From: an uncultured Solirubrobacteraceae bacterium
GTDB taxonomy: Bacteria; Actinomycetota; Thermoleophilia; Solirubrobacterales; Solirubrobacteraceae
Direction: 5' to 3'
NCBI GenBank assembly: GCA_963745375.1
Contig: CAVUXA010000005.1
Span: forward strand, 205,909 to 269,908
Length of the DNA stretch: 64,000 bases
The position numbers and the translations under genes are program-made. Positions 1-64,000 of this stretch are shown one piece after another. Position 1 is the first letter of the stretch; every line of letters starts with the position of its first letter. The notes under the pieces were generated by a model. The model was not told the origin of the DNA. It saw nothing but the letters and a program-made list of their open reading frames with translations, and searched no databases.

Positions 1-100
1 CGCGCTCGCAGCCTGGACCTCTCGCTCCGAGAGCGGTAGATCGCGTCAGGGCAAAGCTCCTGCACAGCGGCAGATTTCACGTCGAGCCAGATCGCCGCGA

Positions 101-129
101 ATGGGCAGCGGAGTCGAGCTGCTGCCCAT
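101..129. repeat. Inverted repeat ATGGGCAGC-N11-GCTGCCCAT, putative integrase arm-type or accessory site
   Basis: Read directly; same core and spacing as 53792-53820. Confidence 0.7.
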
Positions 130-186
130 ACGAGGCTCTGCGGGCACGGCAGACGCCAGCCGGGAGCGTTCGTGAGGTGCGGCCCG

Positions 187-441
187 TCACTTGGAGGCGT
201 GCTTGTCTCGTTCGACCTCGGCTACCGCGTCGGCGAGTTGGTGCAGGTCTGCTCCGAGGGCATCGAGGAAACGCAGGACCGTGTGCCAGCGAACGCCGCG
301 CCGACCTCGCTCGACTTGGGAGACGTAGGTGGAGTGGATGTCGAGTTGCGCAGCCAGTTCGTCCTGGGTCAACTGCGCGCGCTCGCGAAGGCTTTGGAGT
401 GCCCGACCGAGCACGAGCTGATCTTTGGCCGCGTCTCGCAC
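187..441 (-). CDS. XRE-family HTH transcriptional regulator
   Basis: LRERAQLTQDELA...STYVSQVERGRR HTH_3 pattern. Confidence 0.88.
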   Translation of the reverse strand: MRDAAKDQLVLGRALQSLRERAQLTQDELAAQLDIHSTYVSQVERGRRGVRWHTVLRFLDALGADLHQLADAVAEVERDKHASK

Positions 442-630
442 CTAAGCACTTTTAGTCAGGTTGAGCTACCATGTTGGGGTCCAAACATAGTGCCCCCGCG
501 CTGCGCAAACAGCCGGGGGCGTGGCCCCGTAGGGATTAGCTACGGCGCGCGGGCAACGCTACCGGACCCAAAGCGCTGCACGAACGCTGCAAAGCACCTC
601 CGGCGCCTCCGACGACAGGAGGAACCGACG

Positions 631-1293
631 ATGAGCAATACCGAGACAGTGGCCGATTCGCTCGTGCTGGCAGCGATCGACCGGGCCGAACGCCACAACC
701 CCGCCCGTCTATCCGGTGTGCCGGTGTGGCGGGTGTATGAGCACCTGTCCATCGCCAAGCGCTCAGAGCTGGCCCGGCATGTCCGGGCTCAGCTCGACGC
801 GCTGGAGGCGGCAGGCTCGATCGTGCGCTCACGCCGCCAAGGAGTGCAGACGTGGGCGCTGACGAGCAGCGGGCGCCGACGCCTTGCCCGAGCACGCCGC
901 GCCGGCCACCTGCCACCGCTGCCAGAGTCGCCACAGCACCGCGCGTGGCGGGACGCGAGGACGGTCGCCGCACAGGAGATAGACGGCTTTCTCGTGAGCG
1001 TGCGCGAGGGCTTGGACGATGCAATGTGTCTACTCGACGCGGACCCCGCCGCCACGTCGGATGCGTGGTTTGAGCTTGGCGAGCGTCTACACCGCGACTG
1101 CCGGCGCGTGGGCTCGGCGATCCACTGCCTGCATGAGTGGAGCGAGCCGGATGACGCGCGCGCGGACGTTGACGATCGCCATGACGCGGCTGATCGGCGA
1201 TTCGACCCGGACGAGCGCGCGAAGCGCCGCGCTCGACGCACTGGCAGGCGCAACGTCGCGCATTGGGGCACGCCAGATCGGGAGGCGAAGTGA
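631..1293 (+). CDS. Hypothetical protein with possible N-terminal winged helix
   Basis: AGGAGG RBS before ATG 631; LDALEAAGSIVRSRRQGVQTWALT resembles a wHTH wing; TGATG coupling to the next gene. Confidence 0.65.
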   Translation: MSNTETVADSLVLAAIDRAERHNPARLSGVPVWRVYEHLSIAKRSELARHVRAQLDALEAAGSIVRSRRQGVQTWALTSSGRRRLARARRAGHLPPLPESPQHRAWRDARTVAAQEIDGFLVSVREGLDDAMCLLDADPAATSDAWFELGERLHRDCRRVGSAIHCLHEWSEPDDARADVDDRHDAADRRFDPDERAKRRARRTGRRNVAHWGTPDREAK

Positions 1294-1823
1294 TGGCCGG
1301 GTACGACCAGGAGCAGCAACAGCAGTTGATCGCGTTCGGGCGCGGGGTGCGCGAGCTGCGCGTCGAGCGGAACATCAGCGCGAGCGAGCTTGCCGCGGCG
1401 GCAGGAGTCACACCGCGGCGCCTGGAGGCGATCGAAGCAGGCCGACTGGACCCGCCCTATGACGTGATGCTCGGGCTCGCTACTGGCCTTGACATCACGC
1501 TCACGGCGCTCGTGAGCCGTGCCGCCGAACTACGCACCGCGATCGGGACACTCCAGGCAGACGGCGTGCTGCTGCACTGGACGATCGACGTTGAGGCCGA
1601 CGCCGCGGTCATCACGTTCACGCCGGCCAACATGCTCGACCAGCAGGCGCTGGAGGACACCATGATCGCCGTCGAGCGCATCCTCGATCAGCGGGTCGCT
1701 TGCGGCGCGTCGGCCAGCGCGAACCTCCAGACCGGCTGCATCGAGGGCGACATCAATCTCGACGGCATCACCGCGGCCGAGCTGGCGCGCAAGCTCACAG
1801 CACTGGAAGGAGGCGATGCGTGA
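1293..1823 (+). CDS. XRE-family HTH protein with C-terminal extension
   Basis: FGRGVRELRVERNISASELAAAAGVTPRRLEAIEAGRLDP; TGATG-coupled on both sides. Confidence 0.8.
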   Translation: MAGYDQEQQQQLIAFGRGVRELRVERNISASELAAAAGVTPRRLEAIEAGRLDPPYDVMLGLATGLDITLTALVSRAAELRTAIGTLQADGVLLHWTIDVEADAAVITFTPANMLDQQALEDTMIAVERILDQRVACGASASANLQTGCIEGDINLDGITAAELARKLTALEGGDA

Positions 1824-3190
1824 TGGCACGCCCAGCTACCGGCCAAGTGATCGTGGACCCGCGCAGGCGCAGCCCGACGTTCGGCCTGCGCTTTCGCGCC
1901 TACGGCCGACGCGAGTACGTCGCGCTCGGGACAGCAGCAGAAGGATGGACGCGAGCGAAGGCACAGACGGAGCTACAGAACGTCCTCGCCGACGTGCGGC
2001 GCGGCATCTGGCGCCCTCCTGCGCCCGAGCCAGCTCCCGAGATCCACCAAGACCCGACCTTCCATGAGTTCGCCTCACAGTGGTTCGAGTCCACAAAGGG
2101 AGAGTGGCGGGAAAAGACGCGGCTCGACTACGAATGGCAGCTCTCAAGACATCTGCTGCCCTTCTTCAAGAGCCATCAACTGTCGCAGATCACGATTGCA
2201 GAGGTCGATCGCTACAGGCAGTCCAAGGTGGCAGAAGCCCGAGCGATCCAAGCCGCCGCAGCCAAGGGCGAACCCCAGACCGATGCGTACACGGACAAGC
2301 ACGGACGCACACGCAAGCGGTCACGCCGCGCCCTGTCGGTCACGTCGATCAACAAGACGATCACGCGCCTCGGGCAGATTCTGGAGGTCGCCGTCGAGTA
2401 CGGGCTGATCGCAGCAAACCCGGCCAAGGGGCGCCGGCGCCGATTGAAGCCGCAGAAGGCGGCTCCCGTGTGGCTCGATCGCGCCGAGCACATCGAGGCG
2501 CTGCTCGATGCTGCCGGCGGACTCGACCACCACGCCAAGGCGAAGGGAGGCCACGACCAGAAGGGCGGACTCGTCTACCGGCGGGCGCTGCTCTCGACGC
2601 TCGTCTTCGCCGGCCTGCGGATCGGGGAGTTGACCGCGCTCCAATGGCGAGACATTGACCTCGCCGGCAACCGGCTTACCGTGCGCGCATCGAAGACCGA
2701 CGCCGGGATGCGACAGGTGGACCTACTGCCTGCGCTGCACGACGAGCTGGCCGCGTACAAGGCGCAGGCCCCGAGCACCAACCCGAGCGGATTCGTATTC
2801 ACCACCGCGGCCGGCTCCGAGCTGATCCAGGGCAACATCCGTCGGCGCGTACTCGACAAGGCCGTGACAACGGCCAACGAGAAGCTGATCGAGGCGGGAG
2901 AGGTTCCATTGCCAGAGGGTCTGACGCCGCACAAGCTGCGCCACACCTTCGCGTCGATCCTGGTCGCGCTCGGAGTCGATCCTGGCAGCGTCATGGACCA
3001 ACTCGGGCACACGGACCCCGGCTTCACCCTGCGCGTCTACCGCCACGGGATGCGCCGCGACGGCGCCGCCAAGGAGCACCTGCGAGCGCTTGTCGGGGGA
3101 GCTGAATGGGCAGCAATGGGCAGCAGCGAGGCGCAGACGCCTTGGACCGAGCTTGCGGCGAGCAACGGGCAGCGCCTAAAAGCCGCTTGA
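1823..3190 (+). CDS. Tyrosine recombinase/integrase
   Basis: Catalytic set present: GLRIGE (R), SKT (K), HKLRH (HxxR), LGH, VY; N-terminal arm-binding-like and SAM-like regions. Confidence 0.95.
   Translation: MARPATGQVIVDPRRRSPTFGLRFRAYGRREYVALGTAAEGWTRAKAQTELQNVLADVRRGIWRPPAPEPAPEIHQDPTFHEFASQWFESTKGEWREKTRLDYEWQLSRHLLPFFKSHQLSQITIAEVDRYRQSKVAEARAIQAAAAKGEPQTDAYTDKHGRTRKRSRRALSVTSINKTITRLGQILEVAVEYGLIAANPAKGRRRRLKPQKAAPVWLDRAEHIEALLDAAGGLDHHAKAKGGHDQKGGLVYRRALLSTLVFAGLRIGELTALQWRDIDLAGNRLTVRASKTDAGMRQVDLLPALHDELAAYKAQAPSTNPSGFVFTTAAGSELIQGNIRRRVLDKAVTTANEKLIEAGEVPLPEGLTPHKLRHTFASILVALGVDPGSVMDQLGHTDPGFTLRVYRHGMRRDGAAKEHLRALVGGAEWAAMGSSEAQTPWTELAASNGQRLKAA
3103..3125 (+). repeat. 23-bp tandem motif TGAATGGGCAGCAATGGGCAGCA, putative arm-type site
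   Basis: Identical to 58154-58176; a degenerate extra copy lies at 3162-3173. Confidence 0.75.
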
Positions 3191-3210
3191 ACACAGGGCT
3201 TTCAGGCTGA

Positions 3211-3282
3211 TGCCCCCGCCAGGAGTCGAACCTGGATTTACCGCTTAGGAGGCGGTCGTCTTATCCATTGGACTACGAGGGC
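3211..3282 (-). tRNA. tRNA-Arg(CCT)
   Basis: Cloverleaf; anticodon arm ACCGC-CTCCTAA-GCGGT; GGTTCGACTCC T-arm; no encoded CCA. Confidence 0.95.
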
Positions 3283-3384
3283 GTGGCCCGACCCGGCGGG
3301 CTTGGGGCCGACGGTAAGGCTAGACGCTCGCCGACCCGACGTCGCTCCCTGCCGACCCCCATCGTCGGTCGGGTGCCCGCCAGC

Positions 3385-3903
3385 TCAGTCAGGAGCCTCT
3401 GCCGCCAGCCGCGCCAGCTGATCGCCCACCAGGCGGTGGGTAATCCATTCGCCCATCGTCTGCGCGCCCACGCGCCGGTAGAAGCCCAGCGCCAGCTCGT
3501 TCCAGTCGAGCGCCGCCCATTCCAGGCGCTCGCCGCCGCCCTCGCGCGTGCGCGCTGCCACCGCCGCCAGCAGCGCCCTGCCCACGCCCGCTCCACGGTG
3601 GGCCGGGCGCACGAACAGATCCTCCAGCCACACGCCCCGCTTGGCCAAGAACGACGAGAACGTGTCGAAGAACAGTGCGTAGCCAAGCACCTGCGAACCC
3701 TGTTCGGCGATCAGCGCCTGCGCCGCCGGGCGCTCGCCAAACAGCGCCTCACGCAGTTGCTCATCCGTCGCTTGCATCTCGTGCTCCAGGTGCTCGTACT
3801 CCGCCAGCTCGCCAAACAGACCAAGCAGCAGCGCCACGTCCTCGGGACCCGCCGCGCGGACGATCGGTGCAGCCGCGGGCTCATGCCCGGTGTCGTCGCT
3901 CAC
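3385..3903 (-). CDS. GNAT N-acetyltransferase (diamine acetyltransferase-like)
   Basis: WLEDLFVRPAHRGAGVGRALL, LDWNELALGFY. Confidence 0.9.
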   Translation of the reverse strand: MSDDTGHEPAAAPIVRAAGPEDVALLLGLFGELAEYEHLEHEMQATDEQLREALFGERPAAQALIAEQGSQVLGYALFFDTFSSFLAKRGVWLEDLFVRPAHRGAGVGRALLAAVAARTREGGGERLEWAALDWNELALGFYRRVGAQTMGEWITHRLVGDQLARLAAEAPD

Positions 3904-4490
3904 GCCGCCGTCCGGTCAGGGCGCTGCGGGTATACGTCGTCGATCGTCGTCAGCGCCACATACGGCGCGCCCGCCGCCCGTTCGATCGCCTCGCCGCCCC
4001 CCGCCAAGCGGTCCAGCACGCTGATCACGCCGCAGATCTCATGCTCCGCCTCCTGCAGCGCCTCGATCGCCGCCAGCGTCGAGCCACCCGTCGTCACCAC
4101 GTCCTCCACCACCACACAGCGGTCATCCGGTGCCAGCAGCGGACCCTCGATGCGGCGCTGCAGGCCGTGCGTCTTTGCGTCCTTGCGCACGAAGAACGCC
4201 TTCGCGCGCGCGCCGCCCGCCAGCGCAGCGCACGCCACCGGGTCCGCGCCCATCGTCATGCCGCCCACCGCCGTGCCCTGCCAGTCGCCCACCTGCGCCG
4301 CCACCAGCGCGCCCAGCGCAGCAAAGCCCTGCGGGCGCAAGATCGCGCGCTTGGCGTCCACGTAGTACTGCGCGCGCGCGCCGCTCGTCAGCGTCACCTC
4401 GCCGATCACCAGCGCATGCTCGCGCAGCTGCGCTACCAGCAGCTCGCGCGCCAGCGTCAAATCACTCGTATATCCGTCCAATGTGTCCAC
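3900..4490 (-). CDS. pyrE: Orotate phosphoribosyltransferase
   Basis: TLTSG..YYVD, VRKDAKTHG, VVEDVVTTGGS PRPP motif. Confidence 0.93.
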   Translation of the reverse strand: MDTLDGYTSDLTLARELLVAQLREHALVIGEVTLTSGARAQYYVDAKRAILRPQGFAALGALVAAQVGDWQGTAVGGMTMGADPVACAALAGGARAKAFFVRKDAKTHGLQRRIEGPLLAPDDRCVVVEDVVTTGGSTLAAIEALQEAEHEICGVISVLDRLAGGGEAIERAAGAPYVALTTIDDVYPQRPDRTAA

Positions 4491-4535
4491 TTCGCGACGT
4501 AATCTAGCGGGCAGCTTCCGACGTCATTAAGCGCC

Positions 4536-4889
4536 GTGATCTCTACGTTCGTGAAACTGCTCAGGGTCGCCTCGCTGGTCATCTGCGCGATCGTCGTCGC
4601 CTCGTTTGTCACCTTCGCAGTCGAGCAGACCAAGAGCGCATCCGGCCATCAGCAGGCCGAGCTCAAGGGCGAAGTCGCGCCCGGCTCCGCCGTGAGCACC
4701 TCAAGCAAAGAGGGCAGCGTGCACAAAACGCTCGACGAAGCCTTCAATGAACTAACCTCCCCGTTTGCCAGCATCGTCTCGGGCTCCAGCAGCGAATGGG
4801 CCATCCGCGGCGTCAAGCTGCTGCTCGCACTGCTCGTCTACGGCTTCGGCCTTAGCTACCTCGCGCGCGTACTACGCGTCAGGGTTTAG
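4536..4889 (+). CDS. Hypothetical membrane protein
   Basis: Two hydrophobic segments; coding-like ORF. Confidence 0.65.
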   Translation: MISTFVKLLRVASLVICAIVVASFVTFAVEQTKSASGHQQAELKGEVAPGSAVSTSSKEGSVHKTLDEAFNELTSPFASIVSGSSSEWAIRGVKLLLALLVYGFGLSYLARVLRVRV

Positions 4890-4950
4890 CTCGGCCCGGG
4901 GCCATCGGCGCAGCGCGCGACCGCGTCCACGGGCAGCCGCACCCTCGCCG

Positions 4951-5994
4951 CTATGCGTACACGTCCACGCGCGTGCCCACGCCAACCCACGCGTAAATCG
5001 CCGCCGCGTCCGGGATCGGCACGCGCAGGCAGCCGTGGCTGGCCGCGTACGCCGGCACTTCCGCGTACCCGTGGATCGCGTAGCCGCGGATGAAATAGTT
5101 GGAGTCCACCATGCCCTTGCTGTTTTCCCCCGGCGTCTTCTCGTACACCTGAAAGCGCCCCAGCACCGTCGGCGTCGACTGCTTGCCCGAGCTCATCTCA
5201 TAGATCGTCCGCACGCGTCCCTGCGGTTCGATCTCCGCCAGCACCTGTTTTGACAGGTCCGCCTCCACGTGGCCGCCGTCGCCCGGGTAGCGCACGTGGA
5301 AGCGCCCAGCCCCGCGCGCCAGCTTTGCGAAGACCTGCTTGCCCGCATACGGGATGCGTTCCAGGCCCGTCATCTTGCGATATGCAATCAGCGCACGACC
5401 CGTCCCTTCTTCGAATGAGCCCGTCAACGGCACCGCATAGTGCAGCGTGTCCAGCTCCGACTGCAGCACGCGCACCGACTGGCCCTGCGCCCCCTCACCC
5501 AGGTTGGGGTTTACAAAGTGCACGCCCTGCGAGCGCGCGCTGAACGCGCCCTGCTGGGCCGTCGCGTTGTGCGTCGCGCGGGCCTGCACCAGCCCCGCCC
5601 GAGCGCCTGTGAAAGCCACATGGAACTGGCCCTCGCCGTTGCCCACCGCCGCCACCGCTACCGATGCCGCCCGAACCTCGCGTCCGTCCAGATAGAAGCC
5701 CACCTTTACCGCCTGCCCGCCCACGTATGGCCACACGATCCCGCGCACCACGATCCGTCGGCCTACCAGCGCGAACAGCGGGCTGCCGCCAGCTTTCTGC
5801 ACAGCCAGCACCAGCCGGCCCGCCACCGGGCTCGGGGCCGCCGGGGATGCCGGAGCGGGGGAAGGCGCTGCGGGGGAAGGCGCAGAGGACGGTGCCGGAG
5901 AGGGCACCTGTGGCGATTGCCCCCGCGCTCTCGCCGGCGCCGCCGACGCGCCCAGCAGCGCCGCGCACATCATCGTTGCGCCAAGAGGCTTCAT
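4951..5994 (-). CDS. L,D-transpeptidase with peptidoglycan-binding domain
   Basis: Signal peptide; PG_binding-like region; YkuD motif AIHG...ASHGCLR. Confidence 0.88.
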   Translation of the reverse strand: MKPLGATMMCAALLGASAAPARARGQSPQVPSPAPSSAPSPAAPSPAPASPAAPSPVAGRLVLAVQKAGGSPLFALVGRRIVVRGIVWPYVGGQAVKVGFYLDGREVRAASVAVAAVGNGEGQFHVAFTGARAGLVQARATHNATAQQGAFSARSQGVHFVNPNLGEGAQGQSVRVLQSELDTLHYAVPLTGSFEEGTGRALIAYRKMTGLERIPYAGKQVFAKLARGAGRFHVRYPGDGGHVEADLSKQVLAEIEPQGRVRTIYEMSSGKQSTPTVLGRFQVYEKTPGENSKGMVDSNYFIRGYAIHGYAEVPAYAASHGCLRVPIPDAAAIYAWVGVGTRVDVYA

Positions 5995-6025
5995 CTGGCC
6001 CGAGATCGTATGCGCCAGGCGGGCG

Positions 6026-6928
6026 TCATGTGCCAGGGCGGGGCAACACAGCCGTGGATTCGATCAGGCCGATGCGCTTGAACGCCCACGCCAGCGCCGC
6101 TATCGCCAGCAGCGCCCCCACGATCAACACCGGGATCTGCCAGCCCCAGTCCTCCAGGCTCGAAAACGCCAGCGAGTTGTTCAACGAATGCGCCGCAATC
6201 GACGTATACAGCGAGCCCGTGTAGCGGTACAGCAGGCACAGCCCAAAACCCAGTCCCGCCAGCGGCACCAGGTCCAAAGCCGGCGCCGAGCCCGCGTGCA
6301 CACCGCCAAAGATGATCCCCGTAAGCAACGCCGCCGGCAGCGTCCCGTGCCAGTTGCGCAGCGCAGTGAAGATGTAGCCACGAAACAAGAACTCCTCGCA
6401 GATCGGTGCCACCACGCACGTCAGGCCTGCGCTCAACACCAGCAGGAGCGTCCCTTCGTTGGAGCCCAGCTGTTCCAGCAGCTTCTCCTTGCTCGGGTTC
6501 ACCGCTTCCGACCAAATCGCGCTGAGCACGATGAACACGATCAGCAGCAGTACGATCAGCCCGCCCGCCGACGCCCAGCTCACGCCAGGCGCGCGCAGCC
6601 CGAACTGCCACGAGCGCACCACACGCCCGCCCACGCGCGCGCAGTACACCGCCGCCACCACAAACGCCACGTCCTGCACCACCGTGTCCAGGATCGACAC
6701 CCCCGGCGGCGTGTGCGAGCTGGTGATCTTCACCCCAAACACCACCAGCGGAATGTCCACCACCAGCCCCCCCACCGCTGCAAGTACCAGCCCAGCGAGC
6801 AGCGCCACCGGCGCCATCCACGGCCGCCACAGCGTGTCTGGAGAGCGTCTGCGGTCGCCCTCCGACGGCTCCTCGCGCCGGGGCTCGACCTCCGGCGAGA
6901 GGTGTGGCGGAGCGATCGGGTTGTCCAC
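6026..6928 (-). CDS. CPBP (CAAX-like) intramembrane glutamic endopeptidase
   Basis: EEFLFRG, FGGVH, HSLNN motifs. Confidence 0.9.
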   Translation of the reverse strand: MDNPIAPPHLSPEVEPRREEPSEGDRRRSPDTLWRPWMAPVALLAGLVLAAVGGLVVDIPLVVFGVKITSSHTPPGVSILDTVVQDVAFVVAAVYCARVGGRVVRSWQFGLRAPGVSWASAGGLIVLLLIVFIVLSAIWSEAVNPSKEKLLEQLGSNEGTLLLVLSAGLTCVVAPICEEFLFRGYIFTALRNWHGTLPAALLTGIIFGGVHAGSAPALDLVPLAGLGFGLCLLYRYTGSLYTSIAAHSLNNSLAFSSLEDWGWQIPVLIVGALLAIAALAWAFKRIGLIESTAVLPRPGT

Positions 6929-8365
6929 CTACGCCACCCAGTGCCAGGTCGCAAACTGCGCCACAAATAGCGCCATCAGCGCACCCGACGCCACCAGCGC
7001 AGGCGTTTGCGCGCGCGGGCGCTCAGCCAGCCACGCCGCAAGCCAGATGCCCAGCGGGAACAGCACCAGCAGAAAGCGTGGCAGCGACATCAGCGGCTGG
7101 GCGCGCACCGGGTCCGACAGCGGTAGCGCAAGCGCCGCCACCACATACGCGCCATAGGCCAGCGGCAGCCTGCGCAGCACGCCCACCACCGCCGGCAGCG
7201 CCGCCAGCAGAAACCCCGCCAGCATCAGGTTGTGGCCCGCGTCCACAAACGGGCTGCCGCCCGCCGCCGCAAAGTACACATGCCTGCGCTGGAACGACAG
7301 CAGCTGACGCGCGCCGTCAAACGCCGCCTTCACGCCATCCCACGCGCCCGCGTACGGCCCCGCGAAGTGCCTGCCCCACACGTCCTGAGCGTGCAGCGGA
7401 GCCAGCGGATCACCGCCCGACAACCCCAAAAACGCCCCATACGCCACCACGCCCGCCGGCATCAGCAACAGCCACAGCGCATCCCTGCGCAGCGCATAAC
7501 GCGGCGCCAGCCTGCCCGCAAGTAAACGCACCGCCCGCGCCCGACCGCCACCTTCCCGCGCCCGTCCCGACCGGCGCAGCCGGTCTTCATAAAAATCTCG
7601 CGCCCTGTCCTCGCGCGGGCCATATAGGTAGATCATCAGCGCCGGCAACGCCAGCACCAGGCCCGTGCTGCGCGTCGCGCCCGCCAGCGCGCCCAGCACG
7701 CCCACCCACATCCAGCGTCCCCTGCGCGCGCACAGAAACAATCCCACCGACAGCGCCAGGTACAGCGACTCCGAGTACACCGCCGAGAAGAAGAATGCCA
7801 TCGGCGCAAGCGCCGTCAGCATCACCGCCAGGCGCGCCGCCACCGCCACGCGATCCGGGCGCGCCCCCGCGCGCGCCGTCAGCTCCAGCGTCGTCAGGCG
7901 ATGGATGCCGTACAGAGCCGCCGCCAGCGCCGCCAGCGACAGCGCAACCCCCGCCGCCACCGGCGGCGCGCCTAGCCACGCGATCGCCCGCAGGCCCAGC
8001 GGGTACAGCGGGAAGAACGCCGTGCGCGACGACGTAAACGCGCCCAATTCCGGGCGGTAGCCGTAGTGGGCGATCACCAGGTACCACGCCGCGTCCCAAC
8101 GCGCCGCCGGCGCCGCCAGCAGGTCGCCCAACCAGCCAAAGCCCCTCGTCACGCCCGGCGGATCAAACGCCGTGCGCGCCGGCCCAAAGCCAAACGCCAG
8201 CACCGTTCCCACCCCCGCCACCCACACCACCGCGCGCGAGATCCACAGCGCCCGCCAGCACTCGCGCAGCGCCGTCATGCGCTCCTCGTCCGCGCGCACG
8301 CGCGCCCACCAGCCCACTCTCGGCTCAAATGGGACCGCCAGCTCGCTCATGGTGTCGGAGCTCAT
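6929..8365 (-). CDS. GT-C mannosyltransferase (PIG-V-like)
   Basis: RWDAAWYLVIA..GY, AFFPLYP, YSESL; multi-TM. Confidence 0.85.
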   Translation of the reverse strand: MSSDTMSELAVPFEPRVGWWARVRADEERMTALRECWRALWISRAVVWVAGVGTVLAFGFGPARTAFDPPGVTRGFGWLGDLLAAPAARWDAAWYLVIAHYGYRPELGAFTSSRTAFFPLYPLGLRAIAWLGAPPVAAGVALSLAALAAALYGIHRLTTLELTARAGARPDRVAVAARLAVMLTALAPMAFFFSAVYSESLYLALSVGLFLCARRGRWMWVGVLGALAGATRSTGLVLALPALMIYLYGPREDRARDFYEDRLRRSGRAREGGGRARAVRLLAGRLAPRYALRRDALWLLLMPAGVVAYGAFLGLSGGDPLAPLHAQDVWGRHFAGPYAGAWDGVKAAFDGARQLLSFQRRHVYFAAAGGSPFVDAGHNLMLAGFLLAALPAVVGVLRRLPLAYGAYVVAALALPLSDPVRAQPLMSLPRFLLVLFPLGIWLAAWLAERPRAQTPALVASGALMALFVAQFATWHWVA

Positions 8366-8396
8366 GACGCTGCACGGTAATCTCGATGCTCACCAG

Positions 8397-10643
8397 ATGT
8401 CGCGGCATGCACGACAGCGCCGGCGAGCTCACAGCCGAGCGGGGCCAGCGCGATTCCTGCTTCTTGGCGGAGGCGCCCTGCTGGTCGCCTTGCTCGTCGG
8501 CGCCATCGCCGCCGTCGCCTACGTCGTGCACGCCGTGCACGGCACACCCGCGCTCGCCTCGCTGCACGCCAAGGTCGGCGGCGGCACCTCCCAGGTATTC
8601 GCCGCCGACGGAACGCCACTCGGCTTCATCCAGTCAGACGAACTGCGCACGCCCGTTAGCTTCAGCGAAATACCCCAGAACCTCAAGAACGCCACCGTCG
8701 CCATCGAGGACCAGCGCTTCTACAAAGACGACGGCATCGACGTCACCGGCATCTTCCGCGCCGCCGTCAAGGACGTCGTCAACGGGCGCGCCCTGCAGGG
8801 AGCCTCCACCATCACCATGCAGCTCGTGCGCAACCTCTACCTCGGCGGCGACGAGCGCACGCTCAAACAGAAGATCTCAGAGGCCAAGCTCGCCATCGAA
8901 TACAACAAACGCCACAGCAAGCGCGCGATCCTCGGCAGCTACCTCAACGACGTCGACTACGGCACGCTCGGCGGACAGACCATGGTCGGCGTGCAGGCCG
9001 CCGCCCGCATCTACTTCGACAAGCCCGTCTCGCATTTGAGCCTCGAGCAGTGCGCACTGCTCGCCGGCCTACCGCAAGCCCCCTCCCAGTACAACCCGTT
9101 CCTCGACTCAGCCGCCGCCATCCAACGGCGCAACGAGGTGCTTGCCAAGATGGCCCAGCTGCACTACATCACCGCCGCCCAGGCCGCCGCCGCCGAACGC
9201 GCGCCCCTGGAGCTGCACCGCGGCAGCTACTACTCAGAACGCAAAGAGGACTTCTTCTTCGAATACGTCCGCCAGCGGCTGATCGAACGCTATGGCGCCA
9301 GGACGGTGCAAGGCGGCGGCCTGAAGGTCTACACCACCATCGACCTCAACATGCAGCGCCTCGCCCGCAAAGCCATCGCCGAAGTGCTCAACCAGCCCGA
9401 AGACCCCGCCGCCGCAGTCGTCACGCTCAACCCCCAAAACGGCGAAATCGAGGCCATGGCCGAGTCAGAGAGCTATGAGAAGTCGCAGTTCAACCTCGCC
9501 GCCGACGGCCACCGCCAGCCCGGCTCCACGTTCAAGGCCATCGACCTCGCAGACGCCCTCTCGCACGGGGTCGATCCAAACAGCACCAACTACCTGTCGC
9601 ACACGCTCGCGCCAGGCTGGCTGGCCAGCGAACCCAAGTACGAAGTCAAGACCTTCGAGGGCACCTCGCTGAACAAATCCATCAACCTCGTCCAGGCCAC
9701 GCTCACCTCCGACAATACCGTCTACGCCCAGCTCGCCGCCGACCTGGGCGAGGAATCCATCACCAAAATGGCCTACGCCATGGGGGTCAAAACCCACCTG
9801 ATCGGCAACCCCGCCCAGGCTCTCGGCGGGCTGGAATACGGGGTCACGCCGCTGGAAATGGCCGACGTCTACTCCACGCTCGCCGACGGCGGCTGGCGCA
9901 ACACGCCCATCGCCATCACCAAGGTCGTCTTCCCCGACGGCCGCGTCGACAACAACTGGGGCAGGCCGCATCGGGTCAAGGTGCTCAGCGAAGCCATCAC
10001 CGGCGAGGAGACCAGCATCCTGCACCAGAACGTGCTCGGCGGCACCGCCGTCAAATCCGTCATCTCCTGCCCCACCGCCGCCAAGACCGGCACCACCTCA
10101 GAACTCGCCGACGCCTGGCTCGACGGCTACAACTCCCAGTACGCCAGCGTCGTCTGGATGGGCTACCCCAACCGTCGCGTCCCCATGACCGACGTCCACG
10201 GCGAACCCCAGCAGGGCGGCGCGCTGCCCGCCGTCATCTGGAAAACGTACATGGGCGCCGTCACCGAAAACCAATCCTGCGCGCCGCTCAACACCTCCAG
10301 CGCCGGCATCGAATACCGGCCGTTCTACGGCAAATACGCCACCACCGGCCAGACGCCCACGCTCACACCGCTCGAACTTTCCACAGCCGAACGGCCCGCC
10401 GTCAAGCGGCTGCCCCACTCGTCCGGTGGCGGCCAGGGCCACCACCACAGCGAACGCGCGATCATCGAAGTCCAGGAAGCGCCCGCGCCAAAAGCCCAGG
10501 AAGCCCCAGCGCCCAAAGCGCAAACACCCGCCACGCCCGGCCGCGAACCCGTCACGCCCACGCCCACACCACCGTCCGGCGGGCCCGGCGGCGGCCAGGG
10601 TGCCGGCGGCACCGGCAACCCCGGCGGCACCGCGCCACCGTAG
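8397..10643 (+). CDS. Class A penicillin-binding protein (transglycosylase/transpeptidase)
   Basis: EDQRF, GASTITMQL, STFK (SxxK), SDN, KTG; Pro-rich tail with a QEAPAPKA repeat. Confidence 0.93.
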   Translation: MSRHARQRRRAHSRAGPARFLLLGGGALLVALLVGAIAAVAYVVHAVHGTPALASLHAKVGGGTSQVFAADGTPLGFIQSDELRTPVSFSEIPQNLKNATVAIEDQRFYKDDGIDVTGIFRAAVKDVVNGRALQGASTITMQLVRNLYLGGDERTLKQKISEAKLAIEYNKRHSKRAILGSYLNDVDYGTLGGQTMVGVQAAARIYFDKPVSHLSLEQCALLAGLPQAPSQYNPFLDSAAAIQRRNEVLAKMAQLHYITAAQAAAAERAPLELHRGSYYSERKEDFFFEYVRQRLIERYGARTVQGGGLKVYTTIDLNMQRLARKAIAEVLNQPEDPAAAVVTLNPQNGEIEAMAESESYEKSQFNLAADGHRQPGSTFKAIDLADALSHGVDPNSTNYLSHTLAPGWLASEPKYEVKTFEGTSLNKSINLVQATLTSDNTVYAQLAADLGEESITKMAYAMGVKTHLIGNPAQALGGLEYGVTPLEMADVYSTLADGGWRNTPIAITKVVFPDGRVDNNWGRPHRVKVLSEAITGEETSILHQNVLGGTAVKSVISCPTAAKTGTTSELADAWLDGYNSQYASVVWMGYPNRRVPMTDVHGEPQQGGALPAVIWKTYMGAVTENQSCAPLNTSSAGIEYRPFYGKYATTGQTPTLTPLELSTAERPAVKRLPHSSGGGQGHHHSERAIIEVQEAPAPKAQEAPAPKAQTPATPGREPVTPTPTPPSGGPGGGQGAGGTGNPGGTAPP

Positions 10644-10684
10644 GCCCGCCAGCGCTGGTAGTTTGATCGCAATAAAGCAAGCGA

Positions 10685-10723
10685 TGGTCACACCCCCGGT
10701 CCCACCGGAGGGTGATGTGACCA
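10685..10723 (+). promoter_or_regulatory. Stem-loop in the infA leader
   Basis: TGGTCACA...TGTGACCA outer stem with inner CCGGT/ACCGG stem, 13 nt before the start codon. Confidence 0.45.
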
Positions 10724-10736
10724 GATGGGATGCGCG

Positions 10737-10955
10737 GTGGCCAAGGAGGACAAGGTCGAATTCGAGGGCGAGGTGATCGAGGCGCTGCCCAACGCCATGT
10801 TCCGGGTCAAGCTGGACAACGATCACATCGTGCTCGGGCACGTTGCCGGCAAGATGCGCCGCTTTCGCATCCGCATCCTCCCCGGCGACCGCGTCCGCTG
10901 CGAGCTGTCCCCCTACGACCTCGACCGCGCCCGGATCGTCTACCGGCATCGTTGA
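10737..10955 (+). CDS. infA: Translation initiation factor IF-1
   Basis: [23 protein letters not shown]...GKMR...ILPGDRV..ELSPYDL. Confidence 0.97.
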
Positions 10956-10961
10956 CGGGCA

Positions 10962-11951
10962 GTGCAGGCCCGTGAGCGCTCCCTGATCGAATCCATCGCC
11001 GCCGAGCTCGCCCGCTCGCCGGCCGCCCCGCGAGTTTTGCTTGGCATCGGAGACGACGCCGCCGTCGTGCGCGCACGCCCGCTGTGCGTCACCTCCGTCG
11101 ACGCGCTCATAGACGGCGTGCACTTCCGCCTGCGCGAGGGCTGGGCAAGCGCCGCCGACGTCGGACACCGGGCACTCGCCGGCGCGCTGTCAGACATCGC
11201 CGCCATGGGCGCCGACGCCGGCGAGGCCTACCTCGTGCTCGGCCTGCCCGCCGGCTTCTCGCAGGACAGCGCCATGGAGCTGATGGTCGCCGCCAACGCG
11301 CTCGCGCAGGCAAGCGGCGCCGTGATCGCCGGCGGCGACGTGGTGGCCGCTCCCGCGCTGACCGTCGCCGTCACCGCCGTCGGCTGGGCCGAGCGCGAGG
11401 AGGAGCTCGTGGGCCGCAGCGGAGCGTTGCCCGGAGACCTCGTCGGAGTCACCGGCACACTCGGCGCAGCCGGCGCCGCGCTTGCCGTCCTGTCCGGACG
11501 CGCGCCGCGCACGCCCGGCTGCCAGGCCGCGCTCGCGCGCGCCGCAAGCCCCGTTCCACGCCTGCCCGAGGGGCGCGCGCTCGCGCGCGCCGGCGTGCAC
11601 GCCATGATCGACCTGTCCGACGGCCTCGCCACCGACGCCGCGCACCTAGGTCGCGCCAGCGGGGTGTCCCTGCGCCTCCAGCTGCCCGCGCTGCCGTGTG
11701 CCGACGGCGTCGCCGAGGTCGCCGCCGCGCTCGGCCAGGCGCCCTGGCAGTTGGCCGCCGGCGGCGGCGAAGACTACGAGCTGTGCTTCTGCGCCAGCCC
11801 CGCCGATCGCGCACGCGTGGAGCACGCCGTGGACCACTGCGGCAACGTGCACGTCAGCTGGGTCGGGCAGGTCGCCGACGGAGAGCCCGGCGTCGCGCTG
11901 TCAGACGGAGAACACGACGTGCGGATCGAGGGATTCGAGCATCGGTGGTAG
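10962..11951 (+). CDS. thiL: Thiamine-monophosphate kinase
   Basis: GIGDDAA, GVHF, SDIAAMG, DLSDGL, GEDYEL. Confidence 0.93.
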
Positions 11952-12764
11952 ATGCCTGTGGCGCCGTCGCGCCCGCGCCACAGGCGCCAGTATCGGTCGC
12001 GCCAGCACGCCGCCCGGCAGCACCCGCGCAGCGCCCTCCGGCACGATGCGCGTAAGCCTCGCGTACACCAGCAGGCGTTTTTCCGCGCTGAACAGCGGCG
12101 TGCACGCCGACAGCACTAGCCGGCTGTAGCCCACCCTGGCCACCGCCGCGCCCACGTCCGTGGGCGCCACCACACGCTGGCTGGTCACCGTGTAGGTGAA
12201 CTGCCCGTAGGGCATGTTCACCTGGATGCGATTGCCGCGCGACAGCAGGTTGATGTTGCGGAAGGGCGCCAGGTAGGTCGTCCGGTGCCCCGCAATCGCC
12301 GTCGTGCCCGCGACCCCCGGGAAGCTTGTTTCCCCGTAGATCCCTGGCCCGCTCTCGAGGTCCTTCGTGTCGGTGCCGTTGACTACCACATAGCTTGCGC
12401 CGATCCGCGGGATCACGATGCGCCCCACCGGGCTGCCGTCGCCCGCACGCCGCCGCAGCTCGCGCGCCAGGAACGTAATCCGCTGACGCTCATCTGCCAG
12501 GCTCGCCAGCGTCCTGCGCTCTGACGGGGTCGGCGCCAAGCGTTCCACGCGGCGCAGTTCCCCGCCCAGGCGATCCTGGCGCAGCAGCGCATACAGCGCC
12601 GAGATCGGCTCCTGCCAGACCAGAGTCACGCCCGCGTCGACTAGCAGCAGGACCCCCAGAGCGATCATCACCACCGCCAGCGCGCGCACGCCGCGAGAGC
12701 CCCACGAGCGTCCGCCGGCCACGCCGCTGGGCGCCGGACCGGGAGTGATGATGACGTTGGGCAT
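11901..12764 (-). CDS. Class E sortase
   Basis: [18 protein letters not shown]...R catalytic triad. Confidence 0.88.
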
Positions 12765-12770
12765 GTCTCG

Positions 12771-14600
12771 TTATCGTCGCAGAGCCGACTCGGTACCACC
12801 GAGCGACCCCGGCCCCGCGTATGACATCGGGCCTCGGATCGTCACCTCTACGCCGTCGGCCACACGCGCGTCCGCCAGCGGCGCCCGCGGCATCGCCGCC
12901 AGCATCGTCGCGCCCGCCGCGCAGCCCAGCGCCGCGCTCCACAAGATCGCGCTGGCGAACGCCACGTGCCCGCCCGCCAGCAGCAGTACTGCGGTCCAGG
13001 CCACGCCGCCCACGCCCAGGCCCAGCTGGTGCGCGTAGAAGGCGACCAGCGCCGCCAGCGGAAGCACGCCCACCGCAACCAACGCAAGCGCCCCCGCGCG
13101 CCCCACGCGCCGGTCGATCTCCAGGCGCAGCGGCGACGCGAGCACCAGCCACAGATGCAACGCAGGCAGTGCCAGCAGCGCCGCGAACGGGTTGCCCACC
13201 CACACAACCACGCACACCGAGAGCGCCACCGCCAGCATCGACAGGCCCGCCACTTCGGGGTCCGGACGCTCGCCCCAGCCCGCGCGGCGGACGAGCACGC
13301 CCCACGACAGCCATGCCAGCGCCAGCGTGAGCACGACCGCCACCACCGCCACCACCGCCTTGACGTCGAGGGGCAGGGCGCTCGGCAGGACTGGCACCGA
13401 CGGGGCCGCTCCGAGGATGCCCGACAGCCCGAGCAGGTATACGAACACCGCGCAGCCCAAAAACGGAAGCGCGCAACTGCACGTCCACAGCGTCCAGCGC
13501 CCCACCGGCGCGCGCCGCCGGCGCGCGCGCGCAAGCCCGTCCATGACCGCCACCAGGGCGGGGATCAGCAGCGCGATCACCAGCAGCCGCAGCGCCCATC
13601 CAGGCATCGTCTTGCGCTGGATCGGCGTGCTCGAGTCCATCGCCTGCGACACGTCCGGCGCATTGTCCAGCGCGTCCACCGCGTTGAGCACCGCGCGCCC
13701 GAAGCCCTGCAGTCGTTGCGCGCTCACCGGCTCGCTCGGCGAGGGCCCGCGTTCGCCCGACACCTGCACCAGCACCGCCGGCAGGCCGGCCGCGTCGAGC
13801 ACGCCCTGCTCGCCGACCGCCAGCGGAAAGGCGAGGTGCGCCAGCTGCCCGAGCGTGCTCGGCGCGCCCGGATCCACGCCTGTCTCGCCCGCGATCGCGC
13901 TCTCCACCGTGCGCTGCAGCGCCAGCGGCGCCGAGCCCACGCCATCCGAGTAGGGCAGCACGACTGGCCTGCTCGTGCGCGTGCCAGCCAGATCGCCCAG
14001 CACAATCGCCGCGTCGAACGGTCCGTGACCGCCGCCTGTCGCGGCGATGCCCCCGCCAGCCAGCTGGGCTGCCCCCGCGTCGCCGCCGCTGCCTCCGCTG
14101 GTCGACGCCAGCACAATCGTGCGCTTGGTCTCGCGCGCCGCGAATACGCGTGCCAACTCCAGCAGCGCCGCCGTGCCCGACAGTTCCGCCGCCGACCCCG
14201 CAGCCGCCGCGTCGCGGTGTGCCACGATCAGGATCGGCGTTGCGTCCGTCGATCCGGGGCGCTGGGCGATGACCGTGCTCAGCGTGCGCTCGCCTTCGAT
14301 CGTCTGGCCGCTGACGCGTTGCGTGCGCACCGTAAAGCCGCCCCCCACCGCACCGCCGAGCCCTTCCAGCGCCCGTGCTACGTGTTCCGCCAGCGCTTCG
14401 TCGCCCGCGCTGCCCGGGCGCCTGTCGGGATAGGCCGCCTCCAGGCCCTTCAGGTCGGCCATCGCGCGTTCGCCTTCAAACGCTTCCGGCGCCAGCGTCG
14501 AGCTGAACGGCGCTGGGCGTCCCTGCAGCGAGAACGCCGCCACGGCCAACCCAAACAGGAACGGCACGAACGCCGCGCGGTACAGACGCCAGTTGATCAT
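12771..14600 (-). CDS. M28 peptidase-like membrane protein
   Basis: N-terminal M28 fold (RRPGS, IVAHRD, SGTAALLELAR) with degenerate metal ligands; multi-TM C-terminus. Confidence 0.65.
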   Translation of the reverse strand: MINWRLYRAAFVPFLFGLAVAAFSLQGRPAPFSSTLAPEAFEGERAMADLKGLEAAYPDRRPGSAGDEALAEHVARALEGLGGAVGGGFTVRTQRVSGQTIEGERTLSTVIAQRPGSTDATPILIVAHRDAAAAGSAAELSGTAALLELARVFAARETKRTIVLASTSGGSGGDAGAAQLAGGGIAATGGGHGPFDAAIVLGDLAGTRTSRPVVLPYSDGVGSAPLALQRTVESAIAGETGVDPGAPSTLGQLAHLAFPLAVGEQGVLDAAGLPAVLVQVSGERGPSPSEPVSAQRLQGFGRAVLNAVDALDNAPDVSQAMDSSTPIQRKTMPGWALRLLVIALLIPALVAVMDGLARARRRRAPVGRWTLWTCSCALPFLGCAVFVYLLGLSGILGAAPSVPVLPSALPLDVKAVVAVVAVVLTLALAWLSWGVLVRRAGWGERPDPEVAGLSMLAVALSVCVVVWVGNPFAALLALPALHLWLVLASPLRLEIDRRVGRAGALALVAVGVLPLAALVAFYAHQLGLGVGGVAWTAVLLLAGGHVAFASAILWSAALGCAAGATMLAAMPRAPLADARVADGVEVTIRGPMSYAGPGSLGGTESALRR

Positions 14601-14671
14601 TGGCTAGACCATAGTCCCGCAGCCGGTCCGCGCGCACGCTTGCGCGCACGGTTTAGGTATCGTGCCGCCGC

Positions 14672-15907
14672 GTGCTCCAGCCCGTCGCCGTAGGTCACAA
14701 GACGCTCGCCGACTACACGCACATCTGCGGTCGGGACCTGATCGCCGAGATCAAGGAGCTGGCCGAGCCGCTGAAGGGCCAGCGCGTCGTGCACATCTCC
14801 GCAACCGCGTTCGGCGGAGGCGTCTCTGAGATCCTTTACACGCTCGTGCCGCTGATGCGCGACGTCGGCCTGGACTGTGAGTGGCAGGTGATCTACGGAC
14901 GCGAAGAGTTCTTCAACGCGACCAAGCTCATGCACAACGCCCTGCAGGGCGCCCCCCAGGATCTCGACGAGGAGCAGTGGGCGACATGGCGGCGCTACAA
15001 CGAGATCAACGCGCGCGAGCTGACCGGAGGCTGGGACGTCTGCCTGGTCCACGACCCGCAGCCGGCGGCCCTGTGCCAGCTGGTGCCCGAGAAGGCCAAG
15101 GGCTGGATCTGGCGCTGCCACATCGACGTCTCCACCCCAAACCCCGACACGATCGCCCAGTTGCTGCCCTATATCCAGCAGTATCCCGAGTCGCTGTTTC
15201 ACATGCGCGACTACGTGCCCGCCGGCATGCGCGGCCACGTCAACGTGGTGCCGCCCGCGATCGACCCGCTGACGCCCAAGAACATGGCGCTGTCGCCCGA
15301 AGACGGGGCATTCGTGTGCGGGCAGTTCGGCATCGACATCGACCGCCCGCTGATGTGCCAGGTCTCGCGCTTTGATCCCTGGAAGGACCCGCTCGGGGTA
15401 ATCGACGCCTACCGCCTGGTCAAGGAGGAGATGCCCGACGTGCAACTCGCGCTGGTCGGCTCGATGGCCTCAGACGACCCCGAGGGCTGGGACTTCTTCA
15501 ACGCCACCATCGCCCACGCCGACGGCGACCCCGACATACACATCCTCAACAACTTCAACAACGTCGGCGCGATCGAGGTCAACGCCTTCCAGTCGCACTC
15601 TGACGTGCTCATCCAGAAGTCCACCCGCGAGGGCTTCGGGCTGACCGTAACCGAGGCCATCTGGAAGGCCCGTCCGTTCATCGGCGGCAACGTCGGCGGC
15701 ATACCGCTGCAGATCGAGGACACCGTCACCGGATTTCTCGTCTCCAGCGTCGAGCAGTGCGCGCAGCGCTCGCTGGAGGTCCTGCGCGACCCCGAGCTCG
15801 GGCGGTCGCTGGGCCGGCGCGGCAAGGAGCACGTGCGCCAGCACTTCCTCACGCCGCGCTACTTGCGCGATTATCTGAAGATCTTCACCGAGCTCGCCAA
15901 GGCATGA
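14672..15907 (+). CDS. treT: Trehalose glycosyl-transferring synthase (GT4, TreT-like)
   Basis: GGGVSEIL, HDPQP, WRCHID, QVSRFDPWKD, EGFGLTVTEA. Confidence 0.88.
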   Translation: MLQPVAVGHKTLADYTHICGRDLIAEIKELAEPLKGQRVVHISATAFGGGVSEILYTLVPLMRDVGLDCEWQVIYGREEFFNATKLMHNALQGAPQDLDEEQWATWRRYNEINARELTGGWDVCLVHDPQPAALCQLVPEKAKGWIWRCHIDVSTPNPDTIAQLLPYIQQYPESLFHMRDYVPAGMRGHVNVVPPAIDPLTPKNMALSPEDGAFVCGQFGIDIDRPLMCQVSRFDPWKDPLGVIDAYRLVKEEMPDVQLALVGSMASDDPEGWDFFNATIAHADGDPDIHILNNFNNVGAIEVNAFQSHSDVLIQKSTREGFGLTVTEAIWKARPFIGGNVGGIPLQIEDTVTGFLVSSVEQCAQRSLEVLRDPELGRSLGRRGKEHVRQHFLTPRYLRDYLKIFTELAKA

Positions 15908-17373
15908 GCAACACGCCGGCACAGCGGGCTCCGCTGGTGCTGGTGAGCAACCGCGGGCCGGTCACCTTCCAGGCGCACGGCGAGGTGCAGCGCGGCTCGG
16001 GGGGGCTAGTCACGGCGCTGACCGGCCTTGCTTCTCACCGCGACGCGATCTGGATCGCGTCGGCCATGAGCGACTACGACGCCGAGGTCTCGCGCGCCAA
16101 CGGCGGCCGCGCCTTTCCCGTCAGCGCCCCAGGTGGCGGCGACTATCAGGTGCGCCTGGTGGTCAGCGACCCCGACGCCTACGACCGCTTCTACAACGTG
16201 TTCGCCAACCCCATGCTGTGGTTCATCCAGCACTACCTGTGGGACCTGTCCAACGCGCCCGACATTCGCCGCGAGGAGATCGAGGCATTCGAGTTCGGCT
16301 ACAACGTCGTCAACGAGGACCTCGCCAAAGCGGTCGTCGAGGAGCTCGAGGGCGACTCAGAGCCGGTCGTGATGGTCCACGACTATCACTTGTACACGCT
16401 GCCCGATCTCGTGCGCAGGGCCCGTCCAGATGCGTTCCTGCACCACTTCATCCACATTCCTTGGACCCAGCCAGACGCCTGGCGGGTGCTGCCCTCGCGC
16501 ATCCGCCAGGAGATCTTTGCGGGCCTGCTGGCCAACGACATCGTCGGCTTTCACACCCGTTCCTACCGTCACAACTTCCTGCAGTGCTGCCGCGACCTGA
16601 TGGACCTCGACGTGGACTTCGACGAGGGCGTCGTCCACTTTCGCGAACGCGAGGTGTGGGTAAGGGCCTACCCGCTGCCGATCGACCACCGCGCCACTTG
16701 CCAAATCGCCCAGGGCGAGCGAGTGGCGCGCTTTGAGGAGGAGCTCCTGCGCCGCCGCCGCGACTTTTTGATCCTGCGCGTCGACCGCGCCGACCTGTCC
16801 AAGAACGTGCTGCGCGGGTTCTCCGCCTTCGACCTGTTCCTGGAGCAGCACCCCGAGTTCTCCGAGCGGGTCACGTTCATGGCCCAGCTGATGCCGTCGC
16901 GCACCGACGTGCCGCAGTACGCCGAGTACCTCGAACGCATCGAGGCTCTCGTGGCCGTGGTCAACCATCGCCATGGAACCCCCGACTGGATGCCCATCCA
17001 GCTGAAGCTGCGCGACGACCTCGACGAGGCGCTCGCCGCCTACAAGCACTACGACGTGCTGCTCGTCAACGCCATGTTCGACGGGATGAACCTGGTCGCC
17101 AAGGAGGGGCCACTGATCAACGAGCGCGAGGGCGTGTCGATCCTGTCCGAGAACACCGGCGCACACGAGGAGCTCGGGCAGTACGCGCTGTCGGTCAACC
17201 CGTTCGACATCCAGGAGCTCGCCAACTCGATCTACGCCGCGCTGACCATGAAGCCCGCCGAGCGCCGGCGGCGGGCTGCCGGCCTGGCGCAGATCGTCAC
17301 CTCGCGCGACCCCGGCGACTGGGTCGACGAGCAGCTGGCCGACATCCGCGCCAAGGCACTAGGCGGCCGATAG
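15904..17373 (+). CDS. otsA: Trehalose-6-phosphate synthase (GT20)
   Basis: VSNRGP, GGLV, VHDYHL, HIPW, DGMNLVAKE. Confidence 0.88.
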   Translation: MSNTPAQRAPLVLVSNRGPVTFQAHGEVQRGSGGLVTALTGLASHRDAIWIASAMSDYDAEVSRANGGRAFPVSAPGGGDYQVRLVVSDPDAYDRFYNVFANPMLWFIQHYLWDLSNAPDIRREEIEAFEFGYNVVNEDLAKAVVEELEGDSEPVVMVHDYHLYTLPDLVRRARPDAFLHHFIHIPWTQPDAWRVLPSRIRQEIFAGLLANDIVGFHTRSYRHNFLQCCRDLMDLDVDFDEGVVHFREREVWVRAYPLPIDHRATCQIAQGERVARFEEELLRRRRDFLILRVDRADLSKNVLRGFSAFDLFLEQHPEFSERVTFMAQLMPSRTDVPQYAEYLERIEALVAVVNHRHGTPDWMPIQLKLRDDLDEALAAYKHYDVLLVNAMFDGMNLVAKEGPLINEREGVSILSENTGAHEELGQYALSVNPFDIQELANSIYAALTMKPAERRRRAAGLAQIVTSRDPGDWVDEQLADIRAKALGGR

Positions 17374-17461
17374 GCGGCGCGATGCCGCGTCCTCGCTCGC
17401 TCGCGTGCCAAGCACGCCACGCTCGCTGCGTCCTTGCCTCACTTGCCTCTCGGCCGTCTAG
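17359..17461. repeat. Palindromic intergenic repeat, copy 1
   Basis: 50-bp core 17387-17436 matches 21704-21753 at 47/50; outer stem CTAGGCGGCCGA/TCGGCCGTCTAG. Confidence 0.8.
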
Positions 17462-17497
17462 GTGTTGTCGACCCGCTACTCTGTCGGCTTCCAGCGC

Positions 17498-17932
17498 ATG
17501 ACCCTGCCCGCACCCACATACGACCTGATGCTCCTGCTGGACCTGCAGGCCGAGGAGGCGTCGCGCGCGAAGATCGTCGCCGACGCGCGCGCCGCGATCG
17601 AGGCCCAAGGCGAGCTCGTGCGCTACGACCAGTGGGGCGAGCGGCCGCTCGCCTACCCGATCGAGCGCAAGTCCAGCGCCGAGTACCACCTGTTGCAGTT
17701 CCACGCCGGCACGAGCGACCTGCTCGCCGGGCTGGACCGCTCGCTGCGGATCACCGACGGCATCCTGCGCTTTCGCATCGTCAAGCTCAAGCCCGGCGTG
17801 CCCGACGCGCCCAGCGTGCCTGCCGCCGTGACCACCGCGCGGGCCGACGAGCCCGAGGCGAGCGAGCAACAGATCCCAGCGGGCCCCGAGGCCCAGGCCG
17901 ACGCCGAGCTGCCCGTCGGCGAGCCCGCATAA
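17498..17932 (+). CDS. rpsF: 30S ribosomal protein S6
   Basis: YDLMLLLD...WGERPLAYPI...LRITDGILR. Confidence 0.92.
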   Translation: MTLPAPTYDLMLLLDLQAEEASRAKIVADARAAIEAQGELVRYDQWGERPLAYPIERKSSAEYHLLQFHAGTSDLLAGLDRSLRITDGILRFRIVKLKPGVPDAPSVPAAVTTARADEPEASEQQIPAGPEAQADAELPVGEPA

Positions 17933-17971
17933 AGACCCGCGGCCACCGCGCGGGCGTAATAAGATCGCTCA

Positions 17972-18643
17972 ATGGGTTGGGCCGAGGACACACCGGGTGG
18001 GCCGGCGAGCAGGACCGACGTGCTGCGCGCGTCGCCGCCGATGTTCGAGTCCAGGGTGCTGGACGCGTTCACCCGTGTGCACCCGGTCATCCCGGTAGTT
18101 ATCTTCGTACCCGCCATCGTCGCCCTGGCCGCCTGGGACCTCTCGCAGGTAGGCGTGCCCGCGGCAATCGGCCTGGCCGGCGGCGGTTATGCCCTGTGGA
18201 CGCTGTTCGAGTACTGGCTGCACAGGCTCGTCTTCCACTTTGAACCACAGGAGGGGCTGGGCGCGCGCATGCACTGGATCATCCACGGCGTCCACCACGA
18301 CCACCCCAACGACCCCATGCGCCTGGTCATGCCGCCCGCTGTCAGCGTCCCGCTCGCAGCGGCGGTGTTCGGGCTGCTGTACCTGGCCTTCGGCGTCAGC
18401 TACGCGCCCGGCCTGGGCGCCGGGTTCTTCGCCGGCTACCTCGTGTACGACATGATGCACTACTACCTGCACCACTTCCGCCCACGCGGGCCGCTGGGAC
18501 GGATGCTGCGCGAGCGCCACATGCGCCATCACTTCCAGGACGAGACGCGCGGCTTCGGGATCAGCGCGCCCTACTGGGACGAGGTCTTTCGCACCTCTCC
18601 GCGCGCCAAGGGGCCGTCAACCCCGAAGCGATCCTCGCAATGA
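17972..18643 (+). CDS. Fatty acid 2-hydroxylase / sterol desaturase family protein
   Basis: His boxes EYWLHRLVFH, HGVHHDHP, HYYLHH, HMRHH; RLVMPP. Confidence 0.88.
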   Translation: MGWAEDTPGGPASRTDVLRASPPMFESRVLDAFTRVHPVIPVVIFVPAIVALAAWDLSQVGVPAAIGLAGGGYALWTLFEYWLHRLVFHFEPQEGLGARMHWIIHGVHHDHPNDPMRLVMPPAVSVPLAAAVFGLLYLAFGVSYAPGLGAGFFAGYLVYDMMHYYLHHFRPRGPLGRMLRERHMRHHFQDETRGFGISAPYWDEVFRTSPRAKGPSTPKRSSQ

Positions 18644-18761
18644 GCGCGTTCGCGCCGGCGCCGCGCAGTTGCGGTCGGCGGGCGGGTCTAGACTCGAAGT
18701 CAAAGTCCGGACGCCGACAGGAGCCGCAGCGGACGAGAACAAGCTGAAAGGAAGAACAGCC

Positions 18762-19244
18762 GTGGCCGCAACCAACATCAACCGGGTCGTTATGACCGGA
18801 AACCTGACCGCTGACCCCGAGCTGCGATCGCTGCCCAGCGGCATGTCGGTGTGCAGCCTGCGCATCGCCTGCAACACGCGCCGCAAGAACGGCAGCACGG
18901 GCGAATGGGAGGACAAGCCCAACTACTTCAACGTCACCGTATGGGGCACGCAGGGCGAGAACGCTGCGCGCTTCCTGCATAAGGGACGCCCTGTGGCCAT
19001 CGACGGGCGCCTGGAGTGGCGCGAGTGGGAGGCACAGGACGGCACCAAGCGCCAGGCAACCGATATCATTGCTGACTCGGTGCAGTTCCTGGGCTCGCGC
19101 GACGAAGCCTCCGGCGGCGGGCCGATCGAAAGTCGGTCGGTCGCAAACGGAGCCTCGACGGGCGGCGACGTCCCGCACGACGAAGGGGACTTCCAGCCAG
19201 CACCGGTCGCCGGCGCCTCCGGCGACGACGACATTCCGTTCTAG
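18762..19244 (+). CDS. ssb: Single-stranded DNA-binding protein
   Basis: INRVVMTGNLTADPELR; C-terminal DDDIPF. Confidence 0.97.
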   Translation: MAATNINRVVMTGNLTADPELRSLPSGMSVCSLRIACNTRRKNGSTGEWEDKPNYFNVTVWGTQGENAARFLHKGRPVAIDGRLEWREWEAQDGTKRQATDIIADSVQFLGSRDEASGGGPIESRSVANGASTGGDVPHDEGDFQPAPVAGASGDDDIPF

Positions 19245-19319
19245 CCAGCCACCACAGCGAGGTCCCGTGTCTTTGAAGATCGCCATGCCCGTCCCCCACC
19301 GCAGCGCCGGAGCGCGCTG

Positions 19320-19643
19320 ATGGCTAAGGCACGCGGTCGCGGCAAGCCAGTGCGCCGGCGCGACAAGAAGGGCGGCCCGGGCAGCGGCCGGCGCAAGCCC
19401 TGCCAGCACTGTCGCGACAAGGTCGAGCAGGTCGACTACAAGGACGTGGCCTCGCTGCGCAAGTTCATCTCTGAGAAGGGCAAGATCCGCTCGCGGCGGA
19501 TCACCGGGTCCTGCCGGCGCCACCAGGTGCAGATCGCGCGCGCGGTCAAGCGCGCGCGAGAGCTTGCGCTGCTGCCCTACGTCAACGAGGGCGGCCGCGA
19601 CGACAGTCCCCGCGGCGGTCGCGACCGCGATCGCGAACGCTAG
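19320..19643 (+). CDS. rpsR: 30S ribosomal protein S18 (Cys-containing form)
   Basis: CQHC..VDYKD...[16 protein letters not shown]...[10 protein letters not shown]. Confidence 0.96.
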
Positions 19644-19658
19644 GGCGGGTACGAGCTG

Positions 19659-20111
19659 ATGCCCGAAGCGATCCTCCTCCAGGACGTCGACACGCTCGGC
19701 GAGCAGGGCACGGTCGTCGACGTGTCTAAGGGCTACCTGCGCAACTACCTGATCCCGCACAAGCTCGCCCAGCCCGCTACCAGGGGCGCGATCGAAACCA
19801 TCCGCCAGCGCCAGGCCGCCGCCGAGCGGGCCGCCCGCGACGCCGTCGAGAAAGCCCAGGAGAACGTCAACCTGCTCAACCGGACGGTGCTGACCATCCC
19901 CCAGCAGGCCGGCGCGGACGGGCGGCTGTTCGGCTCGGTCACCGCGCAGGACATCGCCACCGCGATCCGCGAAGCGCGTGGGCTGAAGATCGACAAACGC
20001 AACGTGCACATGCCCGAGCCGATCAAGAACGTGGGCACGTACATGGTCGTCGTCGAGGTGGTCGACAACACGACCGCCACCGTCAAGACGATGATCGTCG
20101 CCAAGCGCTGA
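19659..20111 (+). CDS. rplI: 50S ribosomal protein L9
   Basis: ILLQDVDTLG..G.VV.V.KGYLRNYLIP, GRLFGSVT. Confidence 0.96.
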   Translation: MPEAILLQDVDTLGEQGTVVDVSKGYLRNYLIPHKLAQPATRGAIETIRQRQAAAERAARDAVEKAQENVNLLNRTVLTIPQQAGADGRLFGSVTAQDIATAIREARGLKIDKRNVHMPEPIKNVGTYMVVVEVVDNTTATVKTMIVAKR

Positions 20112-20193
20112 GCGCCTGAGCCGCCGCCCAGCGCTGAGCGCCTGACAGGGCAACGGTCGCCGCGGGCGGGCGGTTGTCCGTCACCCGGCCGTG

Positions 20194-20207
20194 CGAACAT
20201 GTGTTCG
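20194..20207. promoter_or_regulatory. LexA (SOS) box upstream of dnaB
   Basis: CGAAC-ATGT-GTTCG, matches the Gram-positive/actinobacterial CGAAC-N4-GTTCG consensus; intergenic. Confidence 0.75.
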
Positions 20208-20283
20208 TGAGAAGCGATTTCCTCCCAGATAGCGGGGACGCCGGCGGGGCGGCTCGGGATGCCGGCCTAGACTCGACGCAACC

Positions 20284-21675
20284 GTGGCAATGAGCGCCGT
20301 CCTGGCAACCAACGGAACGACTGGCGCACCCGCGGGGGTGATCGCCCCGCCCCACAACCTCGACGCCGAGCAGTCGGTGCTCGGGGCGATCCTGCTGTCG
20401 GACCGCTCGCTGTATGCGCTGGTGATCGAAGAGGGCTTGCGGCCCGAGGACTTCTACCGCGAGCACCACGGCACGATCTATCAGGCGATGCTCGCGCTGT
20501 ACGGCGAGAGCGAGCCGGTGGACGTGTTGACCGTCACCGACCGCCTGCGCCAGATGGGCAAGCTGGCAGACGTCGGCGGCCCGGCGGCCATCGACGAGCT
20601 GACCGGCGTCGTGCCATCGGCCGGACACGCTCGCCGCTACGCACAGATCGTGCGCGAGAACGCCCTGTTGCGGCGCCTGCTGGCGAGCACATATGAGATC
20701 CAGGAGAGCGTGCTCGAGCACTCGGCGCCGCCGCGCGAGCTCGTCGAGCTGGCCGAGAAGGCCATGCTCGAGGTCGCCCGCGACGACCGCCAGCAGGACT
20801 TCCGCGCGATCGCCGAGGTCTTGCATGATGAGATCGACAAGCTGCACAAGCTGTCGCTGGAAGGCACCTCGCTGACGGGCACGCCGTCCGGCTTCAAAGA
20901 CCTCGACGAGATCACCGGCGGCTTCCAGCCGGGCAATCTGATCATCATCGCCGCCCGCCCCGCAATGGGCAAGAGCGCACTGGTGTGCAACATCGCCGAG
21001 AACGCAGCGGTGGAGCACGGCAAGCCGGTGGCGCTGTTCTCGCTGGAGATGGCCGAGACCGAGCTGGCTCAGCGCTTCGTCGCCTCCCAGGCGCGCATTA
21101 AGGGCGATGAGCTGCGCAAGGGTCGCGTGCCCGAGAAACAGTGGGACAAGATCGTCAAGGCCTCCTCGCGCCTGTCCAACGCGCCGCTGTGGGTGGATGA
21201 CTCCAGCGACGTGGGCATGCTCGAGATCCGCGCCAAGGCGCGCCGCCTGCACAGCCAGTGCGAAGGAGGGCTGGGTCTGATCATCATCGACTACCTGCAG
21301 CTGATGCGCACCGACAGCCGCTACGACAACCGCGTCACCGCGGTCGGCGAGCTCAGCCGCGGCCTGAAGATCCTCGCGCGCGAGCTGGGTGTGCCGGTGA
21401 TCGCGCTGTCGCAGCTCAGCCGCGCGGTCGAGCAGCGCTCGCCCAAGAAACCCCAGCTGTCGGACCTGCGCGAGAGCGGCAACCTCGAGCAGGACGCCGA
21501 CCTGGTCATGTTCATCTACCGCGACGAGTACTACGAGCCCGACTCAGAGCGCCCCGGCGAGGCAGACCTGATCATCGCCAAGCATCGCAACGGCGCCACC
21601 GGCGAAGTCACGCTCACCTTCCACAAGGAATACCCAAAGTTTATGAATTACGCCGGCGAACGGTACGCGCAATGA
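20284..21675 (+). CDS. dnaB: Replicative DNA helicase
   Basis: PPHNLDAEQSVLG, AARPAMGKS, IDYLQL, LSQLSR, DLRESG.LEQDAD, KHRNG. Confidence 0.97.
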   Translation: MAMSAVLATNGTTGAPAGVIAPPHNLDAEQSVLGAILLSDRSLYALVIEEGLRPEDFYREHHGTIYQAMLALYGESEPVDVLTVTDRLRQMGKLADVGGPAAIDELTGVVPSAGHARRYAQIVRENALLRRLLASTYEIQESVLEHSAPPRELVELAEKAMLEVARDDRQQDFRAIAEVLHDEIDKLHKLSLEGTSLTGTPSGFKDLDEITGGFQPGNLIIIAARPAMGKSALVCNIAENAAVEHGKPVALFSLEMAETELAQRFVASQARIKGDELRKGRVPEKQWDKIVKASSRLSNAPLWVDDSSDVGMLEIRAKARRLHSQCEGGLGLIIIDYLQLMRTDSRYDNRVTAVGELSRGLKILARELGVPVIALSQLSRAVEQRSPKKPQLSDLRESGNLEQDADLVMFIYRDEYYEPDSERPGEADLIIAKHRNGATGEVTLTFHKEYPKFMNYAGERYAQ

Positions 21676-21779
21676 TCCTGGGCACGTATAGCGGCGCCGG
21701 ACGGCGTCCTCGTTCGCTCGCGTGCAAAGCACGCCACGCTCCCTGCGTCCTTGTCCGACTTGCCCTACGTGCCCAGGAT
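21675..21779. repeat. Palindromic intergenic repeat, copy 2
   Basis: 14-bp terminal IR ATCCTGGGCACGTA/TACGTGCCCAGGAT; nearby 12-bp direct repeat TACGCGCAATGA at 21664-21675 and 21798-21809. Confidence 0.8.
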
Positions 21780-21805
21780 GCGCGCATGAGAGGGCGCTAC
21801 GCGCA

Positions 21806-22519
21806 ATGAGTACCTGCCCGGTGTGCGACGGCAGCGGCTTTGTGGTCGACGAGGCGACCAACACGACCACCGACTGCGCCTGCCGGGCGGCCCGCATCTC
21901 GCGCGCTCGCACACGTAGGCTGGCCGGGCGCATACCGCGCAGATACGAGGGCGTGTCCTTCGAGCGCCCGCCGATCAGCGACATGGCCAGGACCGCACCC
22001 GAGCAGATCCGTGAGGTCCGCCGCTACGTGGCAGCAATCGAGCGCAACCTGGACAGCGGCAGGGGCCTGTGGATACAAGGCGACGTGGGCACGGGCAAGA
22101 CCACGCTTGCGATGCTGGTCTCCAAAGCGGCGCTCGACGCCGGGCGATCGGTGGCCATCTACTCGCTTCCGCGCCTGCTCAGCCTGTTGCGCGACTCGAT
22201 GGACGCAGAAGGCGGCATGCTCGACTTCATGGACCGGCTCGGGGCGGTCGATCTGCTGCACGTCGACGACCTCGGCGCCGAGAACCAGACCGACTGGGTG
22301 CTGGAGCAGCTGTACTCGATCGTCAACGCCCGCTATGAGGCACAGCGCGCGATCGTGGCCACGACCAACCTCATGCCCGACGAGCTCGACGAGCGCCTAG
22401 GAGCACGCACCGTCTCGCGCCTGGTGGAAATCTGCGGCGACCCACTGCCGCTGCACGGCGCCGACAAGCGCCGCGAGTTTCGCGCCGGACAGGCCGAGAT
22501 CGCCGATCGCGTGGCCTGA
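21806..22519 (+). CDS. DnaC/DnaI/IstB-like AAA+ ATPase with N-terminal Zn finger (putative helicase loader)
   Basis: CPVCDGSG...DCAC; Walker A GDVGTGKT; Walker B LLHVDDLG; TTNL, SRL. Confidence 0.85.
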   Translation: MSTCPVCDGSGFVVDEATNTTTDCACRAARISRARTRRLAGRIPRRYEGVSFERPPISDMARTAPEQIREVRRYVAAIERNLDSGRGLWIQGDVGTGKTTLAMLVSKAALDAGRSVAIYSLPRLLSLLRDSMDAEGGMLDFMDRLGAVDLLHVDDLGAENQTDWVLEQLYSIVNARYEAQRAIVATTNLMPDELDERLGARTVSRLVEICGDPLPLHGADKRREFRAGQAEIADRVA

Positions 22520-22569
22520 GAGTCGGAAGCCCGCCCGCCCAGCCCGGGGCGCCCCTGCGGGCACCCTAA

Positions 22570-24439
<1,870 letters not shown>

Positions 24440-24441
24440 CG

Positions 24442-25424
24442 CTACAGGCGCACGGGCGCCCCGGGTGCGCCCACCGCCTTGGCCAGCTCGCGCTCGCGGC
24501 TGATCCTCACGACGTCCCACACCAGCCCCGCGCGCTCCATCCCCGCGATCAGCCACCCCGACGGATCGATCTGCCACCAGCGCAGGCCGTGGCGTGCCGA
24601 CGTGGGGAACGCATGGTGGTTGTTGTGCCACGCCTCGCCCAGCGTGGGCAGCGCCAGCCACAGCAAGTTGCGCGACTCATCCGCCGTCGCAAAGCGCTGC
24701 CGCCCGAAGAAGTGGCATAGCGAGTTGATCGAGAACGTCGCGTGGTGCAGCAGGAAGATGCGTACCGCGCCGCCCCACAACAGGGCCGTCAGGCCACCCG
24801 CGACAGAGCCCGTCAGCGCCACGCCCAGGCCGAACGGGAGCGCGAGCCCGGCGAGGACCCACACCAGGAACGTGCGGTCGACGAAGCTGACGACCGGGTC
24901 TGCCAGCAGGTCCTTGGCATAGCGCTGCCTGTCGGCCAGCGCATCGCCACCGAGAATCCAGCCCACGTGCGCGTGAAACAGGCCGCAAGCGCGCCACGCC
25001 AGCCCTGCGGGCGGTCCACATGCGGGCTGTGCGGGTCGCCCGGCTGGTCGGAGAAGCGGTGGTGCTTGCGATGGTTTGCCACCCACTCGATCGCCGGCCC
25101 CTCGACCGCCATCGACCCCAGCGCAGCCAGCAGCGCCCGCATCGACGCGCTCGTCTTGAAGCTGCGATGTGTCAGCAGACGATGGAAGCCGACCGTCACG
25201 CCCAGGCCGGTCAGCAGGTAGGAGACCGTCAGGGCGACCAGGTCCGGCCAGCGCAGCGCTCCGCCCCACGCTCGCCACGCGGCGAAGCCGACCAGGGCGA
25301 GCGGCGCGAGCGTAGCCACCAGGTTGGCGATGCGGTCGAACGTGTTCAGAGCCGCGGCGCGATCGCTCGGCGCGATCGCCGGCCCGCCTGGCGGCTCTGC
25401 TGCGGCATCGACGGGCGGGCTCAT
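24442..25424 (-). CDS. Acyl-CoA (delta-9-type) fatty acid desaturase, one frameshift near 24985
   Basis: GFHRLLTH and HRKHH in one frame; HAHVGW and GEAWHNNHHAFP in another. Confidence 0.85.
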
Positions 25425-25436
25425 GCTTTGCACGAA

Positions 25437-25509
25437 TGGGCCGTGCAGGAATCGAACCTGCAACCTTGGGCTTAAGAGGCCCCTGCTCTGCCGGTTGAGC
25501 TAACGGCCC
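25437..25509 (-). tRNA. tRNA-Lys(CTT)
   Basis: Cloverleaf; anticodon loop CTCTTAA; GGTTCGATTCC T-arm. Confidence 0.95.
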
Positions 25510-25621
25510 ACGAGGGCGCCGGCGAGGCGAGCCGGCTCGGGACCCGGATTCTATCCGAGCGGGCGCCGCATCCGCCCGTCACGGACACGCTGTCCTGTGC
25601 TGACGCGAGAATTTGCGCGGT

Positions 25622-26359
25622 ATGCCGGCGACGGCCGACGCTCCTGCCAAGAAGGCCGACAAGGCCTCCAAGAAGGGGCCCAGCGAAGACGCGCCCGATG
25701 CGGCGGGCCCGAGCGTGGCCGCCCACCCGCGGGCGGCCAGGCACGTCGCGCGCGCGAAGGGGTGGGGTGGGCTGATCGGCTTCGCGCTGGGTGGCTATCT
25801 GTCTTTGCCGACCAGCACCCTGGCCGCGGCCGGCCTGCGCGCGCTGATCGCCGGCGTTGCCTGCTACCTGGCGGCCTGGGCGGGCGCGGTGTTCGTGTGG
25901 CGCCAGCTGGTGATGCTGCAGATCGCAGGCGCGCGCGAACGCCTGCGAGCGCCGTTCGGCGCGCGTGTGAACGTGCCCGTGCTGTCGCGACCCGGGGCGG
26001 GGGGGCCGGAGATCCGCCGCGAGAACGTGCGCGTGGGCGCCCAATGCCCGGTGGTCGCCTACGTTGGCGCCAACCGCACGCGGGTGCAGACCTTCACGAT
26101 CGACGTCAGCGCCGGCGGGCTGCTGGTGAGCGGGCTCGACATGCTGAGCAGGGGCGAAACGTTCGAGTTCCAGCTGACGCTCGCGCCCGGCGCTCCCCCG
26201 ATCACAGGCACCGGCGCAGTCGTGCGGACCGATCCCCAGGGTCGCTGCGCGATCGTGTTCAAGTCGATCAGCGACCACGACCAGCGGCGTTTGGTCCAGT
26301 TCATCTTCGACTACCAGCGAAGCGAACAGCAGGGCGGCGCGCGGCCGGCTACTTCTTGA
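25622..26359 (+). CDS. Membrane protein with C-terminal PilZ domain
   Basis: Two TM segments; RRENVR (RxxxR) and DVSAGG (DxSxxG) c-di-GMP motifs. Confidence 0.75.
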   Translation: MPATADAPAKKADKASKKGPSEDAPDAAGPSVAAHPRAARHVARAKGWGGLIGFALGGYLSLPTSTLAAAGLRALIAGVACYLAAWAGAVFVWRQLVMLQIAGARERLRAPFGARVNVPVLSRPGAGGPEIRRENVRVGAQCPVVAYVGANRTRVQTFTIDVSAGGLLVSGLDMLSRGETFEFQLTLAPGAPPITGTGAVVRTDPQGRCAIVFKSISDHDQRRLVQFIFDYQRSEQQGGARPATS

Positions 26360-27152
26360 CGGAGGTCGTTCCGCTGCTCGACGTCTTGCCGGGCTTGGCG
26401 GGCGTCTTCTTGACTTCGACGGCGTTCGGGATCTTGCCTTCGGAGTTCAGCTTGCCCGCGTACGTTTTGCCGTTGGTCGTGATCGTCTCGACCTTTTCGC
26501 CTGACGGGTTGGCCTTCAGTTCGGCCAGCTCTGTCTTCAGCCGTGTGCGTTCGGACGTCGGGGCCAAAGCGACCGCCTTTGCAGAGGCCAAATCGCCGAC
26601 CCGCACGTTCTTGGCTTTGTAGGCGTATTGGGCGAGCGACGCATAGTAGGCGGCGTTGTTCGGTTCGGAGGCGACGATCAGCTGCAGGACTTCCACGGCC
26701 GAAGTCGGCTTGTCGAGGCCTTCTTCGTCGTAGATGCGCACCATCTCCTTGGCCAGTTCCAGGCTCGGCTTAGGAGGGTTCTGCGCGACGTAGCCCGACC
26801 ACGATTCGGAGATCTGCTCAAACAGCGCCTTGCCCTTGCTCGTCAGCGCGCCGGCGCTGGTCACGTAGGCTTCGCCCGCGCCCTGCTGCAGCTGAACTTT
26901 GATCAGCTTTTCCCACGCTGCGAAGTCATGCGGCTGCGCTGCTGTGAGCTTTGAGTACTTCTTGATTTCAGCGCTGTAGTTGGGACCGCCCGAGCCTTCG
27001 CCTTCTTTGGACAGGCTGCTGAGGATGCCGCCGCCGCCGAAGCCGGCGCCGACCCCGAACAGGACCAGGCCCGCGCCGAACAGCACCGCGAGGCTGCCGT
27101 AGATCACTCTCACGGTGCGACGACGCCCGCGCCCCCTCAAATCGAACAGCAT
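26349..27152 (-). CDS. Membrane-anchored TPR-like hypothetical protein
   Basis: N-terminal TM; helical repeats. Confidence 0.65.
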   Translation of the reverse strand: MLFDLRGRGRRRTVRVIYGSLAVLFGAGLVLFGVGAGFGGGGILSSLSKEGEGSGGPNYSAEIKKYSKLTAAQPHDFAAWEKLIKVQLQQGAGEAYVTSAGALTSKGKALFEQISESWSGYVAQNPPKPSLELAKEMVRIYDEEGLDKPTSAVEVLQLIVASEPNNAAYYASLAQYAYKAKNVRVGDLASAKAVALAPTSERTRLKTELAELKANPSGEKVETITTNGKTYAGKLNSEGKIPNAVEVKKTPAKPGKTSSSGTTSVKK

Positions 27153-27157
27153 CGGCC

Positions 27158-28219
27158 CTACAGGCTCTCGTCTACGTGGTCGATGATGTCTTGCACTGTC
27201 GGCTCCGCTTGGTCGTTGGTCGGTGGCGCTGGATCCCCGTGTGGCGAGGCGCCGGCGCTGGCCCCGTCGGGCGCGCCGCTGTGCGCTCGCCCGACAAGCG
27301 ATGCCACCAGGATACTCGTCTCATAGAGCACATAGAGCGGCACCGTCTCGAGCGCCAGCGTGATCGCGTCGCCGGGCAGCAGCGCGGCGATCACCGCGCA
27401 CGCCACGATCGCGTAGCGGCGGTTCTTGCGCAGCTGGCGCGGCGTGACCAGGCCCAGGCGCGTGGCGCCCACGATCGCCACGGGAACCTGGAAGATCAGC
27501 CCCATGGCCAGCAGCACGGTCGTGGCGAAGCCATAGAACTGGCTGGCCTGGACGAGCACGTTGAACTCGCCCGCGTTGAAGTTGACGAAGAAGCGCACTG
27601 CCGCGGGCAGCACCACGAAGTAGCCGAACAGCACTCCGCTGGCGAACAGGAAGGGGACCGCCGCGAGCAAAGGCATGGCCACGCGTCTCTCATGGGGCGC
27701 GAGCGCCGGCAGGATGAAGCCGTAGAGCTCGAACAAGATGAACGGCAGCGAGATGATCAACGCGAAGTACAGCGTCACGGTGATCGTCGTCGTAAACGGC
27801 TCGCCCACCCCGAGCGTGACGGGGTTGTCGCCGGGCGGATTGCGCGGGACCTTGGCCACGTCGGCCTTCAGCGCGGCGATCAGCGCGGGCAGCTGCGCGC
27901 GTGCATGCGTGGACAGGCCGCTGCCGGGAGCCGCCAGCACGCCCAGCGCAACGCGTGTGTCCCCGGCGATCTTCAGCAGCCCCTGCTGGGCCAGCACGGC
28001 CTGGCCCACCGTGCCCTGCCCCTTGGCCACCTGCTTTTGCGTCTGGGTCTTCAGTGGTTTGTTGATGACTTTCAACAGCGCATGGTTCTGCCAGAAGCAG
28101 AAGCCGAACACGATCGCGAAGGCGACCCCGCTGAGGATCAGGCGCGTGCGCAGCTCGTCGAGATGGTCAACGAGCGTCAGCCGCTGCTCGTGGCCGACGG
28201 TACGGATCGCGCTGACCAT
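27158..28219 (-). CDS. tatC: Twin-arginine translocase subunit TatC
   Basis: LVDHLDELRTRL, FILPAL..HE, FQVP; long extracytoplasmic insertion. Confidence 0.92.
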   Translation of the reverse strand: MVSAIRTVGHEQRLTLVDHLDELRTRLILSGVAFAIVFGFCFWQNHALLKVINKPLKTQTQKQVAKGQGTVGQAVLAQQGLLKIAGDTRVALGVLAAPGSGLSTHARAQLPALIAALKADVAKVPRNPPGDNPVTLGVGEPFTTTITVTLYFALIISLPFILFELYGFILPALAPHERRVAMPLLAAVPFLFASGVLFGYFVVLPAAVRFFVNFNAGEFNVLVQASQFYGFATTVLLAMGLIFQVPVAIVGATRLGLVTPRQLRKNRRYAIVACAVIAALLPGDAITLALETVPLYVLYETSILVASLVGRAHSGAPDGASAGASPHGDPAPPTNDQAEPTVQDIIDHVDESL

Positions 28220-28378
28220 CAGACCCATGAACCTAGCAGCAGGCTGGCGGCGCAAGCCGCGCTTTGCGCCGGCGCTCGCCGACCAGTGGTCCGTGCGTCG
28301 CCCGGAACCGTATTAACCCGCAGCAACACTGCGAACAGTGCCTCTTCAACGAGCTAAAGGCGTCCGGCTGACGCGTCG

Positions 28379-28801
28379 ATGACGACTGAGACACAGCTGA
28401 TGCGACCCGACAACGACCCTCACATCCAACCCCTCCAGCCGCCAGCCGACGAGGCGCTCGGGGTCGACCGCGCCGACGCCGGCAAGGCCGTCCCGCAAAC
28501 GTCCTCTCCCGACCAGCTGCACATCTGCTTCCACTGCGCCGGCGAGCTGACCTACCCCCTGGATTGGAGCGAGGAGGGCCCGCGGCACTGGCGCATCGTA
28601 CTGCGCTGCCCGGAGTGCGAGTCAAGGCGCGAGGGCGTGTTCGAGCAGACCGCCGTGGAACGCCTCGACGACGAGCTCGACCGCGGCGCAAGCGCCCTGC
28701 TGGGCGACCTGCGCCGGATCACGCACGCCAACATGTCTGAGGAAATTGAGTTCTTCATCCGCGCGCTCGACGCGGACCTGGTAACGCCGAGCGACTTCTG
28801 A
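28379..28801 (+). CDS. Hypothetical Zn-ribbon protein
   Basis: CFHC...CPEC; acidic helical C-terminus. Confidence 0.7.
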   Translation: MTTETQLMRPDNDPHIQPLQPPADEALGVDRADAGKAVPQTSSPDQLHICFHCAGELTYPLDWSEEGPRHWRIVLRCPECESRREGVFEQTAVERLDDELDRGASALLGDLRRITHANMSEEIEFFIRALDADLVTPSDF

Positions 28802-28843
28802 TCCGCTGCACCCGAGCAGGCCACGCGATCGGTCGACTCCTTT

Positions 28844-29947
28844 TCAGCGGTAGCGTTCGACGACAGCATCGGCCACGAGGTCCAGCAGCGCGGCGCGCCC
28901 GTCCGGCAGGATCGCCGGCAGCGCGGCCTTGGCCTGCGCGACCACCGCCAGCGCCCGTTCCCTGGCCTCCTCCAGCGCACCTGTAGCCGCGATCCGCTCG
29001 CACAGTGCCTCGATGCCCTGCCTGTCGCCTGCCGCGCCCGCCGAGCTCAGCGAGGCCAACTCGAACGCGGCCAGCTGGGGCTCGTGCTCGCGCGCGAGGA
29101 TAAACGGGAGCGTGACCGTGCCGTCGAGCAGATCGGTGCCGCGCGACTTGCCCGTGCGCTCAACCGGCCCGGACACGTCGAGCACGTCGTCGAGCATCTG
29201 GAAGGCTAGGCCTATGCGCCGCGCGAACGCTCCGAGCGCGTCTGCCAGGGCCGGGGAGCCCTCCGCGCCCACGAGCGCCCCCAGGCGGCAGGCCGCCTCG
29301 AATAGCGCCGCCGTCTTCAGTTCGCAGCGCCTCAGGTATCGCTCCACCGGCACATGTGTCGCGTAGGCGTCCTCGCGCTGGAGCAGCTCGCCTGCGGCCA
29401 GCGCCGAGCTGGCGTCCGACAGGGCGCACAGCTGGGCCGCGTCGCCGTTGCGCGCAAGCTCGGCGAACGCCCGCGAGAACAGCAGGTCGCCCGTCGCGAC
29501 CGCCATGCCTCGGCCGGCGGCTGCCGCCACCGTGGGCCGTCCGCGGCGCAGCGCGGCCCCGTCGATCAGGTCGTCGTGGACGAGGGTGGCCGAGTGTACG
29601 AGCTCGACCGCCGCCGCTGCGCGCACCAGGCGTTCCTCGCCGTCGGCATTATTAGATGGCCCGCCCGCCAACCCCACCGGCCCACCCTCCACGCCGACCG
29701 GGCCGCCGGCCGCTTCGGCGGCCAGGATCACCAGCAGCGGGCGCAGGCGCTTGCCGCCTGCCACGACCATCGCGTTCGCGTGCGACGCGAGCGGCGCGCC
29801 GGCGCGAGCGGTTACCTGCTCGAGGTGCAGCTCAGTGCGCAGCATGCGCGTGCGCAGCTGCTCGCCGCCGAGGCGCATGATCGCGTCGAGCCCGTCCACC
29901 TCGCCTACGGTTTCGCTGGCCGCTGTGCCGCCCACCGCGCCCATCAT
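28844..29947 (-). CDS. Polyprenyl diphosphate synthase (HepT-like)
   Basis: GGKRLRP, HSATLVHDDLID, KTA, FQMLDDVLD. Confidence 0.92.
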   Translation of the reverse strand: MMGAVGGTAASETVGEVDGLDAIMRLGGEQLRTRMLRTELHLEQVTARAGAPLASHANAMVVAGGKRLRPLLVILAAEAAGGPVGVEGGPVGLAGGPSNNADGEERLVRAAAAVELVHSATLVHDDLIDGAALRRGRPTVAAAAGRGMAVATGDLLFSRAFAELARNGDAAQLCALSDASSALAAGELLQREDAYATHVPVERYLRRCELKTAALFEAACRLGALVGAEGSPALADALGAFARRIGLAFQMLDDVLDVSGPVERTGKSRGTDLLDGTVTLPFILAREHEPQLAAFELASLSSAGAAGDRQGIEALCERIAATGALEEARERALAVVAQAKAALPAILPDGRAALLDLVADAVVERYR

Positions 29948-30750
29948 GCCTGCTCGACTGGAACCGTGCCGGAGTGGATCGCCATGATGCCTCCGGCGAG
30001 CAGCACGTAGCGGATCTCCGACAGGCCCGCGCGCGCCAGCTCGCCGGCCAGCTCGGCAGGGCCGGGGAAGCGCCTGACCGAGTCGGGCAGGTAGGTGTAG
30101 GCGTCGGCAATGCTCGTCCGCTGGGCGCCCTCGCGCGAGCGCAGCGCCACGAGCGCGCCCGCGAGCCTGCCCAGCGCGGGCACCAGGCGGTCGAACCAGA
30201 CGCGGTAGAACAGCGACAGCGGCGGGCGCGTGGGCGTGAGGATCTCCAGCACCACCACGCGCCCCCCGGGACGTACGACGCGCGTCATCTCGGCGAGTCC
30301 GCGGGCCAGGTCTGAGAAGTTGCGCGCGCCGAAGCCCACTGTGGCCGCGTCGAAGCTGTCGTCGGGGTATGGCAGCGCGAGCGCGTCGGCCCATTCGAAG
30401 CGCGGCCGCACCCCCGACGTTGGGCGGGCCTCCGCCTTGACGCGAGCGCGCGCGAGCATTCCCTCGGAGAAGTCGCTGCCCACGACCTCGCCGCCCGGCG
30501 AGACACGGCGCGCGAGCTCCAGCGCGAGGTCGCCGGTGCCCGTGGCCACGTCAAGCACGCGCGCGCCCGGGCCGACATGGGCCTGGTCGGCGGCGCGCGA
30601 GCGCCAGCGATGGTGCAGGCCAGCGGTCATGGCGGTGTTCAGCGCGTCGTACACGCCCGCGATGCGGTCGAACATGGCACGCACCTCGGGCGCCTGCAGC
30701 CTGCCTGGGTTGGCCTGCGGGGGTGCGCCGGCTTGGCCGCTGGCGGGCAC
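29944..30750 (-). CDS. menG: Demethylmenaquinone methyltransferase
   Basis: MFDRIA..YD.LN, LDVATGTGD, FGARN, AYTYL. Confidence 0.9.
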   Translation of the reverse strand: MPASGQAGAPPQANPGRLQAPEVRAMFDRIAGVYDALNTAMTAGLHHRWRSRAADQAHVGPGARVLDVATGTGDLALELARRVSPGGEVVGSDFSEGMLARARVKAEARPTSGVRPRFEWADALALPYPDDSFDAATVGFGARNFSDLARGLAEMTRVVRPGGRVVVLEILTPTRPPLSLFYRVWFDRLVPALGRLAGALVALRSREGAQRTSIADAYTYLPDSVRRFPGPAELAGELARAGLSEIRYVLLAGGIMAIHSGTVPVEQA

Positions 30751-30758
30751 GACGTGCG

Positions 30759-31493
30759 CTATTTGAGCTGCGAGAGGAAGTTGACGATCGCGCTGAACTT
30801 CTTCGCGGGCAGGTTCTTGAACGAGGGCATCGGCGCGGTGGGGTTGACGAGCGTTCGCGCGATCGCCTGGCGGGGGATGCGCGCGGCTACGTGCGTCAGG
30901 TCGGGCCCCGGCCCGGCGTTGCCGTTGTCGCCGAGCTTGTGGCAGGCCAAGCAGCCGGACTGCGCGACCACCTTGCTGCCTTCTTCATACTCGGCCAGCG
31001 TCTTGCCGCCGGCCTGGACGACCGCCGCGGGCGCCGTCATTTCGATCGACGTGGGCGCGCCCACGTTGGCTCCCGAGTAGGTCAGGTAGGCCATCGCCCC
31101 GATCACCGCGACGGCGGTGATCGTCGCTATCGGGCGGCGCTCGGGGCGGCGCTCGGGCCCGCGATCGTAGAACGGCAGCAAGAACAGCAGGATCATGCAG
31201 ATCGTCGGCACGCCGATCGTCGCGAGCGGCACGAGGCTCGGCGTCCTGATGATGCGCAGGAGCTCGAAGAGGAAGAAGAAGTACCACTCCGGGCGCGGCA
31301 CGTAGGTCGTGCTGGTGGGGTTGGCCTTGGGGCCGAGCTCGGCGCCCAGCACCAGCGACATGGCGATGATGATCGCCATCACCACACAGGCCATCGCCCC
31401 GTCCTTGGCGACCGCGTAGGGGAAGAACGGCTTGCCCTGGGCCTTGAGGATCGAGTACTCGCGGAGGTACTCCTCCTTCTGGCGCTGGTTCAT
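30759..31493 (-). CDS. Cytochrome bc complex subunit IV fused to cytochrome c
   Basis: PRPEWYF (PEWY); CLACH haem motif; axial Met in PMP. Confidence 0.9.
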   Translation of the reverse strand: MNQRQKEEYLREYSILKAQGKPFFPYAVAKDGAMACVVMAIIIAMSLVLGAELGPKANPTSTTYVPRPEWYFFFLFELLRIIRTPSLVPLATIGVPTICMILLFLLPFYDRGPERRPERRPIATITAVAVIGAMAYLTYSGANVGAPTSIEMTAPAAVVQAGGKTLAEYEEGSKVVAQSGCLACHKLGDNGNAGPGPDLTHVAARIPRQAIARTLVNPTAPMPSFKNLPAKKFSAIVNFLSQLK

Positions 31494-32302
31494 ACCTGCG
31501 CCTCGCGCAGCTCCTGGCGCTTCTGGGCTTTGGTCCAGGGCGGCGCGGTGGTGCCGAGCTTGGCCACCAGGTACAGGTGGGCGCCGATCAACGCTGCCAG
31601 CAACCCGGGTATCAGCAGCATATGGATGGCATAGAAGCGCGACAGCGTGGTCGCCCCGAATTCAGAGCCTCCGCGCAGGAAGTCGCTCAGGTAGGGGCCG
31701 ATCAGCGGCCCGGTGCCGTTGATGTTGACGCCGACGATCGTCGCCCAGTAGGCGCGCTGATCGAACGGCAGCAGATAGCCGGTGAACGACATGACCATCG
31801 TGAGGATCAGCAGCACCACGCCGATCACCCAGTTGAGCTCGCGCGGGTACTTGTAGGCGCCGAAGAGGAACGTTCGCCCCATGTGCAAGAACACGAGCAC
31901 CACCATCACGCTCGAGCCCCATTTGTGCATGCCGCGCACGAACTGGCCGAGGAACACGTCGTTGGTGACGTAGCGGATCGATTCGTAGGCCCCGCCGGCC
32001 GGGTCCGGGCGGTAGTACATCGCCAGGAACACGCCCGTGACGGCCTGGCTGAGGAAGGCGAACATGGTGGCCGAGCCGAGCGTGTAGAACCAGTTGGTGC
32101 CCTTGGGCACCTTGCGGAACATCAGCCAGCGCCCGGCGCCGCTCAGCGAGGTGCGCTCGTCGACCCAGTCGACGACGGTAATCCCGGCCTGCGCCGCCGC
32201 CTCCAGAGGTCCGCCGTTGCCGTTGCTCTCGCCCGGCCGCGGCGGCGGTTCCTGCAGCGGCGGGGGGAGCGGGGGAGCGGGGAGCTTGGGGATCCTGGGC
32301 AT
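31490..32302 (-). CDS. Cytochrome b6-type (split cytochrome b) subunit
   Basis: TGVFLAMYY, RGMHKWG, HMGR, TGYLLPFDQ, RFYAIH...AH. Confidence 0.93.
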   Translation of the reverse strand: MPRIPKLPAPPLPPPLQEPPPRPGESNGNGGPLEAAAQAGITVVDWVDERTSLSGAGRWLMFRKVPKGTNWFYTLGSATMFAFLSQAVTGVFLAMYYRPDPAGGAYESIRYVTNDVFLGQFVRGMHKWGSSVMVVLVFLHMGRTFLFGAYKYPRELNWVIGVVLLILTMVMSFTGYLLPFDQRAYWATIVGVNINGTGPLIGPYLSDFLRGGSEFGATTLSRFYAIHMLLIPGLLAALIGAHLYLVAKLGTTAPPWTKAQKRQELREAQV

Positions 32303-32314
32303 GAGGGGCTGCTC

Positions 32315-32980
32315 CTAGAGTTTCTGAGCGCCGGGACGGGACGGGTACAGGTACTGGCCGATGCCGTCGAGCGGCTCGCCGGGGTCACGCGGTGAGAAGC
32401 GGCGCAGCTCGCTGTTGACGGAGAAGCGCGGGCCCACTTCCACGTATTCGCCTTTGACGCGGGTGTAGAAGCGGTCGAGCGGCCGGACTGGAGGCCCACC
32501 CACCCGCCGACCCAGAAGGTCATATACACCGCCGTGACACGGGCAGATGAAACGCTCGGACGCGTCCACCCAGCGGACCGGACAACCGACGTGCGCGCAG
32601 CGGCTGGAGATGGCGATGTAAGGGGTCCCTTGGTCGTAGGAGTCGGTGTCGATTTCGGGGTTGAACTTGCGCATGTACACGGTCGTCTTGCCCGCCTCGC
32701 CGAGGTTGGGGGTGACGGTGAGCACGACCGGGACGTAGTTGTTGTCGAGGAACTGGTCGACCGTGCCCACGATTTCCCAGCGGTGGGGCGTGCTCTTGAA
32801 GATCGGCCCGATGGCGAAGCCGAGCGCGGGCAGCGCAAACGCGCTGGCGGCGATCGCGCCCGCGGTGTGAGCGGTGCCGGTCATGAACCTGCGCCGCGTG
32901 ATCGTCTCACCCTCGAAGGCCCCCGGGATCCCCCGGTCGAGCGTGTACTTGGACCTTTGCTTTGCGCGTTTGTCTGCCAC
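32315..32980 (-). CDS. Rieske iron-sulfur subunit of cytochrome bc complex
   Basis: Tat motif TRRRF; CAHVGC and CPCHGG. Confidence 0.93.
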   Translation of the reverse strand: MADKRAKQRSKYTLDRGIPGAFEGETITRRRFMTGTAHTAGAIAASAFALPALGFAIGPIFKSTPHRWEIVGTVDQFLDNNYVPVVLTVTPNLGEAGKTTVYMRKFNPEIDTDSYDQGTPYIAISSRCAHVGCPVRWVDASERFICPCHGGVYDLLGRRVGGPPVRPLDRFYTRVKGEYVEVGPRFSVNSELRRFSPRDPGEPLDGIGQYLYPSRPGAQKL

Positions 32981-33027
32981 CGCAGCCAAACAATATCGAG
33001 GCGCCGTCAAGCGCGGCGCCACCGGCT

Positions 33028-33606
33028 TCAGACGCTTGTGCGCATCGCCTCGATCGCCTCCCAGCGGCCTGCGAAGGCGAGCGCCTTGGCTTGCGTGTGG
33101 GGCTCGCTGGACCCCCAACCGACCGCCCGCGCGCCGGCCTGCCAGACCACGTCCGCGAGCGCCCGGCGCCCGGCGCCATTGGCCAGCGCGCTGAGCGTGA
33201 TCGTGTCGGCGAGCTCGGCCACGGCCATCGTGTCTCCGAGTCCCACCAGGCGGGCCAGGCCGATCGCATACAGCTGGTCGCCGGCCAGCAGCCTCAGGTC
33301 GGCCTCGGGTACGTGCAACAGGCGGGGCGAGTCGTAATGCAGTAGGTAGCCCTCGTAGATGGCCTCCACCAACAGCTCGTACTCCTCGCGCCTGCCCTGC
33401 GCGCGCGGGCCCTCGGCGGCGAGCGCTGCGGGGCTTTCGTGCGGGCACGCATGCCCGCCGCCGTTGGTGTCCGGCGACGGCGCGAGCAGTGTGGCCATCA
33501 GGCCGCCCTGCTCGTCCAGCAGCGCCCGCAGGCGTTGGAGTCCGGCGCCGCTTGGGTGAGTCGGCGGGGCGCTCACAGCGGCTTTGCTCCAGGCTCGGGC
33601 AGGCAA
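33028..33606 (-). CDS. Hypothetical protein, possible non-catalytic prenyltransferase-fold subunit
   Basis: EAIYEGYLLHY...LLAGDQLYA; no DDxxD; start uncertain. Confidence 0.55.
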   Translation of the reverse strand: MPARAWSKAAVSAPPTHPSGAGLQRLRALLDEQGGLMATLLAPSPDTNGGGHACPHESPAALAAEGPRAQGRREEYELLVEAIYEGYLLHYDSPRLLHVPEADLRLLAGDQLYAIGLARLVGLGDTMAVAELADTITLSALANGAGRRALADVVWQAGARAVGWGSSEPHTQAKALAFAGRWEAIEAMRTSV

Positions 33607-34905
33607 TCGAATGCGGCGGCGGCGGCCTCAAGCGTGCGCTCGACGTGCTCGGCGTCGTGCGCGAGCGAGGGAAACCACGCCTCGAACTGCGACGCCGGCG
33701 GATAGACGCCGCGGGCGAGCAGCTCGCGACACCACTGCGCGTAGGCGTCGGAGTCACAGGCCTGCGCGTCGGCGAAGCTCTGCACGGGCTGCTCGCTGAA
33801 GAAGACAGTGAGCAGGCCGGGCGCATTTGCGACTTGGATCGGATACCCGTCCGCCCCGCCAGATGCTCGGGCCTCGCGCGCGGCCTCGCGCAGGCCGTCT
33901 GCGAGGGCCTGTGTTATTGCGGCCAGGCGCAGGTAGGCGCCCTCGTCGAGTAGCTCCAGCGTGGCCAGGCCGGCGGCCACGGCCAGTGGGTTGCCAGACA
34001 GCGTGCCCGCCTGGTAGACGTCGCCGGCAGGCGCAAGCATGCGCATCACCTCCGCGCGGCCCCCGACCGCGGCGGCGGGCAGGCCGCCGCCGATGACCTT
34101 GCCCATGATGGTCAGGTCGCCGATCACGCCGGTCAGCTCCTGGGCGCCTCCGCGCGCGACGCGAAAGCCGCTGATCACCTCATCGAGGACGAGCAGCGCC
34201 CCGTTGGCGTCTGCCCGCTCGCGCGCCAGCTCCAGGAAGGCCTCGCGCGCGGGCACGAGCCCCATGTTGGCGGGCAGCGGCTCGGCGATGATCGCGGCGA
34301 GCTCGTGACGCTCGGTGGCGGCGATCAGCGCGTCGGGGTCGTTCCATGGCACAACGATCGTGTTTGAGGCGGCGCTCGCCGGCACGCCGGGGCTGGACGG
34401 GAGCGCCTGCGTGGCCAGCCCCGATCCGGCCAGTGCGAGCAGCCCGTCGACGTGCCCGTGATATGCGCCGGCGAACTTCAGCACCTTGTCGCGGCCGGTG
34501 GCAGCGCGCGCCAGGCGGATTGCGGTCATCGTGGCCTCGGTCCCGGAGGAGGTCGTGCGCAACATCTCCACGCCCTCCATGCGGCTCGTGACCTCGACCG
34601 CAAGCTGCACCTCGCCGGGCGTGGGCGCCCCGAAGCTGGTTCCCCTGGCGGCCGCGTCGCCGATCGCTGCGAGCACGTGCGGGTGGGCGTGCCCGTGGAT
34701 CAGCGGTCCCCACGAGCAGACGTAGTCGACGAAGCGGTTGCCGTCGACGTCGATCAGCTCTGCCCCCTGGCCGCGCGCGACGAAGATCGGCTCGCGCCCG
34801 ATCGCGCGCATCGCCCGCACGGGCGAGTTGACCCCGCCGGGGATCACCTCCAGGCGCGCGCCTGTACAGCTCGGCCGAGCGCGTGTCGGTGAGCGAGGCC
34901 GTCAC
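33573..34905 (-). CDS. hemL: Glutamate-1-semialdehyde 2,1-aminomutase; frameshift near 34854
   Basis: [43 protein letters not shown]; GTGA overlap with the upstream gene. Confidence 0.93.
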
Positions 34906-35975
34906 GAGCTCACGGCGTGCTCGCGCTCCCACGCCTTGAACTCGTCGGTGAAGTACAGCAGCCGGATCTTCTTGAACTCGGTGGAGGAGTACAGCGTGGC
35001 GCGCTCGTCGATCCCGGTCATCTGGGCGATCGCGTCGAGCACCGCGTCGCACTCGTCCTTGGAGCGGCCGTGGGCCATCGTGAAGACCGAGTAGGGCCAG
35101 TCGGCGTAGGTGGGGCGCTGGTAGCAGTGGGAGATGCCGCGCACGGCGGCCATGCGGCAGCCGATCTCGAAGATCTGCTCGTCGGGGACCTTCCACACGC
35201 CCATGCCGTTGGCGGAGAAGCCGGCGCGGCGGTGATAGAGGATGGCGGCCACGCGGCGCAGCAGGCCCCGCTCCTGCATGCCGGCGAGGTGGTCGAGCAG
35301 GCGCTCCTGGGTGATCCCGAGCTCGCTGGCGGCAGGAGCATACGGTTCTTCGATCACCGGCCTGTCGCCCTGCAGCGCGCGGATGACGGCGATGTCGAAG
35401 TCGTCGTAGGGCTGGGGCTCGAGCTCGATCGGCTCCTTAACCTCAGCGGCAGTCGAGAGCGCATCGGTGTCGCCCTCCATCTCCAGATCCATGCGGATCT
35501 TGAACAGCTTCAGAGTGGGCAGCTGTCGTACGGACTCGGCGCCGGCCTCGCGCGCGAGCACCTCCAGCGTGCCCTCCAGCCCGAGCTGCGAGTCGGGCTC
35601 GGTGGCGATCGTGAACCACAGGTTGAACTCGTGGTTGCGCAGGTAGTTGTGCGACACGCCGGGGTGTTCGTTGATCACCTGGGCCGCGCGATGGGGGTGC
35701 TCGGGGTCGACCTTGGCGGCGACCAGCATCGAGGAGTAGCCCAGGGCGCGCGTGTCGAAGATGGGCGTGACCTGGCGGATGATGCGCTTGTCGAGCAGGC
35801 GCTGCACGCGCTGCATGACCTCCTGCTCTGAGACCGCTCCCAGCTCGGCCACGTGCCGGTAGGGCCGCGGCGCGATCGGGAAGCTACCCTGCATCAGGTT
35901 GAGCAGCTTGCGGTCGAGATCGTCAAGCGGGACGGCGGCGCCGTCCTTGCGGCTGCGCAGCTTCAGCGAAGCCAT
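34902..35975 (-). CDS. Fused siroheme decarboxylase AhbA/AhbB (NirDL/GH-like, Lrp/AsnC fold)
   Basis: Two halves with VSHNYLR and [17 protein letters not shown] motifs. Confidence 0.88.
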
Positions 35976-36992
35976 CGGGCGGCGTCCTTTGCGTGGTAGG
36001 TGATGATCGTGTCGGCGCCGGCGCGGCGCAGCGAGGTGAGTATCTCCAGGACGACCGCGCGCTCGTCGATGTAGCCGCCGGCGGCGGCGGCCTTGACCAT
36101 GGCGTACTCGCCGCTGACGTTGTAGGCGGCGACGGGCAGGCGGGTGGCGCGCTTGACCGCGCGGATCAGATCGCCGTAGGCGAGCGCTGGCTTGACCATA
36201 ACCATGTCGGCGCCCTCGTCGACGTCGAGCAGCGCCTCGCGCACGCGCCTCGCGCCCGTTGGCGGGGTCCATCTGGTAGCTGCGGCGGTCGCCGAAGGCC
36301 GGCGCGGAGCCGGCGGCGTCGCGAAACGGCCCGTAGAAGGCGGAGGCGAATTTGGCGGCGTAGGCGAGGATGGGCACGTCGGCGAAGCCGTCTGCGTCGA
36401 GCGCCTCGCGGATGGCGCCGACGCGCCCGTCCATCATGTCCGACGGCGCGACGATGTCGGCTCCGGCGCGAGCGTGGCTGACGGCGGCGCGCGCGAGCAG
36501 CTCGAGGGTGGCGTCGTTGTCGACCGATCGCGCGTCGGGCCCGTCGCCGCGCAGCACGCCGCAATGCCCGTGGCTGGTGTACTCGCACAGGCACACGTCG
36601 GTGAGCACGAGCAGGTCGGGGACGGCCTGCTTGATGGCGCGCGTGGCCAACTGCACGACGCCGTCGTCGTCCCACGCGCCGGAGCCCTCGTCGTCCTTGT
36701 CGGCGGGCACGCCGAACAGCAGCACGCCGGCGATGCCCAGGGCGGCCGCCTCGCGCGCCTCGTCCACGGCGGCCGACAGCGACAGGCGATCGACGCCGGG
36801 CATCGTGGCGATCGGCTGATGCCCTGCCTGCCCGCCAGACCGGTCGGCGTGGCCGTGCTCGCCCAGAACGCCAGCCTCGGCGACGAACAGCGGCAGCACC
36901 ATCTGGGCGGCGCTCAGGTCGGTCTCGCGCACGAGCCCACGCAGGCCGGCGGTCGCGCGCAGTCTGCGCATGCGCGTCAGGGGAAAGGCCAT
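35963..36992 (-). CDS. hemB: Porphobilinogen synthase; frameshift near 36245
   Basis: [36 protein letters not shown]; VMVKPAL and AYNVSGEY in the next frame. Confidence 0.93.
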
Positions 36993-37070
36993 CGCCTTCG
37001 AGGATACCTGTCGCGATCGAACATCCTGACCAAGGGGCGCCTTCGGCGCGGGCGAGGTCGGCCTTTGCCT

Positions 37071-38486
37071 TTACTCGACCTGGCGCAACCCCAGGCGCGC
37101 GATGACCGCGAACAGCAGAGTCAGGCCGGCGAGATGGGCGACCGACGCGCCGACGGACGGCGACGCGCTGTTGACGGCGGCGTCGAGCGCCTGCAAGGAC
37201 GCCTTGAAGGGGAAGACGAACGAGATCGCGGCGATCGCGTCGTAGAAACCGCCCGACACCGACCCGGCGGGCACGAGCGCGAGGAACGCGAGCGGCAGCG
37301 ACAGCAGAAATGCCAGCAGCGAGGCGGCGCGCACCTCGCGGGCGAGCGCGCCGATGGCCACGCCGAGACCGCCGAAGGCGAGCGCACCGAACGCGAGCGC
37401 CAGCGCCCACAGTCCCACTCGGCCCCAGTCGAGCGTCACGAACGCGCCGACCCCGGCAAGCATGGCGAAGGCAACCGCGAACGAGCAACCGGCCGCCAGC
37501 AGCGACTTCTCGGCCAGCAGCGCCTCACGGGTTATCAGACTCCCACCCGCCCGACCCCCAGCCGCCGTCCCACCCGCCGGACCACCTACTCCGCCGACCT
37601 GAGCCGCCCTGCCCGCCCGCGGGCTTCGCAGCAGGCGCGCGAGCGTGCCCTCTTCGCGCTCGAGCGCGACGCCGCCGGCAGCGAGCAGGACGCACAGGAA
37701 CATCAACGAGACGGTTACCGCGACAACCACAGCAAAGGTGTCGAGCGGGGTGCGCCGCCCGTGCAGCAGGGTGCTGCGCACGCGGATGGGCTGGCCGATG
37801 GTCGACAGGACCTGCCTGCTGATGGCGAGGTTCTGCGCGGCGAACTGCGCGAAGTCGGCCACCCGTTCGAGCGCGGCGCGGTCGGGCCCGGGCGGCTGGT
37901 GGGCCATCACACCGTGGAGCAGCGGCGGGATGGCGTCCAGGGCGATCAGGTTCTGGTTGGCGCCGAGCGCGCCCAGGCTGCCGCCCTTGAGCAGCACTTC
38001 GATCACCCGGGCGGCGGCCTGCTGGATCTGCTTGGAGAAGCCGAGGTTGGCCTGGGCGAGGGCGGAGCCGATCTGCGACTGCACGATCGACTGCTCGAGC
38101 GCGTCGCCGTTGTAGACGACTTCGACCTCGGCTTGGGCGGTCGCCGAGGCGACCCGCGCGGCGATGTCGGACGGGATGACGACCGCTGCGAGCACGGCGG
38201 CCGACTTGACCTGTTCGATCGCCTGCGCGCGGGTGGCCACGCTGACCGCCTGGACGTGGCCGAACAGCTGGCGGGCGTACTGGCCGACGCTCACGTGCTG
38301 GTCGCCCACGCGCACGGTTTCCCCCGGCGGGGTCTCGTCGACGATCGCCACACGCGGCCGCGAGGGGCTGCGCGAGATGGCAAAGCCGATCAGCAGCGCG
38401 ATCGCTACGGGATAGACGATCAGCAGGCCGACGAGCAGGCGCGAGCGGCCGAGGATCAGCAGGTCCTTGCGCGCCAGCCACCTCAT
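37071..38486 (-). CDS. ABC-2 type transporter permease
   Basis: N-terminal TM, large extracytoplasmic loop, EREEGTLARLL, five C-terminal TMs. Confidence 0.85.
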   Translation of the reverse strand: MRWLARKDLLILGRSRLLVGLLIVYPVAIALLIGFAISRSPSRPRVAIVDETPPGETVRVGDQHVSVGQYARQLFGHVQAVSVATRAQAIEQVKSAAVLAAVVIPSDIAARVASATAQAEVEVVYNGDALEQSIVQSQIGSALAQANLGFSKQIQQAAARVIEVLLKGGSLGALGANQNLIALDAIPPLLHGVMAHQPPGPDRAALERVADFAQFAAQNLAISRQVLSTIGQPIRVRSTLLHGRRTPLDTFAVVVAVTVSLMFLCVLLAAGGVALEREEGTLARLLRSPRAGRAAQVGGVGGPAGGTAAGGRAGGSLITREALLAEKSLLAAGCSFAVAFAMLAGVGAFVTLDWGRVGLWALALAFGALAFGGLGVAIGALAREVRAASLLAFLLSLPLAFLALVPAGSVSGGFYDAIAAISFVFPFKASLQALDAAVNSASPSVGASVAHLAGLTLLFAVIARLGLRQVE

Positions 38487-39290
38487 CGCTCGTGCTCCCG
38501 CGCCGGCCCGCCCGTGTCGGCGACCGCGGGGCTGGTGCCGTCAGACGACTGGCCGTCGGCGCGCAGGAAGTCGACGAGCGCCTGCTCGAGGTCGCCGTCG
38601 GGGCGCTGGCCGGCGGCGGCCAGCAGCGCCGCGGGGGAGCCGTCGAACAGGATGCGCCCGTCGGCGAGGACGATCAGGCGACTGGCGTGGCGCTGGGCCT
38701 CGGCGACGTTGTGGGTGGAGAACACGATCGTCCTGCCCGCCCGCGCGAGCGCGCAGACGAAGTCCCACAGCCGCTCGCGCTGGGCCGGGTCGAGTGACGC
38801 GGAGGGCTCGTCGAGGGCGAGCACGGGGGGTCGCCGATCAGCGCTATGGCCACGTTGACGCGCTGGCGGTTGCCGCCGGACAGGCGCCCGGCGCGCTCGT
38901 GCGCGCGCTCGCGCAGGCCGCTCTGCTCGAGCATCAGCGCGACCGCGCCAGCGGGTCTGCGACCTTCTCCAGGCGCGCGAACAGGGCGAGGTTCTCGGCG
39001 ACCGACAGCTTGGAGTAGAGCGCGGGAGCCTGCGGCGCCCAGCCGACCTCGCCGGCCGCCCGGCTGACCTCGCCGGCGCTCGGCGCGAGGATCCCGGCGA
39101 TGATCGACAGCAGCGTGGTCTTACCGGCGCCGTTGGGCCCGACGATGGCCACGAGCTCGCCTGCCATGGCGTCGAAGCTGACCTCGCGCAGCGCTTGCTG
39201 GCCGATGTTCCATCGGTCGCCATAGCGCTTGGCGATCCCACGAACGCTGAGGACGGGACTGGCGACAGGCGTTGCCGTGGGCGCGTTCAT
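38483..39290 (-). CDS. ABC transporter ATP-binding protein; two frameshifts
   Basis: [21 protein letters not shown] and STH distributed over three frames. Confidence 0.85.
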
Positions 39291-39311
39291 GAGCGAGAGC
39301 CGGCGACGGGG

Positions 39312-40529
39312 TCACAACAGCCCGTCCGAGCCGCGCTTCCACGGCTCGAACGCGAGATGGCGGTTGAGGTAGACGGTCGTCTCGCGCAGGATCGGCAGGA
39401 TCGGCAGCGCTATCAGCGCACCGACGATGCCGTGCAACTGCAGGCCCAGCAGCAGCGCGAAGATGACCAGCAGCGGGTTGATGCGCAGCGTGTGCCCGAA
39501 AATCTGCGGCGCGACCACATGGCCCTCCAGCTGCTGCAACCCGACGAACAGCAGCGCGACCCACACCGCGGTGATTGGGTGCATGAACAGCGCGACGAGA
39601 CCGGAGGCAGGGCGCCGAGGATCGGGCCAACATAGGGCACGAGCTCCATCACGCCGTAGAAGACGGCGAAGGCGACCGCGTAGGTGCTGCCGGCGGGGAA
39701 GATGCCAAGGGCGCCGAACAGCCACAGCGACAGGCCCGGCGGAGGCGCCCATGACGGTGCTGAACAGCAGCTGGCCGCCGATGTAGCGCGCGACGGCGTG
39801 CTGTACGAGCGTGGGGTAGTCGTCGGCGCGCGAGCCGTCGCCGTCGGGCATCAGGCGCCGGGCGAGGTGCCCGATCTGCCTGCCGTAGATGAGCATGTAG
39901 ACGGACAGCACGAACACGAGCACGAGGTCGAAGATCGCGTTGGCGGCTTCGGTGGCCAGGGCTCCGCCGAAGGACGCGAGCTTGGCGGCGCTCTTGGCGA
40001 CTTTGTCCTGGATGCTCTGCAGCGCGGTCTTGCCCTGCTTGACGAGTTTCAGATGGATGCCGTGTTCTTGCAGTTCGCGCTGGAAGGTCGCGATCTTCCT
40101 GTTGGCTTCGTTGACGATCTGGGGTAGATGGTTTGTGAACGTGCGCACCTGATCGGAGATAGGGTTAGCGAGCAGGAAGCCGATGCCGGCCAGCGCCAGG
40201 AAGAACGCGACGTACACCGAGAGCACGGCCAGGCCGCGGGGTACGTGCGGGCGCTGCACGAGGTCGACCGCCGGGTTGAGGATCAGCGCGATGACGCCCG
40301 GCGATGATGAAGATCAACAGCACTTTGCCCGCCGCTTTGGCAAGCGCCCAAGTGGCGAGCAGGGCGAGCGGGAGCATGACCAACTGCACCCAGCGAGGTA
40401 CGACCACCCTTGGGGGAGCTGGCTCCCCAGCCACCCGCTCGGGCGGCGAGTCGGTGATCTTCTGTTCCTCCGGCTCGGGCTGGCCGATCTTCGATCGGTC
40501 GGCCTGGGGGGGGTCTTGGGGACGCTCAT
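39312..40529 (-). CDS. AI-2E family transporter; several frameshifts
   Basis: VPYVGPILG, QQLEGHVVAPQIFG, INPLLVIFALL; start uncertain. Confidence 0.8.
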
Positions 40530-40555
40530 CGCTTGCCTGCGACCATCGCCAGAGT

Positions 40556-41437
40556 ATGGCTGAGGACGAGGCGGGCGCAGTCGTGCGCGAGCCCGCCAGC
40601 CAAGCCCGCGTCGGCGCCGCGCCCAACAGCGCGCCTGCCGGCGTGCGCATCCTGTTCGTGGGCGACGTGGTCGGAGGCATCGGCAGGCGCACGCTGCTGG
40701 ACTGCCTGCCGGTCCTGCGCGAGCGCTACGCGCCGACGTTCGTGGTGGTCAACGGCGAGAACGCGGCCGGCGGCCTGGGCATCACGCCGAAGATCGCCGA
40801 CCAGATGTTCGCGGCGGGCGTGGACGCGATCACGCTAGGAAACCACACCTATCATCGCCGGGAGATCTACCCATATCTGGAGGCGAAACGGCCGATAGTG
40901 CGCCCGGCCAACTTCCTGCGCAGCCAGCCGGGACGAGGCGTGTGCGTGGTCGAGCACGACGGGGTGCGCCTGGGAGTGATCAACCTGAGCGGGAACCTGT
41001 ACCTACGGGCCGGTCGCTCGGCGTTCACCGAGATCGAGGCGGCCTTGGGCGACCTTGACGGCGTGGAGCACATCCTCGTCGACATGCACGCGGAGGCCAC
41101 CTCGGAGAAGGTCGCGCTCGGCTGGCACCTGGACGGGCGAGTGACAGCGGTGGTGGGCACCCACACGCACGTGCCGACCGCCGATGCCCGCGTGCTGCCC
41201 GGGGGCACTGCCTACATCACCGATGTCGGCATGACCGGCCCGCGCGGAGGGGTGATCGGCGTCAAGCGCGAGCAGGCGATCGAGTCGCTGCTGACACAGA
41301 TGCCGATCCGTTTTGAAACCTCTGAGGAGGACCCGTGGCTGATGGGCGTGCTGATCAGCTGCTCAGCGCCGCTGCGGGCCGACTCGATCGAGCAGGTGCT
41401 GATGCCACGGCCGGCACAGGCGCAGGAGGCTCACTGA
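40556..41437 (+). CDS. YmdB-like metallophosphoesterase
   Basis: ILFVGDVVG, NGEN, TLGNH, DMHAEATSEK, GTHTHV, TDVGMTG. Confidence 0.92.
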   Translation: MAEDEAGAVVREPASQARVGAAPNSAPAGVRILFVGDVVGGIGRRTLLDCLPVLRERYAPTFVVVNGENAAGGLGITPKIADQMFAAGVDAITLGNHTYHRREIYPYLEAKRPIVRPANFLRSQPGRGVCVVEHDGVRLGVINLSGNLYLRAGRSAFTEIEAALGDLDGVEHILVDMHAEATSEKVALGWHLDGRVTAVVGTHTHVPTADARVLPGGTAYITDVGMTGPRGGVIGVKREQAIESLLTQMPIRFETSEEDPWLMGVLISCSAPLRADSIEQVLMPRPAQAQEAH

Positions 41438-43163
41438 AGCGCCCGAGCAGGGCGATCATGACCAGCGGAAAGAACCAGGGGATATACAGATAGAACCAGT
41501 GTTCGATCCCGAGCTGCTCGGCGATGACGACGGCGGCACAGGCCGCCGCCAGCCCGACAATGTCGTTGTTGCGAGCCCACCCACCCAGGAAAGCGAGCGC
41601 TAGCGCAAGCGCCACAGCGAGAGCCTCCACCGCGATCTCCTCTGCGTGCAGCCGGTACAGGCCCCACACCGAGAACGGCGAGCCGCGGTTTGATTGGTAG
41701 ACGAGCGTGCGCTCGTAGATCTCGTGCAGCGAGTCGTGGCCGAGCGCGGGTATCGAGACGATCGCAACCGTCGCCGCGAATCCAGCCCCAAACATTGCCA
41801 GCGCACGGGCGCGCCGCATCCGTCCAACGTCAGGTAGTCCATGCGTGGCCAGGAGCGGCGCGAGCGCGAGCGGCGCGAACTTGGTCAGACCGGCGAGCGC
41901 TGCCAGGGCGCCCCGTCCGGCTCTCGTGACATTCGAGGTGTAGGTGGCCGCGAGCAGCGCCGCGAGCACGAGTGCCGCGACGAGCGTGTCGTTGGAGTTA
42001 CTCTCCAAGGCGAATAGGGTGAAGGGGAAGGACACCCACGCGTAGGCCAGCGCGATCCCCAGCGTGGGGCCGCGCAGGCGCCGGCCCAGCCAGAACAGCA
42101 GCGCGACGGCAAGCAGGTCGAAGAAGATCGCAGCGGCGTGCGCAGCGGGCAGGTCGTCCCAACTGCCGCCCCAGCCGAACACCTGCTCGAACGGGATGTA
42201 GGCCGCGTAGTTGGCCGGGCCGTAGGTGTCGCCGTGTTCGTTGTCGGACGGAAAGGAGCCGTACAGCGGCCGACCGTCGACGATCCGCTGCGCGCCAATC
42301 ACACCGGCGTAGCCGACGTCGATGACGTTGGAGTCGGTGACGTTCAGCGCGATGCGAAAGCCGAGCAGGAACACCACCGCAACGGCGAGCCATGGAGCGG
42401 GTACGAGCAGGCGCAGCGGTCCGGGCGACGACCCGATCCACGCCCGCCCGTATGCGCGGGCGCGTACCGCCCGACCGCGTCGCAGCAGCGCGAGCATGCG
42501 CGCGAGCAGGTACAGCAGCGGTGGGTAGGCCAGCGGCACCGATGCGTAGATGTGCGCGTGGTTGAAGAAGGCCAGCGAGACCGAGAAGGACAGCAACATG
42601 AGCAGGTCCAGGTGCAGCAGCGACAAGGGCCTGCGGAAGTTGACGAAGGGCACGAGGAACAGGACGCACAGGGGCAGCCATATGTACAGGGCGTTGACGT
42701 GCCTGCCGAACGCGCCGGGATAGCCGCGCGCCATCGTCCAGGCGACCTGAAAGCCGGTCCATTGTTCGAGCACCTTGCCGGTCAGGTCGGCGATTGTCAC
42801 CTGGCCGATCTCGGTCTTGCCGTTGCGCGAAAAGAAACTGACCTGCCAGTGGAACGGGACCTTCAGGTAGGCGCCGGCGTAGGAACCGGGGTATTTCCTG
42901 CGCACGGCGCGCATCTTTCCCAGCGCGCTGGCGATCGCGATGACCCGGTTGGCCGACAGGCGCCGGCCGGCCGGTGGCACGTTGGAGTCGGGCACCGGGA
43001 TCGGCGCTTCGGAGTTGGTCGACGTCGTGGTGGACGTGGTCGTCCTCGGGGCGCGCGTGCCGAGGGTGGTGGTGGGCGCACCCTGAAGGGCATACCCTGA
43101 AGGGCACAGGCAGGCGAGCAGGGTCGCGCTGAGCAGGACGGCGACGAGGGCGCGGTGGCGCAT
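41355..43163 (-). CDS. GT-C (GT87-like) membrane glycosyltransferase
   Basis: Signal peptide; DV.Y motif; YGP; multi-TM; KFAP. Confidence 0.65.
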   Translation of the reverse strand: MRHRALVAVLLSATLLACLCPSGYALQGAPTTTLGTRAPRTTTSTTTSTNSEAPIPVPDSNVPPAGRRLSANRVIAIASALGKMRAVRRKYPGSYAGAYLKVPFHWQVSFFSRNGKTEIGQVTIADLTGKVLEQWTGFQVAWTMARGYPGAFGRHVNALYIWLPLCVLFLVPFVNFRRPLSLLHLDLLMLLSFSVSLAFFNHAHIYASVPLAYPPLLYLLARMLALLRRGRAVRARAYGRAWIGSSPGPLRLLVPAPWLAVAVVFLLGFRIALNVTDSNVIDVGYAGVIGAQRIVDGRPLYGSFPSDNEHGDTYGPANYAAYIPFEQVFGWGGSWDDLPAAHAAAIFFDLLAVALLFWLGRRLRGPTLGIALAYAWVSFPFTLFALESNSNDTLVAALVLAALLAATYTSNVTRAGRGALAALAGLTKFAPLALAPLLATHGLPDVGRMRRARALAMFGAGFAATVAIVSIPALGHDSLHEIYERTLVYQSNRGSPFSVWGLYRLHAEEIAVEALAVALALALAFLGGWARNNDIVGLAAACAAVVIAEQLGIEHWFYLYIPWFFPLVMIALLGRFSEPPAPVPAVASAPARSSRPAAALSS

Positions 43164-43167
43164 TCGC

Positions 43168-44667
43168 TCAGGATGAAGCGTCGAGGCCGAAATGGCGCAG
43201 GACGAGCGGCGCGACGTCGCGGATCGCCCACTGGGCAGGGACCGCCTCGGGCAGAGGGACGCCGGTGAGGATCAGCGCGCCGAGCGAGTCGCTGGCGTGC
43301 AGCGAGCCGTGACTGCCGCCGCCGACATGGGCCTGGCCGCCCCAGTCGACGAACTCATAGCCGGGGGCGGCCGACAGCAGCACCTCTCCGGAGGTGGGAC
43401 ACGTCAACGCCGACCACACGCGAGCCAGGGCGTCGGGGTAGTCGGGGCTGAGCAGGCGACCGTCGTGCGCAGTGGCGCCGATCGCGGCGAGGGCACCGTC
43501 GGTGCTCCAGGCGGCCCCGCGGGAATCGATCAGCGACCCACCTGGAGCGAAGCGAAGCTCGCCGTGGGCCGAGCTGGAGATGACGGCCTCGCGGGGAGCG
43601 TCGTGGGCGTCGCGCTCGAGCCACATGACCAGATCGACGCCCTCGATGGCCAGCGCGCGGGTCTCGACAGATGCGCGCATGGCATCGCGCTCTGACTCGC
43701 GCAGCGCGTAGACCATGGCTGCCCGCTGGGATGGGCATACGGCGATGCGCGCTTCGACTGCCTCCTCGCCCGAGCGCGCGGAGGCGCGCGGCGGGCTGAG
43801 CACCCCGAGATCGTCCAGCTCATCCTGCAGTGAGATCGTGTGCAGCACGGGCGCCTGGGAATGGTCGGCCATGGCGATGACCGCGTGCTCGGCCAGGAAC
43901 TCGTCGACGCCGCCGGCGGCGTTCATCACGCGAGCCAGCTGTAGGTCGGCCTGCGCGAGCGAGCGCACCTGGGCGTCGGGTCCATGCTTGTGCGAGTACC
44001 AGTCGTTGTCGGGCAGCGACAGCAGCAGGAAATCGAACAGGTCGTGCTCGACCAGGTAGGCGGACACGCAGCCGGAGTGGCGGTCGCGCACGCCGGGCAT
44101 GCCTAGGCCCGAGCGGCAGCCGGTGCGACGCGAGGCGAAGATGTCGGCGTAGAAGAGCTCGCGCGGGCCCATGACGGGGTGGCGGATCAACGCAGAGGCG
44201 ACGCGCGTGAGCGCGGTGTCGCGCTGGGGCTCGTGGCGGTGGCGGCCGCGATACATCAGGTAGGTGGTGCCGGCCGTGCGCACGCCGGCGTCGTCGAGCG
44301 ACTCGAACACAGTGAGCGTCTGTTGCGCGAGGTGGGCTCGGTTCATGTTGTAGACGGTGTCGGTGAGTTGGCGGCCGATGCCAAAACGCTGTGCGGCACG
44401 GAAGCTGGAGCCGTACTCCACGTAGCGGTCCTCCTCGCGGTGAAACCAGTTCATGCCGGGAATTCGATGGCGGTCCTGGCCAGTGCCGGTGACGATCGAC
44501 GCGGCGCACACGGGCGTGACAGACGGGAACGCGGCCACGCAGTCAGGGACGTACAGACCGTCTGCGACCAGCCGCTGCAGGACCGGCGCGACACCCTGCT
44601 CGATCGCGCGCTCGAGCATGGCAGGGGCCATCGCGTCGATCACGCACAGGACGAGCTTGGGCGCCAT
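43168..44667 (-). CDS. Alkaline phosphatase superfamily nucleotide pyrophosphatase/phosphodiesterase
   Basis: VIDAM, FPSVT, D.YSH, ADH, GSHG. Confidence 0.85.
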   Translation of the reverse strand: MAPKLVLCVIDAMAPAMLERAIEQGVAPVLQRLVADGLYVPDCVAAFPSVTPVCAASIVTGTGQDRHRIPGMNWFHREEDRYVEYGSSFRAAQRFGIGRQLTDTVYNMNRAHLAQQTLTVFESLDDAGVRTAGTTYLMYRGRHRHEPQRDTALTRVASALIRHPVMGPRELFYADIFASRRTGCRSGLGMPGVRDRHSGCVSAYLVEHDLFDFLLLSLPDNDWYSHKHGPDAQVRSLAQADLQLARVMNAAGGVDEFLAEHAVIAMADHSQAPVLHTISLQDELDDLGVLSPPRASARSGEEAVEARIAVCPSQRAAMVYALRESERDAMRASVETRALAIEGVDLVMWLERDAHDAPREAVISSSAHGELRFAPGGSLIDSRGAAWSTDGALAAIGATAHDGRLLSPDYPDALARVWSALTCPTSGEVLLSAAPGYEFVDWGGQAHVGGGSHGSLHASDSLGALILTGVPLPEAVPAQWAIRDVAPLVLRHFGLDASS

Positions 44668-44677
44668 CTCGTGGTCG

Positions 44678-45304
44678 CTAGCGGCGCAGGATGCGCAGCC
44701 CGGCGTACTTGGCCTGCGCGCGGTCGCGCCCGCGCCAGGCAAACCACGCGAGCGCTGCGACTGCCACGTAGCCGAGCGGGTGCAGCAGGCAGACGGCGGC
44801 GGCCAGCACAAGGGCGCAAGCGTCGAGGTACACGGTCAGCGCTTCGCGCGCGGTGCGGTCGGCCAGGCGCGCGCGAGCGCGGACGATCACCGGCCAAACC
44901 GCGCGCTGGGCGAGACCAGCAGCCACGAAGCCGCCGAGCAGGCCCGGCCACCAGGCGTCGCCGTGCGCGGCGAGCGTGCCTGCGAACAGCAGCGCTCCCG
45001 CGCCCAACCCGAGGCCTGCGAGCGATGCGCCGAGCGGACCGACGGGCTGGCTGCGATCGGAGGAGTCGATGATCGGCGCGAGCGACAGCAGGATCTGCAG
45101 CGCGTACGCGAGCGACAGCGCGACGGCGGCGGCCAGCAGCCACCAGTCTTCGTGCAGGAACGCGAACGAGTGACCGGCGAAGCTCACGCCGAGCGCCTTG
45201 GATGAGGCGAGCGCGCCGGCCAGCAGCGCGGGCAGGAAGGGACGCAGACCACAGGCGGCCGCGAGGCCGGCGCCGAGACCGATGTAGAAGATGAGGCCGT
45301 TCAT
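44678..45304 (-). CDS. Membrane protein (DUF4126-like)
   Basis: GLAAACGLRPFLP; multi-TM. Confidence 0.6.
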   Translation of the reverse strand: MNGLIFYIGLGAGLAAACGLRPFLPALLAGALASSKALGVSFAGHSFAFLHEDWWLLAAAVALSLAYALQILLSLAPIIDSSDRSQPVGPLGASLAGLGLGAGALLFAGTLAAHGDAWWPGLLGGFVAAGLAQRAVWPVIVRARARLADRTAREALTVYLDACALVLAAAVCLLHPLGYVAVAALAWFAWRGRDRAQAKYAGLRILRR

Positions 45305-45367
45305 GCGGTGGGCTTGCAGAGGTGCGCTACCGTGCGGGAATGCGTAGCCTAAAGGGCACGGGCGGGC

Positions 45368-46834
45368 ATGGACGATAGACGACGCGCACGGGCGACCGCG
45401 CACGAGCTGGCGCGCTACGAGGCGCTGTTCGCGACGCGCACGCGCGGGATGAAAAGCTCGGCGATGCGCGAGATGATGGCGCTGACAGAGCGCCCGGACG
45501 TGATCTCGCTGGCGGGCGGACTGCCCGACACGACCACGTTCGCGCCAGAGCTGTACGCGAAGCTGATGGCTCAGGTGGCGGCGGAGTCGACCGCGCGCGC
45601 CCTGCAGTACGGGCCTACCGAGGGGATGGCTGGCACTGTGGGCTGCATCGCGGAGGTGATGGCCGCGGAGGGCACCGAGATCGACCCCTCGGAGGTGATC
45701 GTCACGACGGGCGGCCAGCAGGTTATCGACCTAGTGTGCAAGACGCTGATCGACCCGGGCGATGTGATCGTCGCGGAGGCTCCCACGTACCCTGGCGCGG
45801 TGCCCACGTTCAGCGCCTACCAGGCGCAGGTCGTGCAGATCGAGATGGACGCCGACGGAATGCCGATCGACGAGCTCGAGAGCACCTTGGACCGGCTGCA
45901 GAGCGAGGGGCGCAGGCCGAAGTTCATCTACACGATCCCCAACTTCCACAACCCGGCCGGGGTGACGATGTCGCTGCCCAGGCGCCGGCGCCTGGTCGAG
46001 GTCGCACGCGAGCGTGAGCTGCTGGTGCTCGAGGACAACCCCTACGGCCTGCTGCGCTACGAGGGCGAGGCGCTGCCGACGCTGTACTCGCTCGATTCCT
46101 CCATCGCCGGCAGGGGCGGGGGCTCGGACCTGGTGATCTACCTGGGCACGTTCTCGAAGATTCTCTCGCCGGGGCTGCGTCTCGGTTGGGCGGTCGCGCC
46201 GCGGCCGGTGCTGGAGAAGCTGAACCTGGGCAAGCAGGGCGCGGACCTGTGCTCCTCGCCGGTCACCCAGATGTTCGTATCGGCGTACTTCGCCGAGCGC
46301 GGAACGCAAGCCCACCCTCCCGGGCCGGCGTGGGTCGAGTACGTCGAGCGCCTGAGGAATCTCTACCGCCGCCGCCGCGACGTGATGCTGGAGGCGCTCG
46401 AGGAGCACTTCGGCGGTCGCGCGAGCTGGACCCGGCCCGAGGGCGGGCTGTTCATCTGGGCCACCCTGGACGGCGAGGTGGACACGACCGACCTGATGGC
46501 GCGCAGCGAGGGGGTGGCGTTCGTGCCCGGCCGCGCGGCCTACGTGGACGGCAGGCGTGGGGGCTCCTCCATGCGCTTGAACTTCGCGGGCGTCCCCGAC
46601 GCGGACATCCGCGAGGGAATCCGGCGGATCGGCAAGATCATGGGCGGAGACACGGGTCTGCTGGGAACGTTGACGACCGGATCCGCCACTTCAGCGTCGT
46701 CGGCGCCAGCCTCATCCTCGCCGGCGGCAGCGCAGACGGGACCGCAGGAAGACGAAGGTGCCCCGCTCGCCGATGTCGTCGCGCTGCCTCGCCGCGAGCA
46801 GCAGCGCTCGACGCGCCGGCGACAGGATCGATGA
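45368..46834 (+). CDS. PLP-dependent aminotransferase class I/II (LysN-like)
   Basis: ISLAGGLP, LQYG, NPAG, EDNPY, GTFSKILSPGLRLG. Confidence 0.9.
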   Translation: MDDRRRARATAHELARYEALFATRTRGMKSSAMREMMALTERPDVISLAGGLPDTTTFAPELYAKLMAQVAAESTARALQYGPTEGMAGTVGCIAEVMAAEGTEIDPSEVIVTTGGQQVIDLVCKTLIDPGDVIVAEAPTYPGAVPTFSAYQAQVVQIEMDADGMPIDELESTLDRLQSEGRRPKFIYTIPNFHNPAGVTMSLPRRRRLVEVARERELLVLEDNPYGLLRYEGEALPTLYSLDSSIAGRGGGSDLVIYLGTFSKILSPGLRLGWAVAPRPVLEKLNLGKQGADLCSSPVTQMFVSAYFAERGTQAHPPGPAWVEYVERLRNLYRRRRDVMLEALEEHFGGRASWTRPEGGLFIWATLDGEVDTTDLMARSEGVAFVPGRAAYVDGRRGGSSMRLNFAGVPDADIREGIRRIGKIMGGDTGLLGTLTTGSATSASSAPASSSPAAAQTGPQEDEGAPLADVVALPRREQQRSTRRRQDR

Positions 46835-47829
46835 GCGCCGCCAAGAAGGTCGCGGTGCTGAAGGGCGGCAGGTCGCTGGAGCGGACCGTATCCCTGCGCT
46901 CGGGCGCTCGGGCGCAGAGCGCGTTGGGTCGGCTGGGTCATGAGGTGGTGGCGATCGACGCGGGCCCGGAGCTCGTGGCGCAGTTGCATGACTGCCGGCC
47001 GGACGCGGCGTTCGTGGCGATGCATGGCGGCGACGGCGAGGACGGGACCGTGCAGGGCCTGCTGGAGACGATCGGCGTGCCCTACACGGGCTCCGGGCCG
47101 GCGGCGTGCATGCGCTGCACCGACAAGGCGCTGGCGAAGTACCTGATGCGCGAGGCGGGAATACCGACGCCGGACTTCGCCGCCTTCAAGGAGACCGCGA
47201 TCAAAGAGCTGGGCGTGGCGGCGGCGCTGGGCGACGTCGAGCGCATGCTCGGGTTCCCGATGGTGGTCAAGCCCGCCAGCCAGGGCTCGGCGCTGGGCGT
47301 GAAGTTCGCGCGCTCGGGCGACGAGCTGCCCGCGGCGATCGTGGGGGCGCTGTCCTACGATCGCAAGGTCGTGATCGAGCGCTACGTCAAGGGGCGCGAC
47401 CTGGCGGTGTCGGTGCTCGACGTAGAAGCGCAACCCGCCCGCTCCGCGTCGGCGACGACCGCGCCGGCAGCCGGCGAGCCGCTGGCGCTGCCGGTGGTCG
47501 AGGCGATCCCGCGAGAAGAGGAGTTCTACAACTACGAGTCGCGCTATGAGATCGGTATGACCACGTTCGTGTGCCCGGCGGAGCTGCCCGACGGGGCGAC
47601 CGAGCGCGCGCAGGAGCTGGCGCTTGCAACATACCGGCTGCTCGGCTGCCACGGCCTGGCCCGCGTCGACCTGATGCTTGACGCAGACAGCGGTGAGCTG
47701 TCGGTGCTGGAGACGAACGTGGGCCCGGGATTGACCGAAACGAGCCTGCTGCCGCTGGCCGCAGACGCCGCCGGGATCGGCTTCGACGAACTGATCGAGC
47801 GCATCCTCGCCTCAGCCTTCACTCGCTGA
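46831..47829 (+). CDS. ddl: D-alanine--D-alanine ligase
   Basis: GG.SLER.VSLRSG, HG..GEDG, GS..GV, YNYESRY, ETN.GPGLT. Confidence 0.92.
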   Translation: MSAAKKVAVLKGGRSLERTVSLRSGARAQSALGRLGHEVVAIDAGPELVAQLHDCRPDAAFVAMHGGDGEDGTVQGLLETIGVPYTGSGPAACMRCTDKALAKYLMREAGIPTPDFAAFKETAIKELGVAAALGDVERMLGFPMVVKPASQGSALGVKFARSGDELPAAIVGALSYDRKVVIERYVKGRDLAVSVLDVEAQPARSASATTAPAAGEPLALPVVEAIPREEEFYNYESRYEIGMTTFVCPAELPDGATERAQELALATYRLLGCHGLARVDLMLDADSGELSVLETNVGPGLTETSLLPLAADAAGIGFDELIERILASAFTR

Positions 47830-48321
47830 TCAGGAGTCGCCGGCCGCAAAATCCTCTGGGCTGACCTGGTCCAAAAACTCCTTGAACTTCTCGACGACGT
47901 CCTCGGACTCCTCGACGTCGTGCTCGAACTCGATGGCCGACTCGGAGATGACCTCCTCAGCGGCGTAGATGGGGGCTCCGGAGCGCACGGCGAGAGCGAT
48001 TGCGTCGCTTGGCCGCGAGTCGATCTCAAGCTCGCGACCGTTGACGCTGAGGGTGATGGATGCGAAGAAGGTGTTCTCGCGCAGCTCGGTGACAGACACC
48101 TGTGTGCACTTGACGTCGAGCTCGCCGAGGATGTCGCACAGCAGATCGTGGGTCATCGGCCTCGGCGTGCCCGCGCCCTGAAGCTTCATCAGGATCGACG
48201 CCGCCTCGGGATGCCCGATCCAGATCGGCAGGAACTTGTTGCCCTCGACAGTCTTCAGGAGCACGATCGGCTGCTTGCCAACCATGTCGAAGCTGACACC
48301 GTAAATCACCATCTCCTGCAC
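47830..48321 (-). CDS. Bifunctional nuclease family protein (DUF151)
   Basis: LPIWIG..EA, RPMTHDL, DSRPSDAIALA. Confidence 0.92.
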   Translation of the reverse strand: MQEMVIYGVSFDMVGKQPIVLLKTVEGNKFLPIWIGHPEAASILMKLQGAGTPRPMTHDLLCDILGELDVKCTQVSVTELRENTFFASITLSVNGRELEIDSRPSDAIALAVRSGAPIYAAEEVISESAIEFEHDVEESEDVVEKFKEFLDQVSPEDFAAGDS

Positions 48322-48395
48322 AAAGAGCCTCCGAGCGGGGAAAGCCAGAGTATAGGTCCCGAGGTAGCCCCGTCCGACCCACCGGGAGGGCCAGC

Positions 48396-48851
48396 TCAAG
48401 ACTCTGGTCGGAAGCTCCAGAGCTTGTTGCCGAGGAAGTTCAGCGGCATCGAGCCGGCCACCGCGAGCGCCTGGGCGCCCACCTTGGCGATGCCCGCGCC
48501 CTCCACGAGCAGCGTCAGCAAGAGCAGGCTGAAAGCCTCCGCCACGAGGCTGACGATGAGGAAGCGCAGGGCTTGGAAGTGCGCTCGACCGGCGCGCGCA
48601 TCGAAGGTCCAGTGGCGGTTGAGCACGAAGTTGTTGATCACGGCCACCAACCAGGCGACAACCGAGGCCACGCGGTAGTCGACGCCGATGGGATGGACGA
48701 ACAGCGAATACACGGCCAGGTTGACGATGAACCCGACGCCTCCGACCATGCCGAAGCGAACGAGCTGCAGCCAGTTGGAGGGATGGCGCATGCCGTGGAG
48801 CAGGCGGATGTGCGGCCGCAGCTGCACGGCCGTGGCTTCCTCGCGCATCAC
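48396..48851 (-). CDS. GtrA family protein
   Basis: RFGMVG, NFVLNRHWTF, NFLGNKLWSF. Confidence 0.88.
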   Translation of the reverse strand: MMREEATAVQLRPHIRLLHGMRHPSNWLQLVRFGMVGGVGFIVNLAVYSLFVHPIGVDYRVASVVAWLVAVINNFVLNRHWTFDARAGRAHFQALRFLIVSLVAEAFSLLLLTLLVEGAGIAKVGAQALAVAGSMPLNFLGNKLWSFRPES

Positions 48852-48899
48852 ACCAGATTATCGACACCTCACGGCGGACGCGGTCGCTAGCCTATTCGC

Positions 48900-49715
48900 A
48901 TGACCCACGCGCGCAAGGCGACGGCGGCGGTCGGTTGCCTGCTGGGCATCGTCGCGCTCAGCGCCTGTGGTGAAGCACCGGTCGGTTCCGCGATCAAGCC
49001 GGGAGACCCCGCCGCCAAGTCGACGGCCCCCGTTGGCGCAGCTGGCGACGCAGTGGCCACGTCGCCCAAGCCGGGCGACAAACCGGGGGTCGCCAAGGAG
49101 GTCGCAGACCCGTTGGAAGCGGACAGCTATCCGGCGCCTGCGTCGGTCAAGCACGCAAGCGCAGCCGCTCCTACCCAGGCGGGAGAAGCGATCGTCGCCG
49201 CCGGCGCGCCCTCTAACGCGGAAGTCCGCAAGGAGCTCCAGCAGATGCAGGCCGTCGAACGCACCGCCAGGCTCAACCAGCAGCGCACGCTGACCCCCGT
49301 GCCCGGCGGAGAGTCGATCGGCGGCAACGGCACGATCCCGATCCCCGCCGCCATCCCCGAAGTGGTGCAGAAGGTCATCGCGGGCGCAAACGAGATCGCG
49401 GACTTCCCCTATGTCTACGGCGGCGGGCACGCGTCGTTTATCGACAACGCCTATGACTGCTCGGGCTCGGTCAGCTATGCCCTGGCGGCCGGCGGGCTGC
49501 TTGGCGCGCCCGAGACTTCCGGCGAACTGGAGAGCTGGGGCGTCCCCGGTCCGGGTCACTACGTCACGGTGTATGCAAACGCGGGGCACACATACATGTA
49601 CGTCGACGGCATGCTCTACGACACCGCCGGGCGCAGCGGCGTGTACGCGTCGCGCTGGCAGGTGCAGCCGACTGACAATTCCGGCTACGTCGTGCGCCAC
49701 TGGCCCGGGCTGTAG
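48900..49715 (+). CDS. NlpC/P60-like lipoprotein
   Basis: Lipobox LSAC; PYVYGGGH, YDCSG, H. Confidence 0.82.
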   Translation: MTHARKATAAVGCLLGIVALSACGEAPVGSAIKPGDPAAKSTAPVGAAGDAVATSPKPGDKPGVAKEVADPLEADSYPAPASVKHASAAAPTQAGEAIVAAGAPSNAEVRKELQQMQAVERTARLNQQRTLTPVPGGESIGGNGTIPIPAAIPEVVQKVIAGANEIADFPYVYGGGHASFIDNAYDCSGSVSYALAAGGLLGAPETSGELESWGVPGPGHYVTVYANAGHTYMYVDGMLYDTAGRSGVYASRWQVQPTDNSGYVVRHWPGL

Positions 49716-49718
49716 GCG

Positions 49719-49925
49719 ATGGCCATTGCGCCCTCTCCGCTCGTGAGCCTGGCCTTGAACGTGCCGATCGCGCTGGGCGGCGAAGCTGAAGGCGCCAACA
49801 GCACCGGTCTGGGTGTGATCTCGCTCGTGTCGATCGTGCTCGGCTGGGTGTTCCTGGCCGCGCTGTGGTGGTTCGTCTTCCGCGACAAGGCGCGCTCGAA
49901 GCGAAACAAGCGCTCCCCGGATTGA
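49719..49925 (+). CDS. Small membrane protein
   Basis: Single TM with basic tail; directly follows the previous gene. Confidence 0.5.
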   Translation: MAIAPSPLVSLALNVPIALGGEAEGANSTGLGVISLVSIVLGWVFLAALWWFVFRDKARSKRNKRSPD

Positions 49926-49957
49926 CCTCGGATTTACGGTGCGGCTCGCGCGAGCGC

Positions 49958-52349
49958 TCAGTGGGTGAGCGTGATCGGTGTGAGGACCGTCGTCGTGGCC
50001 GGGTTATGCGACGCGGCGTTGCGCACGATCAGTCGCAGCAGCAGGGTCACCTTGTGCAGCTTGGCCAGGCGCGCGGCTGTGCGCTTGGAGAATTGAATGT
50101 CGACGGTGTTGCGCCCGCCCTTGGTGGTGACCAGGATCGCTTTGGCGATGACCAGCTCGGCGGCCGAGCCAGCGGGCAGGTTGGTGGCCCGCGAGCCGCT
50201 GATGCCCAGTCGGTGCGCCAGGTCGGCGGCAAGCAGGACCTCGAAGTGCCCTGCTACCTGCTCGTTGACGGAGTAGCGCACCACAAGGCCGTTCTTCAGC
50301 ACACTCGAGAGACTGTGCGACAGCGCCGCAGCGAGCGCCACCGGAGCCGGCACAGCGGCTGGCGCGGGGCCCGGAGGGGTGCCACCCGGGCTGGACTGGC
50401 TTGAGCCTCCCGAGCTGCTCGAGCCTCCCGAGCTGCTCGAGCTTTCAGATTTGCTGGCGCTTTCTTCCTTTGAAGGCGGGGGCGGGCCGACGACGGTGAT
50501 CGGGTGGTTGACTGTGGCTTCGTTGCCACCGACGTCGCGAACGGTCAGCGTGATTTCGTAGGTGCCGCCGTACTTGTATGAGTGGAAGACGCTGGCGGCA
50601 CACGGACTGAGCCACGGCACTTCCGAGCAGGGCGGGGAGCCGGGCGCGAAGCCGGAGACCGCCGGGCTGCCGTCGCCGAAGTTCCAGGTGTAGGTCGCGT
50701 ACGTGAGCTTTTCGGCGCCGCCGCCGGGGAAGTCGACGGCCGCGTCCAGCGCGATGTTCGACTCCAGGCCGTTGAATCCAACAATTTCACCCGAGTTAAC
50801 CGGCGTGGGGGCGGTGAACGACGGTGCCAGGTTCGCATGGTGAATACATGCGTCGCCCGGCTGGTAAATTTTGAGAGCGGCGGCGTTGAACGCGTTGTTG
50901 AGGTAGTAGTTGCCCGTTCCGAAAATCTGGTTGGAGAGGGTGCCGGCGACGCTTTCTTCATTCGCCACCGAGGACCCCCCGGTCACTAGCCCAAACAGGT
51001 TGCGGCACTCATCGACGACCTCATTGCCTTTTTTGTCCTGCCAGGCAGTGAGCAGCGGGTCGGTGACGATGTCCTGCTGCTCGGACGCGATCTGAGTGAC
51101 GATGATGTCGGCCAGACCAACATCACAGCCGCCGTCGTAAGCGTTCGGGCAACTGGTTTGGTCGGGGGAACTGGCCTGGTTGGGCTCCTCCTGATGAGGG
51201 CCTTCAAGCCTTTCCTTCTTTTCCCGCGCTTCTTTTTCGGCTTTTACTGCCGCTTTTTCTTCTGCTTTTTCATTTGCTATGCGTGCTTCCTTTTCTGCTT
51301 TTAGTTCAGCTTCTTTTTCTTCAAGTTCTGTTTTCGTGATCAGTTTTTTTTCGAACGCCTGTTCGTACGTTGTCTTCTTCGTGTTTTCTTCTGCTTCCGC
51401 GGAGGCCCGCTTCTTCGCTTCTTCTTCCTTCCGCTTATGTTCTTCTTCTTTGACGTTAAACTTTCGCGTGCTCTTTTTCCTCAGCAATCGGTTTGCTGCT
51501 GGGATCGAAGCCCCCGTCCTGACAGTCATAGCCGGAGGTTCGATTGCCGGGAGCGAGCAACGGGTTACCGAGACTACCGGCCGTCCACGGGATCACACCG
51601 TAGAGGATCGTGTTGGCGTCGCCGGTGCTCGGATTGGTCGGCGTGACAGCCGCATGGTAGCTGCAGAAGCTTTCGGGGGAGCCGGCGTTGCTAGAGCAGT
51701 GGGAGGCCGTGTTTCCTTCGTCGGTGCAGACGGTCACACCCGGGGGTGTGAGTAGGTAGTAGATCGTACCCATGCCCTTGGGCAGTTTTTCGCGTGATAT
51801 AAATGATTCGAGTTGTGCCCGAATCTGCTTGTCGCTGAGGCATGTTATGTTTTCACCTTCGCCAAGCGGTTCTGGGTTCGTGCATCCCGCCGGCAAGGGA
51901 TACGGAGATTTATCTGCATAGGACCCGCGAAACGCGGACTTGTAGAACGCGGGCTTGTTGGTCTTGTCCGTGTACTGCGTATCGACCGCAAACACGCTGG
52001 CGAGGTCCCCGCTGGCCGTGCTCATGTTCTGGAAGAACTGATCGATCACTTCCGTCCACGGGTCGAGATAGTGGTAGTCGGGGTCCCAGAATATCGCGTA
52101 GGTCGAGTTCTGGTGAAGAACCGGGCTGCCGCTTGGGTTAGCGAACGTCTGTGGTTCCTCTCCCGGTTCGAGCAGCGTTTCGCTGTGCCGTTGCACCCCA
52201 AATTTTGTGCCGCCGACTTCGACGACGTGCGCGCTCGCGCTGGCGCAGAGCAGCGACAGCGACAGGCACAGCGCGATGAGGACGGCGAGCGGGAACGTTT
52301 GGGGGCGCGAGAGTACGCGCGGGGGAAACCTGCGAGCGGAGATGGTCAC
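49958..52349 (-). CDS. Large secreted protein with PKD domain and Lys/Glu-rich insert; frameshift near 51462
   Basis: Signal peptide; Cys-rich N-domain; WNFGDG...HSYKYGGTYEITLTV PKD motif; two ORFs joinable by removing one base. Confidence 0.75.
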
Positions 52350-52562
52350 GAGGCACTCATCGGCAGGCGGGCATGGTTGCCTTAGCGCCGCTCGCGTTAG
52401 CCGCCAAATCGGTCTGCTAGCGAACCGCCCGTGTCGACGGGGCCAGCGCAACACCCGCTAGTGGGTCGTCCATGATTGTTCGACCGGACTTGCACTCCCG
52501 AATCCCTGTGCCAGAACGGGCTATTGGTCTCGGTTTCGGGTGCAACGTTTATGGATGACCCA

Positions 52563-53369
52563 CTAGCGCGTGTGGCCGGCCGACGCGCGCCTGGCCCGCG
52601 CCGCGGCTGCCCGCCTGGCCTCGTAGGCAGACAGCGCGGTGGTGTACGCGGAGCTCAGGTTGGCGAGTGCTTCGTGGGACGTCTGCCCGAACGCCGGCAG
52701 GCCTTCGGGATCGGTCGCGCCGGCGGACAGCATGCCGATCTCGAGGTGCGGAGCCGACGATATGCCAACGTCGCCGCAGCCAACCTCGGCAATCGTCTGC
52801 CCGGCACTGACGCGGGTGCCTACGGGCACCATGTCGGGAGACGCGTGGCCGTAGTAGATCAGACGGCCCGTGTCCGGCCCGCTTTCGACGAGTAGCACGG
52901 GCGCCCACTGGCCGAAGCCTTCCAGGCCCTCGTGGACGATCGTGCCGCTCGCCACCGCCAGCTCGCGCAGGTGCGAGCCGCACTGGTTGGCGCTGCCGCC
53001 CAGGTCCACGCCCTGATCGAGCGTCCAGCGGCCTTTGGATGCGACGCTGGAGACCGGGTAAAGGGGGAATACCCAGCCGCTGGGGCTGATCGGGTAGGGA
53101 CTGCCTGCGAACGGAGGCGCGGAGGGGATCGCCACTCCGCCTGTGGCTGAGCCGCCCGTCGCGCCCACACCGGTCGTTTCAGCAGTACCCACGGGAGCCC
53201 CAGACACAGGCGGGCTTGCAGGTGCGGTCGGCGTGACCGGCGCGGGCGCAGGTGCCGGCGCGGTGCCTCCCGTGATCGCCGCCGTCGCGCCGTGGGCCAT
53301 GGCCGCGCAGAGGGCCAGCAGGGGCAGTATGAGCATGGCCGCAGTCCTCGCAAGGCGTGAGCGCAACAA
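52563..53369 (-). CDS. M23 family peptidase, secreted
   Basis: Signal peptide; QGVDL, YYGH, PHLE; first Zn-ligand His not evident. Confidence 0.8.
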   Translation of the reverse strand: MLRSRLARTAAMLILPLLALCAAMAHGATAAITGGTAPAPAPAPVTPTAPASPPVSGAPVGTAETTGVGATGGSATGGVAIPSAPPFAGSPYPISPSGWVFPLYPVSSVASKGRWTLDQGVDLGGSANQCGSHLRELAVASGTIVHEGLEGFGQWAPVLLVESGPDTGRLIYYGHASPDMVPVGTRVSAGQTIAEVGCGDVGISSAPHLEIGMLSAGATDPEGLPAFGQTSHEALANLSSAYTTALSAYEARRAAAARARRASAGHTR

Positions 53370-53383
53370 TCGTCCTCTCGTGG

Positions 53384-53500
53384 TCGGCCGGCGGGGTTAG
53401 CTGACGGGCTGGCGCATCGCGCCTCCCGTGGATCACCACGGAATTCGCCCCAAACGTCTCGGTTCCCCCGCTCTCGGGCACATGTCCGAGATTAGGCGCG
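53384..53500 (-). promoter_or_regulatory. c-di-AMP (ydaO/yuaA) riboswitch
   Basis: Minus strand reads GAGCGGGGGAACC...TTTGGGGCGAAT...GCCCGTCAGCTAACC, directly upstream of a cell-wall hydrolase gene. Confidence 0.9.
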
Positions 53501-53640
53501 CCGGAGACTAGCGCACTGCGGGGATCGACACGCCGGGAAGCGCGGCTGGATGCCAGCGCTGCGACGTCGCCGGGCCACCTGCCACTGAGCGCGTGGTTTA
53601 TGTCAACCAACCGGCCTGCGCGCCAGGGCAGTTCTGCACG

Positions 53641-53683
53641 ATGGGCGATCCTGGACTCGAACCAGGGACCTCTTCCTTATCAG
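53641..53683 (-). repeat. att site: duplicated 3' half of tRNA-Ile
   Basis: Identical to 58259-58301 over 43 bp, ending in the anticodon loop. Confidence 0.95.
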
Positions 53684-53787
53684 GGGACACGTCATGCTCG
53701 TTGAAATGCCAGTATCGCCAGTGTTCGTGCGGGATTCTAGCCTCGATCATGACCCATGGATGCGCCCGGATTGGCGGCGATCGGATG

Positions 53788-53824
53788 GGGTTTGGGCAGC
53801 AGAAACCCGCTGCTGCCCAAACCC
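53788..53824. repeat. 15-bp perfect inverted repeat containing TGGGCAGC-N11-GCTGCCCA
   Basis: GGGTTTGGGCAGCAG-aaacccg-CTGCTGCCCAAACCC; same core and spacing as 101-129. Confidence 0.75.
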
Positions 53825-53834
53825 TACGTGCTCC

Positions 53835-54260
53835 TCATGCGCCTCTCGACTGGGCGTCTTCGTCGCCGTCAAGTAGGCCATCGACCCACGCGCGGACATG
53901 CACGACCGTCTGACAGGCTGTTGTGCGATCGAGGCGTTCGTCGAGGATGTCCTCGTAACGGAACTCGACTGCCCACGGGACGAGAGCGCGCGCATCGCTG
54001 GCCGAGGCCGGCGGAGATAGGCCCGCATCTCCAAGTTGCGCAATCAGCTCGCCGAGGTCGTGGATCCGAGGCGGCGTGACGCCGGCATACGCAAGAGCCG
54101 CCTTGAGCAGCTTCTCAAGGGCCTGCTGCGCATGGAAGCCGATGAGATCGTCGGGTACGTCGGGATCGTTGGCGAGCTTTTCGAGCGCGATCTCGTCGCT
54201 GCGAGCCTTGCGCGCGAATCGGGCGGCAAGATCACGGACGTCATGTTTCGGCGAGGACAC
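53835..54260 (-). CDS. HEPN domain protein
   Basis: FHAQQALEKLLKA...PRIHDL...FRY. Confidence 0.88.
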   Translation of the reverse strand: MSSPKHDVRDLAARFARKARSDEIALEKLANDPDVPDDLIGFHAQQALEKLLKAALAYAGVTPPRIHDLGELIAQLGDAGLSPPASASDARALVPWAVEFRYEDILDERLDRTTACQTVVHVRAWVDGLLDGDEDAQSRGA

Positions 54261-54558
54261 GTCCCTCCGTCAGCGCATCGTGGAGCATCGTCCCAGGAAC
54301 GTCGCCCCATTCCTCCACGTACTCGCGCGGGACCACCACAACGTCGGCAGCCACCCTGAGCGGATCGAGAGCGGTCCGCAGACGCACCATCTCCTTTGCC
54401 TTACTTGCAACAGATGGCTCGATTACGAGGAAGTCGAAGTCGCTGTCGGCCGTCGCGTCCCCGCGGCCATGCGATCCAAAGAGGATCACCTTCGACTGGG
54501 CAGGCACCGCATCGGCCAGAAGGCGACCGGCACGTTCAACGATCTCGGACGTCGTCAT
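54241..54558 (-). CDS. Minimal nucleotidyltransferase (MNT), HEPN partner
   Basis: ILFGSHGRGDA..DSDFDFLV; C-terminal EGRVL; overlaps the HEPN start. Confidence 0.9.
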   Translation of the reverse strand: MTTSEIVERAGRLLADAVPAQSKVILFGSHGRGDATADSDFDFLVIEPSVASKAKEMVRLRTALDPLRVAADVVVVPREYVEEWGDVPGTMLHDALTEGRVLAET

Positions 54559-54890
54559 TGCATCGAAGCTACCGCAGTTGGCGGCAGAGCGAGCTCTTAT
54601 GCGAAGCCACGCCTTGAATCAGGGTGCGGGCGACTGTGTCTGTGTGAGACCGTCGAGGTGAGGCGGCTGTGCTAGCCACGCAATCGGGGAAGTAATGCGC
54701 GCCTTGCTCCCGAGAGCCCTACGGAGTAGCGCTCGTGCCTCGGCTTGGGACGCTACGTCGAATCGCAAGGGCACTTCCGTTGACTTCTCGGCGAGCTGGA
54801 CGCGGTCCTTCTCGAAGGTCGGCACAACGCCAACACGGTTGAGCCGTTCGAGCTGGTCCCTGCCCCAGCGGGGTACACGAGCGAGCGCAT

Positions 54891-55022
54891 GCACTCGGGG
54901 AGTCGCCGCCCTACGTGATGGCCCGGATGGGACACACAACCCCCAACCTCACGCTAGCGATTTACGGCCGCCAGATGGACCGGCGTGACGGTGAGCCCGA
55001 GCGCCTGGCCTCTCTCGTGGAA
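54891..55022 (+). pseudogene. Tyrosine integrase C-terminal remnant
   Basis: ALGESPPYVMARMGHTTPNLTLAIY..QMDRRDG aligns with ALGVDPGSVMDQLGHTDPGFTLRVY..GMRRDG of the 1823-3190 integrase. Confidence 0.8.
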
Positions 55023-55121
55023 TCGCCGATCTCCAGCAGTCGAGCAGTTGCCAAGCACCTCAAGGGCGTCGCGAGCGGGGCCGGGCAAGCACCAATGCAG
55101 AGGGCGGCGTAGGCTCCGTCG

Positions 55122-55610
55122 ATGGCGTCCAATCCACGGCCCCGCTGCTACGTAGCCAGCCCACTAGGCTTCGATGAAGCGGGACGCTACTACTACCGAG
55201 AGGTCCTCCTTCCGGCCCTCGAACCTGTCGTTGAGCCAGTCGATCCGTGGGCGCTGACAACCGCGACCGAAGTAGACGACGCACGCGCCGCCGGTCGCCT
55301 CCGCGAGATGATGTTGGAGATCGGCCGACGCAATGTGACAGCCATGCAGGGGAGCGCGCTGCTGGTCGCATCCCTTGAGGGCCAGGAGCCCGACTCCGGC
55401 ACTGTCGCGGAGTTGGGCTACGCCGCGGGCCTCGGCAAGCGTTGCTTTGGTCTCCGCTCCGATTTGCGTCAGGCGGGTGAGGACGGTGTCGCGCTCAACC
55501 TGCAAGTCGAGACCTTCGTGGTCGATAGCGGCGGCGCGATCCTGACGACGCTCCCGGACCTTGTCGAGGCGCTACGTCGGACGATCCACGAGTCCGCCTC
55601 CGGGCCCTAG
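55122..55610 (+). CDS. Nucleoside 2-deoxyribosyltransferase / nucleotide N-glycosidase family protein
   Basis: YVASPLGF, DSGTVAELGYA (catalytic Glu), NLQV. Confidence 0.88.
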   Translation: MASNPRPRCYVASPLGFDEAGRYYYREVLLPALEPVVEPVDPWALTTATEVDDARAAGRLREMMLEIGRRNVTAMQGSALLVASLEGQEPDSGTVAELGYAAGLGKRCFGLRSDLRQAGEDGVALNLQVETFVVDSGGAILTTLPDLVEALRRTIHESASGP

Positions 55611-56986
55611 CCGACCTGGGCAGTCGCGTCCAACGTCGGGGCCGTCCAGCCCCCCGAGAGTCGGTGATGAAGCTGTATCGCCGAATCCTCAGTCAAACCA
55701 GAGAGGAGGTCCAGAACAACTCGCGCGCGGCCAGTTGAGGTCGATGCGGAGTTCACAAGTCGCTCCCGAGCGCCCGGCGGGAAGAGACGGTGATCGCCGC
55801 CGTCGACCCCACGTTGCGAACTCGCTCGAAAATAGAAGTCGAACAGATCTTCGATTACGCGACGCTGGCCGTGCTGGACGACGGCCAAGCCAGGTCTTCG
55901 CACGACATACACGTGCACGAGTTGCTTGAGGGCGGTGACCTCAAGCCGCTGTTTGGGCGCTATCTTCAGCAGGACGGTCTTTGTTGATGGATCGTCTTGA
56001 AGCGTAAATGCCTCCAAATAGCGAGTGATGAGCTTCGATGCGGACATCCGCATACGCGCTCGGGCTGACGCCGTGTGTTCGTAGGGCGCGTCCAAGCCGT
56101 AATGACTCACCACTCGCTCGATCGCGGCCACCAGAGACTCGACGCTGTCGGTCGGGAAGTTCTGAGGGCTTGCCTGCTTCGCGTCGAGCAAGAGCCGTCG
56201 GAGACGCGTCTGCTCGTTCCCGTTCCGCTCGGCGAGGCGATCGAGTGGCACGAGCCCCGCTCGAAAGAAGTCGTCGACATCGTGCACCGCATATGTAAGG
56301 TCGTCCGCCCAGTCCATGATCTCTGCGGTCAGACATCGCTCCGGGAGCGTCTCGGCAGTTTCCTCGGGCCAACCCTCGCGCACGAATGCGAACGCATCGT
56401 AGTCGTCTTCGTAATACCCCCACTTGCGCTCGCGCTTCTGACCACTGAGTGGATCGGAGGGCCAATGCCGCCACGGGTACTTGAGGAGGCCGTCGAGGGT
56501 CTGTCGCGTCAGGTCGAGGCCCGGTTCAGTGGTTCGATCGGTCCGAATCGCCAACCGCGTCGCGATCCTAAAGCTCTGCGCGTTGCCCTCGAACCCGTCT
56601 ACAACGTGCTCGGATGCCTTCTTGTGTAGCACCTCCTCGGCTATATGGCCGAAGGGCGGATGTCCGAGATCGTGCGCAAGGCAGCTAGCTTCGACCGCAT
56701 CGGGGTCAAGTGCCATCACCATCCGGGCTGCCGCTCCGGTGATCTGCTTCGACTTCGCAAGCTGCTGCAACCGTTCCGCGTTCCGTCGGCCGACTTGCGC
56801 GACCTTCAGTGAGTGGCTCAGACGGTTGTGGAAGCTGTGGCCCGACTCGGGCGCTGTCACCTGCGTGACATACGCCAGGCGTTGAAAGGCCGAGCTGTAG
56901 AGGATGCGATCGCGGTCGCGCTGAGCCCTTGTTCTAAAGCTACGTTCAGGCGTCGGTGGACGCGCAACTGTGTCGCTCAGTCGCAT
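55607..56986 (-). CDS. dGTPase-family HD dNTP triphosphohydrolase
   Basis: RDRDRILYSSAFQRL..VTQV, RLSHSLKV, HDLGHPPFGH, FEGNAQSFRI, KYP, ADDLTYAVHDVDD. Confidence 0.92.
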   Translation of the reverse strand: MRLSDTVARPPTPERSFRTRAQRDRDRILYSSAFQRLAYVTQVTAPESGHSFHNRLSHSLKVAQVGRRNAERLQQLAKSKQITGAAARMVMALDPDAVEASCLAHDLGHPPFGHIAEEVLHKKASEHVVDGFEGNAQSFRIATRLAIRTDRTTEPGLDLTRQTLDGLLKYPWRHWPSDPLSGQKRERKWGYYEDDYDAFAFVREGWPEETAETLPERCLTAEIMDWADDLTYAVHDVDDFFRAGLVPLDRLAERNGNEQTRLRRLLLDAKQASPQNFPTDSVESLVAAIERVVSHYGLDAPYEHTASARARMRMSASKLITRYLEAFTLQDDPSTKTVLLKIAPKQRLEVTALKQLVHVYVVRRPGLAVVQHGQRRVIEDLFDFYFRASSQRGVDGGDHRLFPPGARERLVNSASTSTGRARVVLDLLSGLTEDSAIQLHHRLSGGWTAPTLDATAQVG

Positions 56987-57049
56987 GGCGAGTCCGGCAC
57001 GCCGAGCAGCGCTGGGGCAGGTCAGCCGGTAGGGCGGCACCCGCTGAAG

Positions 57050-57280
57050 CTAGCCTTGCAGCCGGACGCACAACTCAGCGTTCATCCGGAACACACCCCG
57101 GTCAATGAGGTTGTCGAGTGCAATCCCCATCGCTCCGGCGCTCCAACCATTGCGCGCCCGCTGGCGCAGCTCGTAGGGGTACCACCATTTCCTGGGGTCG
57201 CTCTCGGCGACCGCGATGAGTGCCTTCTCGGCCGCCTCGACCTCCTCGGCCAGTGCAGCTGAGGTCTCATCGATGATCAT
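57050..57280 (-). CDS. Small hypothetical protein, possible winged helix
   Basis: GGAGAG RBS; ALDNLIDRGVF; co-oriented upstream of the dGTPase. Confidence 0.55.
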   Translation of the reverse strand: MIIDETSAALAEEVEAAEKALIAVAESDPRKWWYPYELRQRARNGWSAGAMGIALDNLIDRGVFRMNAELCVRLQG

Positions 57281-57520
57281 CGCACTCTCCATAGAGGACG
57301 CCACTCTAGGCGGCGAGAACCATCACCGCTAGGGGCTATTTTGCTTCCGCCGCAAGATCCGAGAAAAACGCCCTGTCGGCGTCGTGGCCTGCAGGTTGGA
57401 GTTCCGATCATGATCATAATTATGGACCTCGGTGCGGATGGAACTCTCCGGTCATTATGCCCTGGGAATTAGGCTCTAAACCCATCTGGCTTTCCCGCCA
57501 GTTTATGATCGCTGATCGTA

Positions 57521-58156
57521 ATGCCCCCGCCCGCTGAGCCACTCGACTGGTCGCACAAGGCGTGTCGCGTAATCGGCCAAGTACTTCTTTCGGCATCGTC
57601 TCGTACTCTGACAGCACCGGAGATCGCGAACGCGACGGGCCGCGCAAACGTGAAGCGCACCGCTGACGACATGGTGCACGCGGGGCTTCTTGAGCATCGA
57701 CCTCCCCCGCCGGCGGCGCCGAGCAGGCCCGGCAGACGCGCGACTGTTGCGTACCACCTTCCGCACGCGGGCGCAGACGACCTCCGCGCCGAGTTGGAGC
57801 AGCGACATCCCGTCGGGCGCGTGCAAGCGGGTCAGCAAATCGTGCTCGCCGAAGTGGGCCCGGCGCAGGTCGCGAGCCTCTTCGAGACCCTCGACGCCTC
57901 GCCCATACTCGCGAGCGCCTCTTGGTTCGCTCTCCTGGACGGCGAGCCGCAAGAGCTCGCGATCGTGTTCAGCGGCCCGGATGCAACTGCCGGCGCGCTT
58001 GATCTGATGGCTGAGTTGCGCGGCGCGCAGCTACAGGCCCGTCGGGCAGCACTTACAGGCGCCGGTCCCGTTCAGCAACTCATCGTGCGCACCAGGCAGG
58101 CAGCGCGATCAGCGCGACGCGCTCGCATGGCCCGTGCGACCCGCGAGGCTGTGTGA
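57521..58156 (+). CDS. Hypothetical protein with N-terminal winged HTH
   Basis: LTAPEIANATG...DDMVHAGLL...PGRRATVAY. Confidence 0.6.
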   Translation: MPPPAEPLDWSHKACRVIGQVLLSASSRTLTAPEIANATGRANVKRTADDMVHAGLLEHRPPPPAAPSRPGRRATVAYHLPHAGADDLRAELEQRHPVGRVQAGQQIVLAEVGPAQVASLFETLDASPILASASWFALLDGEPQELAIVFSGPDATAGALDLMAELRGAQLQARRAALTGAGPVQQLIVRTRQAARSARRARMARATREAV

Positions 58157-58176
58157 ATGGGCAGCAATGGGCAGCA
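58154..58176 (+). repeat. 23-bp tandem motif TGAATGGGCAGCAATGGGCAGCA
   Basis: Identical to 3103-3125. Confidence 0.75.
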
Positions 58177-58259
58177 ACAATGATGTTGATGTCTCCGAGT
58201 CCGCGTGGTGGCCGGCGGCGCTCGGCGAAAAACGGCTCTGTCCGGCCATGGAAGACCTA

Positions 58260-58333
<74 letters not shown>

Positions 58334-58364
58334 GCTGGCGCGATTCTAGCGGCCATATCGATAC

Positions 58365-59249
58365 CTATGCCAGCGAGCGCGGGTGGATGCTGCGTGCCAG
58401 CTCGATCGCCTCCTCGGGCGTCGAGAACGACAGCTCCGCGCGGTATCCGCCGTCGCGAGCAACCCTCACGCGCACCTCCGCCCCGAGCGCCCCCGCAAGC
58501 GCTTGCGCTATCTCGCTGGCCGCCTGCTCCTGGTCCGGATGAACCGCCCGCTTGGGTGTACCTCGAGGCGCGCGCACGTTGCTGTGGCGGGCGCGATCTT
58601 CGGTGAGCCGTACCGACCAGCCCTCCTGCGCTGCCAGCGCAGCCAGGCTTCGGCGAGCGGAGTGATCGTCGGCCAGCAACAGCGCCCTGCCATGGCCCTC
58701 GCTCAGCTGCCCCGCCTGCAAAAGCTCGATCGCCTCGTCCGGCAGGTCGAGCAGGCGGACGAGGTTGCTGACCGCCACGCGGCCGCGTCCCACGCGACGT
58801 CCTACCTGCTCGCGCGTCAACCCGAGCTCCTCCACCAGCGCCGCGCACGCACGCGCCTCCTCGATCGGGTTGAGGTCCTCGCGCGCCATGTTCTCGATCA
58901 GCGCCAACTCCAGCGCCGCCGCGTCCTCGCGCTGGCGCACGATTGCCGGGATGCTCTGCAGGCCCGCGATCTGAGCCGCTCGCCAGCGTCGCTCGCCGGC
59001 CACCAGCTCATACGTGCCGCCCGCCTTGGGACGCACGAGCACCGGCTGCAGCACGCCGCGCTCGCCCAGCGATTGCGCCAGCTGCTCCAGCGTCTGTGCG
59101 TCGAAGCGCCTACGCGGCTGCTTGGGATTTGGCGAGATCAGCGCCACCGGCAGCTCGCGCAGCTCGTCCTCGCGCGGCTCGTCGCCCTGCGCCGAAACCG
59201 ACAGGATCGCCTCTAGGCCACGCCCCATCCCCGGCCTCGGCTTAGCCAC
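58365..59249 (-). CDS. parB: Chromosome partitioning protein ParB
   Basis: GMGRGL, QPR, GVLQP, VAGERRWRA, ALIEN..REDLNPIEEA. Confidence 0.96.
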   Translation of the reverse strand: MAKPRPGMGRGLEAILSVSAQGDEPREDELRELPVALISPNPKQPRRRFDAQTLEQLAQSLGERGVLQPVLVRPKAGGTYELVAGERRWRAAQIAGLQSIPAIVRQREDAAALELALIENMAREDLNPIEEARACAALVEELGLTREQVGRRVGRGRVAVSNLVRLLDLPDEAIELLQAGQLSEGHGRALLLADDHSARRSLAALAAQEGWSVRLTEDRARHSNVRAPRGTPKRAVHPDQEQAASEIAQALAGALGAEVRVRVARDGGYRAELSFSTPEEAIELARSIHPRSLA

Positions 59250-60000
59250 GCGCAGCCACCTCCTTGGCCAACTCGAAGTACGCCTCCGCGCCCGCGCTGA
59301 GCGGATCGTGGTGGGTAACCGGAAGCCCGTAGCTCGGCGCCTCGCCTACACGCACGTTGCGCGGGATCACCGTGTCGAACACTAGATCCGGGAAGTGTGC
59401 GCGCACCTCGCGCTCCACGTCCTGGCCGAGGCGCGTGCGGCTGTCGTGCATCGTCAGCAGCATGCCCGCCACCGTCAGCGTCGGATTGAGATCGCGCTGT
59501 AGCAGCGCCAGCGTCTCCAACAGCCCCGCCAGGCCCTCCAAGGCGAAGTACTCCGTCTGAACGGGAACGATCACGCGGTCTGCCGCCACAAGCGCGCTGA
59601 CCGTCAGCGGACCCAGCGACGGGGGGCAGTCGAGCAGGATGTACTCGTAGCTCTCGCGCAGAGGCGCAAGGCGATCGCGCAGGAGCCGCTCGAAGCCGTC
59701 CACGCGCGGCAGCTCCACATTGGCACCCGCCAGGCCCGCGCCAGCCGGCAACAGGTGCAGGCCCTGCACCGCCGACTCCGTTATGGCCTGCGCCGCCGTC
59801 ACCTCGCCCGTCAGGACCTCGTACAGCCCGGGCGCGCGGCTGCGCGACACCCCCACGCCGACCGTCGCGTTCGCCTGGGGATCCACGTCCACCAGCAGCG
59901 TCGCGTACCCAGCCTCCGCGATGCACGCAGCCACGTTGACCGCGGTCGTCGTCTTGCCCACGCCGCCCTTCTGATTGGCAACCGCGTACACCGTGGCCAT
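59242..60000 (-). CDS. parA: Chromosome partitioning ATPase ParA/Soj
   Basis: NQKGGVGKTT, DPQANAT, DCPPSLG, EAPSYG. Confidence 0.96.
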   Translation of the reverse strand: MATVYAVANQKGGVGKTTTAVNVAACIAEAGYATLLVDVDPQANATVGVGVSRSRAPGLYEVLTGEVTAAQAITESAVQGLHLLPAGAGLAGANVELPRVDGFERLLRDRLAPLRESYEYILLDCPPSLGPLTVSALVAADRVIVPVQTEYFALEGLAGLLETLALLQRDLNPTLTVAGMLLTMHDSRTRLGQDVEREVRAHFPDLVFDTVIPRNVRVGEAPSYGLPVTHHDPLSAGAEAYFELAKEVAARG

Positions 60001-60150
60001 GCGCTGGTGTCGAGCCTCGCCGCGCTCGCGCGGCTCCCCCGCTTCGCCGTGTTTGATCGGTTCAGAGTCCACCGACTGCAAGCTAGCGCCGATCGTCCGC
60101 GCGCGACTGCTCGTCGCCGGACAGCGCGTCGACGGGGCTCGCAGCGGTGC

Positions 60151-60846
60151 TCACACGGCCCCGAGCGGGCGCTTTTTCGCGATGCCAGCCCTGCGCGGGA
60201 ATCGCGCGGGCGTCGGCGCCTGCTTCACGAACACGTGCAGATGGTGGTTCCTCGCCCCCGCAAACGGCTGGACCCGGCGCACATCTTCCCTGCGCAGGCC
60301 AAGTTCTTTCGCAGCCCGTATCGCCGCGTCCTCCTCGTCCGCGTCGCGGCGGCCCCGCCAGTCCACCAGCCTACCGCCCAGCCGCAGCAGCGGGGCTGCA
60401 TACTCGAGCACCACCGGCTGCGCCGCCACCGCGCGGGCGACTGCCAGGTCCTGGCCCTCGCCCTGCGCTGCCCATTCCTCCGCGCGGGCGCACTCCACGC
60501 CGACGTTGTCGAGGCTCAGCCGTGCAATCACATCCGCCAGGAAAGCGCACTTGCGCGCCTGGCTCTCAAGTAGGCACACCCCGCTCGCCGGAAGCGCCAC
60601 GGCCAGCACCAACCCCGGAAAGCCCGCGCCCGAGCCGATATCCACGATCCGCTCGGCGTTCTGTGTCGCCTCCAGCTCCAGGGCCACCAGCGAGTCGGCG
60701 AGGTGGCCGTCCAGCGCCTGCTCTGTCGTGCGCATCGTCGTCGGTGCGCGCTTGTCCTGCGCCAGGATCGCCAACAGCGTCGCGAGCCGGTTGCGCTGAG
60801 ATACCTCGAGGCTGTAGCGGGCCGCGAGCGCGTCCAGGCCGCCCAT
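60151..60846 (-). CDS. rsmG: 16S rRNA m7G527 methyltransferase
   Basis: H.ADS, DIGSGAGFPG, RAE, ARAV, FPRRAG. Confidence 0.93.
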   Translation of the reverse strand: MGGLDALAARYSLEVSQRNRLATLLAILAQDKRAPTTMRTTEQALDGHLADSLVALELEATQNAERIVDIGSGAGFPGLVLAVALPASGVCLLESQARKCAFLADVIARLSLDNVGVECARAEEWAAQGEGQDLAVARAVAAQPVVLEYAAPLLRLGGRLVDWRGRRDADEEDAAIRAAKELGLRREDVRRVQPFAGARNHHLHVFVKQAPTPARFPRRAGIAKKRPLGAV

Positions 60847-60898
60847 GGTGCGGGGGTCGCCCTCGGTCGCGCACACGACGGTCACTCCCCGTCAGGAT

Positions 60899-60914
60899 GG
60901 TTTCACGTGAAACA
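60899..60914. promoter_or_regulatory. parS centromere-like site
   Basis: GGTTTCACGTGAAACA, 15/16 match to TGTTTCACGTGAAACA, intergenic near parAB. Confidence 0.9.
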
Positions 60915-60923
60915 CCGCACGCT

Positions 60924-61415
60924 TCATCCGCCTGTCCGCGGCGTGACCACCAGGTAGCGCTCCGGCTCATCGCCCTCGCTGTGCGTTTCCACGTCGCCGC
61001 GCTCGCGCAGGTACTCGTGGACTATGCGCCGCTCGAACGGCGGCATCGGGTCCAACTCGATCGGGCCGCCCGAGCTCACCGCATCGTCGGCGGCATCGTC
61101 GGCCTCGGCCCGCAGTGCCTCAGCACGACGCTCGCGATAGCCGTTTGCGTCGATCACCACCCGCACCTCCGATGGGCCCTCTGGAAAGACGATCCGCTGA
61201 GCGAGATGCTGCACGGCATCGATCGTCTGACCGCGGCGGCCGATGAACAGGCCCACGTCGTCGCCCGTCAGGCGGCCGTGCAGCACCCCCTCGGCCCCCT
61301 CCACGCGCACCTCGGCGTCCAGGCCGAGCCCTTCGGTGATCTCCTCGAGGAGCTCCTCAAGGGCCTCCGCCGGCTCGAGCTCGGGCCCTTGCGCGTCTGC
61401 ATCCTCGTCGCTCAT
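60924..61415 (-). CDS. jag: Jag/EloR (KhpB) RNA-binding protein, KH + R3H
   Basis: IGRRGQTIDAVQ, YRERR, ERRIVH, SEGDEPER. Confidence 0.9.
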   Translation of the reverse strand: MSDEDADAQGPELEPAEALEELLEEITEGLGLDAEVRVEGAEGVLHGRLTGDDVGLFIGRRGQTIDAVQHLAQRIVFPEGPSEVRVVIDANGYRERRAEALRAEADDAADDAVSSGGPIELDPMPPFERRIVHEYLRERGDVETHSEGDEPERYLVVTPRTGG

Positions 61416-62410
61416 CGGCGCCTGCCCGAGCGTTTCTTCTTCTTGCGGGGCGGGCGGGGCGGGGCAACGCCCGCAGCCGGCGAGCCGCTCACGCCGGCGA
61501 GCGCCGGCTGGGGCTTGGGGGCGCCGCCCCGCGCCTGCTCGGCCCGGCCATTGGTCGAGCCCCCATCCCCGGTACCGGACAACCCGGCGCCTTTGGCCGG
61601 GAGTATCGGAGTTCCCATATGACGTTTGATCAGGTACTGCTGCCCGACCGTCCACAGGTTCGTCGTGATCCAGTACACCAGCAGACCCGCCGGGTAGCGG
61701 TAGAGAATCACCACGAACACCACCGGCAGTAGCAGGAACATCAAGCGCTGGTTGTTGTCCGCGGCCGCCGTGGCGATGAACGTGGAGGCCAGCTGGGACC
61801 CCACGTACAAGACGATCAAAACCACCAGAGCGACGCCGGTCGCCTTGCTCGTGATGTCCGGCAGGAACAGGAACTTGGCCGAGTGAGGGGCGACCGTGTT
61901 GCAGGTCGTCTGTTCGATGAACTTGCCCGGCAGACGCGCCACGGCGCTGAAATGCGAGCCAGCTTTGTACTTCGTCGCCAGCCCCGGATGGGCGTTGTAG
62001 TAGCTGACCAGCTGAGACCCGCAGATGTGCTTCTTGAGGTCCGTCCGCAGCATGTAAAAGAGCGATATGAACACCGGCAGTTGCAGCAGCAGCGGCAGAC
62101 ACGAGGCCAGGGGGTTGATTTTGTTCTCCTGGTAGAACTTCATGATCTCCTGCTGCTGGCGCTGTTTGTCCTCCTTGTACTTCTCTTTCAGGGCGCTGAT
62201 CTGGGGGGCCAGGCGCTGCATCTCCTGCATCGACTTCAGCTGCCTGTAGGTCAGCGGCACGAGGATCGCGCGGATGAGCACCGTCAGGCCCACGATCGCT
62301 AGTCCCCAGCTGCCGCCCACCAGGTGGGCGTGGATGAACACCATGATCGATTCGAACAGGCTGATCAACGGCGAGAACGCCTGCTGGATCACGTTTGCGA
62401 AGATCGGCAT
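61412..62410 (-). CDS. yidC: Membrane protein insertase
   Basis: WGLAIV..T..IR, NPLASCLPLLLQLPVF, GLLVYW.T.N. Confidence 0.95.
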   Translation of the reverse strand: MPIFANVIQQAFSPLISLFESIMVFIHAHLVGGSWGLAIVGLTVLIRAILVPLTYRQLKSMQEMQRLAPQISALKEKYKEDKQRQQQEIMKFYQENKINPLASCLPLLLQLPVFISLFYMLRTDLKKHICGSQLVSYYNAHPGLATKYKAGSHFSAVARLPGKFIEQTTCNTVAPHSAKFLFLPDITSKATGVALVVLIVLYVGSQLASTFIATAAADNNQRLMFLLLPVVFVVILYRYPAGLLVYWITTNLWTVGQQYLIKRHMGTPILPAKGAGLSGTGDGGSTNGRAEQARGGAPKPQPALAGVSGSPAAGVAPPRPPRKKKKRSGRRR

Positions 62411-62413
62411 GCT

Positions 62414-62791
62414 CTAGGTGGTCTCTGCGGTCATGGGATGGCTCTGCTTGGGGCCTGCTGCGCTGCGCTTGCCAGACCCGGCCTCGGGCTCCGCGCCCGG
62501 TGTTTGGTCGGACGCCCGCTTGACAAGCCCGCCCGCCCGGATCGGAAACACTCGCTGGGCCTCCACCGGATCGTATCCGCCATAGCTCCACGGGTTGCAC
62601 CTGAGCAGACGCCACCCGGCGAGCACCAGCCCCTTAAGTATGCCGTACCGCCAGATCGCCTCGACCGCATAGCGAGAGCACGTCGGCTCGTACTTGCAGT
62701 GGCGGGGGATCGCCGGCGAGAGCACACGCTGGTAGACCACTATCGGCGCCACCGCCACGGCGCGGAGCACGCGGCTGTGGGCACTGCTCAT
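62414..62791 (-). CDS. yidD: Membrane protein insertion efficiency factor
   Basis: [24 protein letters not shown]. Confidence 0.95.
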
Positions 62792-63210
62792 CCTGCACCC
62801 TTCCCGGTCGGCTCCTGCGACTTGACGCCCAGTCCCGCCCTGGCGATCAAATCGACCAGCGACGCTTGCACACCCGCCAAACCCTCTCGCTCGGCCAGCT
62901 CACGGGCGGGCGCGCGGGCAACTACCACCACGTCCCGACCCTCCTTGAGATCCTGCTCCACGCACGCGAACGCCTCGCGCAGCAAGCGCTTGACGTGGTT
63001 GCGCTCGACCGCGCCACCGACCTTGCGCGACACCGACAGGCCCAGCCTCGGCTGCTGCGTCGACGGGTTCGGGAAGTCGTACAGCACGAGGTGGCGATTG
63101 GCCGTCGAGCGTCCTTGCCGATACACGCGCTCGAACTCCGCGCTGCGCGACAGCCGTCCTGTGCCCGTCGCCCGTCGCCTACTCGCCTGCCGCTCGCCCA
63201 CGGGGTCCAC
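62788..63210 (-). CDS. rnpA: Ribonuclease P protein component
   Basis: [25 protein letters not shown]. Confidence 0.95.
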
Positions 63211-63225
63211 TCTCGCCCGCGCAGC

Positions 63226-63360
63226 TCAGACCGAGAGGCGCTTACGTCCCTTGCCGCGCCGGCGCTGCAGCGTCAGCCGGCCCGCACGTGAGCTCATGCG
63301 CGCACGAAAGCCGTGCGTCCGGGCACGCTTGCGCTTCTTCGGCTGATAGGTCCGCTTCAT
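63226..63360 (-). CDS. rpmH: 50S ribosomal protein L34
   Basis: [22 protein letters not shown]. Confidence 0.97.
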
Positions 63361-63545
63361 CGCCCCTGAAGTATACGCCGGGCACCGCCCCTGGCCCTCC
63401 CGCAACCCGCCGCTGAAATTTTCCGCCATTTGCGGCGAGCCCCGCCGGGCACCGAAGGGCGTTGGGTATAGTCGCCCAACCGGGCTCTCACGGGCCCCCT
63501 GCCGAAAGTGCACCACTCTCCCGACCCGGGTCGATACACGCTGCC

Positions 63546-64000
63546 GTGAACGCCGAGCTCGAGCACATATGGACGCGGGTGCAAGACCAGCTCGCGCTCG
63601 CCGTCGGTCAGGCCACTTACCACACCTGGCTGGAGCCCCTGCGGGCAATCGAGCTCTCCGAGCGGCGCCTCGTCGTCCTCGCTCCGCCGGACAGCCGCCG
63701 TTGGATCGGCGATCGCTTCGGAGCGCTACTGCACGACACGGTCGCCCTCGTGCTCGGGCGCGCCATCGACGTCGAGCTCACCAGCGACCCCGACGCCCAT
63801 CAGCCCGTCACGCCGCTCGACGCGCCCTCCCAACCCTCGGGCAACCCCAAGCTCACCTTCGAGCAATTCGTCATCGGCGACTGCAACCGGCTTGCACACG
63901 CAGCCGCGCTGGCCGTCGCAGAGATGCCCGCCCAGGCCTACAACCCGCTGTTCATCTGCGGCCCCCCCGGCGTCGGCAAGACGCACCTGCTCAACTCGAT
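63546..64000 (+). CDS. dnaA: Chromosomal replication initiator DnaA (5' part, runs off the window)
   Basis: Translated from GTG 63546: ...YHTWL...[49 protein letters not shown]; divergent from rpmH. Confidence 0.96.

Follow-up and report, generated by a model that had tools for sequence, protein, structure and literature searches.

Does an islet at a tRNA-Ile gene of an uncultured Solirubrobacteraceae bacterium encode an antiviral system that acts by nucleotide starvation, and do its two nucleotide-acting enzymes work in succession? Depletion of deoxynucleoside triphosphates (dNTPs) is an immune strategy of bacteria (dGTPase, dCTP deaminase, Clover) as well as of animals (SAMHD1). To our knowledge, the control of toxic dNTPases is known for few systems only, and we know of no study that addresses whether cells block re-synthesis from the released deoxynucleosides. 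The original prediction for this locus saw in an HD hydrolase, a nucleoside 2-deoxyribosyltransferase (NDT)-family enzyme, a small ORF and a winged-helix-turn-helix (wHTH) gene a candidate defence cassette in which the second enzyme could act on the product of the first. Our analysis of the window (the whole stretch of 64,000 nucleotides; Table 1) and of related genomes predicts that a known antiviral strategy, nucleotide starvation, is probably represented at this locus by a multi-gene form that has not been described before and in which the NDT is an optional part.

Table 1. Features of the tRNA-Ile islet, in positions of the window
Feature	Position	Strand	Evidence or remark
Distal att repeat	53641-53683		Left border of the 4.6-kb islet; 100% identical to 58259-58301
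HEPN-domain protein of 141 aa; toxin-type member of HEPN/MNT pair	53835-54260	-	PF05168, 5e-15
MNT (minimal nucleotidyltransferase), 105 aa	54241-54558	-	PF01909, 3e-9; GSxGRGD...DxD motif
Inserted 3.67-kb block	54586-58258		Between MNT gene and tRNA-Ile 3' end
Tyrosine-recombinase C-terminus remnant (catalytic-Tyr region)	54915-55112	+	Ends 9 bp before NDT start
NDT-family gene, 162 aa	55122-55610	+	PF05014, 4e-18
Presumed effector: accessory dNTP triphosphohydrolase of the Dgt family, 477 aa	55607-57040	-	HD and HD_assoc (PF01966, PF13286)
Small acidic winged-helix protein, 84 aa	57050-57304	-	9 bp upstream of hydrolase
Divergent intergenic region, presumed promoter/operator for both transcription units	57305-57520		Composition
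211-aa regulator (p211)	57521-58156	+	AF2 pLDDT 81; N-terminal wHTH
tRNA-Ile(GAT), integration target	58260-58333	-	ARAGORN

A mobile islet at tRNA-Ile

A repeat search found the 4.6-kb islet to be flanked by perfect 43-nt copies of the tRNA-Ile 3' end (43/43 nt), the proximal copy covering the 3' 42 nt of tRNA-Ile(GAT), and the placement of the genes in a tRNA-Ile island is thus borne out. The same repeat flanks mini-islets of the HEPN-MNT pair in relatives from the genus. In one same-genus genome (G454, locus L191), the left flank, the att repeat, the HEPN-MNT pair, the tRNA-Ile gene and the parB flank are all shared and about 270 bp replaces the inserted block; versions of the site that lack the block are also found in G459, G001 and G450. 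The block contains an integrase tail remnant, the NDT and dGTPase genes, the small winged-helix (WH) ORF and the wHTH regulator gene, and its G+C content is 0.63 to 0.67, compared to 0.69 for the window. The att repeats, the empty-site comparator, the integrase remnant and the G+C content together establish that the islet is mobile and that the block was inserted.

The islet has no intact integrase, only this C-terminal remnant of about 36 to 65 aa. It went undetected in a PF00589 scan of the genome, but its tail aligns with the C-terminal ends of two real PF00589 integrases, L023:3134-3241 (50% over a stretch of 36 aa, E 2e-4) and G000:C5:208898-209002 (E 0.006). The inner block has no att copy of its own, and we propose that it may have been brought in as cargo by an integrative element that used the tRNA-Ile 3' end as its entry site and has since decayed. 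Most of the cassette loci adjoin tRNA-Ile, tRNA-Ala or tRNA-Met genes, one of them beside an intact integrase, and the same tRNA-Ile/parB site holds other cassette variants in L021, L074, L188 and L189. In the Solirubrobacterales, a soil lineage that has received little study, a single tRNA-Ile site acts as a swap-shop for alternative cassettes that putatively attack nucleotides.

The HEPN and MNT genes, which both carry their expected domains and overlap by 20 bp, are the only known defence genes in the islet. They adjoin tRNA-Ile in many genomes of the genus that have no dNTPase block, and the pair is an older resident of the islet that lies outside this block. Three plus-strand ORFs in the same region (53756-54079, 54076-54675 and 54695-54988) were rejected as wrong-frame shadows, the true genes being the minus-strand pair.

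An accessory dNTPase and its winged-helix partners

The hydrolase had been described as a full HD dNTP triphosphohydrolase, and this description holds: in addition to its two domains, it scores 242.7 bits against TIGR01353 (cut-off 152.35), and an alignment of 14 sequences, the housekeeping dgt among them, shows no variation at its metal-ligand residues H76, H123, D124, D246, H253 and D254. It passes no equivalog model, and it stays under the cut-off of NF041026, the model of the validated anti-phage clade (215.3 bits versus 400), as does the locus B hydrolase (241 bits). Its PADLOC dGTPase match (1.4e-87) is uninformative because this model also matches the dnaG-linked housekeeping dgt (9.1e-73). 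The unusual RLAYVTQV motif was confirmed within FQRLAYVTQV, and the accessory clade is characterised throughout by V or I where KTQV has its K.

In a tree with housekeeping dgt, the hydrolase does not group with the vertically inherited dgt but belongs to a 20-member clade (support 0.996) that takes in cyanobacterial and proteobacterial (sphingomonad) relatives and whose fetched flanks are without dnaG, and the hydrolases linked to the small ORF are monophyletic inside it (support 0.999). The housekeeping dgt, which has the same superfamily and fold, is a distant outgroup. The genome has its housekeeping dgt, distinct from the hydrolase described here, on another contig (L009:7309-8421); that gene adjoins dnaG and scores 420 bits against NF002327 (cut-off 393).

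The small ORF that precedes the hydrolase is a real, conserved gene with relatives in 94 representative clusters at E<=1e-3, and its product is 36% identical to the locus B partner. A motif search placed a dGTPase directly downstream of it at 6 of 6 loci. Overall, the two genes occur together at 13 loci, and the small gene is directly upstream in all but L026, where an extra ORF lies between them. Its AF2 model (pLDDT 85) consists of a long helix and a winged helix and matches the WH domains of Rpa2 and cullins (VIA Z 9-10). The protein is acidic (pI 4.7; family median 5.1), with a third helix that is free of basic residues, and probably restrains or senses by contact with protein rather than by binding DNA.

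The divergent gene across an AT-rich spacer, which the original prediction had called a wHTH gene, is modelled with a MarR/ArsR-like fold. Its product, p211, is predicted to consist of a basic N-terminal wHTH, an acidic beta-alpha-beta-beta-alpha-beta domain and a basic C-terminal helix. Within residues 9-99, the modelled wHTH aligns with many MarR-family entries over about 75 residues (VIA Z 9-11, rmsd 1.3-2 A); for 7WZE, 71 residues align with a Z of 11.1 and an rmsd of 1.3 A. At the sequence level, matches are weak (E 0.03), and there is no Pfam match. Homologues of p211 (29-44% identity) are divergent from the small WH and dGTPase genes at four further loci (L186 to L189). The spacer has a G+C content of 54%, compared to 69% for the window, and shows weak conservation with homologous spacers; it has no match to the sigma-70 consensus, and its sole palindrome is one of 9 nt, ATCATGATC, at 57407-57420. 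The approximately 80-aa WH partner, together with a sensor-like divergent regulator in some loci, could explain how this dGTPase clade is controlled.

Recurrent pairing of NDT and dNTPase genes

The assignment of the third gene to the NDT family with an intact catalytic Glu stands, with a PF05014 score of 66.1 bits (gathering cut-off 28.8), Asp91 and Glu97 invariant among relatives, and Glu97 aligned with the Glu of solved NDTs. Solved NDTs (PDB 7O62; the 8PQP/8RH3 series; T. brucei 2A0K) are its best sequence matches (E 2e-7 to 4e-4); at low identity, they have in common with it ASP(L/Y)GF near the N-terminus and the catalytic D...E motif. No DNPH1/Rcl chains are among its PDB matches at E<=0.01, a result that does not decide between transferase, hydrolase and dNMP N-glycosidase activity. 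NDT and hydrolase genes converge as had been described, their TAG stops sharing the palindrome CTAG at 55607-55610.

The closeness to bona fide transferases (solved NDTs at E 2e-7 to 6e-4) raises the possibility, which we consider unlikely but worth weighing, that the module serves nucleotide-pool sanitation or salvage and not immunity, with the dNTPase clearing surplus or non-canonical dNTPs, the NDT recycling deoxyribose onto a normal base and the ligand-domain wHTH tuning expression to nucleoside or nucleotide levels. The NDT is also 62-75% identical to copies whose neighbours are of housekeeping type (an amino-acid kinase, a CLC channel and sigma-70), the hydrolase scores below all defence-specific cut-offs, and the predicted architecture of p211 resembles that of a small-molecule sensor. 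A housekeeping dgt is, however, already present in the genome, and the module is rare in the genus and located on att-bounded islets. The second cassette of the same genome, whose NDT is 73% identical to this one (both NDT genes of the genome are cassette-borne), is a discrete 2.9-kb block that has moved between unrelated sites, as 87-92% identical blocks occur in two MAGs with unrelated flanks. Such a patchy, mobile distribution would be unusual for a metabolic convenience. Also speaking against sanitation is the company that these genes keep, namely the HEPN/MNT pair here and, beside the NDT and SAMHD1-like pair in L068, a DRT UG22 reverse transcriptase (5e-58) with its HEPN partner. The NDT is present in 4 of 36 genus relatives, and among the matches listed from 60 genus relatives, one concerns the dGTPase-small WH-p211 region, namely a 68%-identical dGTPase located elsewhere in G017.

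A search for co-occurrence of the four genes did not support them as a conserved set, since all four are found together at the present locus only. The small WH-dGTPase core is accompanied by an NDT gene at 7 of its 13 loci, in three orders (convergent, colinear and divergent), and five of the six genomes whose core is without NDT have no NDT over the cut-off at all. The cassette has the NDT as a facultative addition. In five to six other tRNA-linked islets (L023, L032, L068, L072, L074 and L079), an NDT occurs with a SAMHD1-like HD protein instead, at about 100 bp and divergent from it in L074, L068 and L032; in L079, it occurs with both HD types.

We consider it improbable that NDT and dNTPase operon are uncoupled cargo that merely shares tRNA-linked islets, the CTAG overlap being a matter of tight packing. 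The core loci without NDT point in this direction, as do the 67 of 78 NDT loci without an HD neighbour and an even set of 401 Actinomycetota, in which a dGTPase lies within 1.5 kb at only 1 of 28 NDT loci outside the present genome. A single ancestral juxtaposition may also underlie cassette types A, B and C. Yet the pairing survives three rearrangements among hydrolases that are 45-50% identical, it involves a second dNTPase type that is unrelated by family, and it recurs in dZ-genome phages (10.1101/2025.10.22.683976). In the NDT tree, 7 of 8 Dgt-linked NDTs group together. By a rough estimate, fewer than 1% of randomly chosen genes would have a dNTPase gene in their vicinity of a few kb, compared to 13 of 80 loci observed. 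Many loci are kin, and the counts given here therefore overstate the number of independent events. The proposed two-step scheme is supported in part: a recurrent, rearrangement-tolerant pairing with two dNTPase families suggests a second catabolic step and provides a handle on it, while by far the most NDT genes have no dNTPase neighbour.

Known systems and the probable role of the module

Stand-alone anti-phage dGTPases, such as Sp-dGTPase (10.1101/2021.04.26.441389) and Vibrio Vdg (PMC13519002), likewise belong to the TIGR01353 family, have HD and HD_assoc domains with intact metal-ligand residues, and are accessory copies that occur sporadically on mobile DNA besides a housekeeping dgt. The hydrolase described here differs from the NF041026 enzymes by score (215 versus 400 bits), by clade and by V or I for the K of KTQV, and Tal et al. 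found enrichment in defence islands to be limited to homologues that are at least 45% identical to Sp-dGTPase (10.1101/2021.04.26.441389). Unlike these single-gene systems, it has a constant small WH partner, often a divergent wHTH gene and sometimes an NDT.

A multi-gene dNTPase system is known in Clover, a regulated dNTPase (CloA) with a nucleotidyltransferase (CloB), in which the partner restrains a toxic dNTP-depleting effector (PMC12265719). The partner here is an acidic winged helix of about 80 aa and not a Pol-beta nucleotidyltransferase; the MNT of the islet pairs with HEPN, occurs without a dNTPase in relatives and has no homologue beside the dGTPase in six further cassette loci (L185 to L190). 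In dZ-genome phages, the HD dATPase DatZ co-occurs with a PF05014 NDT that has been proposed to drain the deoxynucleoside made by the hydrolase (10.1101/2025.10.22.683976). That pairing is phage-encoded, serves genome modification and involves a YfbR-like/HD_3 enzyme, in contrast to the Dgt-type enzyme in a chromosomal islet described here, which has no PurZ or DpoZ genes. An NDT-fold enzyme also acts in conflict against the nucleotide pool as the effector of retron Ec86 (type II-A) (PMC13276650; 10.1101/2023.08.16.553469). There is, however, no reverse transcriptase among the islet ORFs and no ncRNA beside the NDT, which has no PADLOC retron-effector match and is nearest in sequence to true nucleoside transferases.

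We favour, with confidence about evenly balanced, a mobile, conditional dNTP-depletion module that is probably antiviral, judging from its context, with the NDT as an optional second step. Its core would be a two-gene operon, the small WH gene followed by the hydrolase, which would turn one or more dNTPs into deoxynucleoside and triphosphate; the small WH protein may hold this activity in check or sense a signal through protein contact, and p211, with its wHTH and a ferredoxin-like, possibly ligand-binding domain, may set transcription of the core. Where an NDT is present, it might cleave off or exchange the base of the released deoxynucleoside, which would put the dNTP pool beyond rebuilding by kinase salvage.

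Quite improbable, in our judgement, is an addiction module of toxin-antitoxin-like type, which would keep the islet in place by a dNTPase toxin checked by the small WH protein and have no dedicated antiviral role, or in a variant the leftover of a module for nucleotide takeover by a phage or satellite: the constant partner gene just upstream, the acidic protein with a modelled fold of protein-interaction type that it encodes, the adjacent HEPN/MNT pair and the reported toxicity of unrestrained dNTPases (PMC12265719) would suit it, but the binding of small WH protein to dNTPase is a prediction and the islet ORFs include no phage structural or replication genes. This reading overlaps with the antiviral dNTP-depletion module that we favour, because toxin-antitoxin-like control and abortive-infection defence are mutually compatible.

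A stronger form of the favoured module, a new two-component immune system in which the small WH protein is an infection-sensitive brake and the NDT makes dNTP loss irreversible ("dNTP to free base"), is put forward tentatively, as we think it rather less than likely. If true, the NDT, or in sister islets the NDT and a SAMHD1-like enzyme, would destroy the deoxynucleoside after reversible dNTP dephosphorylation, a host-side mirror of DatZ and NDT in dZ phages.

The stretch itself was detected in the probable source soil sample only, and several of the cassette hydrolases in MAGs look frameshifted.

A four-gene cassette in a nested tRNA-Ile islet

The four genes that the original prediction had read as a candidate dNTP-depletion defense cassette, a dGTPase and an NDT with winged-helix partners, are all found where it had placed them, and its finer observations hold as well: the NDT and hydrolase genes end in two TAG stops that share the CTAG of their 4-bp overlap, the catalytic glutamate of the NDT is intact (Glu97, aligned with the Glu of solved NDTs, with Asp91 also kept), and the spacer described as AT-rich has 54% G+C in a 3.67-Mb genome of 69% G+C. 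The H...HD...D residues of the hydrolase are all kept, and a search of the spacer revealed neither a sigma-70-like promoter nor a convincing operator. The nearest public relatives of the genome are soil Solirubrobacterales MAGs; a sample search placed the full stretch only in its probable source soil sample, and no RNA dataset was listed for it.

Features of the window and of the loci compared with it (window coordinates unless a locus or contig is named; the window is G000:C5:205909-269908)
Feature	Position	Strand	Remark
Tyrosine integrase with tRNA-Arg(CCT)	2573-3282		PF00589, integrase G000:C5:208481-208954; tRNA 3211-3282
Stretch with G+C dip	49958-53369		dip to 55% at 51-52 kb
att repeat, left copy	53641-53683		43 nt
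HEPN/MNT mini-islet	53641-54585		also L191:2149-3427 and L194:1476-2914
HEPN/MNT pair	53835-54558	-	left part of islet
Recombinase tail remnant	54915-55112		opens inserted block
NDT-family gene	55122-55610	+	PF05014, 66 bits
HD plus HD_assoc hydrolase	55607-57040	-	TIGR01353, 242.7 bits, over cut-off
Shared CTAG	55607-55610
Small ORF	57050-57304	-	84 aa
Spacer	57305-57520
211-aa ORF	57521-58156	+	tRNA-Ile(GAT) comes next
Tandem 10-bp duplication	58157-58176		ATGGGCAGCA
att repeat, right copy	58259-58301		43 nt
tRNA-Ile(GAT)	58260-58333	-
Second cassette	L008:8137-11081		G000:C5:18136-21080
fliJ	L008:7500-8024
fliG	L008:13220-14383
orf152-type genes	L008:8654-9112; L021:8473-8925; L025:8537-9046
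Reverse transcriptase and HEPN partner	L068:9568-11354
SAMHD1-like/NDT islet	L074:4298-10554		complete MAG
SAMHD1-like, Dgt-type and NDT genes	L079:164-4353

The proposed location inside a tRNA-Ile island is borne out by a perfect direct repeat, a copy of the tRNA 3' end, that bounds a 4.6-kb islet. Plus-strand ORFs at 53756-54988 were rejected as genes, being frame shadows. The tRNA-Ile/parB flank is present in all of 61 genus genomes, and HEPN-MNT genes often abut the tRNA. One same-genus genome, G454, has the left flank, att copy, HEPN-MNT genes and tRNA-Ile as in the window and about 270 bp in place of 54586-58258, from which it follows that the dNTPase block, 3.67 kb long, was inserted into an older mini-islet at its tRNA end. 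The recombinase remnant that opens this block, and which the comparison shows to be part of the insertion, can be aligned to genuine integrases at their catalytic-Tyr ends; a PF00589 genome scan missed it, and only tblastn against the tails of real integrases brought it to light. No intact integrase is left in the islet, nor was a third, inner att copy found within it. Att-bounded mini-islets of about 1.2 kb with HEPN/MNT only, and no integrase, recur at tRNA-Ile in many genus genomes, and this mini-islet is apparently a fossil element pushed off the tRNA by later insertions.

Directly after the stop of the 211-aa gene lies a tandem 10-bp duplication, ATGGGCAGCA, whose first six bases match those that open the att repeat (ATGGGC...) and which could be either a scar of recombination or a site for protein binding. 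At the start of the window, a tyrosine integrase adjoining tRNA-Arg(CCT) probably marks another tRNA-linked island. The stretch around the G+C dip codes for a protein with a PKD domain, a 332-aa ORF without family and an M23 peptidase whose PHROG matches are endolysin-like.

A small winged-helix and dGTPase core

A second cassette lies 240 kb off on the same contig (NDT 73%, dGTPase 45% and small ORF 36% identical to those of the window) and carries one more gene, of 152 aa. This cassette forms a discrete block of 2.9 kb, matched at 87-92% identity by blocks in two other MAGs (L020 and L021) amid unrelated flanks, and in L021 the block occupies the very tRNA-Ile/parB site that houses the islet of the window. 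Neither a tRNA remnant nor a direct repeat was found at the edges of the second cassette, which sits inside a flagellar gene cluster, between fliJ and genes leading to fliG.

A Dgt-type enzyme is encoded near 6 of 78 loci with close NDT relatives, and the small gene is also present in five of these six. Gene order is convergent in the window, NDT>orf152><dGTPase<small in the type of the second cassette, fully colinear in L024-L026, where tRNA-Ala adjoins and an integrase lies just beyond, and divergent in L079, which adjoins tRNA-Met. Many loci are related or nearly copies of one another (L024-L026 share identical NDTs). Two genomes flagged as unpublished, G453 in the genus comparison and G721 in the Actinomycetota sample, enter the tallies only, and none of the specific claims depends on them. 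The second-cassette and colinear types encode a conserved protein of 150-170 aa between the NDT and the dNTPase operon; it is absent from the cassette of the window and had no Pfam, PADLOC or PDB match (152-169 aa).

A profile of the small protein matched 94 representative clusters, and further loci were sought by a degenerate DNA motif built on its WW..EL..ARNGW core. Six were found, two of them at tRNA-Ile and one in a Trueperaceae MAG; a dGTPase 56-71% identical lies directly downstream in all six, and a homologue of the 211-aa protein is divergent upstream in four. None of the six loci holds an NDT, and five of the six genomes have no PF05014 gene over the cut-off. A class-level search with the small protein returned only the two copies of the genome under study, plus weak matches inside large ORFs. 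The core thus consists of the small winged-helix protein and the dGTPase, with the 211-aa protein frequent and the NDT facultative.

The small protein is modeled (AF2, pLDDT 85) as a winged helix preceded by a long helix; its best structural matches are the protein-interaction winged helices of Rpa2 and cullin WHB (Z 9-10), with DNA-binding winged helices at Z 7-8. Since the protein is also acidic, with a pI of 4.7 where the median of its family is 5.1, and has no basic residue in its third helix, we favor a protein-binding role, with the hydrolase as putative partner; complex prediction of the two gave scores of 0.00, 0.38 and 0.00, which weigh neither way. In the model of the 211-aa protein (pLDDT 81), a basic wHTH of MarR/ArsR type (Z 9-11) is joined to an acidic beta-alpha-beta-beta-alpha-beta domain, and the terminal helix is basic. 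The C-terminal domain of this protein might be ACT/RAM-like, as secondary-structure order and weak Foldseek matches hint. Foldseek gave neither model a match at E<=0.001, and Atlas look-ups returned weak wHTH-like leads only.

Lineage and possible role of the hydrolase

Three TIGR01353 genes are present in the genome. The contig 6 copy, which is followed by dnaG, passes equivalog NF002327 (420 bits vs 393) and is the housekeeping dgt; the window hydrolase is a separate gene and passes none (PRK03007, 262 of 385; anti-phage NF041026, 215 of 400). Grouping with vertically inherited dgt was checked in a FastTree of 75 sequences, 61 of which form one clade, all Actinomycetota records and mostly dnaG-linked. 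The window hydrolase belongs to another clade (n = 20, support 0.996), with no dnaG within the fetched flanks; this clade takes in relatives, at about 40% identity, from cyanobacteria, sphingomonads and elsewhere, and the cassette enzymes are monophyletic inside it (support 0.999). As for the RLAYVTQV seen instead of the usual KTQV, V or I at the place of K is a mark of this whole clade. For dGTPase relatives from other phyla (L098-L105), neither an NDT nor a small partner lies nearby. Several cassette hydrolases in MAGs (L020:9609; L186, L187, L189; L024, L026) look frameshifted, being spread across two or three frames or cut by an extra ORF, through decay or through indel errors of long reads.

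Single-gene anti-phage dGTPases are established, with defense-island enrichment only for close Sp-dGTPase homologues (10.1101/2021.04.26.441389); in Clover, a dNTPase is held back by a partner enzyme (PMC12265719), and NDT-fold effectors are known from retron Ec86 (PMC13276650). A 2026 survey of dGTPase architectures mentions neither NDT nor winged-helix partners (PMC13519002), and our literature search found no NDT+dGTPase or WH+dGTPase system and no paper describing this cassette. In dZ phages, an NDT that prefers dA accompanies the HD dATPase DatZ (10.1101/2025.10.22.683976), and this pair is, by analogy, the nearest precedent for two-step logic. The observations of the original prediction are confirmed and its interpretation is partly supported: the most likely function, to which we give about an even chance, is dNTP depletion by a regulated module that is mobile and probably antiviral, in which the NDT would be an optional second step. 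The PADLOC dGTPase match of the window hydrolase (1.4e-87) is uninformative on defense because housekeeping dgt matches too (9e-73). Nucleotide-pool sanitation or salvage is a possible but rather unlikely alternative.

NDT genes and their HD neighbors

It is also conceivable, at a lower probability still, that the NDT merely co-resides with dNTPase genes. NDT genes of the order lie mostly amid ordinary genes, and in a sample spread evenly over 401 Actinomycetota a dGTPase lies within 1.5 kb in 1 of 28 NDT loci, both of which count against an NDT-HD association. In the NDT tree, seven of the eight copies linked to Dgt-type genes group together (SH-aLRT 89), a topology that fits one old association for the convergent, second-cassette and colinear types, and others of separate origin in L079 and in the SAMHD1-like pairs. 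An addiction module is the least probable explanation for the cassette.

The SAMHD1-like pairs come from six NDT loci with a protein of 470-700 aa that has HD plus HD_assoc_2 domains and N-terminal matches to SAMHD1 and EF1143; in L074, L068 and L032 the two genes are divergent, with about 100 bp between them. L079 holds a SAMHD1-like HD gene, a Dgt-type enzyme (PADLOC dGTPase 1.7e-116, K of KTQV kept) and an NDT together, without the small winged-helix gene. In L068, a DRT UG22 reverse transcriptase (5e-58) and its RT-associated HEPN partner lie about 1.5 kb from the NDT and SAMHD1-like pair, which makes a small defense island. The islets of L074 and of the window belong to one tRNA-Ile family (HEPN-MNT 78% identical); in L074 the place of the Dgt operon is taken by the SAMHD1-like gene, and an IS481 element disrupts the NDT. 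The L074 stretch comprises an XRE-type HTH gene, the SAMHD1-like HD gene divergent from the NDT, the IS481-family transposase in the NDT, and HEPN/MNT.
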